Shown: one piece after another, positions 1 through 64,000 of the stretch
Layout of the letters: each line of letters starts with the position of its first letter
How positions within the stretch are numbered: the first letter of the stretch is position 1
NCBI GenBank assembly: GCA_030390025.1
Contig: CM059436.1
Coordinates: 71,300,001-71,364,000, forward strand
Reading direction: 5' to 3'
Length of the DNA: 64,000 bases
Origin: Squalus acanthias
Lineage: Eukaryota
Position numbers and translations under genes: made by a program
The notes under the pieces: generated by a model
Database searches by the model: none
Told to the model about the DNA's origin: nothing
Seen by the model: only the letters and a program-made list of their open reading frames with translations

Positions 1-730
1 TAACTTTGACCTGCTGCAGATCTCTTCTATTTCATCTTTGTCCTAAATGATACATCAAAGTGCTCACCAACCACTTCGGATTTTATGAAATCATTTAGCG
101 GATGTAAAGATATCGCTGGAGCTAATTCCTGTCTTTCAAAAAAAAAGTGGTCCTGCGGCAGAGATTGTGATAAATATCCTGGTCAAAAGTTTAATTGCTC
201 ATTTTTTTCCTCTTTTTAGTGCCAGAGTAATGATAGAAATACTGTTTGAAATGTGGCTCTCGGAGTGCGCGTCACTGTTACTTGCATTATCGAGACACAG
301 AATATCAGACTGAACTGAATCATGTTTAATGCTGCAGTGTTGGGCTAATTTTAGCATGGAAAGAGGATGAAGATAAACTGACTACAGCTAGGCTCCATAT
401 GCCATGCCGATGATAATACCGTATTGTGCGATACTCTGTTGCTTTATTACATTTGTTTGAGATGTAAAAGAAGAATTTTCGTATTACCGAATGTCTATTG
501 CAACTGTTACACAAAATATATGCTGCTGTTTTGTTCAGTTCCTGCACATTCAATGAGCATTAGAATCTGTAATGCTATTAGCGTCATTGTATCGCTGCAT
601 TAGCCTATCAAAAAGGTCTCAAGCATAGGTTTAATTCACAGTTTGTTTGGCTGAAAAATGATCAAATTCGTTTGAATTGTTTTCAAACCCAATATGTTCG
701 GATTCTGAAAGGCTGCCAAAGTGTAGCATG

Positions 731-786
731 CTCTCCCTCTCCCTCTCTCCCTCTCTCTCCTGCTCTCTCTCTCTCTCTCTCTCTCT
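731..786. repeat. (CT)n / CT-rich microsatellite
   Basis: Imperfect then perfect CT dinucleotide run, directly visible. Confidence 0.95.
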
Positions 787-1964
787 CGGTTGAATTGAAA
801 TTCCAACAAAGCCACGATTTTTCCAAACAGATGATGAAGTGGTTTCATATTTGGGGAATTTTAGTTCTACAGTTACAGCTAAAGAGTGTTTGACCTTTTT
901 ATTTGTAACTGAGACCACTTCACAGGGCGGGGATTATTTGTTCCTGCTAAGCTGAGAAAACCCCCAGTGTGGACACTGCGGATGGAGTGAGCCTTGTTGT
1001 AGGACTTGGAGGGTGGGTGGAAGCTTTGTGTTCACAACTGGCAAAGAGCTTGACCTGTGGGTGACCCTGGCCAAACAAACGCAGAGCTGAAGAGGCTCCT
1101 TTTGACATAGATACCCATTGAGGGTTTTTAGCAGAGAGATAACCTGACCCTCACAGATTTCCAGGGAGTTAGGTTCAAAACGCCTGACACAAGGTATTCC
1201 CAAGTTTGTCTTGGAGGAATTAAATTGTTGTAAGGTGAAAGATATCAAATACTGCCAGAGAGGGGTTAGTACAAAAGGTGGTGTTGATGCATCCCTTAGT
1301 GTGTGCAAGATGGTGGAAGGTGCATTTTAGTAAGTTCTGCTGCTAAGTTGTGTTGCCTTGATGAAGAAGTGCACACATTTTAACAGGTAATTTGATCTTT
1401 GCAGCAGCTCATGAAGTTGAGAAATAGGCAGGGCTCCATTGATGGAAATGTATGATAAGTGCTGAATAAAAGGGGCCTGGCATTAAGCAATGCCAAATCT
1501 CCTCTCTGCTATCCCTGCTCTTTGTCTCCATAGGGTCTTTTTCACAGGAACAAATACATCCAAGTAAATAAAAGCAAAACAACAGCAGTGGCCCATATCA
1601 TCGCAGCACACATGCTCACAAGTCAACTTGTGCAGGAAGCTGGGAAGGCCTGTTGCATACCACTTCCATTGCATCTTTATCTCTCCAGCTCATTGTTTGC
1701 TGCTAAGAGCACAAGCTGCAATTTCCCCAAGTAAAAGCTTCCTGTTGCCTGCCTTTTTAAGGGAGTGTTTTTTCAGCAAGATTCTTCAGTCCATTGAATA
1801 AATGGTGGAACGATGAAGCAAAGTCTAAAATGATTACAGGAGCAGTCACAATGCTTAAGAGCAATGAAGATTCCACAAAGCAAGTGGTTAGGGAGGTAAA
1901 AAAGCACAGCAAGATTCCAAGTGTCTCAGCAGACACTTTAATTCAAGTAATCAAATAATCAGAG

Positions 1965-2388
1965 CAACAACAACTTGCATTTATATAGCACCTTTGACGC
2001 AGTAAAATGTCCCAGGGCGCTTCACAGGAGCGATTATCAGACAAAATTTCACACCGAGCCACACAAGGAGATATTAGGACAAATGGTCAAAGTGCTAGGA
2101 TTTAAGGAGTGTCTTAAAGGAGGAGAGAGAGGTGGAGAGGTTTAGGGAGGGAATTCCAGAGCTTAGGGCCTTGGTAGCTGAAGGCACAGTCTCCAAGGGT
2201 GGAGCACTGAAAATTAGGGATCGGCAAGAGGCCAGAAATGAAGGAGTGCAGGGATCTCAGAGAGTTGTAGGGCTGGAGGAGGTTACAGAGATAGGGAAAG
2301 GGGCGAGGCCATGGAGGGATTTGAAAACAAGGATGAGAGTTTTAAAATCGAGGCGTTGCTGGACCGGGAGCCAATGTATGTCAGCGAG
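1965..2388 (-). mobile_element. L2-clade LINE 3' fragment
   Basis: Reverse complement of the 55428-56230 family; starts with (CAA)n-CTTGCATTTATATAG tail. Confidence 0.9.
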
Positions 2389-5185
2389 AACTGTTCATCC
2401 AAGTTATTCTGAGGAAAGCATAATTGTAGTTAGACTGTATCTTGATATAAATTGAATTGAAAAATGGAAAGGAAGGGTATGGAGTAGCATACATGAAATT
2501 TATTCAGAGTTACAAACTTTACTCATCTGTAAGAAATTACACGGTTTTCCCAACACAAAGCACAAACATATTTCAGCCCCTCTTATTGGCACACATGGAT
2601 GAAGCTTTATGCTAATAACCATACCTAAGGTACTCTCGCTACCCCTGCATGTCTGGCCAGTGCTCAGGAGTTAGTATTGCAGAGAGGCAGTCCTGTGCCC
2701 TAGGGCTGTGTCATCAATTTCTGTATCCTGACAAGTAATTTTCTCACCGTGAAAGCCTCAGGAATCCTGTGCGCTGTTAAGAGTTAAGTCCTAATGTGAT
2801 GCAATGAGAAAGTAATATGTGAAAAAGAAAAAAAGTATATTACGTTCACATGGTGTCTAAGTTGAGGAAGGAGTCCTTAAATTTTAACTATTTACTTGTT
2901 TTAAGAAAAAAACATGAGAGGAAGCTATGTTTATTTGATCGCAGGGTTTGGGCGAGTTAATAATTTTATTGACAGTAAAGTAGTGATTTGTTGTACCGCA
3001 TTGACAAGATAAAAATAGATAATTTACTGCAAGGTTATCTTCTAATTTCAGTTTATCAGACAACTAATGTGTTACAAGCCACATAATGCCACATTTGCTC
3101 AAGCCTATATTTTAAAATAATGGTACATTTTCCCCTGGTTTGACAACATGTGAATGTAGACATAGTAAAGTATGCATCTAAGGTTTTATGTTTGAGTGTT
3201 TTAATAAAACCGCCCAAGAGAAATGGGAGAATGTTCCATTTTCCAGCGTTAGCATCCTTCATCTTAATGACCCACAAAATTCACCCAAAAAAACTTTAAG
3301 AACTGTAGAAGAACAGTTTGTTGAAACAACATTCATTTCTGGCAATTATTGTAAAATCCCCAATAAACTCACTGTTTAATTCAATCTCTGAAGCTTTCAT
3401 TGTTTTGCAGAATTGTGCCTCAGAGCTGCTGCTGCTGTGCATTTAAGAGAATCATGGAAAGGCACTGGACATAAATGAAAAAAAAACCATAATATGCATG
3501 CTCACAATCTAATGGTAATAATGAATTTAGAAACATTACTTTATCTTGGTTTAACCATTCCAGGGTCCTTTTTAGTCCTTGCCTTTGCCTATGCCAAAAC
3601 AATCCCCCGCTGTTCTAAAATCCATGACAAGTACATATCATCTCATTTATTATCATCTCTTTGCATTTTTGAACTTGAGCGAAGAGGTGGTGGAAAAATT
3701 CCCCATGTAATAAACAGAAACACACATTGTAGCTTCTCCTAGTGATTTGAGTGATCTTTTCTGAGTTGTTTGTTTGGGGGCCATCAGCTGAGACAGTAAC
3801 AAAATATGCTTTTAATATGTGGCGGAGGAAATCAATCTCCCCTCCCCCCACCCCCACCCCACAAATTCATCAAAAATGTCAAGAAATGATGAGAACCCTT
3901 GGTGTTAGTCTAAATCCTTGCACTGTATCCTCATTGCTGTTTGAGTTTAGCATAAGACATGTTTGTTATAGGAAAACGCCATACACATTACTTATCTCCA
4001 GCCTGTGTCGTTTAGATAAGTGGTATATCAAAAAGTATTCATCCACTATGTCAATAGTTAATAAAAAGAGCTCATTTTGGTAAACTGCAGAGCTGAGTTT
4101 ACACAATGAATAAAGAAATATTTGGAAACACGTTAAAAGGCATGGAATGCAATCACCAGCTGTTTCAAATGGCACACTGGTGGGTTTTTGCTCTCTGTCG
4201 CTCTGTCTCTCACTCACTCCTGAGACTGAAAAGAAACAGAGGACTTTATTACCCAAGCTAACATTGCAATCAGAGTTACACATTAAAATAATAAATCAAA
4301 TTGGTTTGCACTCTAAATGACACATTGACCAAGGCCGTATCCAATAGTTGGAAGTGCAGTATCTGCAGTCATTGATACAGGCCAGTTAGTGGTGTATGAT
4401 TTTTAATGGCAGGAACAGAGATGGATGGTGGAGGTGATGGATTTTTTTTTTAAAGTGAGAGGAAGGAAAATATGAAATGGTATCAATCCATAAAAGTATT
4501 GATTTTAGAAAATGTCGGTACTGTGAAACGTGGGACTGATGTCTGTTTTTGTCGAGAGGCAGCCCTTATTTACTTTTGTTGAAGATTCTGCTCCGAAGGA
4601 CTGAACACTTGCTAGAGGTGACTGCCTAATTGGGATGACCACAAGGGCAGGTTTCACTGTAGCGTACAGGCTGATATTGAGCTTTTTGAATATGCTGTTA
4701 GCTTTGTTAGCTGGGATAATTACTCTCTTGAAAAGGGTAAATGCTCCAGCATGCTAACCTCTTGTGAATTCAATAAGATTGTTTTTTTTTAAATATATTG
4801 CAGTGCCAGTATAGTAAGATATTTTTTTCAAATAGTACATTAAATTGGTTGAACCTTTTAAAGATTATGGTCACAGTTTTTGAAGGAGCCTAAAAACTGT
4901 TGCCAAGTTTACTTGAGATTATTTGAAGGATAATGTGAATGAAAGAATAGCCCCTGTTTCTTTATGTTTATCTAATTCCATCCTATGACAGTTGGATCAG
5001 GAATTTTACCCCTTTTTATGGAAGGCCTAAAATGATGCAATATGTTTATTATTTTTTGAAAGCTGCAGAGAAAATGTGATGCGCTTTGAGAGGTTAAAGA
5101 ATTCATAATCTGTTTTGTCCACCTAATTGTCAAAACCATACCTATAAATGTGCGACAGAAAATCTCCTATTGCTTCTAAAGACAG

Positions 5186-5900
5186 TGGGGGAGAAAGCTT
5201 TAGCGGTAACGAAAAAGTAGCGGCAGGCGCTACGCCAGTGAATCCAATGTGATCTTCGGGTTTAGCGCTCCAGGAAGGAAGTGGCGCGCTAAATCAAGCG
5301 CTACCGCTTCCCCTGGAGCGCTAAAATTCGGCAAGAAGGGCGGTAGCGGTGCAGCGCTGCCCAGTGGCTGCCGGGAACGGAGCTCCTTCCTTTCCTTAAA
5401 GGGAAGGGCCATTGCTTGCAGGCTCTGCATTAAATCGATGTCCCTCGTCGCTGACGACAGCCGCGATCCGCGACGATCAGCCCCAAGCACTCTAACAGAG
5501 CGCAGGGCTGATCAATCACGGCACAAGAAAAAGTTGCAAAAACAACCTAAGGGGTGAAAACAAATTTTTCATTGGCACAAGCAGCCTTACCTTTAAATAG
5601 CGCTCCCCAAGCAGCCGGCCTCCCTAACAACGCCTCCTGCAGCTGCCGGTGTTGTCGCCCAGCGATGCCGCGGGGGGCGGAACCGAAGTTTAGGTCCAGG
5701 GCGCTGCGCAGCCGGATGACGTCATGCTCTCCGGGCGCAGGAGATCGTGACGCTAGTGGTTACCGCCGCCACAAACCTCCACGTCAATTTTGCGGGCGCT
5801 GGTACTATCGCCGCGCCCGGTCGCAAAGCCGGTAGCGCCCCGTTATTGCCCCCAGGAGGCATTAATGGGAGGCACAAGGGAGGCAAATTTTTAGCCCAGT
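5186..5900. mobile_element. GC/CpG-rich non-autonomous DNA transposon-like element with internal hairpins
   Basis: Sharp GC/CpG step; stem TTAGCGCTCCAGG...CCTGGAGCGCTAA at 5261-5325; right end AAATTTTTAGCCC resembles ends of other TIR elements here; shares TTTCCTTAAAGGG with the element near 60690. Confidence 0.65.
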
Positions 5901-5944
5901 AATTGGAAACAGACAATGTGAAAGCTAGTCTGCCCTATTCATAT

Positions 5945-6148
5945 TCAAAATTTGGTGGTGTCATATTTGACCATGAAATGAGCTTCCGACCACATATCTG
6001 CGGCATAACTAAGACCGCCTATTTCCACCTCCGTAACATCGCCCGTCTCCGCCCTTGCCTCAGCTCATCTGCTGCTGAAACCCTCATCTATGCCGATGTT
6101 ACCTCTAGACTTGACTATTCCAACGCACTCCTGGCTGGCCTCCCACAT
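5945..6148 (+). mobile_element. L2-clade LINE ORF2 fragment
   Basis: Translates GVIFDHEMSFRPHICGITKTAYFHLRNIARLRPCLS...SRLDYSNALLAGLP, matching the copy at 55525. Confidence 0.9.
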
Positions 6149-6184
6149 TCATTTTCAGATGTTACATAAACAATATTCATTACG

Positions 6185-6507
6185 TTACATAGAATTACTC
6201 AGAATGCGCAGCACAGAAACAGGCCATTCGGGCCAACCAGTCCATGCCGACGTTTATGCTCCACTCGAGCCCCCTCCCATCCTTCCTCCTCTAACTCTAT
6301 CAGCATAACCCTTAACTCTCTTCTCCCTCATATGTTTATCTAGCTTCCCCTTTAATGCATCTATACTATTCGCTTCAACCACTCCCTGTGGTAGTGAGTT
6401 CCACATTCTCACCACTCTCCGGGTAAAGAATTTTCTCCTGAATTCCCTATTGGATTTCTTGGTGACTATCTTATATGGCCTCTAGTTTTGCTCTTCCCCA
6501 CAAGTGG
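6185..6507 (-). mobile_element. CR1 LINE 3' fragment
   Basis: CAGCACAGAAACAGGCCATTCG tail plus antisense ORF2 C-terminus (GAGTTCCACATTCTCACCACTCT). Confidence 0.85.
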
Positions 6508-7074
6508 TTAGCTGCAGAAGTCAAATAGTTAAAAAAAATTACCTGTGTGTAGATTAGGAGTTGAATTTAAGCCTCACGGCATGCAGCCAATCCCCAGAGT
6601 GGAATACTAACCTCTTAATATACAAAACTGCTGAGATGAGAAGTCCAGGCTTGCAGTAACTCATTCACCCACAGGCAATCCTGTGAAAACAGCAAGAGGG
6701 AGTTCCTGCAACCCCAAAAACCACCTAGATTTTTCAACGAAGAAAAACTTTAATACCAAAAAAAGTTGAAATTGGTATAAATGTTTCTATGAATAAAAAG
6801 CTTTCTTTCATGAAGAGATTCTTTTTAAATAGTAATGAGCAGGAGATCTTAAAAAAAAAAATCCTTCCTGATTTTGGAAGTGAAGAAGCAAGCGACTGCT
6901 GTTTTATTGTAGAATACAAGTCAGGAAAAGTAACAGCCACCTGACACCGACAAAATATGTTTTCATACCAACAAAGTATTAGCCATATGTTTTCTGTGCG
7001 TTTAATGTTGTGAAACAATTGGGGTGTAGGAAAAGGTAATGGGATATTAGTCAATTTGTGCTTGTCTTACTGAG

Positions 7075-7200
7075 TATTTACAGCACAGAAACAGGCTATT
7101 CGACCCAACAGGTCCATGCCGTGTTTATGCTCCACATGAGCCTCCTCCCACCCCTCTTCATCTCACCCCATCAACATGTCCTTCTATTCCTTTCTCCCTC
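7075..7200 (-). mobile_element. Short CR1 3'-tail fragment
   Basis: TACAGCACAGAAACAGGC...TTATGCTCCAC; same tail as 6185, 32180 and 53790. Confidence 0.75.
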
Positions 7201-7358
7201 ACTCCCATCCTTTTAAATAGGGTCACAGATATTAGCAACCCACCCCAGCGTTATGCTTAGTAAAGTCAGTTAATTATGTGGATAATTAAAAAATGAATTC
7301 GGAACTTCAGATGATACCTGCTATAAGCCAGCTAATAGAATAGCAAGATTATAAAGTA

Positions 7359-8116
7359 TTGGCCCAGAATTTGCGGTCAGCGGTGAAGCGACGGTGCTCG
7401 CCACTGACCTCAAAGAAAACTGCCCACAAAGATCTAGCGATCTCTGTGGCATCGATTTCAGCTCTCCCGACCTTTGTTTGAATTTGGCACCAAATGAAGT
7501 GAATCCTAAACATCTAGCCACAGTGATGTCAGCAAGCTGGCTAAGCAGCCAATCACATTAAAGAATTCTCACAGACAGCAAATCAGGAAGTAAAATGCAC
7601 AGATTCTAATTTACTTCTTATAAATTTTACAGAGAGCAAAATAAAGATTGGGACATACACATAGGATTAAGGTAGAAGTTGAAATATCATAAACAAACTT
7701 TAAAAAAAATTATATTAAAAATTTGTCATTCTTATCATATGAATGGAAAAATTTGACATTCCACAAATATAAAATTAGTTTTTCAGGGCCAAAACAGTTG
7801 TTCAGCAGTCAGTACGGCATTAAAAAACCAGTTACCCCTTTATCAACAAGGCTTAAAGTTTTGGGGAATTTTTAACAGCGCTATTCCATCGTAAAAGGGG
7901 AAGTTTTCATCCTTATATGTGATTTCAACTGATTGCCGACTCTGGGGACTTCCACAGCGCAACCTGTGGCGGAGCAGTGAATGACTGACCGTAACTTCAG
8001 GATTTCCACGTTTATCTGCGCATGGGCTAAATCCTGAAGTTGCGGTCAGTTTCAGAGGGGTAATGACGACGATGCTGACAGTTTCGCCGTCATTACCACC
8101 GCAAAATTCGGGCCAG
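7359..8116. mobile_element. MITE-like element, copy 1 (imperfect 19-bp TIRs, TA flanks, four internal hairpins)
   Basis: Left TTGGCCCAGAATTTGCGGT vs reverse complement of right end CTGGCCCGAATTTTGCGGT (15/19); TA at 7357-7358 and 8117-8118; second copy at 20948-21455. Confidence 0.85.
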
Positions 8117-8657
8117 TATGAATAACTCTTTCAGAGGAGAGTCCTAAAAGTTAAATGAAGAAAGTCATACAGCATAACAGTTTTACAAAGGTTGACACTT
8201 GTGAAAACACAAAATATTTTTATCTGCATTATCCCTCCAGGATACATAGACCCTGAATGTCCTGCCAGCTGCAATGGCGGCGCTCCCACCTGCCTATTCT
8301 TTGAATTCTGACTCCCGCCCACTCTCTGGCTCAAGGGCAATTATATATGCAATACAGCGAAGGCAAACAATTGCATGAAGGAATCTGGCATTTTAAAGTT
8401 TAAATTTTCCCCCAGATACCCTCAACATTTAGTGCTGCTCGGGTGCCAATGGTGGGAAATATGTTGTACAACATTATTTCTCTCATTTTCTGCATTATAA
8501 ACAGCCACCAAATCCTACACAAGTTCTGATGGGCGGAAAAAAATGGGTATCTGGTGTAACTGGATCCTCCACTCCCCCCCCCCCCACCCCACACCCCCAC
8601 ACACACTTAATTTCCAGCCCATCCACCCAGATTATGCCAATTTGTGGAAATTTGGGT

Positions 8658-10324
8658 TAGTCATCTCTGGCCGTACAGACTAATGTCCATAGGCAGGTTA
8701 GAGACCAGTGGAACAAAATCACAATTGGCATTCCCTTGCCAGTAGGATCATATTGCTCATTTGTAGTACTCTTTTTACAGTCAGTTTATTATAAAAGGAA
8801 ATTGCCTCACTTTATATAGTGCACAAGATTTCCGATTAGAAGTACATAGCTGATGTACTGAAGACACGTACTGGAGAGTAGTGTTTAAACTGCATCAAAT
8901 TTTGCTAGCAATGTACTGCTCAACCAACTCAATGTGTCCCACATGTATTCAACCTTACCTGCAGTGATTTATTAAAGAAAAGTAGGAGTTTTAACAACAA
9001 GGCCGTGCTTTACTATACCCAAGCAATCAACCCCCCCGAAAAAAACTATACCCTTCTGCTCCACTTGGCCCCACAAAAATAATATCGAACTTAGTTTGCC
9101 TGGGCCTCTTCTCCTTCATTGCCAGCAGAAATGACGGGAATGTGCACAGTGCACTCTCCAACCATTTCCAACTTAAAATGGCAGTCGGGGTCCTAGGACT
9201 CCAATTTGCATATTGCAAGTGGCCTACCGTCTATAACAGGCAGGTGCTTTGTTAGCCAATGGTAAGCCCCTTTCTTAATGGCACCGGCCGCATAGTCGGG
9301 GTAAATGAGGCGGTAAGGCTATCAACGCCATTTTGAGGCCATGACTGCTCTGTTAACGCCAGGCGATACAAGTTAAAATCAATCCCAAGATTTAAAAAGA
9401 CTTGTTAGAAGTATGACAGAGTCCAAAATTTGTGGCATACACCCAATTCCTAATAAGCCCCTCCTCTACTCCAAAAATCAGATTTAGTATTTTGTATAAT
9501 CTCATGGAGGGATAACAACAACAACTTGCATTGATATAGCGGATTTAATGTAGTAAAAACGTCCCAGGGCGCTTCACAGGGGTGATTTATCAAACAAAAT
9601 TTGACACCGAGCTAAGGAGATATTAGGACAGGTGACCAAAAGCTTGGTCAAAGAGGAGCATCTTAAAGGAGGAAAGAGAGGTAGAGAGGCAGAGAGGTTT
9701 AAGGAGGGAATTCCAGAGCTTAGGGCCTTGGCAGCTGAAGGCACGGCCACCAATGGTGGAGCGATGAAAATTGGGGAGGGAAAACCATATTATAATAGAC
9801 TACTGCAACTGGCAAAGATTTAGCTGAGACGCAGGTTCATAACTTGTGTTACATTTTCCATAAGACAATAGTTTAAAAAGTTTAACATTAGAAAAAAATC
9901 ACATTCATTTTTCGCAGAGGACAAGAATTTGCAAATTTTTAAAAAATGATCGTTTTTTGTGAGGTTGTTCCGGCAGGTTGAAGTATGAACTATGTGCTAA
10001 AGTTACTGTGTTTTTTCAATAAATCACTGCAGGTAAGGTTGAATACATGTGGGACACATTGAACTGGTTGAGCAGTACATTGCTTGTAAAAGTTGAAGCA
10101 GTTTAAACACTGCTCCTCAGTATGTGTCCTCAGTACATCGGCTATGTAGTGGTAATATGGAAATTTGGGTGCAATATTATCTGTGGCATTGTCCCTTTGT
10201 ATTAAACTGACTGTAAAAAGCACACTTTTACAAATGAGCAATATCAGTCTATAGACGGGGAATGCCAATAGCGATTTTGCTTCTGTGGTCTGTAATAGAC
10301 ACTAATCGGTAGAGCAAGAGACTA
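8658..10324. repeat. Long inverted repeat (arms about 8658-8975 and 10015-10324)
   Basis: 8908-8973 is the reverse complement of 10018-10083 at 64/66 nt; alignable similarity continues outward about 250 nt. Confidence 0.92.
9514..9778 (-). mobile_element. L2-clade LINE 3' fragment (inside the loop of the inverted repeat)
   Basis: (AAC)n-TTGCATTGATATAGCG tail and GAGGGAATTCCAGAGCTTAGGGCC body as at 1965-2388. Confidence 0.9.
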
Positions 10325-10721
10325 TGGCCCAGATATTCCTTCCCCATACATGGGCGCTGGACAGGTGGGAGTGCACCAGATGTGCGCTCTTCCCGTCCAG
10401 CTTACCACGTTCCCGAATTTCGTGTCATGTGCCATTAGCATGAACTGAGCTTCCTAGAATTGCCTTGCATTGGGAATCAGAGGTGGAATCAGGGTCCAGC
10501 TAAAGGTATGAGAGGCCATCTCTAGTGTTTCTTCTGGACTTCTTGTTATATTCAGGCTGCATAGAGTGACACCACTATTCCCAGCCAGATGGGAGATGAA
10601 TGGGTAATTCCCCAGCCAATCACGCCTGGAGACCACACTGCTGTAAGTGACTGGGATTGATTTTACACACATCATTTGTATTATGTAACTATTCTCCACT
10701 CGCTGCAATTTGCTGGTGAAA

Positions 10722-10833
10722 TCATAAAATCATAGACTAGTACAGCACAGAAGGAAGGCATTTGGCCCATCGAGTCTGCGCCGGTTCGTTCGAAGAGCAA
10801 TCCAGTTAGTCCCACTCCCCCGCTCTTTCCCCA
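10722..10833 (-). mobile_element. CR1 3'-tail fragment
   Basis: ATCATA repeats then TACAGCACAGAAGGAAGGCATTTGGCCCAT; similar to 61838. Confidence 0.75.
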
Positions 10834-10888
10834 TATCACCCTGCTTTTATCGGGAGACGTTGCTGCAGTTTCAGTCATGAGTTCTCTT

Positions 10889-10990
10889 TTTAAATAGACT
10901 CTGTAGACTGTTTGCTGTAGTGCGCTGTTTAAGTAGATTCTGTAGACTGTTTGCTGTAGTGCATTGTTTAAGCAGACTCTGTTTGCTGAG
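10889..10990. repeat. 39-bp tandem repeat, about 2.4 units with decaying subunits
   Basis: Near-identical units TTTAA(A/G)TAGA(C/T)TCTGTAGACTGTTTGCTGTAGTGC(GC/AT)TG at 10889 and 10928, partial third at 10967. Confidence 0.85.
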
Positions 10991-13900
10991 TAAATAGACT
11001 CTGTTTATTGTAAAACAAACTGTTTGCTGTGAGTCCTGCCACAAGTCCCGCCCTGCCTCCAACTCATTGGCTGACACAATGGTGTCAATAGACACTCTGT
11101 ATATTCAGGGGCTTGTGGATATATTGGAGATTTTTCTCAGTTTTCATTGAACCAGTCTACACAACTAGTGTGCAATCCACAACCAAAATACAAAAATCAA
11201 ACAAAACCTATTGAAAATAACTTTATTGTATTACTAAGCTGATATTTAGTTACTCAAGCAATGTTAAAAGACAGTTATTGCAAGCACATTGTGATTGGCT
11301 GATTTTTGGTCATTCCCACTAACAACACTGTATATAATGAGACTGTTCCTTGTAAGGCTATGTTGAATTGCCCTTTTGCTTGTGGGTATCAAAATCTATG
11401 AAAAAAGGCACTTAATCTTTTTATTGGGAAAAAAAGAGGAAAACACAGCTTTAGAAAATTTGCACAATTGCTGTTGTCATCAAAATATGGTTGTTTAACC
11501 ATGGCTATACTGCAATATAACAGTGAAAGGCAGATACACTTAAAGGGTTTATCGAAAGGTTATTGGTGGCAACATTTTTTTGGTTTGTTTGCCAGACAAT
11601 CTGCTGAGATGATGCAGCATCGGCCAAAATGGGCCATAATGTGGAGAAGATAGCATCACACCGCTTGCACATAATGTCATTGCAATGAAAATGTTGCATG
11701 GCCATTTGGCTGTTCCCCTTCCTGAGGCATATGACACGACCCTTGAATCTACTGTATTCAAATCCGACCAGCGTAACGAAATGGCAGTGCTGGTTTGAGA
11801 TACAGCTAGTGCTGCGTGACAGAACAAATGACACTGCAGTTTTTAAACATAATTTGTCCAGAGAGTACAAGACATTTCCATCATTGTTTGCCACAATTTA
11901 TTTGTGAGATTTATTCATAAGGTACCATGTTATTTCAGTTGTCAAAGACAACAGTTCGGGAAACATCAATACTTATAGCAGTAAATAGTTCTACATTGGT
12001 TCATGATGACAAGTGTTTGTTGGAGAATAAGTACAGACCTCCCCATTTTCTTGTGACTAGCAAAAAAAAGAAGAATGAATATGTCATAAAGGAATTATAT
12101 TTTCTTCGTATTTCTTTTCTAAGCAGTTTCGGGGAAAACAAGTTACCAAAAAATGCCAAAGAGAATAAAAAAATCAACAATATTACCAGCATCCATATTT
12201 TGATTAACTTAAACTACTTTGAAGCGAATTTCGCTTTCAGTAATCTCAAAACCTGCAGATAAAACATCAGGGGAGGCTGAAATATAAGGAGAAAGAGACA
12301 CGCACACATTGTTAAAAATGCAGTAGTGTAACACATTCGCAACCATGAAAGAACAGGCAACTAAAATATTTTTATAGCGTGGCTAGATTTTCGAGAGGAG
12401 GAGGGAAGAGTGCCTTGACCTATGTGAAGGGGAACCCCTGCAGACATAACCATTCTGACCCATTGAATGGTCTGAATACGATAAATGCTGCTTTATCTTT
12501 TCTTGAAAGGAACAAGATAGAGAGGGGCCTAAATGCCTGGGCATGCTTAAATGGACAACTGTGCGACGTTTAAGCTGAGTGGGTGTTTGAAATCTGAGCA
12601 CTCCAACAGGCTAAGAGCTGCCACAGGTCACCTGCTGCCCTCCATGGGGATAGGCCCAGACCTTACAAGAAATTGCCCATGGACAGATTGTAGAACAAAT
12701 TCCTTTCTCTACTGGCTGGCCTCTTTCACCAGACCATGGCCTATAAAATTTTGTAAAAACAATTCTAAAAAAAAAAAAAATTCAAAGGGCAAGCGGCTGT
12801 GATGAAAGGTTTGACAGTTTTGACTTACAGTTCATGCTCTTCATTACTAGAAAATTGAATTGTGGGGCCATGGCTCAGCAATGCTTGCTACAGATCCTAT
12901 GGCATTCTTAAATAAAGCCTGGTTGTTGTGCTTTTTTTTCCTCTGTGCTCGCAGCTGTAAAACAGTAATATGTCAGCTTCACTGATTTTAAATCGTATTT
13001 TGACTAAATTGTGATAAGCACAAAGACAGCTTACACCTCGACTTGCAATATGCCATATATATAGAATCAGGTATTGGCAATTAAAGTGGCATTTCAAACA
13101 ATCATATCAAAAGAGATTACCCTAAATTCATCTGATAATGTCATGTAATGCCTAGAGAGATTGTATGGGAAGTTACAGACCATTTGAATGGCTCAAACTC
13201 ATCAGGACTAAGACAGTAGGAATGCTCACATGATGGCTGACTAAGTGCGTTGCATACGTGTGGAGCGACTGAAAGGCCTGTGTGCAGGCTCTGCCCCCTG
13301 CAAACCCCCCCCCCCCCCACCCCACCCCACCCCCTCCCTCCCAAATTGCCTGGGGCAATCTAACAGTGCCTCTGGCCGCCTAACTCACTGGCCTGCTGCC
13401 TAATTGCCACACGGAGTCCGTGACACACGGGCAGATGATATGACATTTTCAGTTCCTGTCACTAGTGAAAGCCACAACACGGCTCACACTAGTTGCTAAG
13501 AAGCTGTCAGAAACTGTTAGCAGTTGGCAAAAGTTGCCCTATGGCATTTCCTCATGGCATCAGCAAAACGAGCATAAATCACCCAGTGGAGCCTGCTGCT
13601 GTACTAATGAGGCTGTAAGCTTGTTTATGGACTAGCGTCATTTTTATGATTATTTCCACCTTTTCAGTTTTCCCTTCATAATCTGCCTGTGTTTGGAGGC
13701 AGGAGAAGTCAAATCTAGAAATGAAGTCACTGCTGACATTTTGCAAATGTGGCCCGTAGCTGCTACCATATGGCTCTCTGCGAGTTAGCTCATTGGAGTC
13801 TAAAAAGAGAGAGGGAAAAAGAAATTAGCCCCAGACCTCACAGAGGTGATTGATGGGATCAAATTACAGTGAAAATGGAAATGCCAATAAAATTGATGCT

Positions 13901-16761
13901 TTAGAGTTTTCTCCAAGGTTTCGGCTCTCAGAGGTCAGTATGCGAGAAAAGTTAGCAAAGAATAGGTTAAAAAATGTGTTTAAAGAAAGAGGGAAAGATG
14001 TAAGGAAGAAATGGGTGTAAGAACACAATAATTTCCTTTGGCATCTTGTGGGTAAGGGTATCCAGTTCTTGTTATCTATATCTTCAACTCACTCCAGAGG
14101 AACACAATTAGAGTTTATTTTTTTTAGGCATCTCTGAACATGCACCCGATTTTGCAGTGGATTGAAAGCATTTGCTCCTAATGAAAATCTTGTCTTAGAT
14201 TACAAGCCAGCAGTGTAATTTCCCCTCCCAGATGAAAGCAAAGCAGCTCTATTTGCCTAAAAAACAGTAGGAAGAACAAACTGTGCATGAAAGCCGAGGC
14301 TGTGTTTTTTGGACTCGTGCTAATGATGTAACAGAAACCTGTTATTTGGGGTAAGCCACTCTCTACAGATTGATTGAGGGGAATAGTCTTCACTTAAAAG
14401 CTTTCACCGTTGTATCTACATAAGTCTTTACTTAAAATTTCTGTTTCTAGTGTGGGCGCTTTTGCTACATGAGAAAAACAGGAAAGGTACTGGCGAGTGT
14501 TTTATATGGAATGCAGAAAGCCTTTCCTTCTCCTAATGGTGTATATAATTCAGGTGCCCTGAAGGCATGCTTTCAGGAATTCTTTTGCCTGAGGTAATGG
14601 GAAGCAAAGGCTGTTTTAAAGCCTTGATTATTCTATTGATGCGCAAAGCTGGAAAAAGTCATCTCTGGATTATAGTAGATATTTCCATAAATTATCAATG
14701 AATTCTTCTCTAGTGAGGCAGTGGGGCATTACTAGTAAATGAATCCAAAGGCTTTTTTGGCACAAATGGAAAGTTATATGTAAAGAGGAGGGTTGATGCA
14801 GAGGTAGCAAGATGGGGGAGGGTATGTCATTAGATTGGACGCCGTTCAGATTTTTAATCAATAATATGTATCCACTACTTTTATTTTTATACGTGATTAA
14901 TAATCCAGTGTTTACAGTATTTATATTCCGATTTAAACAGCTGTTGTTTTTGCTCGTCATGTTTCTTTAATAAATTATAATGTAATGGAATAAATTGCTT
15001 CGCCTTACAAAAAAACCCCAGCATTCACCTCAAACTCAGTGGCAGTACTACGGCATGCACTGTATGCGTTATGCGTTATTAATGAAGCTGGCCGTGTATT
15101 TCTCTGTTGCCTTTCCCCACTAAATAAAATGATAATTCTAGCTATAATATTTAAGCACTTTAGTGCTAAGTATTTATGTTGCCGCTCCTTTGCATTTGTC
15201 ACATGTTTAACGGTGATCAGGATAAGGAGAAGAACAATGCCGGGGAAATGAAACATAGTTCACTTTGCACCCAGTGTCTGCCTCAAGTAATCTCAGGTCA
15301 GGAATAATATAGGTCAGATTCATTGTGCGTTCCTCTGCAGTGAGACTTAACCTTTGCCTCAGAACGGCACCCCCTACTGCACCAGTGTGGAATTATCACT
15401 TCCCATGCCATCTGGCCTTATTTCAGTTTTGACAATTTAGTGTCAGTTCGAGTTGAGGTTATGGTCAGTCTCGTGCTGTGAATTTGTATCCACAGAGGAT
15501 AAACCTGGGACTGTCCAAACTCAAATTTAAATAGGGCCCGTAACAGTCTACAGAGCGCAGACACTTTTCAGTCCATTTGTCTCAGAATTGAGAAGCCAGC
15601 TTCACCAACTCACCCAGTTTATTAGTACTGTAAACATTGAATAAAGTAAAAACAATGCTAACGGTATTAGAATTATTTTACACTGAAGCTCAAGCTTAGC
15701 ATGCGTTGATAGGGGACTGAAAATCAACACTTTCTCCCCCTGACATAACTTTCACTGCAGACTTTAAAAAGAGAATAAGGGGCCGTGTGGCAAGTGCTTT
15801 TGAAATATTCATAGTGTTAATGGGTTGTACCTATTTCCCACCCTGCAGGTGGTATCTTGTACCAGTCAGCTACATAGGAATTACAAATTCTGTATTGTTA
15901 ATTGTACTTATACGTGCAGCTATGTACTGTTTTGCACTGTGTGCAGCATTGAAACAAACTGCAGCTAGGAACTCCAGGTGAGAGTAATATTGGTCCCAAT
16001 TCTTCAGTCTTGGCACAGGCATTAAAGCCATTAGTGCCAACCAAACTGTGGTATGTGCCTGGCGTAACCACAGACAGATGGTTTGTGTCTATGCCTGTAA
16101 TGTTACTTTTTTTTTGCAATCCCTGTCCAGCAGTGGTGCTAGGAAGCCAGCATTGCAGCAATTAGGAGGGATTGTACAAGTCCAAGACAAGGTGAATGCG
16201 ACTGCCCCGTCCAGCTGTTTTCCCATCCAGTTGTTTGATGCAGATGCAAACATTTTTGTGTTTAAACAGATCTGGGCACAGATGGCACGCACTAGGCTCA
16301 GTGCCATGTTTCCTCATTTTTATTAAAACAATGAAAAGAAAGGAATTAGTTTTCTGGGGGTGGGGGGTGGAAATGGGCCTCTTGTGACTTTCTCCCTGGT
16401 GCAAAGTTCAAGCTGATCAATAGTGTGGCATGCAGCGGTGCTTAGCACTGCCATCTGACTTGACATGGAGCATAATGCTGCACTGAATGAGAAGGTAGAT
16501 CTTAGGAGCTCAGATACAAGTCAGCTGTCATTGTGCTTGACTTTGCAAACAAGACTGCACTTGTGCCCCAGCGCTGGAAAGTTACAGCCAATTTATTTTG
16601 GTGTATCTAATAATTTGTGCTAAAAGACTACCCAAGGATTAAATTACCTGTACCCTATACACCTGGAAAACGTTGACATATTTAAAACAAAAAATCTCCT
16701 CATGTTATGCAACCTAATAGAAGCAATACAAAAGTCTAAATGACCAAAAAGATTGCCTTAA

Positions 16762-16944
<183 letters not shown>

Positions 16945-17780
16945 TGAATTGATACGCCTTGAGACGCAACTGTGCGGGTGGATTTATAGACAACAGAGGG
17001 CAGATTTGTCTTGTGCTTTGGTGTAAAGAGTCATCTGGATGGAGCGCATAGAAGCAAAACCGGGTGGGGAGAATTGCACGCCTATGTTGGAGCCCACCCA
17101 ATTAACTCCCCATTAGTTTAAATCAGCAGAAAATTGGATGGGCTCTTTCCCCTCCCGGCTGATGTTCCTCCACAAGCTGTGCACAGGTGATTCATTACGC
17201 CGAAGCTCAAAAAGAGGGAAAATGTCTGGTACAGCAAGGACTTGGGGGACCCTTTTCAAAAGAAGATGGAGAATGGCAAAACTACCTTCAACAAGCAGCT
17301 CTGTTGCAAATTGGCTTTTTGTCATTTTAAGGTATTTTAGAACTTGAAATTTGCAAGACCTCAAAGGCTCAGAAAAATTGAGAATTGGGAAGGAGCATGT
17401 CCAAAATAAAAATGTTCCCTAATTTATGACCTTGCAAACAGTTGAGTAGCTTTGAAGTGAAAAGTGTAGTAAGCTAGAATATTGCATGAGGAAAAAAGAA
17501 AAATTATAAATTATTATTTTTGGTAAGAAGATGGTAATAGTGAAACTGGCCAATTTTTTTTTTACCATGACAATTTCTTGGCTTCCTCCCATTTCCTAAA
17601 GTGGCTCACTCTTTGCAGAGGTATGGTTCCAAGGAAGCCATGCAAATTCTGGTATAATGCCCACTTGGCTATTATTCAATTGTGAGCGCAGGCAGTAAGT
17701 TTCAGCAGACTATTTGACCGTGGTAGGTATTACATCCGAGCCCTATGTCCAAACACATGCACTTTCAGTGGAGATCATTG

Positions 17781-19975
17781 GGCAGGTGGGAGGAAGTATC
17801 GAGTGGGGTGCCCCGGGATCGAAGTTGGGACCACCACTGTTTCTAATTTGCATCAATGACCGGAACTCAGAAACCTAATGCAAATTGGTCACATTTGCAG
17901 ATGATGCCAAAGTAGGAGTGACAGTGGAGTAGAAGGAGGCAGCTCAATAATTACAAAATGTGCTGGACAAATTATGTAACTGGGCAGAAAAATTACCAAT
18001 GAGATTTAATATAGACAGGTGTAAATTACTAACCATAAGAAGGAGAAATGGGCGAGACATACACTTCTTGAATGGTGCTGAATTAGCTAAGCATGAAGTT
18101 GAAAAAGATCTAGATGTCTTAGTAGACTTGATGCACAGCATATCCAATCAATGCAGAGCAGCAAAATACAATGCCACTAGAATGCTGAACTGTAGAATAC
18201 AAGTCAGAGAAAATCTATCATCAGGGACAGAGTGATTGAGACTGAACAACAATGAGCTATCAGCGAGAGCCGGCATGGATTTGTGAAGGGTAGGTCAGGT
18301 CTGACTAATTTAGTCGAATTTTTTGAGGAGGGCACTAACATGGTGGATATGGGAGTGTCTGGATGTTGTCTATATGGAAATCCAGAAGGCATTTGGTAAG
18401 GTTATTAGCAAAAATGAGAATGCACAGAATTTTAGGTAACCTTGTAACATGGGTCAGTAATTGTTTGGGAGGTAGGAGACAGACAGTAGGGATAAAGGGA
18501 ATGTATTTTGATTGGTGGGATGTGACAAGTGGTGTTCCCCAGGAATCTGTACTGGGGCCTCAGTTTTTCCATATCTATCCCTGACTTGGATGAAGGAGTA
18601 GAGAGTTGTATATCCAAGTTTGCAGAGTGAGTGGGCAAAACTGTGGCAGATGGAGTTCAATATGCGGAAGTGTGAGGTCATCCACTTTGGATCCAAGAAA
18701 GACAAGCAGAATATTTTCTTAATGGTGAGAGACGAGGAGCTGTGAAGGATCAAAGGAATTTGGGTGTCCAGGTACACAAATCACTAAAAGCTAGTGGACA
18801 GGTACAAAAAGTAATCAAAAAACTAATAGAATATTGGCCTTTATCTCAAGGGGTCTGGAATACAAAGGAGAGGAAGTGATGCTTCAGTTGGACAGAACCT
18901 TGGTCACACCCCATCTGAAGTACTGCATTCAGTTCTGGGCACCGCACCTCAGGAAGGATATACTGGCCTTGGAAGACGTACAGTGTAGAATCGCCAGAAT
19001 GAAACTGGAGCTTAAAGGGTTAAATCGTGAGGACCAGTTGCATAAACCTGGCTTGTATTCCCTTGAGTTTAGGAGGGTGAGGAGTGATTTAATCGAGGTG
19101 TTTGCAATGGTGAAGGAATTCGATAGAGTAGATAAAGAGAAGCTATTTCCTCTGGTGGGGGAATCCAGAACAAGTGGGCACAATCTTAAAATTAGAGCTA
19201 GGCCGTTCAGGAGTGAAATCAGGAAGCACTTTTTCAGGTAAAGAAGGGTAGTGGAAACCTGGAACTCACTCCCCAAAAGGTTGTGGATGTCAGGGGTCAA
19301 TTGAAATTTTCAAGACTGAGAGCGACAAACTTTTATTAGGCAAGGAATATGGATCAAAGGCAGGTAAATGGAGTTGAGTTACAGATTAGCCATGATCTGA
19401 TAGAATGGCAGAACACTCGAGGGGCTGAATGGCCTATGTTCCTACGATTAAACTGTATCGTGCTCTGGTCAAACCAGATCGTGCATATTGTGTCCAATTC
19501 TGGTCACTGAGACACGAGGCAGACATTGAAGTCCTGGAGGCAGAGCAGAAAATTTTCCACGAGGATGATCCACAGTCTTAGAGGGCTCAGATACGAGGAA
19601 GAACTGGAGAGATTTGGCTTCAGCCTTAAAAGGAGGTATCGGAGAGGTGGTTATTAAAGGTATACAAGATTATAAGCAGTATGGAAAGGTAATTCTGAAA
19701 TATTACTTTGAAGTAAATTGCGAGAATAGGACAAAGGGTCACAGGATTAAACTTGTAAAAGGCAAATTTATGACAGATATCAGGAGGTTTCTCTACACAC
19801 AAAGAGTGATCACCACATGGAATGGACTTCCAGATAGAGTAGTGGAGATGAAAACCTTGGAATCATTTAAAAACCAATTGGATGCTGCAATGTGGGGGGG
19901 GGGGGGGGCGGAGGGAACTACTTTAGGGTAATTCTAGATGAACGAATGACCTTCCTTATCTGTAATTATCTTCTG
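17781..19975 (+). mobile_element. Degenerate CR1-clade LINE (outer element; 17781-18210 and 19445-19975)
   Basis: RT motifs SGVP, FADD (TTTGCAGATGAT about 17894), LCNWAEKLPMRFNIDRCK; resumes after the insert with IKLYRALVKP..YCVQFWS and GHRIKLVKGKF..RVITTWNGLP. Confidence 0.85.
18210..19444 (+). mobile_element. 5'-truncated CR1 LINE (inner element), frameshifted RT through 3' tail
   Basis: HGFVKGRS.LTNLVEFFE, VTSGVPQESVLGP, YCIQFWAPHLRKDILALE, GHNLKIRARPFR; tail CTCGAGGGGCTGAATGGCCT. Confidence 0.92.
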
Positions 19976-20947
19976 ATAGCAATCAGGAGCCAAAATCATG
20001 GCTGATTTTCCACTTCCCAATCTAGGGTCAGTGAGACCAATTGTAGCACCCCAACCGTTGCCTTGACTGAGGATCAACTCATTCAGCACAGACCTCCCTG
20101 ATCTGTATAGCTCAGCTATTCACTCTGGCAGCTTGCTCTGTAACTGCCATCTGATGTCATTATTCCAAAGGTATTGCAGAAAGTATTAAAAGTTGTAAAA
20201 ATACGGGGAAGAAGTCAGTCGAGAAACAATTGTTGAGGCGTTTTTTAAAATCAAGCAATGCAATTTTTCTGTTTGGAAATTGTTTCTGTGGGATATCTTG
20301 GCCACCAGCTGGTAAGATGAGCAAGTAGCAAATAACCCTGGGCATTGAACCCTCTCCTAATGCAACTTTATGGTTAACCAATTAGCTCAGTTCACGGTTC
20401 TTTTAAGAAAAATAAACTTTATGCCAGCCCAACTACTTTTTCTATTAATATTTACGAACATTTATCCTCCGCCCAAAGAACATGCTTGTCTCACCTGCAT
20501 TTAGAACTTCATGGCTGTTCCAAACCACACGCAGCCTGCAAATTTTGAAAACATAGGCTTAAAATCTGCAGATGTCAATTTTAAAACAAAGCACAAACAA
20601 TTATATTTTGATAACAGATTGTTTGGGGAAAATCATTATGAAAGAATAGCTTGAACTAAACGATTAAGAATAACAGAATGACAAGGCTTTCAAAAGCAGA
20701 AATTCCACCGCAGAATTTTTTCACTGATCTCTTGCCAGCATCCAAAACCGTTTCATCTGAAAGCTACTTTCCAGCCTGAAGTAAAAAGCTTGTCACTGTT
20801 TTTTTTTATAAATGTAAAGAAAATCAACAACGTGCACTCAGACCTTTCTCGACCTTGGTGCCCTGTTAAAATGGAATAAGACTTTATTGCACCATGTGTT
20901 TAGACTGCTTCCATTTACTCACAACTTCTGAAATACACAAGAGATAA

Positions 20948-21455
20948 CAGACCGGAATGTGCGGTCAGCGAAGCGACGGCGATCGCCGCTGATCTCGAAG
21001 AAAGCTGCCCACAAAGATCTCGCGATCTCTGTGGCGAAAACTTAAGCTTTCTCGACATTAAATTGATTGTAGCGCTGTCAAAAGGGTATCCCTAGCATAG
21101 AGCAGCAGTGATGTCATCATGCTGTCTTAGCAGCCAATCACATTGAAGAATTCTCACAGACCACAAACCAGGAAATAAAAAGCACTGATTCAATTCACTT
21201 TTTAAATTTTTTTACAGAGAGCGTAATAAAGATTGGGACATACATATGGGATTAAAGTACAAGCTGAATTATCATAAACAAACTTTAAAAAAAAAGTGCA
21301 TCCTGTGTCGGAGCAGTGAATGATTGACCCCAACTTCAGGATTTCTGCGTTTAGATGCGCTTGCGCTAAATCCTGAACTTACGGTCAGTCTCAGAGCAGT
21401 AATGACGGCGAACGCTGACAGTTTGCCGTCATTACCACCGCAAAATCTGGGCCAA
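20948..21455. mobile_element. MITE-like element, copy 2 (internally deleted relative to 7359-8116)
   Basis: Colinear match incl. CAGCCAATCACATT.AAGAATTCTCACAGAC and right end ACCACCGCAAAATCTGGGCCAA; lacks the segment corresponding to about 7710-7960. Confidence 0.85.
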
Positions 21456-23734
21456 CATTGCAGCTGAACGTAAGGTGTTAGAAAAATTCACATATGGATA
21501 AACTGATGAAGCAAAATGACAAAATATGAATCCAGTTAGTAAACTTTTGCTATTGCTGTACTGCGCATGTATATCTAGTAATTTTTGAACATTTTAAGTA
21601 TCTGGCATGGACCTCAACTGTGGGGATGAGGGACTATCTAGCACTGGCTGTTAGTCATTCAGTATAATCAGTGGTGTAATACATGGTAGTTTTGTGATGG
21701 TGCTGCAGTCCTACTGGTATCAAGTTGAACTCAAGGTGTTGTCCAAATTTTCTGATGAAACATGCAAATATCTTGTTAATGCTATGGTTAGTTTACCCCT
21801 ATGAATGGTTGCCTCCTCCCATCTTACAAGTTGCAAATATTAGGCAAGTAAAAATACAGGAAGCAAATAACTTCAGGTCATAACACTGTAAAATCAAAGC
21901 GTAATAAATTGACATATAATTAGTAATAAGAAATGAGAAGCAGAGTAAAGTAACTATAAGTGGCAGAATCTAAAAGAAACACATGTATAGTTGACCAGAA
22001 ATCAACATTTTTATTTAGTAGTGCACTCTACTCTGTCTATAATAGAATCCTAGCTTATTATAATGAGGTGCTTATTATCGCGAATATCCTGTCATCGAAC
22101 ATGGGACATGATTTTCTGCATGCTGGTCATTTTGATGCCTGTCTGTCACTATGTGGAAAAAGCAATACTACATGTAAAGTAATTCAGTTGCGCAGTGTTG
22201 ATGGTAGTTCCTGTTTTCTGTCAGATTTAAAACAGGAAAAAACATTTTTTTTTCAGCCAGTGTGTCAAAACAACAATTCAGGTCATTAGTGGGTGGGTGG
22301 ATCTAATTAATTTTAGCCTTTGTGCATTTTTGTATATTTGTGTGATGTGCCTGCATGGTGGTGTAAAGCTACATTTACACTATAACTGTAGAATTGGTGT
22401 CAAATGGTTTCCCCCTCCTCCAGGAATTCCCTCTCCGGTTCGTTCTGGAATCAGTTTGGTCAAAACTGCTTTGCACCAGTGTAAATGCTCCCCAGCTCAC
22501 ACTTAGCACAAGGCAGCTATCTTCGAAGCTCTGTCTTTTCAGAGCAGAGTCGAGATGGACGGGAGAAGTTAAGATCGCTTTGATTGTCGCCCATTTTAGT
22601 CGGGGAATCCTCCATACTTTGACACATCTGGTCACACATACTGAACCGCCATTCTAACCGTGCTCCCACATGAAGGGTTGCACATAGGGAGTAATTTTCC
22701 GGGTCCGTGCTGCCTGACGTAAGCCACACCTGCCAGCAGCACAGATCGGAATTTTGGGTGAGTCCCTACCCCGGATTTTCCGAGCATCAAGTCCCAGCTA
22801 GAATCTCTGATAAGTTTTTCCTATCGTCACACTTGCATCCAATCCCGTGACCTCATTCTATGGTTGCCACTATGCTTAGTGAAAAGTTACGTGTGACAGA
22901 GGGACAAAGGCATAAAAAAGAGGCAGTTTTCAATTATTTATTGCTACTGTTGAACGAGTGCTAAATATGCTGGCTGTGTGCACTTCCTGGTTTTCCCTAT
23001 GAAGCCATGTACTTTTCACACTGTGGCTCTGTAGTTATGACAGTCCCCTCAGTCAGCCCTTCCGAGAGCAGTGCCACTGATGGGGAAAAACATGGAGATG
23101 ACTTTAAATTTGGTGTGCGAGAATGGTGAAGGGATCAGCAGTGCTCCCTGCCAGTGCAGTAACAGGGTGCGAAATGCCACAAACAGTCACTCTGGATGCC
23201 CTCTACCTTTGGAAGGAGACATCTGAATATGCAGAGTTGAAACTTCCTGACATCAGTGCTAAGCCACTGACTAATCCATTGGAGCTCACTAATGGAGGTG
23301 CTGCATCTTCGGCTCTTAGCACAAGCTCATGTGCCAATGAGTCACTAACTTCCACCAGGGACAGGTGGCTCTGTATTGAGGACAGACCACCATACATCCA
23401 TAAGGTCAGAGCACTCTGTCACCAAAACTGCAGGGCTTTTTGGAGAGCCCTCTCCATTTCAATCAGCGTATCTTGAAGCAATGCCCCTATGTTGCTCAGT
23501 TTTAGGGTTTTGGGGTGATGTAAAACAGACATGTAGTGGATCGGTCGCCCTGCTTTACACCCGCCCGATTTCCGTTTCCAGTGGAAACAAAAAACAGGTG
23601 TGATGTAGACATTAGCTGCCCATAAAAGTGACACCTCACCCCAAAGAGACTTCTGTTGCAGCTACCATATTGGTCGATATTCCCTCCATTCTGGACTACA
23701 GTGAAGCCATTCATTTGAACAATTTGGTAGATAA

Positions 23735-23910
23735 AAAAGAAAGAACTTGCATTTTCATCGCGCCTTTCACGTCCTCAGGACGTCCCAAAGCTCTTTACAG
23801 CCAATGAAGTACTTTTGAAGCATAGTCCCTGTTGTAATGTAGGAAACGCAGCAGCCAATTTGTGCACAGGAAGATCCCCACAAACACCTATGAGATAAAT
23901 GACGAGATAA
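23735..23910 (-). mobile_element. DeuSINE-like SINE, 3' part
   Basis: CTCAGGACGTCCCAAAG..TTTACAGCCAATGAAGTACTTTTGAAG shared with full copies. Confidence 0.85.
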
Positions 23911-24904
23911 TTATCAAATGGAAAATTTCAGACTGGTGCAGTAAGGGGTGGTGTGTGAGGTTGGTGCTGAGGCTCATTGTTGAAGGAGTTTAGGGAAATG
24001 TGGCGTATTATCTGTGACCTGAGAGTGCTTGATTCTGAAACCGGGTGCCTGAAATGCAGAAATGTTCCATCTGCCAATCTTGATCAGCACAAAATTCACC
24101 ATTTTTGAGCTGTTTAAAAGTAGTTACATATGAAATCCAGCTTTTAACGAAAAACTGGAAAATGCATGTTTTTTCCTTCATTTTAAAGAGCTCGGTAACA
24201 GAATTGTACTCTTAGGAGTTGAATGTTTCGAAGCAGCATTTCCTCCAAGATAGCTGATTATGTAGAAAAATAGGAACTCTCCCATTTTACGATTAAAGAG
24301 AAATTTCCCACCTAAAGAGAGGTAACATAACTAAGGGGTGACTTGCCAAATTCAACAGTGCATACACCATATGGCCAATGACCGTAGAATGCTTTGAAAG
24401 ACAAATAGCTGTGCAAAAGCCTTCAACCCCTAAAAGATTGAAAATGATCCCCATCATTACTTGACATGAAAAAAAAATCAGGTTCTAACTGAGATAATGT
24501 TAACAAAGAATAGTGTTATAACAGCGCTGTGTAATGATTGAGAGGTATACCATTCATGTTGTTCGTTAACCAGTGCTGCTTTTGACTCCAGTGAAGTCAT
24601 TAACAATGCTATGATTGATTATAGTTGTGTTGGAGAATCCCTCAGATATTGCCTTCAGTTTGGTTATTGTGTCCTTAGTGCATCTCTGTATGAACCTTTA
24701 GCTTGAGATGGTGAACCTAAATGAGTTGAATATCCATTCATGTATCTGATTTGTGTGATCTGAAATCTATTTGTTTTTATTTATAATTATTATTATGCAG
24801 TGATAAGAAAATAGGTAGCAATGAATAAGGAGATATGTGGTAGAGTGGACTATATGTGCAGTCACTATCCCGCTACCTCCATTATTTTCCTCATTCATCT
24901 TTAT

Positions 24905-25297
24905 GGTTTTCATCCTTGTTTTCAAATCCCTCCATGGCCTTCGCCCCTCCCTATCTCTGTAACCTCCTCCAGCCCTACAACCCTCCGAGATCTCTGTGCT
25001 CCTACAATTCTGGCATCTTGCGCATTCCTGATTTTAATTGATCCATCACTGGCGGCCGTGCCTTCAGCTGCCTGGGCCCTAATCTCTGGAATTCCCTCCC
25101 TAAACCTCTCCGCCTCTCTACTTCTCTCTCCCCCTTTAAGACGCTCCTTAAAACCTACCTCTTTGATCAAGTTCTCCTAATATCTCATTATGTGGCTTGG
25201 TGTCAAATTTTGTTTGATAAAGCTCCCTCCCATGAAGCGCTTTGGGATATTTTACTACGTTGAAGGTGCTATGTAAATGTAAATTATTGTTGCTGCT
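24905..25297 (+). mobile_element. L2-clade LINE 3' fragment
   Basis: ILVFKSLHGLRPS/PYLCNLLQPYNPPRSL coding remnant and tail as at 55840-56230. Confidence 0.9.
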
Positions 25298-25329
25298 GTT
25301 TTAACGTCTCATGCAGTGGTACGGGCAGC

Positions 25330-25632
25330 AGTAGTAGCTCTCTGATACTTCCCACAGGTGACCATTCTTCATGTGTGAACCTGTACCATGAGTGCTGGCA
25401 CACTATTTAATTATGGGGATGACCAGAGCCAAGCCTGGTGTTGTCTTATTCTGATATCCACATGTGACTCCCCGGCAGGTGTCACTGGACAACGATTAGG
25501 GAGCAGAACACCCTGCTGATCTTCCCTAGTTTGGAGACACTGAGGCAGGTTCGAGGACCCCAAAGGCAAGAGACCTTTCTGCCCTGTGTGGCTCAGCATC
25601 ACACCACATGGTGTATTTACCCACTGGGACAT
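25330..25632 (-). mobile_element. Old tRNA-head SINE (unnamed family; relatives at 17640/19975, 33820-34020, 40580-40734/41146-41240, 58290-58568)
   Basis: Dispersed degenerate similarity among these segments; relatives show GCTAACTCAGC and a minus-strand B box. Confidence 0.55.
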
Positions 25633-25739
25633 GAGTCTGCGATGTATACTTGGGGTTTAAGCCATGCTTTGTGACAAAGTAATCACTTGGGTGGTAACTG
25701 TGTGTTTAGATTTTCTGCCTAGTATACATCTGAACAATA

Positions 25740-26186
25740 GAAAGAAAGACTTGCATTTATATAGCGCCTTTCACAACCTCATGATGCCCCCATGCGCTTT
25801 ACAGCCAATGAAGTACTTTTGGAGTGTAGTCAATTTTGTAATGTAGGAAACGCGGCAGCCAATTTGCGCACGGCAAGATCCCACAAACAGCAATGTGATA
25901 CTGGCCAGATAATCTGTTTTAATGATGTTGATTGAGCTATAAGTATTGGCCAGGACACCAGGGATAATTTTGCTGATCTTCTTCAAAATAGTTCCATGGG
26001 ATCTTTTACGTCCACCTGAGAGAGCAGACAGGGCCTCGGTTTAACATCTCATCCGAAAGACGGCACCTCCAACAGTGCAGCACGGCACTAGAGTGTCAAC
26101 CTTGATTTTTGTGTTCAAGTCTCTGGAGTGGGACCTGAACCTTCTGAGTCAGAGGCAAGAGTGCTACCAACTGAGCCACGGCTGAC
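25740..26186 (-). mobile_element. Near full-length DeuSINE (SacSINE1-like): tRNA head, Deu domain, L2-type tail
   Basis: Minus strand begins GTCAGCCGTGGCTCAGTTGGTAGCACTC (A box); Deu-domain-like GGATGAGA.GTTAAACCGAGG...AAAGATCCCATGG; tail AAAGGCGCTATATAAATGCAAGTCTTTC. Confidence 0.88.
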
Positions 26187-29100
26187 ATTGTTGGAATGTG
26201 GCTGTTGTATGTGTGCTGTCACGGAGGAGTTAAGCAAAGTGCGGCTTTGAGGCACTCTGTATTAGCTGATAATTTCAAACTTGTTGAATTTGCACGCTTG
26301 ACTGAGAGAGTGAGATAAGATTGCTTAAGCATCAAAAAAATACTTGATCAAAAGTCCCCAACAAAGGGAGTATAGCAATCCAGGCTTCATGATGTTACTT
26401 AATTAGTTTGGAAATTATGATTTTTGTGCCTTATCTTTAATGGGTGCACAAAAGTTTGAGACCTAAAAACTCAAAAGTCGCTGTCAGCCCCAGAGAAATG
26501 TTTTAGCATTGACTTTGACGTGCCTCCAACTATTGATGTGAATGAGGCTGTGAGTGTTAATGTACACAGGCTATGATGTTTTCCGCCACTGCTGCTAAAA
26601 TCTCTCCTCCTTCCAAACATTGCTGACACAGCGATCGACAGATTCGCAGATACAGAGGGCTGTATTTGCAACCTCACGTTATAGATATGCTGCTCATTGT
26701 AAATATACCAAACCTGTTAGGCTTGTTATTTTCAGTGCAGTAGAGAAACCATTGGTTTTTAATCTGCAATGTTTTAGCAAGTTTAATCCTCTGCTGATTG
26801 ATTTATTTCATACTGTGGAAACTGTTTCAGTTTTGGATTTGCTAAATCCGAGCAGAAGGACCTGTATAGCCTGCCATTGTTCTTTCAGTTTGCTGTAATT
26901 ACCCATCTGGAGGACAGGACAAGACACACATACACACTGAGGGAAAAATTTAAAATAGCAACTGCTATTGACTAGTGACATACTAAAGCCTGCCAATTCC
27001 AAAAATGGGTTTTAAGTGTCCCATTCACAAAGCTCAGCGTTTGAAAGAACAGGCCCAATCAACCACCGCTACCTTAACCGGACAAACTTAGTACTCATTT
27101 GTTAACTGAATGTTTTAGTTCTACTGCTTTGGTTTGTTAATGGATTGACTGAGATTGCAGTTTTCCTATATTGGGTAATACATTGCAGTATCTTGTTAGA
27201 CTACATGGTAAGTGTGAACTTGTGTGTGACTCTTGGTCCTGTCGGCAGCATCGTTTACTAGATGTGAAGGAGAAACGGAAAGGCTCAGGAATTCAAAACT
27301 ACGGCAAAAATGACTTCTAGTGTATCATTAATGAAACCGTTCTTAAATTGTAGGCATAGTTAGTAAATGCTTCTCGGAAATAAAAGAAACACGTTATTGT
27401 GGAATAATATGGGCAGGTTTGCTGGAAGGAAAACTAAACCTTCAGACAGTTTTTTTCCATCATTATTGCAGTTTACACCAGGCAAAACCTGTTACACAGG
27501 CTTTTTTTGTAATGCTCTCAATGTAAGTGAAAGCAAATAAGCAGGTAGCTGGAAATTATAACCCTGCCACAAGTTCTGACTGGCGGAGTTCTCCTTTGAG
27601 TTACCCTGTAGCGACTAAAGTAAGACCCGTGTGCCTCTTGCAGGTGCAAATTTGTGTCAATAACCACCTCTTTATCTTAATAACAACTCCAAACGTGTGA
27701 AACCTATTGCACTAGTCAGAAAGTAAATGTTAGAAATATGAGCTCATTCTGTTTTACGTACTTAGTGTTTATAACAGCAGGATTGCCGTGAGGTTTCTTT
27801 TGGTCAGAAATCATTTTCTGAGTAGTCTTCTCTCCCTTTGTTTCCCCCCCCCCCCCCCCCCACACTGTTTGCTGTTTACATGTTGAATTTATTGAGAAAT
27901 AAATAGTAAAGGAAAAGCACTGCCCGAATTCCCACTCGGAGCATGTTTTTGCACACAGCTCCCCAGTGGAATGGCAATTTGTGAAATTATGTGTTCGAGT
28001 AATTAGACGAAGCCAGGGCTTTCTGATTACTGCCATGCGTACACATTGAAGACATCTTAAATGCTGCAGCAATATGCTAACAGGCTGCAAAAAAGTGTCC
28101 TGGTTTATTTGTAAATAAGACTATAGGATAACCACAGATGAAAGTACTCAAAACACTACTTCATGAATTAGTCACAGTAAAGCCTTTGAGATCTGTAACA
28201 TGCACATGTAAAATCTGAGCTGGAAAAAGCTGCATGCCTCTTATAATATAATTAGGATCTAATTTACCACCCTTTGCACACAGATGTAATAACGTCTAGA
28301 TATTTATTTTCTCCTGAAACACATTACATGTACCTCTGTGAAGCAGTTATTGAACAGAAACAGGTGTGGAGACATCTCTAATTCATTTCTTCACTGTAAA
28401 CACAGAGCAGTTTAAAAGAAATATTTACCAAAAAGACATTGCACAAAAAAATGAGAATGCCAGTAAATGACATGTTAATGGACAGTTGCCCTTTACTTAC
28501 TGATGGATTTTGTGATGGTTAAGTAAATTAAAGCAAATGTAAGAAAAATCAATAGCCGTGCAGAGGCCTGGTTGAGGCTCATAGAGTATAGACAGAATGA
28601 CAGATGTTCTGCATATGACCTAGCGAAGAATTAATGCTTGTAGTACTAGGCACACATTGAACTGTTTTTTTCTTCACAGAATTTTTTTTTACTTAAACAC
28701 TGCTGACCCATTGTAATTATCAAAAGGCTCTTCTTATAGCACTGAATTCTGATTGTTTATATATGAAAACAAAAGACATATTTTTATATATAACAATTTA
28801 GACAAATTTATATATCTATAAAAAATTGTTTAAATCATTTTACTGATTTATTTACTCTTTTTATGAGTGATTTAAAAATTCTGTCTACCCAACCACGTTG
28901 AAATTTGAGGAATTCCGTTGGAGAAGGATCTGCTCGGCCTGAGTACTTCATTTTGAAATTCAAATGTTGCGACAGTCCTGTTCTTTCACTCGGATATTAG
29001 TGCTTGTGCAGCAATGCTCCTGTGAAGCTTGAGATGTGTCTCCCATCATCTGACTGGTTGGAAATTCACAGAGTGATTTATAATGATAGTCCATACCAAT

Positions 29101-29324
29101 ATCTAGCTTGATGCCCTCCATCTACAAGACGTAACCCTTGACCCATTAGCGCCTGACCAACCTTGTTCCTTTTGATATCATTTTAGCCCTGTTCACTCCC
29201 ACAAGTTAGCCTCCCTCCCTCCTCTCAGGTTGTTGGTGCCCCCAATCTCACTGCTTGACCAACCTTGAGAAGCTTGAGACAGTTTTCCTCAAGGCAATGC
29301 AACTGAAACTGGCATAGTCTCTAA

Positions 29325-29838
29325 TCTCACTAGGAAGGATATACTGGCCTTGGAGGGAGTGCAGCTTACATTTACCAGAATGATACCTGAACTCCAAGGA
29401 TTAAATTACAAGGAGAGATTACACAAACGAGGGTTGTATTCCCTGGAATTTAGATGGTTAAGTGGTGATTTGATCGAAGTTTTCAAGATATTAAGGGGAG
29501 CTGATAGGGTAGATAGAGAGAAACTAATTCCACTGGTTGGGGATTCTAGGACTAGGGGACATAGCCTAAAAATTAGAGCCAGACCTGTCAGGAGTGAAGT
29601 TAGGAAACACTTCTACACGCAAAGGGTGGTAGAAGTTTAGAACTCTCTTCTGCAATGGCAATTGATGCTTGGTCAGTTCTTAATTTTAACTCTGAGATTG
29701 ATGGATTTTTGTTAATCAAAGCTATTAAGGGATATGGGCCAAAGGCGGGTATATTGAGTTAGGTCACAGATCAGCCATGATCTCCTTGAATGGCAGAACA
29801 GGCTCGAGGGGCTAAATGGTCCACTCATGTTCCTATGT
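29325..29838 (+). mobile_element. CR1 LINE 3' fragment
   Basis: ORF 29350-29640 GLYSLEFRWLSGDLIEVFKI...RTRGHSLKIR; tail GGCTCGAGGGGCTAAATGG. Confidence 0.92.
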
Positions 29839-29881
29839 CTCCCTCTGGGAAACTCCGAGTGTAAACGTCAGCTGTGACTTA

Positions 29882-30718
29882 GGGGGTGATTTTATCAATG
29901 GGGACGTGACGGAGGCGGGACTGTTGCTTGTCGGGTTTTAGTCCCATCTCCATCGACGTCCGGCCAACCCACGCTTTTTTCCCTTGATTGACCTTGTTAA
30001 GCCCGCACAGTGGGCTTAGCAGGCCAATTAGGGGAAAGCCGGTGACAGAGAACGTCAATGTATGACGTTTCATCTGTCAAAAAATGTTGACAGATGAATT
30101 GTCATCGTTTGGCAGCTTTGAGAAGCTTTGAGAAGCTGTCAAACACTGACAATCTCTGTTCTTTGGTGAGTCCTTGTACTCAAGACTCACCAAACCTCTT
30201 TCCTGAGCAGAAATCAGATGGCTGTTGCATCGGAGAATGCAGCGGCCATTCTGTCATCTCTGCCGGTGAGATGAGGCAGCTCTGCAGCCTAAAGGGATGA
30301 AGCCTGGAGGAAGAAGCAAAGGTAAGTAATCTTATTAAAACACATTAGACTCACCTCACACACTTACCTCTCCACACCTGCACACCGGACTTTTCGGCCC
30401 CTCCGATCCCCGCAGACCCACGGCTCGCCTCGCTGACCCTGGCGAGGTTCAGAGCCGTCGGGAAGCCCACACTTTAGGGCTCAAAATAGGGATTAGCCAA
30501 AAAACTGCCTGTTAACTACCTGTTAACAGGCAGTTAATTGGCACTAATCCCTTCCCGCCTCGAGGAGACGGGACCCGGCACGGGTCAGGTACCCGCCTCC
30601 TAGGAAGATGGCACGGAGGTGGGTTGGGGGCGGGATGGGTACCCGCTCCCAGATTCTGCCATTTTCCCGGCAGTCCCGCCTCCATACCCGCCTCCCCAGG
30701 GCTGGGAAAATCGCCCCC
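29882..30718. mobile_element. TIR-bounded non-autonomous DNA transposon (probably PIF/Harbinger-derived)
   Basis: TA-GGGGGTGATTTT ... AAAATCGCCCCC-TA; subterminal TTGATTG.CCTTGTTAAGCC...GGGCTTA...GGCCAATTA shared with 60494-61798. Confidence 0.75.
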
Positions 30719-31399
30719 TAGGAATCCAACAAGTTCAGAGTCTGGCACTCTTGCATTATAGCAACTGGATTGTCTTGACGAACATTTGGCTTAATATTTC
30801 CGACTCCCTGAGAGAAGAGCTGGTTGGAGCCATTACTGAGCATTCTCCAGCACTAGGGAGGAGGTTGTTGTGGCCATTTCAAGCACTAATTTGCTAATTA
30901 CTGTAATTTATTATGTATTATGACATAAGGTGTGAAGCAAATAATAAAAGCTTCTTTCAAAATACTCATTTTGCATGGTAAATTGATACCATGGAGACAG
31001 CCTTCAGCGAATACTCAGAGGGGTAGATTGTAATTTAACAGGTTGTTAGAAAATTCATATAAATTATTATTTCATTAATCTTGTATTACAAATTAAGGTA
31101 CTTTAGAATTTACAAATAAAAGGTTTTAGATAACAGGCTAAATGGATTATCTGTTAGAATATATTAGTTAAACTGTGAGAATTTCCAGGTTTCCATTTAC
31201 TTTAGATATTTTGGTGAATTCAGGAAGTACAGCCTGATATTTGGAGTTTCCCATTTAAGAGCCTTTAGTTATAGTTAACAAGCCTCAATTTAGCTGCCAA
31301 GTTTAGCTGCCAAGTGCATGTTTCAGCTCATTCCTAAAGCAATTCTTATTCAGCCCCTGTTGTCTTCTTGACTTGCAGTAAGTAGCCTGTGACATGTCA

Positions 31400-32150
31400 G
31401 AGCAGAAGAACATTTAAGAGCAGGAAAAGGCCCTTAAGCTTAACAGACCCATTCTTTTGTGATAGATCTCAACCCCACCTCCCCACCTTCTCACAAATCC
31501 CTCATTCCTTCTCTCAAAACAAATTAATTCAATTGCTATTAGTCCCCATTTATACTATCTCCTTCAATGGATTCCATCTGCTACAAAGCTCCTTCCTGGT
31601 AATATTTTCCACAGCTCCTTGCTTAAAAAAAGGAACCTCTTTATCCTAACTTACAAACTTTTAAGTACTCTCATATTTCAACTTTTCGCCACAGTGAACA
31701 ACTTGCCTGGATCAGCCTTGTCACCTCCCTTCATTAGATTCTTGAAAGCTTCAATTAAGTCACCTTGAAGACTTTTACTTTTCCCAAGGAAATCAAGTCC
31801 AAATTCCTTCACCTTTCCTCATAATTTAAATGGCTGATACTCAGAATGACCTGCCCCTTACCCTCTAAAGGACAATAATATCTCCCCATGATTAGGTGAC
31901 TGGGAGAAGATTTCCTCTCAACTTTAAACCTCCATTTGCTATTTCACTACAAATAGCGAACAAAGGACATCTTCCCTCTGGAACTGTGCACTTGATCCCA
32001 GATGAGGTCTGGCTAATGCCTTAAACAGCAACACTATCATCCATTTTGTGCTCGAGCCTCCTGCTAATACAACTCAGTATCTTAGTTGCCCTTTCAGCTG
32101 CAACCAAGCAGTGAGCTGAGAGTTTCATAGCTTTATCCACAGTAACCCAG
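31400..32150 (-). mobile_element. Old, highly decayed CR1-clade LINE fragment
   Basis: Minus-strand KLSAHCLVAAERATKILSCISRRLEHK and GDLIEAFK-like remnant near 31745-31765. Confidence 0.6.
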
Positions 32151-32179
32151 GTATGAATAAGCACCAACATACTTTTTCC

Positions 32180-32288
32180 ATAGATTTTTACAGCACAGAA
32201 ACAGGCCACTCAGCCCAACAGCTCTATGCCGGTGTTTATGCTGCTCACGAGCCTCCTCCCACCTTACTTCATCTCACCCCATCAACAC
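32180..32288 (-). mobile_element. Short CR1 3'-tail fragment
   Basis: Same tail as 7075-7200. Confidence 0.75.
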
Positions 32289-33149
32289 ATCATACAACAT
32301 ATTTTGAACCTGGAATCCAGGCAAAATTGTTAACTTTGAGGGTGCAATCTTTATTCGTAGTTCCGAACTCTTCCCTCTCCCCAAAATAAGTGCATTCTTG
32401 TTATTGGTCACCAAAGGAATTGATTTGATTTCTACGGTTAACTACACCAAACAATTTTAGTTACGATCCACCGCGCACAGCGACATAAAGTGCGCTCAGA
32501 GTGCTGGTAGGTGTCAGTGTTGCAGAAGTTAAATCTAATGTCAGCAGAACATCGAGCAATCATCCTCTCAATTGCACCCAATCAGCTCAACATTAAGCAC
32601 AAAAAGGCCAAAGCAGTTTATTCTTTAATACTGAGGACAGTTCACGGAGCAAATTTCCATTTTCAGTGCTCCCAGTGCAGAGTGATGTGTGGTGGAGTGC
32701 GTGTGGAGAATTCCGGCATGCACCTGCTACCATTTTCTACCCATTAAAATTAATGAATGGAAAATCATAGGAGGAGCAGGCGTCAATTCCCGACATGCTC
32801 TCCTGACACTTGAAGCTCGGTGCCAAGAGTTCCGATGCTGAAAATTTAGCCCGGCGCATTTTAATAGTTAATGTGCAGCAATTAGCAAATTGGCTTGTGA
32901 AAGGTTGTGTGAGAAATCATAATATATTTTAAAATAATCCAGTTAACAGCTCTTATGAGATTAACTATAACGACACCCTGCTAAACCTAGTGAAATATTT
33001 ATTCCCCCTCCCTCTCCATCCCGTTTTTTAAAAGTTTATTTTGCGGCCAAACGACTTTCTCCCATTTGTATATTTCATTTTCTTTGAACACTTTTGCCAA
33101 TTAGTTATAAAATCATTGGAGTTGGCGGGAAATGGGCTGTTTGATTGAG

Positions 33150-33808
33150 AGTCAAGAATCGTCCAATGGGGTAACGAAGAGTCTGCTCGCTTCCCAATTG
33201 GCCGTGCGTCACGATGGACGTGTCGGGCGACCAATAGCGGAAGAGCATGGGGGTGGGACGGTTGGAGGCGGGAGGTCATTGTGAGGAAACCTCCAGGAAT
33301 ACATCCAACTAGAGTTGGCAACCCTACCCCATCCCTGCTGGGATGGCCAACAGCAATCCCCTTCATCGCCCATTGCATGTAAATGCTGGTGAGAAGGTGG
33401 AGCCTAGCTAGCCACCCCATTTTTCCGCTTACCGTTGCTGTCTCCGCCGTCCCCAGGGACCACCAAGAGAAAGGTTGTCGTTGTGTCTGGGGTAGTGGTG
33501 ATGTCCTCAAATTACTGGAGGGGCAATGGTGAGCTCCGGTCCCTCCAAATAAGCGGCAAACACCTACCTTCTCAGGCCTTGGACTAGGCCGAGGCATAAA
33601 AAAAATTCCGCTCCTCCTCTTTGGGGCTCTATCACCCCTCCTCCCTAAATACCTTTGCTGCTGCACCGTGACAATCCTCCACCCTTGCAGCACTGAGCTG
33701 CCTCCTGGTGGTGGGGATCCTGCCCTGCACACCTAATGAGTTGAGTTTGCAGGTGCTGGATGTCCCACCCTGCTGCTCACCCACCTACAACAGGAAAATC
33801 CAGGCCTG
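33150..33808. mobile_element. Decayed GC-rich TIR-type element
   Basis: GC step; right end GAAAATCCAGGCC resembles ends of other elements; left end not resolved. Confidence 0.4.
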
Positions 33809-34027
33809 AGTGTCAGCGGAACCCTTTGCCAGTGTGGCATTAGCAGCCAAACCGAATTCTGCCCTCGCACAGCATCCGCACGCTGACCTCAAGCAGAGGT
33901 TGCTGGATAACGATAAGAAATAGGAAGACCGCTTGCTTTTTATGCCCCAGCCCTTAGTGGGGCACTGAGGGTAGTTGTAGCCACTTCTACTACCACGTCA
34001 AACTCGGAATTGAATCTGAAGTCCATG

Positions 34028-34617
34028 AGGGTGGATTTTAACACCTCCACCGGGGCAGTTAGAATGGAACGGGGACTTCTCCACTCCATCCCCAGCCCGA
34101 TCTGGCCAACTGAAATTTTAATTTGCAGGCGAGAAGGACACCCTCCAGAAATGAAATGGGTCCTTCTTTAAATGTGCAGATCAGGTTCCAGTGACATCAT
34201 TGGGGGCCCGACTGGTATTTGTAGCTGAGGCCTGAGCCGGGGGAACAGTGGTGGCTTCACTGCCTGGCCAGAGCTGTCGAGAGTTGCATCATGACCCAGA
34301 AGAGGTCCAGTAAAGTGCTCCTCCGGGCATGACAAAGGAACCTCGGGGCCTCCCCGCTGTCCCCCGTTCTCTCCCCCACCCCCACCGCTGAGCCCCTCTG
34401 ATCCACTTAAGTTGTGACGGGGACTGTTCCTGCACACGCAGGGCTTCCCCGGCACCCGCTTCCCACCTATTCCCCAGCCGCCTTGGTTGAGAAAGTGGGC
34501 AAGCGGCATGCTAATGAGGCCTAGCCACTAAAGTCAGCCAAGCCTCCCTGCTACCATTCCCGGGTGGGCTGGCCACTCACTAGGCTGTGTTCCCGCCCGG
34601 GAGTAAAACTCGGCCTC
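34028..34617. mobile_element. Decayed GC-rich TIR-type element
   Basis: GAGGGTGGATTTTAAC ... GAGTAAAACTCGGCCTC imperfect inverted ends enclosing a GC-rich interior. Confidence 0.55.
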
Positions 34618-35651
34618 TTGGAGATTGTATTGTTCAGCTATAGCCAGACTAAACCATCAGGGAAGCAGGGTAGCTGTAAGATTCTACGTCCTAAGTTGTC
34701 TGCCTGACAGTACAGCAAATGGATTTTATCAAGAATGTCACGCTTGTACGTGGTAGTAGAATGCCATTCTTTTGATTATATAACAGTGAATGAAAAGGGG
34801 TGAATGATAAAATGCCTTCATCATTAAATGTATGCCAATGTTCATCTGTACACGAAACAAATCAAAATTCAAGTTAAACAAATTCAGTTTTGAATCATAT
34901 TGCCTATCTCATTACTTCACAAGTTTCATTTTATGTGAAAAACTATGATTGGCAGGTTTTTAGCACAGGCACCAATAAAACTATATCTATAATGTAATAT
35001 TTCTGGCAAAATCTTTCAGAAGACTCTGTATAGCCAGGAATTTTAATGAGAATTGTAGGGTTATTTTTCAACTTCAAGCCTTAACATACTGCAGGTAAAA
35101 GTAAAGTTCATGAGGCTGTACTAAAACTGAGCTGTTCGAATCTCCTGTTGAATGTTTTATTGTAGTGGGAATGTCTTATTCTAACAGTCCACACAGAACT
35201 GCACATGTGTAGTCATCGGATGACTCTGACCATTGAATCCCATGATGAAAGTTCTTTAACTCCCATTAATCCATAGACAGAATTCACATGACTTTAGTGG
35301 CAATTTGCCACTGCAGGAACTGTCTCCATAAATCAACTTTGTGATTCATGCCTCGTATTTGTTTCATTTTTTTCTTTTTTTTTCTTTTTACAAGCTGCGT
35401 TATCCTTTGGTTTGAGAGTGTAGAGGTTATGCTGTTTTAGAACCACGTCATTCAAGTTGACCCGAGCCTAAGATTTGGTCAACAAGTTAATCCGAGTGAT
35501 AGTGAATGCTGCACCGTGATATGGTGCTTCAGGATATGAGCTGTGTTCACTTTAACAGTCACCAACATAATATGAAAATCAGATATTAAATAGGCTAGGC
35601 AAACATTTACAATATTATCATGAAAGACACATTTCCATACTGTCGTGAACC

Positions 35652-36065
35652 TATATAGAGGCCTATATTTCCTAGAGTTTAGAAGAATGAGAGGTGATCT
35701 CATTGAAACATATAAAATTCTTAAGGGGCTTGACAAGGTAGATGTGGGGGGATGTTTCCCCTGGCTGAGGAGTCTAGAACTAGGGGTCACCGTCTCAGAA
35801 TAAGGGGTCGGCCATTTAGGACTGAGATGAGGAGAAATTTCTTCACTCAGAGGGTTGTGAATCTTTGGAATTCTCTACCCCAGAGGGCTGTGGATGCTTA
35901 GTCGTTGAGTATATTCAAGACTGAGATCGATAGATTTATGGACACCAAGGGAATCAAGGGATATGGGGATAGGGCAGGAAAGCGGAGTTGAGGTAGAAGA
36001 TCAGCCATGATCTTATTGAATGGCGGAGCAGGCCTACCCCTGCTCCTATTTCTTATGTTCTTATA
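35652..36065 (+). mobile_element. CR1 LINE 3' fragment (relatively young)
   Basis: LEFRRMRGDLIETYKILKGLD..., RVVNLWNSLPQRAV; tail ATTTCTTATGTTCTTAT. Confidence 0.92.
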
Positions 36066-36299
36066 AGGTAGCAACTTTTTTGAAAGGCTTATCTCATTTT
36101 TATTCTTTATAAATATAGTTGGATTGATTTATAGGCAAGTATTTTATTCAGGTTACCTAGAGGAGCAGTGACCAAGGATTGTACTGTCCAGGTAGATCTT
36201 TTGTGTACTAGATCTAAATCTTTAGTCAGGGTGCCAATAGCAGTTCTTCAAAACCAATGCTATTGAAGAAGAACAGGTCACTTCAGTTGCGCTCATTGA

Positions 36300-37200
36300 G
36301 AAGTTATTTGCCGAATCACGATGGATTTAAAAAAGAAAAATGCATACAGGGAGGTTGTCAGGCCTGAGCTCTGTAACAGGGAGCAGGGCGATGACAGTTC
36401 ACATCCATTTCCATTGCTATGGTGACAATGCACCGTGATGAAAGTTATCATTAAGGGACAGACAGCATGCATGGTTTTTTACTGTAGCTGGAAGCCTCCT
36501 TGTGTTGCTATGTATTAGCGACGATGGCCGTTGTACTAGGAAAGGACCAGATATTTATTGACAATAACACGAGAGCGTGAAACTTGTCATTCCTGGTTTA
36601 TTTGCTCCCAGCATAGATGCCTGAGTTTGTAGCTCTATCCATCAATGGGTGAAAGTTGCATTTTTGAAACATTCTTTTAATTGGCTCCTCGCGTTGACCA
36701 TTATCCCAAAAGTGTCTTGCGTGATATGTAGGATGGGAAGCGTTCCAGCATAAATGTTCTTGTCTTTGTGGTCACTTTTGCTAACTTATGTCACGGGTGT
36801 TTACAAAGCTGTTAATTTAAAATAACACTGCTGTATTAAAATTGTGATATGACCGTTTTGTGAGCAGAAGATCCCGCGTTGCCATGGTAGCTTGCCAACA
36901 GATGCTACTTTTCTTGAAACAGGCGGGGAAGTTGTTGGTTTGACTTTGTTGCCTCTTGAACTAGATCATTTGTCAAACTGTCCAGGCCATTGAGAGTCAA
37001 AGGTCACTCAGACTCCTGAAGTCATTAGTCATTGGTTGTTTATTGCTCGAGCCCCGGGATGTCAGTGCACTGGTCACCCATAGCAACCTGGGCAAGGCAT
37101 GCTGTCACTGACTTGGCAGGGAGCCAGTATCTTATACTTCCAGTTCATCTTCATAATATGAGCCTGCTCCTGGACGTTTGTTTTGATGATTTGCTTAGCC
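36300..37200. promoter_or_regulatory. Candidate intronic enhancer / conserved non-coding element with RFX X-box and TALE motifs
   Basis: No recognisable repeats; X-box-like ATTGCTATGGTGAC (36413), GTTGCCATGGTAGC (36878), GTCACCCATAGCAAC (37073); TGACAG/CTGTCA at 36392 and 37102. Function is inferred only. Confidence 0.5.
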
Positions 37201-38859
37201 TAAATTTTACTGGGCAGAAAACAATTGATTGCAAACTCTAATGTAATCCAGTTTAAATTTTGAAGACAATGTTTTGGAATATAAATGAATGGGCGTTGTT
37301 TTGGAAATGCATACTTAGTGTTGTTGGTGATGAATTCTAAAATCAAAATGCATTACACAGCAAAGAAAATAAGAAATGTTATACAGTTTTGCCAACAGGT
37401 TTTAACTGAATTTAACATTTATTTGTTAGAAGTTATATCTTTATCAGTAAGTTCTTTTGCCACAGAATGTTACTGAATAAGGGCTTTCAGTAGTTCAAAT
37501 TAGTATAGTCACTAAACCTCATTAGTTCGCTGGTTTAAGATTTACCAACATTCTAAATGCACAGTGATAATACGTCCCCTTTCAAAAAATGAAAGAGCAG
37601 TTGGAATTAATGAGTTTATACTTACAGGAGTCACCAGTAAAAGGCACAGCTGAGTCAATTCATGCAGTTTAGCTCCCCATCGAGCCCTGGTGCATCCCAA
37701 TCCCACACCTTGCAGTGAAAACATCATCAATTACAAGACTGACAGGCCCCTGGGACATTGTATAAGGAGCTCCTTGGGGGTATTCACCGTGGACCAAAAA
37801 CCGCTGGCACTCAGCAACATTCATCACTTCCACCCTCATAAGCTGATTGAATAAACTGCAGGGCCAAATTATCAAAGGTTGATTTAGAAAATGAATTGAC
37901 AGCAAATGATTTGATCAAGGGAAACTGGCCCAGGTGTTTCTAGTCAGTTTTAACTAAGTATATCCAGTACGAATGGCAACTGCATACCGTGTACATTTTA
38001 GGCACCAACACAAAATTCCCCATTTGTATTTATTCAGTTAGTTCTTCAAGTAATAATTAGAAGCCTTTGGCAATAAAAACAAATTCAGCGAAGAGAAAAG
38101 TTTGTTTAAAATTAAAATAGATTTTTTAAAAATATTTCATATGTTGCCAACTATTTTAGGATATAATGTTGAGGTATTAAGATGCTAACGTTTATACATA
38201 CTAGAAATTATCCCATCAAATACATGGAATTCATTTTCTTGTACATTAGCTGTTCAGTCTTTGTAATTAATATTCTGAACCATAATTATTGGCTTATTTC
38301 CAAAAACATAACTTAGATTTTCCAAACTGAGGATTTGGCTTATCTCTCCTGACCGATTGTCTTAAGCACAGAATTTGAGTATCATGGCTGTTACGGTGTA
38401 CAAATAAACAAGAGATTGTAAGAAAAAGGCTTATCTATAAGCTGGCACTGGTTATCATATTGTTGTCCCTTTTTCATTAGCAGCTTCATGTGGAGAGTTA
38501 GCAGCCACTGATAACCTTTACATATTGGTTCAATCAGACATTACTGGACTGACAGCAACAGGCATCATTGCCTGATCTAGGGGAAAAGCAACAGTGGGCT
38601 TTAATAGGGAGGCAAAGATACTTGTGAATTCAAATAAAATCCGTTGCCCTGTGAGGAGAAAGCCCAGATGTGGCATGTGCAAAGTGACTTCATTATTAAT
38701 AGCAAAAGATGTTATGCAAAAAAGGCGATGACAGGAGAATGTGGTACGGTTTTGTGCATTAGGATGATGACAATCTGCCCCCTTGATCAGACACAGCACT
38801 GTCTTCATAGCAGGAGAATGGCGGCTTCTAGCTATTTGACTTTAGTGGGAAATATCTGT

Positions 38860-39130
38860 CCGGTCGTCGGGATCACTGCTGTGCAACGTGCGCATTTCCA
38901 CAATGAAATAAAAAAGCACGAGGGTTATTTCTAGGACAGATAATTGAACATTAATACCCGTTGACATTGTCGTTTGAATGATATGTCAAGCTGACAGGAC
39001 CGATGAGCTTGCATCTGCTGATTGGCCGCGGACGAAAGTTATGTTTGTCAGCTCATGGCCAGGGCCTCAGTGCTACGGATGAGGCAGCCATTAATCACAA
39101 GCTGCCATCTTTGGGCTGACACATCTTCTA
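38860..39130. promoter_or_regulatory. Candidate enhancer / CNE with clustered TGACA cores and a CCAAT box
   Basis: Five TGACA/TGTCA cores in about 160 nt incl. TGTCAAGCTGACAG (38984-38997); CTGATTGGC; retained CpGs in non-repeat DNA. Confidence 0.4.
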
Positions 39131-40129
39131 AAAATGTACCATTCGCATGTTCCTGTGGTCTGGTGCTCTGCAAATACCAGACATGACTGCAAAGCATTCT
39201 CCTCCAGAGCACTTTTATTTTATTAGTGCTAGAAATTGTGGAGAGGAGAAACACTGTAGTATTCTTGGAAAATTGAGACATGAAAGCAAGACATGCTGAA
39301 ACAGAGGAAGGAACATAAACTGGGAGAACAGGATTATCTAAAGAGACTTCATTTAGATACAGCATATCCTTAAAACTAAACCAAAATTACTATTCAACCT
39401 CTTAAATCATGTTACTTAGCACTACCGCAAGAAGATAATTTTACTGGCTAATCTGTAAACAGTACGACTCTATCAATAACTGTACAGAACAGCATTGCTT
39501 CGAAAAAAACCTCGGGCTTTATATTTTTAAAACGTTGCAATGTTTGCAATTAAAAGGTTGTTGTTTGTAATGTGAATTTTATTCCTTCTATGCTCAGTCA
39601 ATTCATAAGCTGTTAGAACAAATTAACTTTTCGATTTCAAAAATGATAGTGTCGCCCTAAGTTACACAAATGTCATCAACAGGGTTTAAAATTATTGCAG
39701 GTTTTATAATCTGCGCACAGCCTCAGTTTTTACAGTCAAGAAATCCAAAAGTATTTTGCAACGAAACCCTTCATTATTCTCACCACATGATGCTTTCAGT
39801 AATTCATTTATTATTGGTAATTGTCTATATCAGTACTTGCTCATTTGTTTTTTAATGCTGAAAGTCTGTAATTGAATTGATTGCTCCTCTGTGTCAGAAG
39901 CTGTAGAACTGGCAATAGCATAATGAGATGATATTAATCTAATATTATACAAATACCAGAATTGACTAATGTGCTAAGCAGCTTCTGAAGTATGCATTTG
40001 TGTAGAGCTGTGAATCTGATGTATCTGAGAAATAGGAATGAAAGATATGGAATAACTCCTTCATTCCAAGTGAAGTGCGAGAGCATTTATGGTTTGACTC
40101 AGAATAGGTTTACAAAAGAATAGTAAGAG

Positions 40130-40516
40130 TGAAAGAAAGAAAAGAAAGACTTGCATTTATATAGCGACTGTCATGACCTCAGGATGTCCCAAAGTGCTTT
40201 ACAGCCAATGAAGTACTTTTTGAATTGTAGTCACTGCTGTAATATAGGAAACGTGGCAGCCAAAATTGCGCACAGCAAGGTCCCAAAAACAGCAATGTGA
40301 TAATGACCAGTTAATCTGTTTTTTAGTGATGTTGATTGAGGGATAAATATTGGCCAAGACACCGGGAATAACTTCCCTGCTCTTCTTCAAAATAGTGCCG
40401 TGGGATCTTTTACGTCCACCTGAGAGAGCAGACGGGGCCTCGGTTTAACGTCTCATCTGAAAGACGGCACCTCCGACAGTGCAGCACTCCCTCAGCACTG
40501 CACTGGAGTGTCAGCC
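40130..40516 (-). mobile_element. DeuSINE-like SINE lacking tRNA head
   Basis: (GAAA)n tail, high similarity to 25740 and 52968 copies; stops at GGAGTGTCAGCC. Confidence 0.9.
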
Positions 40517-40734
40517 GAGTGTGCTTCTTCATTGCCAATTCCCTCCCTCCACTCCCGCTGCTTGTCCTAAAACTGTGGAGCGCTTGCTGAGTGTCCTCTC
40601 GACTTTGCCCAAGTGGCTAGTATTCATGTCCCTGTGTGTCCAAAGGGCTGTTTGATTGTGAATCCGATCACCAAACCTCCACGCACGCACACTTCCAGCA
40701 GATGTGATCAGCAGTACAAATCTGGGCTGAGACC

Positions 40735-41145
40735 TGATTAGCACCCCATCCACCACCTTAAACATTCACTCCCTAAACCTCCGTGGCTGCAGTATGTACC
40801 ATCTACAAGATGCACTGCAGCAACTCGCCAAGGCTTCTTCGGCAGCACCTCCCAAACCCGTAGCCTCTACCACCCAGAAGAATAAGGGCAGCAGGCGCAT
40901 GGGAGCACCACCACCTCCAAGTTTCCCTCCAAGTCTTGGAAATATATTGCCATTCCTTCATCGTTGCTGGGTCAAAGTCCTGGAACTCGCTACCTGACAG
41001 CACTGTGGGGGTACCTTCACCACACAGCCTGCAGCGGTTCAAGAAGATGGCTCACCACCACCTTCTCAAGGGCAATTGGGGATGAGCAATAAATGCTGGC
41101 CTTGCCAGCGACGCTGACATCCCGAGAATGAATACATTTTTTAAA
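40735..41145 (+). mobile_element. Non-LTR retrotransposon 3' fragment of a third CR1/L2-group family
   Basis: Remnant AAVCTIYKMHCSNSPRLLRQHLP and SFIVAGSKSWNSLP..LQRFKKMAHHHLLKG; AGACC at both junctions (40730, 41146). Confidence 0.75.
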
Positions 41146-41707
41146 AGACCAGCTAACCAAGCCCAGGCAGAAATCAAGCCGAGGACTTTCCTTTTCTGTG
41201 TGTCTCAGTCACTCGTGGCTGACCCCACTAAGCCATCGGATGGAGTCCTGGAATAGTCCCATTAATAAAAATTCAAATGACTGTGTTCTGTTTCTGTGCA
41301 AGCTAACAGTAGGCTTGAGTTTATACACACATCCTGCAGTGACATGATCATTGCTAACAACTGGGTGTTTTAGCACTCAATCACAGAATTAGTATTGTTA
41401 TCATTGTGTACTGCATATATTAATGGTGCTATATGAATATTTAAATTATTGATCAGTATAACTACTGGGTACTATGGGTCAAGGTTGAGAATTTTTGCCA
41501 GAAATCCTTGTAAATCTCTCTCAACACCCCTACTATTGTGGATAGATTTAACATGGTTTCAAAATCTTTTGACAGAACCCCTACTCCTTTGGCCTTTGCC
41601 AAACTGGCCATGTGCCTTTGCAATGACAAGAAAAGAAATCGGCCAACAGGGTGCAAGCATCCTGAAATTCCCAGGACTCCACTGCTCCAAAGCAAGAAAA
41701 TGCAAAG

Positions 41708-42268
41708 CATAAGAACGTAAGAACTAGGAGCAGGAGTAGGCCATTTGGCCCTTCGAGCCTGCTCCGCCATTCAATAAGATCATGGCTGATCTTCGACCTC
41801 AACTCCACCTTCCCGCACTATCCCCATATCCCTTAGTTCGCTTAGTATCCAAAAATCTATCGATCTCTGTCTTGAATATACTCAACGACTCAGCATCCAC
41901 AGCCTCTGGGGTAGAGAATTCCAAAGATTCACCACCCTCTGAGTGAAGAAATTTCTCCTCATCTCAGTTCTAAATGGCCGACCCCTTATCCTGAAACTGT
42001 GACCCCGGTCCTGGACTCCCCAGCCTAGGGAAACATCTCCCTGCATCTACCCTGTCAAGCCCCTTTAGAATTTTATATGTTTTAATGAGATCACCTCTCA
42101 TTCATCTAAACTCGAGGGAATACAGGCCTAGTCTACTCAATCTCTCCTCATAGGGCAATCCTCTCATCTCAGGAATCAGTCTGGTGAACCTTCGCTGCAC
42201 TCCCTCTAAGGCAAGTAAGTATATCCTTCCTTAGGTAAGGAGACCAAAACTGTACACAGTACTCCAGC
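41708..42268 (-). mobile_element. CR1 LINE 3' fragment
   Basis: CATAAGAA repeats then reverse complement of the 35652-36065 family. Confidence 0.92.
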
Positions 42269-42599
42269 ATAACTCGGGCCTTTAAACAAAATATAAACTA
42301 TAACTCAGGCACAAAAAAGATATGAATAATATTTTTTTTCACAACAGTAACCAACATTTGTGCTAATATACCCTAAACACAATTTAGTAGCTGTGCAACA
42401 AATATGCAATGCCTCCAACTGCTCTTTGATCTTTAGCTTTTTTTTCTTTGCTGTGATTCACATCTTAATTTTTGTGTACAGAAGTCAACTGCAATATTTT
42501 AACCTGAGCAGTGAGTCAGCAGTGCCTTTTTGGAAGTCGCCTGCTTGTTTGTTCCACCAGGTTAGAGCATTGATCTGCCAAGGACTGCAACTGAATATA

Positions 42600-42887
42600 A
42601 TCCAATTCTGGCCTCTTGCGCATCCCCGATTTTCATCGCTCCACCATTGGCGGCCGTGCTTTCAGCTGCCTGGGCCCTAAGCTCTGGAATTCCCTTCCTA
42701 AACCTCTCTACCTCACTTTCCTCCTTTCAGATGCTCCTTAAAACGTGCCTCTTTGACCAAACTCCCCTCCTATTATCTCCTTATGTGGCTCGGTGTCACA
42801 TTTTGTTTGATAAACGCTCCTGTGAAGCGCCTTGGGACGTTTTACTACGTTAAAGGCGCTGTATAAATGCAAGTTCTTCTTGTTGTT
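42600..42887 (+). mobile_element. L2-clade LINE 3' fragment
   Basis: GGCCGTGCTTTCAGCTGCCTGGGCCCTAAGCTCTGGAATTC body; tail GCGCCTTGGGACGTTTTACTACGTTAAAGGCGC. Confidence 0.9.
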
Positions 42888-44929
42888 GAATGAAAAAATC
42901 CTCTTAGAAAAGATATGTTTTACAATACGGCTGACTTGTGTCGCATTAAGCAAAATCGACTGGGTTTTTTTTGTTTCCCTATCGCCATGTAGCTGGGAAG
43001 TGTTGAGGCTTCCTAGTGATACCGTTCTTTTATAATGTATGCGCTGGTTTGTGAAAATTTGGTTTAACAGGACCGAGAGATGAAGACTAGCTATGAGAGA
43101 AGATCTAGCTGCACAGATGCTGCTGCACTTTATGCTTTGATGTTGTTTCAGGAAAGCGATTTGAATGATGTGCCTGCATAGGTTCCCTAATGATTACAGA
43201 ATGTAAAGTAGGCTACAAAGGTTGTAGATATGTTATTATTTCACTTTGGTGTTAGTTTTAATCCACAATGCCTTTCATTATGCATGTTGCAGTCTTTTAT
43301 ATACCTAGCCATCAGTCTGGTTTTTTTTAAACGAGATCGAGGGTCTGTAAGCTCAATACCCTTGCTGATTCTGGTTTTTTTTTTACCTGCTAACTGTGCC
43401 TCTATCCATGTCCCTACAGATATTATGTCCCTGCAGACTCCTGGCAGCCTGCTTCCAGCTGTGGCAAGCATGGTGCAGTGAATTGGCTTTGAATGTTCTT
43501 TACTCAAATAGGCAGTAATTACAAGCTTAAAGAGGTTTAGTGGTCCAGTAAACTACATAATCACCCCTGAATTAGCCCGAGCTCATCAGTTGCAGTCCAG
43601 CAAGTTCCAACCAGTGGTCTCATGTGGTTCTTAGCGCACAGAAACCTAAGCAGCAGGTGTGGAGTAGCGAGCACCCCTGAAATACAGCCGTCTGCGAGGG
43701 GGTGGGGGGAGGTGGCGGGGGTGGGGGGGAGGGCAATGATCCCTAATGGAATGTGGTTACTGCGCTATGGTGGCTTAATGGAGAACTTAACATGAATAAG
43801 CATGCTCAAAGCTCCAAGAGTCTCCAGTTGTGTACACTGGCTGCTGCCCTCTTCAGTAAACACTGATTTTCTCTCTTCCCATAGCTGTTTGGGTACCTAC
43901 GGTGCTTCTGCCAGAGCCTAGAGAATTGACAGATAAGCGATTGAATTTATATCTTACCGGCTCGAAATCAGTGCAAGTGGAGAGGATCCTCAGCCTAGGG
44001 TTAAAGTAGTCATCGCCTTGTTCCTAATGTGGACATGAGCATCGGCACAATAATGACTTCAGTAATTTGTACTAATTCCCAGCAACAGTCACAGCTGTTC
44101 TTAGTCTCAGCCTCAGGGTGAAAGAGCCTGAATTGAGGTTTTTGATCAAATACCTTGCCCTTGGTTTACACTTTTATATTAAAAAAATGTCCTGTCAGTA
44201 TCGTAAACCATTCCTGAATCAAGGGGTAAGGTTTTGCTATATCGCTGATGCTCTTAAATAACACATAGGTTTTAAAGGCCTCCTGGAAAAATAACTCCAT
44301 TGGTTTTAGGATTTCTGTGCTTCCCTGTTGTGTAGGGAGAGGGAGAGGGGGAAGGATGAGGACAGGATAATCTACATTAATACAATGTGTCAAGTGCCAG
44401 TCATTGTATTTTATTATTTCTTTAAGTTTTACACAGGATCTGCACCCGACAGCGCTAATAAGACTACCTTGGTGGCATTCTGTGACTGCTTCATGTTCAC
44501 AGTAAATGAACCACTCCTCAACCCCCCTCTCCCTGAGGGGACAAGGACCCCTGAATTACATTTGTGCCATTTGCTACAATCTCAGCATTTTCTTGATGAG
44601 GGTGGGGGCAAGTGTGAGAAAAAAAGGGGTGCGGTGGTGGGAAATGTCTGCTTTATCTGTTGGGCAGAGGTATGACTATTTTGCAACAAGAAAGCACGAA
44701 AGCCTTACTGAATAAAATACATTTTCACCGTGGCACAAGACCGCTATTAACACGTACTGATGCTCATAACAATAGTAAAACATTGCTGGTTTTTTTAAGT
44801 CCCGATATTATGACGCAGAAGTCCGTTTTAAAAAAAAAAGATAGTAACATGCACACCAAAAATAATTGAAGAATATTATAGCTGAACTCAACCATCAATT
44901 TTTTAAATTCTTGTTTATATATTTAGTTT

Positions 44930-45053
44930 TGTTGGGTATTAAAGGTTATGGAACCAAGGCAGATAGATGGAGTTAAGATACAGATCATGATCTAATTGAA
45001 TGGCGGAACAGGCTCGAGGGGCTGAATGGCCTCCTTCTGTTCCTATGTTCCTA
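44930..45053 (+). mobile_element. CR1 3'-tail fragment
   Basis: GAATGGCGGAACAGGCTCGAGGGGCTGAATGGCCTCCTTCTGTTCCTATG. Confidence 0.85.
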
Positions 45054-45989
45054 TACTCTAACAATAGGCTAGAAATTACTATTGGCAATATTAGTGAATT
45101 AATGTTTAATACATACATATGGCATTCCTCTACTATTTTAATGGAGGAATGCCATACAAATGCATTAAGTCTTAATCTGCTAGTATCTCCAACATTCTAT
45201 TCTAGTCTCGTATGTGAAACCACCTTTACTTCAAGATAATTGCTCAGCAGAAACTGATAAATGTAATATCTTATTACAGTGGTCAGAGCAGGTGGGCAGA
45301 CCCCAAGCTCTGTATTTTTCTGCTGCTTTTGACAACAAATACTTTCATTTGTATTTACAACATGGTCCTAAAACAAACCTTCCTGCCCCAAGATTTCATG
45401 AAAACATGACTGTCTCACAGAGCATAGGAAGCCAGCGCTCCCATATACCGATTGTAAAAGAAAGTAACCCTCCCGTTTAAATAGAAAGGTTTCCAGCAGG
45501 AAACTTTGGAAATGCTAACAAGCACCTTGGCTTCTGCTATAACCTCAAGCTGTGCCTTTACTGGACACCACAGCTCTTCACTCTCACTACTTGTAAAGTG
45601 CAAATGCAAAGCACAGAGTGGATCTTTGATCACATTCAGTGGGGAAGAAACAAAAGTCACTTTTAACATTGCTGAGCAATCTGATGCATGCTGGGCACTA
45701 AACAGGTTCTTTAGATGTAGTGAAAATCTGTAAAACCTTTTTTTTTTCAGTTGTTGCAGTGAGAATCTATCCAGCCATTACATTCCAGAGTTTAGCTCAA
45801 GGTCAGCCTATATTAGTGCATCAGGCTGAGTTGTGGAGGAGGAGGGCTGGAGGAAAAGGGATTAAAGAACTTCCGAAATTGTTCTCCAACATATTTAGTT
45901 GAGCAACAGAATGCTGTCCTGATAAGGGTTAGATTGGAGAGCTGCCATGTTGCCTCCTACTTCTTAAGCACTCAAAGTGCCTGTTCCCA

Positions 45990-46330
45990 AAACATTTTAC
46001 AACATCAGTTTTTTTCCCCCTTCTTTCTCTCGCTCTCACTCGCACTCTTTTTTTTTTGTACAAGTCCTTGAAAGTGGTTTCCACCCAGTGCCACCTGGCT
46101 GTAGTTATTCAGCAGACGTCGGTATAAGAAGCGGCTGCGGCGAGTAAAATTACAGATCGCCGGCCTTACGTTAGGGAAGCACAGCCTCCCATTATCACAG
46201 CGGCTGGTTCTGCACAGGATTATTTTCAAATTTTCTGCAGCCATTACATTGTGCTGTCATAGTGAGCAGGCCTGCGAGGGAGGGAATGTTATTGATACTT
46301 GGTTACAAGCAAAAGATAAGATATAGAGTG
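45990..46330. promoter_or_regulatory. Candidate conserved non-coding element
   Basis: Non-repeat segment with an unusual local excess of CpG (46116-46205), GACGTC, ATTA cores and CTGTCA. Confidence 0.35.
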
Positions 46331-46882
46331 TGTATCACTGTCCTGGCATCCACATCTTGCAGACTGTGGTGGAAAATTTGATGAAAGGAGTACATTTGGA
46401 CAAGGAGTATCATTAAGATAGGAGGGCTGGAAATTTTCCATCGGTACTTAGCTGCCTTTGTTTCCCATCATTACTGGTCTGGGGGAAGCACTTGGTCTCT
46501 CGTTATTCACCAAAGGACATTTCAAAAATAGCAGCGTAGCGTGACAATGTATCTTAGGAAGCTTCCACAAAGTAAAGCAGTTTGATAATTAAACGCATTA
46601 TTTTGGTATTGTATAAATTTATGCTGACATTTGTTGAATTGCGACTCCTAGTTGGAAACTTTTTGATTTTCTTTTGGAAGTGTAGATTGTTAATTGCGCT
46701 GGTGCCAATGCTGCAGCCTTGTCACTCCATATTGTACACAATGCAACAAGTATTTGTAAGTAATGTTAAAATGCTCTATTTGTCAGATTGCCAGAAGCGA
46801 GCTACTTGGTGTGTCAAGAAGCAATGCATTTCTCACTCTGTCTCTGACACTTCTCTGCTTCATTCTCTTCCCGTTAGAGCCC

Positions 46883-47192
46883 CCCTTTTCCCTTAGAGAG
46901 GTCAATAACCAGGGGGCATAGGTTTAAAGTAATTGGTAGAAGGATTAGAGGGGAGTTGAGGAGACATTTTTTCACCCAAAAGGAACTCACTACCTGAAAG
47001 GGTGGTCGAGGTAGAAACCCTCATCGCATTTAAGAAGTACTTGGAAATGTACTTGAGGTGCCGTAACCTACAGGGCTACGGACCAAGAGCTGGAAAGTGG
47101 GATTAGGCTGGATAGCTCATTTTCGGCCAGCACAGATTTGATGGGCAGAATGGCCTCCTTCTACACTGTAAACTTGTATGATTCTATGATTC
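46883..47192 (+). mobile_element. CR1 LINE 3' fragment
   Basis: TRGHRFKVIGRRIRGELRRHFFTQ remnant; tail GAATGGCCTCCTTCT..ATGATTCTATGATT. Confidence 0.85.
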
Positions 47193-47255
47193 TTCTCTCC
47201 TTTGATCTTGTAGGGAATCTTGACACTCTTTCCATCTTCCCGGCTCCTAATGATT

Positions 47256-47611
47256 ACATGAGAACATAAGAAATAGGAGCAGGAGTAGGCCATATGGCCC
47301 CTCGAGCCTGCTCCACCATTCAATAAGATCATGGCTGATCTTCCACCTCAACTCCACTTTCCTGCACTATCCCTATATCCCTTGATTCCCTTAATATCCA
47401 AAAATCTATCGATCACGGTCTTGAATATACTCAACGACTGAGCCTCCACAGCCCTCTGGGGTAGAGAATTCCAAAGATTCACAACCCTCTGAGTGGAGAA
47501 ATTTCTCCTCATCTCAGTCCTAAATGGCTGACCCCTTATTCTGAGACTGTGACCCCTGGTTCTAGACTCCCCAGCCAGGGGAAACATCATCCCTGCATCA
47601 ACCCTGTCAAG
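47256..47611 (-). mobile_element. CR1 LINE 3' fragment
   Basis: ORF 47348-47665 LDRVDAGMMFPLAGESRTRGHSLRIRG...RVVNLWNSLPQRAV; same subfamily as 41708. Confidence 0.92.
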
Positions 47612-49699
47612 CTCTTTTAAAGGTGTATTTCTAGGAGATTCAATTAAAATGATGTATGCTCTCAAATGGGAATCTAATTTGTTAAGTTGGCCCTCGTTTC
47701 ATTGACATTTTAAAAAAATGACTCTATTGAACTATTACATATAAACAAACTGCAAAGAGAGAAAAATAGTTTTTCGTAAGTAAGGATTAAAATAACACTT
47801 TCAAGTTGGTCTTCAATTGAGGGCCAAACACATTTAAATTGGTCATCCTTACCTATTTTATGACTCTCATGTGGACCACTTATTTGAACTTCTGCGTATT
47901 TTTGTTCATTTTTCGGAACACTTTTTCCAGCTAAAGTTTGTGTTTCAGTTTGGAGAGTGAAAGTTTATTCAGGCAATTGAACAAATATCCTACTTGTTAA
48001 GCCACAAATAACTTAAACGATGGCCAGCCCTGATTGCAGGTTATATGTCTGTTGAAGGACATTTGGGGCTCTTGAAAACAAGCTTAATTGTTGTCAAGCT
48101 TTCGAGCAACTAAAAACGAAGAGCTTATTTCAGTTGGAGGACTGTAGCATCTTCTGGTGTATGTCCTTGGACTCTGCCATGTTCTGTGCTAACTGGAAAT
48201 CCTGCAGCTAAGTCTTTCCCTGTCCTCTCAACCATATTGACCCATCGAGCTCCAATTTTCACTGTCTGTCCAACAAACTGCAAAAACATTTCCTGTTATA
48301 TAGATCCTCTCCAACTTGCACTCACAGTTCAAAGAGACAACATTATTACATATTGAAACACTTTACAAAAGCCTTGCATATTGTATATTTTCAAAATGCA
48401 TTCAGAAATGTCATTAGTCTTTGCTTCCATATGAGCTTCTGCCAGCAATAACCCCATTTCTCATATCCCGTCACAAGGAATATAGAACATCACAGGTGGT
48501 GTCCACTGTTGATGTTGTGGTGATGTGACATAGTAGCATCTCAAAAGTGGGACATGCAGGCCAACCTCCAACCTGACTGAATTGCCAATCTCAACCATAT
48601 TGCAGTTGGTCGGCACTACATGGAGGCAAGTTGCCCTCCTGTGGCGGGAGGGGGATTGGAGGTTCATCCATCCATAGACCACTGTCCTGTGCCTCCTTGT
48701 GACCAGTTCAAATCAGCATTGGCCTGGAGCATATCTCATAACCTGGGGCTGAGGGGGAGCTCAGCAAGAAAATAGAGAAATTCATAGCCTCAGGATTTTT
48801 AAAAAAACTTAAAGGTCCGTCTTCTCACATCACAGCTTGTGTTAATAGTTGCAAAGTGGATTCCTCTTTTGATCTTTGCATAAACTTGTTGCGTAGCTGG
48901 TTAGGTTCAGCACTTTGACACAACCTTCTTCATGATTTCATATCCTAATCATGATATTTTATCATTAAATTGTTGTCCCAGATGCTTCAGTTGCTCCCTA
49001 TTCTCAGCTTGCATGTACACCACACGGAGCTTTGCTAAGTGTTGGAGAATGATGATGAACTAAAAGGAGCAGTGTTAAACATTCCAGAAATTGGTAAAGG
49101 ATGGCTGTTCCCATTCTCACCAGACTGTCGTATCTTCACATTTTCACTTATATATAAACCAGGATCCGTATCCAGAATGTCAGACATCATCGCTGACTTC
49201 TTAATGTAGCTGGTGCTTTTTCACGTGTCTTGATGATGAACGTATTAAGCTGCACAGCAAATTCATAACCTGCCAATCATTAGTTTATTGGCACTGTAAC
49301 ATTTTTAGCTCCCCTCTCAAAACCCTAAACTTCCTTGCTGTGCATGCGATAAGTTATGAAGCGAAGTCTCAGAAGGTGTGTCATGAAGGTGAAGCTGCTG
49401 TTCTCCTGCAGGTAAATGACTTGTTACCTGGATCTGCACAGTTGCTAGACCCTTGCTATAGTGCACGCTGATCTGAGCCGGACCAGCTCTCAGGAGCAGT
49501 GATAGTGGAGCTCTGCTGTGACTCATACAAAGAGCTCTACTCCTACAGCAGCCAACTTTTAATGTGCATAGGGGCATCTGCCTTCTCATGATGTTAAAAA
49601 GGTTTCATTCCATCTTAAAATTCCCAAGAGGTGCAACGCACTGCCTCTGTAGTTTTGAAATGCAGCTTCACACCAGTATAGCGTTCTAGTGTACCTCTT

Positions 49700-50270
49700 T
49701 GACCAAGCCTCTGTTATGTCTAGACTCCACTATTCCAAAGCTCTCCTGGTCGGCCTCCCATCTTGCACACTCTGTAAACTTGAGCTCATCCAAAACCCTG
49801 CTGCCCGTATCCTAAGTCGCACCAAGTCCTGTTCACCCATCACCCTTGTCCTAGCTGACCAACATTGGCTCCCGGTCCAGCAACGCCTCAGTTTAAAAAT
49901 TCTTATCCTTGTTTTCAAATCCCTCCATAGCCTCGCCCCTCCCTATCTCTGTAACCTCCTCCAGTCCTACAGCCCTCCGAGATCTCTGCGCTCCTCTAAT
50001 TCTGGCCTTTTGCGCATCCCCGATTTTAATCACTCCACCATTGGTGGCCGTGCCTTCAGCTGCCTGGGCCCTCAACTCTGGAATTCCCTCCCTAAACCTC
50101 TCTACCTCTCTCTCCTCCTTTAAGATGCTCCTTAAAGCCTACCTTCACCTGTCCTAATATCTCCTAATGTGGCTCGGTGTCAAATTTTGTTTGATAATGG
50201 CTCCTCTGAAGCGCCTTGGGACGTTTTACTACATTAATGGCGCTACATAAATGCAAGTTGTGTTGTTGAT
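49700..50270 (+). mobile_element. L2-clade LINE 3' fragment
   Basis: ORF 49689-50123 SRLHYSKALLVGLP..LIQNPAARIL..HWLPVQQR..GGRAFSCLGPQLWNSLP plus tail. Confidence 0.92.
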
Positions 50271-52967
50271 GTAAAGCCCAATTGGTGTGAGCATCCTCCT
50301 TGCTTTCGTGTCAGTCACACTGCTACTTTTGACGTTGACATAGCAGAAACCTTTTCTCATTGGTGTGAATGCAACTGTATTAATGCACTGTAAATGTACA
50401 TTTTAGTGTAACATTCATTGAAACGAGCATAAAATGTTCGGTGATAAGGCACACCCACCAGATGTGATATATTGAACATGTGCCTGCCTCTATTTTTGCT
50501 CCTACATGTTATTTTTCCCCCTGGTTAGCCAGGACTCTCGTCTAAACAACTACATTTTCTCTGGACGCACATGCAGTGAATTGATTCTGAAAAGGGGGCA
50601 CTCAGGCTTTCCCTACATAATCGCTGTTTGATGGCTCTTTACTGGACCTCGAGGTGTTAAAGCAGATCAAATAGAGAGCACTCCCAACAGGACCACAGCA
50701 TTACTACAGCATTTCTACATCATCCTAATCATTAATTTGTATTGTAAGATTTGAAGTTAATTTTGTTTGCTCTCCTAATGCATTGCAGCTCTCCCAGTGG
50801 TCTGTGGCATATCCATTCTCAAATTCCCATTCGAATCGATTGTTTGCAAATAATTAAGCTTTTAAGAGATAGTGGTTTGAAGCTAGTGCACACAACAAAT
50901 TAGAGGTCCAAATCATTATATATAGTACAATGCAAAATGTACCCTGATAGTCTGAGGTGACTATGGTGATTAAAGTATATTTGACTACAAATATCTGCTA
51001 AATATTTAGGTAGTAACGGCTGCATACTGGGGACTGTGAGCGGAGCCAGTGTAAGCAAGGGGTGCTGGGGGAACATCAAGTACAAAAGTTAACAGCTGCG
51101 TTGGATCCACAATGCAGGAGTTTAAGGAGCTAGCCATATTTAAGAATGAATTCTTTATTGTCTAGCAGCATCGGCAGCTTTGAAAGCTGTCCTTTTGCTT
51201 ATCTCCGAATGATGGTGTAATGTCTGCCAGGGCCTATGGTACAGGCTTTGCTCTGCTCGTGGGTGGGAAGGCAACATTAAATGGAATGTTTGTATAGCAG
51301 CCTGCCCTGTGGCAAGTTGGTTCATTGTGAAGTCATGGGTTTCTATCAAGGACAGTAATTCATTCACTTCTTCTAATTTGCCAGACAAGAGTTCACTTTC
51401 AGAAACTTTTATACCATATCAAATTTTTTTTCCAAGAAATGGTGTATTCCTTTTCTCCTTGATATTTTGCTTTGGGGGAGGGGAGTAACTGCGTGAAGTC
51501 ATGGTTTTCAAGTGATTAGAGCAATTATTTTTTTTCTCTAAATTCAAAAGTCATACTGGCAGGCAGTATACTGGCTGCATTAAACAACAGATCAGCTGAT
51601 CTAGGGAGTTCTAAGTCCCAGGAATTCATGTTTCCCCACATTTTTGTTGTTATTTTTAGCGTGGGCATATTATTCTGGCATTTAATTTAATTCTGACTGT
51701 CGACCAATCCTGTGCTTTTAAAAGGAAACACCAAATACTTTCCATTTGAGAATGGAGACAGAATTCTTGAATCCTAATAGCTGGAGGCTACGTATCAATT
51801 ATAGTTTAGCACATCAAATTAGATTCAGTTTATAGCAATTACCTAAAAATCAAATCACATGAAAAGTAACAGATTTGACAACAATTATTAAATAATAAAC
51901 AAGAAGGATTTATCTACTTTTTTAAGGAAAAAAGACAGCAAACTAATTTTTGAAGGTATTTTGAACAAATGAATTAGTTTCCCAAGAAAGCAGATTTTGG
52001 GCAGACTGTTATTTAGGCTTTGACCTGCCAATTATTTTCAGCATTCAATTGAACTGGTATGGATCATAACTACCCATAGATTCATTGCATTTTTCAATAC
52101 CTTTGATTTCATCATTTCAAAGTACAATTTGATTTTTTTTTAAATACAAATTTGATAAAAGAAAACTATAATATCCCTATAAGACTTTGAACAGTTCTCG
52201 GACTCCCAACATATATGAGAAATAATGTCAACTCGTCGCAACTTTCAAGGCGGCAGTTTGAGTCATACCCTTCGAGCACCGGCATGGGGTTCAGTGGTTT
52301 ACCTGGACAAAGGCTACAGTGGTTTCATCTGCATTCACCTCATAACCATCTTTGGAAGCAACAAAGTGTTAATCAGTAATCTAAAGTCGGATTGCTGGTG
52401 CTCTCTATAGGCACTGGTTCAAATTGGGCACAATGCGTAGTTTAATTTTAATGCAGCCATTATAGTGATAATATTAGCAGTGTAAAAGGTTTTACAGTGT
52501 TAAGACCACAGGGCAGTTTCTGCTAACACAGCAAGGGGTGACTGCTTAGCCGTTTAATGAAGACTCAGTTTGCCAGTTGGCACTATAAAAGTGTTTACTG
52601 TGTTGATCTGGAATTCTTTAAAAACAATTGTAGAAAACATAAATAAACAGAGTTTTTTTTAACACAGAAGATGGCCCTTCAGTCTGGCCTATTTAGACTG
52701 TAATTCAAAACGATTATAAAGGAAATCTTTGGTATACATAAAACGTTCTATTTTATACACTTCAGCTTTCTTGGGAAAGACCCTGATAGCGTTCCAATAA
52801 ACACAAAGTTATTTTACAAGTAACAGGAAACTCCCAGAACCCTGCAATCTGTAGTTACATGAGGTAATGGAAATGAGAAGAAAGCACCTCAGGAATTGAT
52901 TGTTATATCTAACCATTTACTGAAGAAGCTAGAAAATGATTGAAAATACACCAAACTTACTTTATAA

Positions 52968-53375
52968 TAAAGAAAGACTTGCATTTCTATAGCGCCTTTT
53001 ACGACCTCAGGACGTCCCAAAGTGCTTTACAGCCAATGAAGTACTTTTGAAGTGTAGTCACTGTTGTAATGTAGGAAACACAGCAGCCAATTTGCACACA
53101 GCAAGCTCCTACAAACAGCAATGTGATAATGACCAGATAGTCTGTTTTCGTGATGTTGATTGAGGGATAATATTGGCCAGGACACCGGGGAGAACTCCCC
53201 TGTTCTTCTTTGAAATAGTGCCATGGGATCTTTTACGTCCACCTGAAAGAGCAGACAGGGCCTCAGTTTAATGTCTCATCCGAAAGACGGCACCTCCGAC
53301 AGTACAGCACTCCCTCAGCACTGCACTGGAGTGTCAGCCTGGATTTTTGTGCTCAAGTCCCTGGAGTGGAACTTG
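52968..53375 (-). mobile_element. DeuSINE-like SINE
   Basis: Colinear with 25740-26130 and 40130-40516. Confidence 0.9.
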
Positions 53376-53607
53376 GGTGCTGTCTTTGGGAGCCTGGCGA
53401 TAAAGAGGTGTACATTGGATGGCATTATTATATGATTTCTATGTTAAGAGAGGGAGCAATCAACAAAGCATTTTATATCAGAGGCCACGGTATATCAGAG
53501 AGTATTCTAATGGAGGGATAGCATTAGATGTTCCATGTATTATTGCCACTGAGCTTATTCCATGCATTGTATACCAATATACCGTAAGATATATCACAAC
53601 TTAAGTT

Positions 53608-54342
53608 AAAGAAAAAAACTGCATTTATATAGTGCTTTCATGTTCTCAGGATACCCGAAAGCACTTCATAGTCAATAAAATACTTTTGAACTGTAGTAAC
53701 TATTTTACTTTAGCCAGCCAATTTTTGCACAGCAAGGTCCCACAATCAGCTAATCTATTTTAGTGGTGTTAGTTACAAAGTATTACAAAGTATTTACAGC
53801 ACAGAAACAGGCCATTCAGCCCAACAAGTCCATGCCTGCCCAGCAAAATAAAATAGTTACTACACTTTAAAACCAGCCCAGTGGTACATTGGATAGAGCA
53901 ATGGACTGCTAGTCACTGAAAAACACAATCACAGTTTGTGGCTTCCAGTCCTACCAAAGTTGAATGTTAGGTCAGGGTTCCATGGTTATGGTGCTGGACA
54001 GTGAAGGTTTTGTGGAGGAGGCTCAAGGGGCCATATGGCCTACTCCTGCTGCTATTTTTTATGCTCCACACGAGCCTCCTCCCACCCCTCTTCATCTAAT
54101 CCCATCAACATACCCTTCTATTCCTTTCTCCCTCCTGTGCTTATTTAAATGGATAAATATTGGCCAGGACACCAGGAGAACTCCTCTGATCTTCGAATAG
54201 CGCCATGGGATCTTTTACATCCATTTGAAAGGGCAGACAGGGTTTCATGTCTAATCCAAAAGACGGCACCTCCAACAGTGCAGCACTCCCTCAGTACTGC
54301 ACTGAAGTGTCGGCCTAGATTATGTGCTCAAGTCTCTGGAGT
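53608..54342 (-). mobile_element. DeuSINE-like SINE split (53608-53775, 54149-54342) by a CR1 tail that is itself interrupted
   Basis: SINE text stops at TTTTAGTGGTGTT and resumes at GGATAAATATTGGCCAGGACACC; CR1 tail halves at 53790-53836 and 54058-54148. Confidence 0.75.
53875..53962 (+). pseudogene. Decayed intron-containing tRNA-Arg(TCT)-derived sequence (tRNA pseudogene or SINE head)
   Basis: Ungapped 37+15+36 layout; about 75% match to vertebrate tRNA-Arg-TCT exons as recalled (GTGG..CA.TGGATAG.GCA.TGGACT.CTA / TTGTGG.TTC.A.TCC.ACCA.AGT.G); anticodon position reads GCT, B box and stems damaged. Confidence 0.7.
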
Positions 54343-55427
54343 GGTAAAAATACTTGGATCACTGATCCAAAGCTGAGACTTAAATGAATATGTTGTAATG
54401 TTGTTCCAATACTCTTCTTGTGTGATGCTCATCACCTTAAATTGCTCCATTCCCTAGCACCACCTGTGACAGACTTTTAACCACCAGTATTTTGCCTTAG
54501 TGCTGTATAGCTCTTTCAAACTAGCCAAAATCTACAATTCTGCTGTTGAGTCATTGCACTTAACTGAGTTCTAGTGACAGTGCAAGTTATGTCTTGGGTA
54601 TAACATTTGTATCTTTGTGAGATTTGCAAGTAACTGAAGGGAATGTTAAGTAGGGAATGTTTCTCAAGGTAAAACAAAATAAATCTGTGGTTCACTCATC
54701 ATAATGAATGAAGACTAGCAACTCTGCATACATTGTCATCTACAGCTGCTGTTACACGCCCATTTCCATTTGACATCAATGCAAATTAGGCTGTATAACT
54801 CCGGAATCAGAGTGGTGATCTGGCTCCCTATTGCACAGGGGGTGGTATAACTCAGGTCGAGTGCAAAGCTGCTTTTGAACAGTGTCCACATGGCTGTTTG
54901 AACAGTCTGGATACTTTATCGTCTTAAGCAGAATCTTTCTAAAGAATGAGAGTGTGTACTTCCCGCTTGCATTCTCAAAACATTAATAATTGATCAGGCA
55001 GGGAGCCGAGCTCGATGCACGCACAAAGGCACACATCTTAGGACACTTCCTCGCTGAGCTCGGTGCCGAGACCCAGCATCGTGCAGTCTGCAGTATAACT
55101 TTGGTCTACGGGATATGCAATGCATTCTACACCTACCAGTCTCAGGCTGGAGGTGCAGTTTGACAGCAGCATTATGTTCTCCAATTCAGAAGCTATGAAA
55201 AAGACCATATCAATTATTCAAGTCAAAATAAGAAATATGCAGCAGGACTGCTTTTTTGAATGTTGTTTTAGTGATCTGAGAACTTAATGTGTTTTTATTA
55301 TCGAACTGCTTTTATTCCCCCTAAAGTAAGGCAGAAAGCTTTTGTTGTTTTTACTATTAGATTATAATAAAGTAGCACCAAGAATTTTCCACACTTCAAA
55401 TCAGATTCAGTTCTTCTCAGGCAACTA

Positions 55428-56230
55428 ACTCTGTTCCTTAGCCACCGACTCCAGCCCTCTCCCCGGCAACTGTCTGAGGCTGAACCAAACTGTTCAAAAC
55501 CTTGGTTTCATATTTTATCCTGAAATGAGCTTCCAACCACATATCCGCGCCATCACTAAGACTGCCTATTTCCACCCCTGTAACATCGCCCGACTCTGCC
55601 CCTGCCTCAGCTCATCCGCTGCTGAAACCCTCATCCATGCCTTTGTTGCCTCGAGACTTGACTATTCCAACACACTCCTGGCCGGCCCCCCACGTTCTAC
55701 CCTATGTAAACTTGAGGTCATCCAAAACTCGGCTGCCCGTGTCCTAACTCACACCAAGTCCCGTTCACCCATCACACCTGTGCTCGCTGACCTACATTGG
55801 CTCCCGGTTAAGCAGCGCCTCGATTTTAAAATTCTCATCCTTGTTTTCAAATCCCTCCATGGCCTCGCCCCTCCCTATCTCTGTAATCTCCTCCAGCCCC
55901 ACAATCCTCCGAGATCTCTGCGCTCCTCCAATTCTGGCCTCTTGAGCATCCCCGATTTTAATCGCTCCACCATTAGCGGCCGTGCCTTCAGCTGCCAAGT
56001 CCCTAAGCTCTGGAATTCCCTCCCTAACCCTCTCCGTCTCTCTACCTCTCTCTCCTCCTTTAAGATGCTCCGTAAAACCTACCTCTTTGACCAAGTTTTT
56101 GGTCATCTGCTCTAATATCTCCTTATGTGACTCGATGTCAAATTTTGTTTGATAATCGCTCCTGTGAAGTGCTTTGGGACGTTTTACTACCTTAAAATCA
56201 TTATATAAATGCAAGTTGTTGTTGTTGTTG
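55428..56230 (+). mobile_element. L2-clade LINE 3' fragment, longest copy; 196-aa open ORF2 C-terminal remnant
   Basis: ORF 55525-56115 SRLDYSNTLL..IQNSAARVLT..LADLHWLPVKQRLDFKIL..RAFSCQVPKLWNSLP..FKMLRKTYLF; (TTG)n end; no RT catalytic core. Confidence 0.95.
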
Positions 56231-56760
56231 ATGTATTGACAATGGTCAATATTGCATTAGGTAGTATTCAAAGCTGTTCTGGTTTTATTACATGAAATTA
56301 GGATCAATTTTGTTATTATTTGAAAACTTTTAGAATGGTGTCATCAGAAAATTCCAATTACTGGACTTCAGATTCCCAGTTTGGTGGTTATTTTCAAAAA
56401 TTAGAATTTTATAATATCGCATACCCAAAGGAAAAATGGCAAGCAGGTACTAATTAATTTTTATGGTCTCTGTCAAATTGCCTGTCTAGTGTTCTAATAA
56501 TCTTGAGTGAGCAGGTACAGCAAGCATCTTAATTAATGTAGCTGTTTCTACACTTCACTTAACTTTATAATTGGCTTCCCATTTGCTGCCATTAATTAGA
56601 CGATTTCAGATCCCACTAAGGCTGAGGAGAATACCGCACCTCAGCTCACTTACATTAATTAATGAACACATTCCGACTTAATGCATTTTCACAGTGCTTA
56701 TAAGTACTTTTACCTGATTGTGTTGTCCTAACTGTGCCTCTTCGGTTTGGCATCTTTCAG

Positions 56761-56837
56761 CATCCTTATCCTTCAGAAGAACAGAAGAAGCAACTGGCTC
56801 AAGATACAGGGCTTACTATTCTACAAGTGAACAACTG
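56761..56837 (+). CDS. MEIS1: MEIS-family TALE homeobox gene, next internal exon (equivalent to exon 9): PYP TALE loop, helix 2, start of helix 3
   Basis: Branch-like CCTAAC at 56727-56732, pyrimidine-rich tract ending TTTCAG at 56760, GTACGT donor at 56838. 77 nt translating [25 protein letters not shown](W), in frame with the 16787-16932 exon (phase 0 junction). Confidence 0.96.
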
Positions 56838-57077
56838 GTACGTAGTTTGACTTAGTTTACATACAGACAGCACTGCAGCCTCTGGCAAATTACCGCTAAT
56901 GATCTGCATTACGACAACACACCTCTCTGCTGTTTGTGTTCCCTTGGAATCGCTCAGAAAAAGAAAGGTGTTCCCTGTTTGGATAATCAGTGACTATTTT
57001 GATTTGATTTTCCTCTTAATCCATGTGCATAGGTTAAATTTGATTACATTTTAATTAAGATGTCTATATAATACTCC

Positions 57078-57373
57078 TCCATTTCTGGCCTCTTGAGCAT
57101 CTCCGATTTCAGTCGCTCCACCATTGCCGGCCGTGCCTTCAGCTGCCTAGGCCCGAAGCTCTGGAATTCCCTCCCTAAACCTCTCCATCTCTCCACCTCT
57201 CTCTCCTTCTTTCAGATGCTCCTTAAAGCCTACCTCTTCGACCAAGCTTTTGGTCACCTGCCCTAATATCTCCTTATATGACTCGGTGTCAAATTTTGTT
57301 TTGTGAAGCGCCTTGGGACGTTTTACTACACTAAAGGCGCTATATAAATGCAAGTTGTTGTTGTTGTTGTTGC
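57078..57373 (+). mobile_element. L2-clade LINE 3' fragment
   Basis: Same body; ends AAAGGCGCTATATAAATGCAAG(TTG)n. Confidence 0.92.
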
Positions 57374-58289
57374 TGTAATTTGATTGAGCCTCCCTTTCGA
57401 TAACTACAAAGAAAAATGACAAACAATGGTAACTTTATAAGAACTTTTTTTCTGTTCTGTTGGGCAAGAGAAATACTGTCCAGATATATAATTCTGTTTA
57501 AATACTGAATGGCAATGGCATCATCGGGGAAATAGCTTGGAGCAGTCGCTGGTGCCGAGCTTGACATGTGTGAGGGAACTGCATTACCATCAGTAGATAC
57601 AGTCATTAACCCAGGGTGCTTTAGTGTTCTTGTCATTTCAACTGTGTGTTAATTCAGCTCCCTCGCGCTCCAGGCAAATTCCCAGATGATGTCATCAACA
57701 CTTCTGTGTTTGAACAGAAATATGCAAACAAAAATACAAGGAAACAAAAAGATATTACAATGAGATCTTTCTCAGCTCTTTGTCACTGATCTTTAAAAAA
57801 GTAAGATGCGCTCTTTAAACTTAAATGTCACTGTCACATTTTAAATGTTGGCTTTAACAAGGTTTAAACTGGCCGTCACACAATGGCAGTGGTTTAGCTA
57901 ATTTACATAGGAGAGAAGTTGCAAAACACGTTATAGTTCAAATACCAACCTTGTCCTCAATTCAATTTCCATTACATCTGTTAAGTTATATTTGGTCCAA
58001 TTATCTGACTGAATTATAGATTTAAAGTAGTTTGCATCCCCTGCACATCCCCGCCTCCCCCCCCCCCCCCCCCCCGCCCCCCACCCCCCACCACTCTCCT
58101 TTCCTGACACTTGTTGGGTCATTGTCCTTTAGCCACCAGCTGTACCTCAGTCTTTGGTTCCCCTGACCTAGGCAGCCATTCTTTACATGCAAGCAGGTGC
58201 CATCAGTTATTCAGCCAGAAGAACTGGTATTTATATAACACCTTTAAAGTAGAAAAACATCCCACAGTGCTTCACAGAGGCATAAAGAA

Positions 58290-58568
58290 AAATGTGAGTG
58301 TGGAGGGGACCACAGCTGACCCTGTCCTCAGCCGATGTCCACACAAGATCACTGTGCAGCAGTCAGGGATGGGAAGCTGAGCTGATTTTTTCCCCCCTCT
58401 CTAGCCTAGGGATTCATAGCCCTGTACCTACTGCCCTAGCTGAGGCCAGCTAACTCAGCGTAAACTAGGATTGAACCCGGGATCTTCCGATTTATCTGAT
58501 TCATCTGCTGGTCTGCATGACTTGATTCTACATCAGAAAGTTTGATTATCTCCTCGGCCATCAGGGGA
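58290..58568 (-). mobile_element. Old tRNA-head SINE
   Basis: GCTGAGGCCAGCTAACTCAGC and GGATTGAACC (minus-strand B box GGTTCAATCC). Confidence 0.6.
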
Positions 58569-58627
58569 ACCACACTGCACATGTTTTAGGTATGCTGTCA
58601 TGTAAAGCTGATTTTATACCATTAAAG

Positions 58628-58875
58628 AATGAAAGAACTTGCATTTATATAGCATCTTTCACAACATCCCAACACACTTTGCAGCCAATGAAGTACTTTT
58701 GAAGCGTGGTCATTGTTGGGGCCACGGTTCAGCATCTCATCTGATCCGACAGTCCAGCACTCCCTCAGCACTGCACTGAAGCTGAGCTTATGTGCTTGAG
58801 TCCGTGGATTGGGGCTTGAACCTATGACTTTCTGACTCCGAGGTGAGAGTGCTACCAGGGAACTAAGACTGACAC
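58628..58875 (-). mobile_element. Internally deleted DeuSINE-like SINE
   Basis: Tail joined to head portion (TTCTGACTCCGAGGTGAGAGTGCTACC) with most of the Deu domain missing. Confidence 0.8.
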
Positions 58876-58989
58876 CTACTATTCTTTCCATTTGGATTCG
58901 AGTCGCTGCCTGGCTCCTGGTACTTATGAAATTAAATCCAGTTTCCATAGCCAGATAGCAGACTCAAGTGTTCAAATTGGCTGTCATGT

Positions 58990-59535
58990 TTGCCTGCATA
59001 ACACCAGTGACTACACTTCAAAAGTAATTCATTGGCTGTGAAGCACTTTGAGATGTCATGAATATGCAAAAAGGTGCTATATAAATGCTCTCGCCTCTGA
59101 CTCAATAGGTTGTGGGCTCAAGTCCCACTCCAGAGTCTTGAGCACAAAAATCTAGGCTGACACTCCAGTGCAGTGCTGAGGGAGCGCTGCACTGTCTGAG
59201 GTGCCGTCTTTTGGATGAGACGTTAAACCGAGGCACCATCTGCTCTCTCAGGTGGACGTAAAAGATCCCATGGCACTATTTCAAAGGAGAGCAGGGGAGT
59301 TATCCCTGGGGTCCTGGCCAATATTTATCCCTCAATCAACATCTTTAAAACAGATTATCTGGCCATTATCACATTGCTGTTTGTGGGAGCTTGCTGTGCA
59401 CAAATTGGCTGCTGCGTTTCTTACATTACAACAGTGACAACACTTCAGAGGTACTTCATTGGCTGTAAAGCGCTGTGGGACGTCCTGAAGTCATAAAAAC
59501 CGCTATAAATGCAAGTCTTTCTTTTTTCTTTCTTC
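58990..59535 (+). mobile_element. DeuSINE-like tail (58990-59088) directly followed by a near full-length copy (59088-59535)
   Basis: GCTATATAAATGC runs into CTCTCGCCTCTGA..GGGCTCAAGTCCC; Deu domain GGATGAGACGTTAAACCGAGG; T/C-rich terminal repeats. Confidence 0.88.
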
Positions 59536-60493
59536 AACACGGAATCACATTCTCCTTCAATCTTCTTTTTCTTCTAATGAAAACAGGATCAGTTCTATGA
59601 TTCTTTCCTCACAACTAAGACTGCAGCTATACTGCCACTTCCATATTGATACAAAGCAGTTTCATCCACACAAAAGTGTAAGGGTAACTCAGAAGGCAGA
59701 TTCCAATCTGATTCCTGAATGTGTTAAAGTCAAGTGGTATGTGACCAGATCCGGGAGATAATCTCACACACTACGGCTTCACAGCTGTCTCTAACCCAGT
59801 TCAAACTGGGTTTAGAAAGTATTCCGAGTGAGGCCTCCTGGTCACTTTATAAACGGAGTGTTGCATCGTTCAATGTCATGAGAAAACAAATGCTGCCACT
59901 CAATTTTTCGCAAACATTAAAAACATAACCACCACAGTGCAGCTCTGCGTGTGTGTTTGCGCACAGCTCCCTCTAGTCTAGGAGACGGTGAATCCCAGCT
60001 GTCGTGTCACTCTGGTCTTCCTCGCTGTGCTTCATAATCTAGCATAACTGCAGCCTTGGAGCCCAAAGCACTCCAGAACAGAACAGCTCACTCACTATCC
60101 CCAAAACAGTGCTTCTATTCTGTACGACCTGTATGCTGTTTGATGATCTTGAGCATTTTCTACACTAACAATATTGGGATAACTGTTCTATAATTTCCAG
60201 GTTCATTCCTAATCTTCATGTCAGGACATTTTCACGTCCCACATCAACCATTCTTCTGGTCTTTCAGCTTGAAAATCACTGCCAAATTCTGGGCACTGTT
60301 TCAGGAACTGATCCAAGACTGCCCAACTCATGTTGATTAGGATTCATTAGAGAGAAGAGACTTTCAGATATGAGTGTACCCAGGATTCAAACCCAAGTTT
60401 CATACGAGAAAGAATAGTGTTCTAATTCCCTATAATCCCCTACTCCTATAAAGCAAGGCTTATTTAATATAGTTATTATTTTATTTGCACTTT

Positions 60494-61798
60494 GGCTGCG
60501 AATTTAATTCTGGAGGCAGGATGGGGGTGGGTCAGCTGTTTTCCAGGTTCCAGTCCCACCCCAGCTGCCTCCACTCTGCAGACGTGATTTTCCATTGATT
60601 GGCCTTGTTAAGCCGGCCCTGCGGGCTTACCGGCCAATTAACAGGAAGCGGGTCTGATGACGTCATTTGATGACGCGTCATCTGCCGCTTTCCTTAAAGG
60701 GACCATGCACAATTTTATTTTGACAGTTGATCTGTCAATGTTCTACAGCATTGAGGTGCTGCAAACACTGACAATCACTGCACAGAGGTGGACGGTTGCA
60801 CCCAGGCTCTCCAATGACTCCTTCCATATGCAGGGAGGTTCTCTTCCCTTCCATAGGCGGAAGAGACTTCCCCAGGACACCAACTTACCTTGATCCTCCA
60901 CCCAACCCTCTCTATCTACTTTATCACTTCCCCCATCTCACTAGCCACCCCTCACACTCACCCTCATCCTACTGCAAGTACACCAACTAACAACACACAA
61001 GGGTAGGCACTTGAGAGGTTTAGCCAATGTCCATGTGAAGTTTCTGGTAATGTGTTGTCATACAGTGTAATATCTTTTTCCAAAAGTGCCCCTTATTGGA
61101 CAGATCTGAGCGCACATTGAGAAGTGTCTTACTGAGTCCCAGTGATAGTTCAGTCATAACTCCCCCCCCCCCCCCCCCGCCACCCCGCTATAGTGATGAG
61201 TGTGCATGGAATGGCTTGGACATTAAAGGGAAGCTTCACGGTGCTGGTGTGGGATGGTGTCAACCTGGCGCATCTTGTGGCAGCCAGGGTTTACAGCGTC
61301 AAGTGAAGAAAGTCTGGCCATGGTGATGCCATCGCTGGGCTCCCGGCCAGCAATTTTGTCAGGGGCTGATGTCCTGTGACCAGTGCAGCATCAGGTGGGT
61401 GAGGAGGAGGTTGGCGCTCCTGGTGCTGGTTGGTTGGTGCTGCCGCGGCTGCTCTTCCTCCGAATCTGACGACCAGGATGAGAGGATACAAATGGTTCCC
61501 ATCCCATTGCTATAGATTTCAGTTGCATCAAGAAGCTTGCGAGCGCACACTCAAAGTGGCCTGAAATTATTCCAATCAGGTAACACTGCAGATGGGTGTC
61601 AGCTTGAACAGGCTCTTAACTGCCTTAACTACCTGTCCCACCGGTTCCAGTCGGGTCAGTTTGGGAGCGGTTGACCCGACACTCACAGAAATCGTGTGGG
61701 GGCGGGATGGAGGCGGGTTGGCAGTCGGATGCCATTTTTTCCAATTTTCGCCGACTCGCCTCCAAACCCACCTCCTCAGGGCTATTAAAATTGAGCCC
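60494..61798. mobile_element. Internally deleted PIF/Harbinger-like DNA transposon remnant
   Basis: Right end ATTAAAATTGAGCCC, decayed left end; subterminal blocks shared with 29882-30718; + strand remnant APRLSNDS..REVLFPS resembling the start of a Myb/SANT-like (NAIF1/MSANTD4-type) domain. Confidence 0.6.
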
Positions 61799-61837
61799 TC
61801 AGTTTATCTTAGCATAAATAATCTGGAATATTATTAT

Positions 61838-62288
61838 CGTAGAATGATACAGCACAGAAGGAGGCCATTTGGCCCATTGTGCCTGTGCTGGCTCTTGAAA
61901 GAGCTGATCCAATTAGTCCCACTCCCCCTTGCCCTTTCCATACAGCCCTACAATTTTTTTCCCCTTTAGGTATTTATTAATTTCCCTTTTGAAAGTTATT
62001 ATTGACTCTGCTTTCAGGAGTGCAATCCAGATCACAACAATTCGTTACGTAAAGAAAAAAAATCCTCATCTCACCTCTGGCTCTTTTGCCAATCACCTTA
62101 AATCTGTGTCCTCTGGCTACCGACCCTCCTGCCAGTGGAAACAGTTTCTCCTTATTTGTTGTATTAAAACCCTTCATAATTTTGAACACCTCTATTAAAT
62201 CTCCCTTTAACCTTCTCTGATCTAAGGAGAACAACCCCAGGTTCTCTAGTCTCTCCATGTAACTGAAGTCCTGCATTCCTGATACCAT
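61838..62288 (-). mobile_element. CR1 LINE 3' fragment
   Basis: ORF 61977-62288 FSYMERLENLGLFSLDQRRLKGDLIEVFKIMKG..RGHRFKVIG plus tail. Confidence 0.92.
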
Positions 62289-64000
62289 GTGGATAGTTCT
62301 TGTAGTTTTGGTTTCCTGACTTCAGATTAACATTGGGTGCACTCCACAGTGCCTTGGTCTGCTGACAGCCACCTGTTCAATACTCTAAAATGGCATATTT
62401 TTTCCATTCATCCCCCAACAGAGAAAACGAACCCTTTCAGTTCAAAACGTAGAGCCACGCAATAAAACCTGGTAACAAGGCATGATTTGTTGCTGCATGT
62501 CAGCACAGTGTAAATCAGACTTCATATACTTACAGCACTGAAATTTTGCTGGGTATCGAAATTCAATAGCCATTAAAACTAACTGTATCTAATTAATTGT
62601 CTAAATATTTTAGATGGATGTTTGTAGTGGGAAATTCTACTCTCTTTGATGTGAAAAAGCAGAAAATAGTCAGAACCAGTTCACAATGTTCTGCGGGTTG
62701 CCAGTTAGCAGATAACAGTATTTGTTCTTTCAATAAGTGTCAGAGATTAATATTTTACAGCTTTGATTACAACCATAATCCATTTTAGTGATTAAATTGG
62801 ACTTCAATGTTGACATCACCTGCATTAACAAACCCTGTTCACTTAGAGAGGGGGGGAGGAAGCCTATGGGAGAGATTTGTGATATTATTAAACCCCATTA
62901 CAGAAAATGTAATTTCTGTCACTATAATCCCTGTATTGTTCAATTTCAGTACCAGAGAGATAACTAGCTACTTACAATATATTTGCCTTTGGAGGTTTAA
63001 TTTACAAAGTGCACTATCTGGCAGACACAGGCAGACTAACATGAGTGAAGCATGTAAGGGTTATCAATTTCCGTGACCTAACAGCAACCCTGTGCAATCG
63101 ATTTCTGTAGCTGTGGGGGGCAGGGGATAATGGGATAGCACTTTCGCAAACAACCTATGGGGAAGCAGTGCCCATGGTGCTTTGCAGGCCATTGCAGTTT
63201 GAGTGCACATATCATCCTAACGGAACACTTCCTTCTGGCCACAGGTTTGGAACTCTAAGCTAGTGGGGGCGTAACAGACTGAATTCTAATAAATGCATCT
63301 GGCTATCAATATTACTGTTACAACTTACATTATACCTTGAATCATCCACAGAGGCATTGAAAAGAGTCAAGTGATGTAGCTCCTTTCTATGAAATCTAAC
63401 CATATATTTATGCCCTTGAGTGTTAAGCAAGGCATCAATATATTGGTGATATTTAAAAGGAAGGCACTACATCACTTTTAAGCTCTACATTGGACCTGGA
63501 CATATATATGGATAGTTAGATTAAAAAGTGTTTAATCAAACTGCCGATTTACTGTTACATTACACGGGGAGGTATTTTATTGCTGTTTCATTACACTTTA
63601 AATATATATGATTGGCATATTTATAATAGGTTATAAATAACTTGTTTTTCTTTTCTGCTTTATGAGAACCTGTTGGGCTTGTGAGAGGCTCCAGGTTTCT
63701 GTTGACTTTTGAAGTGGTTGTCTGGTCAGATTATTCTCTCGCTATTGATAATTCTTACAAAACTGGTTAACAACCTGCCAATTGTTGGAGGGCATCTTTC
63801 AAGGGTACAATCAATCGGCTCTGACCATCCAGAACTTGAGTTTGAAAGTACAGCTTTCAGCCAATGCAAGTGTTATATTTTGAAGCCATGCGCTAGAATG
63901 TTTAATTGGAGCCTTCTTCAGAGTTTTTCTGGTGCAGCAACATAAATAAAAGTCGTTTATGGGAAAGAAGTGAATGCTTGAAATAAATGTCGGTACATTG

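Follow-up and report, generated by a model that had tools for sequence, protein, structure and literature searches.

The window, the whole 64-kb stretch of DNA that was analysed, contains MEIS-family exons on the + strand at 16787–16932 and 56761–56837; MEINOX exons, also on the + strand, are located about 60 kb upstream. With MEIS-family exons downstream and MEINOX exons upstream, all in the same orientation, the fold-back that begins at about 8658 and ends at 10324 is intronic and lies on the sense strand, and the MEIS intron location proposed by the first-pass annotation is therefore correct. The first downstream MEIS-family coding exon found is that at 16787–16932. Elsewhere in the genome, Meis/PKNOX N-terminal exons are present at five loci (C12, C1, C22, C3649 and C3828), two of them on unplaced contigs.

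In the alignment of the two arms of the fold-back, about 8658–9049 is matched with 10324–9949. Within the arms, 8908–8973 and 10018–10083 match at 64 of 66 positions, and the left arm shows two perfect runs of 20 bases (8907–8926) and 45 bases (8929–8973), separated by 8927–8928. The core was delimited at 8907–8973 in the left copy (+ strand) and at 10018–10084 in the right copy (− strand). The right copy contains an AATAAA at 10018–10023 and a donor-like CAG|GTAAGG at 10030–10038, with the GT at 10033–10034, as noticed at first reading. A match of 64/66 was reached in none of 100000 column permutations. Under a model with family site rates, the best-window probability is P = 2e-5, with the choice of the best window within the arms included, and the near-perfect core reported initially is thus real and far beyond chance.

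A genome search with the left arm returned at least 40 matches including both arms, i.e., at least 38 other copies. The arms had been described as matching none of the LINE/SINE/MITE families recognised elsewhere in the window; they are not unique, however, and belong to a dispersed family. The family arm is about 0.9 kb long, as estimated from alignments of copies, and its outer end runs into either of two unrelated sequences, designated A and B. The family layout is B end, arm, centre, inverted arm and A end, with terminal repeats. The order at the focal locus is B (7025–7365), arm (8127–8244, 8664–9051 and 9388–9473), inverted arm (10320–9941) and A (11102–11451); the element spans about 6980–11451, or about 4.5 kb, and later insertions make up about 2.7 kb of this length. 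The arm length of about 320 nt given earlier was an underestimate, since the left arm resumes at 8127–8244 and 9388–9473 across nested inserts. Both arms in the same orientation were found in 4 of 20 other ten-kb loci (L058, L059, L061 and L063), and two further copies (L067 and L071) keep both ends and have lost one arm. Among the papers listed by literature searches there was no description of the family, a result which does not show that it is unpublished.

The element begins with a decayed left terminal inverted repeat of the GGGCCATATTTTCCTCTG type at 6980–6996 (+ strand), with TAT just before it, located by pairwise scoring against family B ends. The region 6965–7075, scored against 23 family B ends, ranked above all 1160 background windows; a separate, shorter HMM of the B end did not detect the left terminus. 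The unique B end (6980–7365, + strand) gives HMM matches at 7025–7087, 7202–7287 and 7283–7365, and is split by a common repeat at about 7073–7205. A nested insertion with TGGCCC-type inverted ends follows at 7359–8116; its junctions were read and it has matches at other loci. The outer part of the left arm (8127–8250, + strand; HMM E = 7.9e-29, 17 genome matches including itself) is separated from the main left arm by a nested MITE-like insert at 8251–8657, flanked by a TAG/TAG direct duplication and interrupting what is continuous sequence in the family. The main left arm of the internal inverted repeat, defined by the arm alignment and the genome copies, occupies 8658–9054 (+ strand). It is followed by a weakly palindromic, GC-richer nested insert recognised from its sequence at 9055–9389 (49% GC), which is the GC-rich loop insert seen initially, and by the inner continuation of the left arm at 9388–9473 (+ strand; HMM E = 8.3e-6, and alignment).

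Near the centre of the palindrome lies the 3′ fragment of a LINE (9514–9778, − strand), whose junctions are present in relatives. That this loop insert is a common repeat was borne out by six other copies in the window; it is probably an L2, and Pfam gave no match. The right arm of the internal inverted repeat extends over 9850–10324 (− strand) according to the copy alignments, its inner limit being approximate. In place of its outer part there are nested inserts at 10324–11101, assigned by genome repeat matches, and no remnant of the outer right arm was found in this interval. A short tandem array of 39-nt units lies inside a common repeat at 10880–11004. The unique A end (11102–11451, − strand) was detected with an HMM from which the focal copy had been left out (E = 1.8e-31) and carries the right terminal inverted repeat at about 11435–11451, followed by TAG. 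A genome search with 11000–11700 picked up a common repeat and nothing else.

Both far ends carry a terminal inverted repeat and complete A-to-B copies exist, and for these reasons two other layouts, with the arms as plain terminal repeats or as the junction of two tandem elements, were dropped. The same TAG site (8248–8250/8658–8660 and 10322–10324) took an insertion in both arms. The two inserts have no detectable relation (score 49 against a shuffle maximum of 47.5), which leaves the copying of one insert between the arms unsupported, and the double hit by unrelated inserts suggests an insertion hot spot.

Other copies add to the picture of the family. Shorter elements with the same A and B ends and no arms were found at L146 (1501–2180) and L161 (350–1518); the termini thus serve several deletion derivatives. 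A small hairpin of the GAGTACTTTG-TT-CAAAGTACTC type lies near the family palindrome centre (inner arm end of L066, L068 and L075), and the fold-back junction of L059 is just past it. Near-perfect self-palindromes stand beside two family copies, one of 219 nt (97%) at L003 396–614 and one of 242 nt (99%) at L023 1000–1241.

The family ends A and B share a terminal inverted repeat of about 17 nt, of the GGGCCATATTTTCCTCT or GGGCCA type. According to PMC4482050, PIF/Harbinger terminal inverted repeats are mostly shorter than 60 bp with an A or G start, and most PHIS elements have 3-bp duplications; PMC3014272 gives the Harbinger target duplication as TTA/TAA. Both family ends have repeats of this length and start. 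The value of the end pattern derives from HMM matches to the family ends in 23 of the 30 fetched loci; a count of the 18-nt pattern in itself was not above the reversed control (149 vs. 260). The target-site flanks are ATA/ATA in L071, TAT/TAG in the focal copy and AGA/CTA in L161, and are unreadable in L067 and L146. TTA or TAA precedes 3 of 30 ends, so strict PIF/Harbinger flanks are rare, though old flanks decay; a central A/T is present in the flank of 23 of the 30.

Young DDE_Tnp_4 elements of the same genome have GGGCCA/GGCCCA ends and 3-bp duplications AAT, ATT or ATA (5 of 12 fetched loci, with both ends resolved), and they have only the first 5–6 end bases and the flank type in common with the relic family. 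An exact transposase-coding partner for the relic ends was not found among the young DDE_Tnp_4 elements examined. The DDE_Tnp_4 expansion itself is very large and young, with 63886 first-look candidates, of which 150 were scored; many of the latter have open frames of 384–392 aa, in elements of about 4.5 kb (L174–L197). Their duplications are nearer to the ANT rule of Pangu than to TWA.

The relic is probably an old non-autonomous PHIS element, placed by its sequence at the level of the superfamily and in no group within the PHIS set. The ancient palindromic DNA-transposon relic of the first-pass annotation is thereby supported and can be specified as a non-autonomous element of PHIS/Harbinger-like type whose inverted repeat is internal. 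The relic is like the PIF/Harbinger and other PHIS elements described in PMC4482050, PMC9179366 and PMC3014272 in its short G-starting terminal repeats, its AT-rich 3-bp flanks and the approximately six first bases shared with DDE_Tnp_4. Unlike them, it shows no coding remnant, its family seldom has strict TWA flanks, and the position of the long inverted repeat is internal, not terminal. Conserved hairpin repeats of the UCON/Eulor/MER kind are old, low-copy and palindromic, with a presumed DNA-transposon origin. The relic resembles them in age, copy number and palindromic form, whereas deep conservation or covariation was not found at this locus.

The close match of the cores is peculiar to this locus. 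The 34 unlinked copies have 68% identity to the core, no better than to the core flanks, while the two arms are 97% identical to one another, and in four other two-armed copies the best window reaches 47–52 of 66. Measured against a 33-copy majority, five core bases are changed in both arms (C8921, A8922, C8925, T8929 and T8956) and two in one arm. Outside the core, there are 14 shared and 80 one-arm changes (Fisher p = 0.002 against the core, the limits of which were chosen after the fact). C8921 and A8922 occur together in none of the 33 copies. The low identity of the core among unlinked copies, together with five shared changes absent from the family majority, indicates homogenisation at this locus, and the signature of arm-to-arm conversion, with derived bases shared in a tract and few one-arm changes, is present in the core. 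The first-pass annotation had reasoned that its reading would fail for arms of a common repeat with an equally conserved core in unlinked copies and no covariation, editing or orthologous retention. The arms are indeed a common repeat; their core is not equally conserved in unlinked copies, and the locus is retained in relatives.

An ordinary decayed palindrome, in which the best window was picked post hoc, is very unlikely to account for these observations. The 66-nt tract was selected for its extreme match, and any scan of a genome tests such pairs in large numbers; the best-window probability, however, already covers the choice within the arms, and for five parallel changes the expectation is P = 1e-5 to 0.007. 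Against conversion, an unsampled subfamily could have been the source of the five shared bases. Two further positions, 8893 and 8905, were at one stage considered as conversion after the split from organism H and were dropped, since a cleaner alignment gives C as the family base at both.

The locus was compared with orthologous contigs from four related organisms, designated B, C, D and H; 5 of 21 listed runs, X1 among them, were used, and runs X13–X16 and X19–X21 were left out, their small shares being explicable by the common LINE piece alone. Divergence at the locus is about 3.5% (B), 3.5% (C), 5.5% (D) and 10% (H) among the differences listed (40 of 392 rows). A narrow comparison of 8856–8980 caught both arms, with about 8887–8949 visible and letters assigned to arms by contig depth. 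Organisms B and C are from one study, near-identical, and were counted as one lineage; the narrow comparison of organism D covers the left arm only.

The core is interrupted in all four relatives. In organism H, the two arms disagree at five of the 42 core bases that are visible (8916, 8925, 8927, 8928 and 8943), among which single letters may be errors, as the right-contig depth is 2.9; the H contigs are unbroken, which implies at least one further core mismatch. Base 8961 is absent from the left arm in C and D, the left arm of D has four visible substitutions, and the left contigs of B and C carry 22–34 unfitting letters at 8930–8934, which appear from the contig sequence to be an insertion of about 30 nt near this position. 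Within the approximately 63 visible bases, both arms could be seen for 13 lineage-specific substitutions, and in no case does the partner arm carry a matching change. Position 8925 is ambiguous, and the right arm could have gained the left-arm base there after the split from H. Across the core region, none of the four comparisons between species shows a divergence above the local average, and none a significant deficit (p = 0.10–0.51).

In B and C, the contigs of both arms break at exact mirror positions (8892/10099, 8863/10128 and 8864/10127), which implies that the arms share a 30- or 31-mer at 8863–8892 (+ strand); this tract, arm-identical as read from contig ends and not base by base, has four mismatches in the genome studied here. 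The left contig of C differs from the left arm of this genome at no more than one site in 8863–8892, so the right arm of C must carry at least one left-arm-derived base (G8868 or T8879). One conversion would account for the B/C tract. The alternative, four changes on the branch of this genome (P = 0.02–0.17), takes a back-mutation in addition. A perfect 30-mer in one lineage, where another has four mismatches, points to short, repeated arm-to-arm conversion.

The logic of mirror breaks recovers the known 45-nt run when applied to run X1 (breaks at 8958 and 8944). The same run bears on the question of whether reads of one arm have been polished into the other. Near-identical short repeats are prone to mis-polishing, but in X1 the right arm shows the 11 expected differences and no others, and the breaks fit the shared run. 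X1 may be the source of the assembly, yet its contig assembly is a separate method, and an assembly artefact is hardly credible.

Each arm differs from the family majority at six core sites, compared with 9–21 in 16 well-covered unlinked copies. Conversion alone predicts about 11 such differences (P = 0.07), and some constraint is therefore possible. In an unlikely alternative, both arms would evolve slowly at 8842–8973 through co-option as DNA, e.g., as an intronic MEIS enhancer, and the shared bases would be those of the source element, with no conversion involved. MEIS introns are rich in conserved enhancers, the divergence of both arms from the family majority is at its lowest around 8842–8973 (9–15% vs. 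20–23%), and the cross-species rates are slightly, though not significantly, lower there. Against this alternative stand the left-core indels in B, C and D, the identity of the B/C tract where this genome has four mismatches, and the absence of the C8921–A8922 pair from all 33 copies.

The sense RNA is predicted by structure modelling to fold core to core, and the first-pass annotation had offered selection for a pre-mRNA duplex as one of two causes of the match. Such a long duplex (an ADAR substrate, a mask of a splice site or polyA signal, or a small-RNA source), with conversion merely supplying repairs, is quite unlikely. Apart from the predicted pairing, it is favoured by the five shared transitions, which are formally double changes, by the donor-like motif and AATAAA in the right core and by the possible gain at 8925. 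The excess of G-U over A-C pairs suggested just outside the core disappeared on counting, with 27 G-U and 23 A-C across the aligned arms on the sense strand (p = 0.67), and new transitions in the relatives give four G-U and five A-C. The donor-like motif was inherited from the transposon; the family base gives CAG|GTGAGG, and AGGTRAG is intact in 5 of 25 copies. AGGTRAG-type motifs number three on the + strand and four on the − strand of the window.

The same pre-mRNA also holds eight other inverted repeat pairs matching at 62–65 of 66, though spaced 5.6–47 kb apart. Two inverted pairs, 35728–36064 with 47258–47612 and 52966–53375 with 59119–59527, match at 88–90% over 355–411 nt, and one of them has a 51-nt perfect run. 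Rfam gave no match at gathering score in the 64-kb window. A core duplex is not conserved in B, C, D or H, where substitutions or indels break it; this disfavours a selected RNA hairpin, and with no clear compensation, no G-U bias and an inherited donor motif, the proposed selection is unsupported. A variant we hold to be similarly improbable is a hairpin kept pairable by moving conversion, in which a different patch is re-perfected in each lineage and selection acts only for some long duplex near 8842–8973, with no site-by-site covariation.

Of the two causes originally offered, we favour arm-to-arm gene conversion, to which the shared bases of the core and the putative lineage tract of B and C point. 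The fold-back is a real feature and a good marker of conversion, and probably not an RNA structure under selection. On the reading that we regard as fairly probable, the fold-back represents a transposon's internal inverted repeat and its core the product of short arm-to-arm conversion, with no sign of selection for an RNA duplex. The arms would have been near-identical at insertion and then decayed to about 79% identity. Intrachromatid repair or template switching across the loop of about 1 kb would copy short tracts between them; the core at about 8907–8973 would have been homogenised in one or several events that preceded the split from H, and a second conversion at about 8863–8892 would have followed later in the B/C lineage. 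An already similar patch may seed further events nearby. The pairing of the pre-mRNA at the core, as modelled, is likely a by-product.

Homogenisation of arms is a known tendency of inverted repeats, described in PMC8604942 for yeast genes with arms of at least 7 bp and spacers up to 70 bp. As in those repeats, the arms at this locus lose differences in tracts that differ between lineages; unlike them, the tracts here are 30–70 bp long and the arms are about 79% identical and 1 kb apart. Neighbouring Alu copies undergo gene conversion according to PMC3670932, and nearby copies are there more alike than unlinked ones, as the focal arms are, although the latter come from a single insertion and not from two. 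Conversion is also said to homogenise the arms of Y palindromes, and Aleshin and Zhi (2010) reportedly described it for neighbouring Alu copies.

Copying between arms at the level of DNA can thus produce an intronic stem that is nearly perfect and has shared double changes. In a single genome, such copying looks like covariation, and scans for RNA structure can be misled by it. The genome studied here is rich in Harbinger-like elements, to which one further such family is now added; PMC9179366 reports none in the elephant shark and proposes that other cartilaginous fish be checked. Many copies of the family have both arms, and these offer ready markers for measuring short-tract conversion in a vertebrate lineage that evolves slowly, where the loops are 1 kb long and the arms share only about 80% of their bases.
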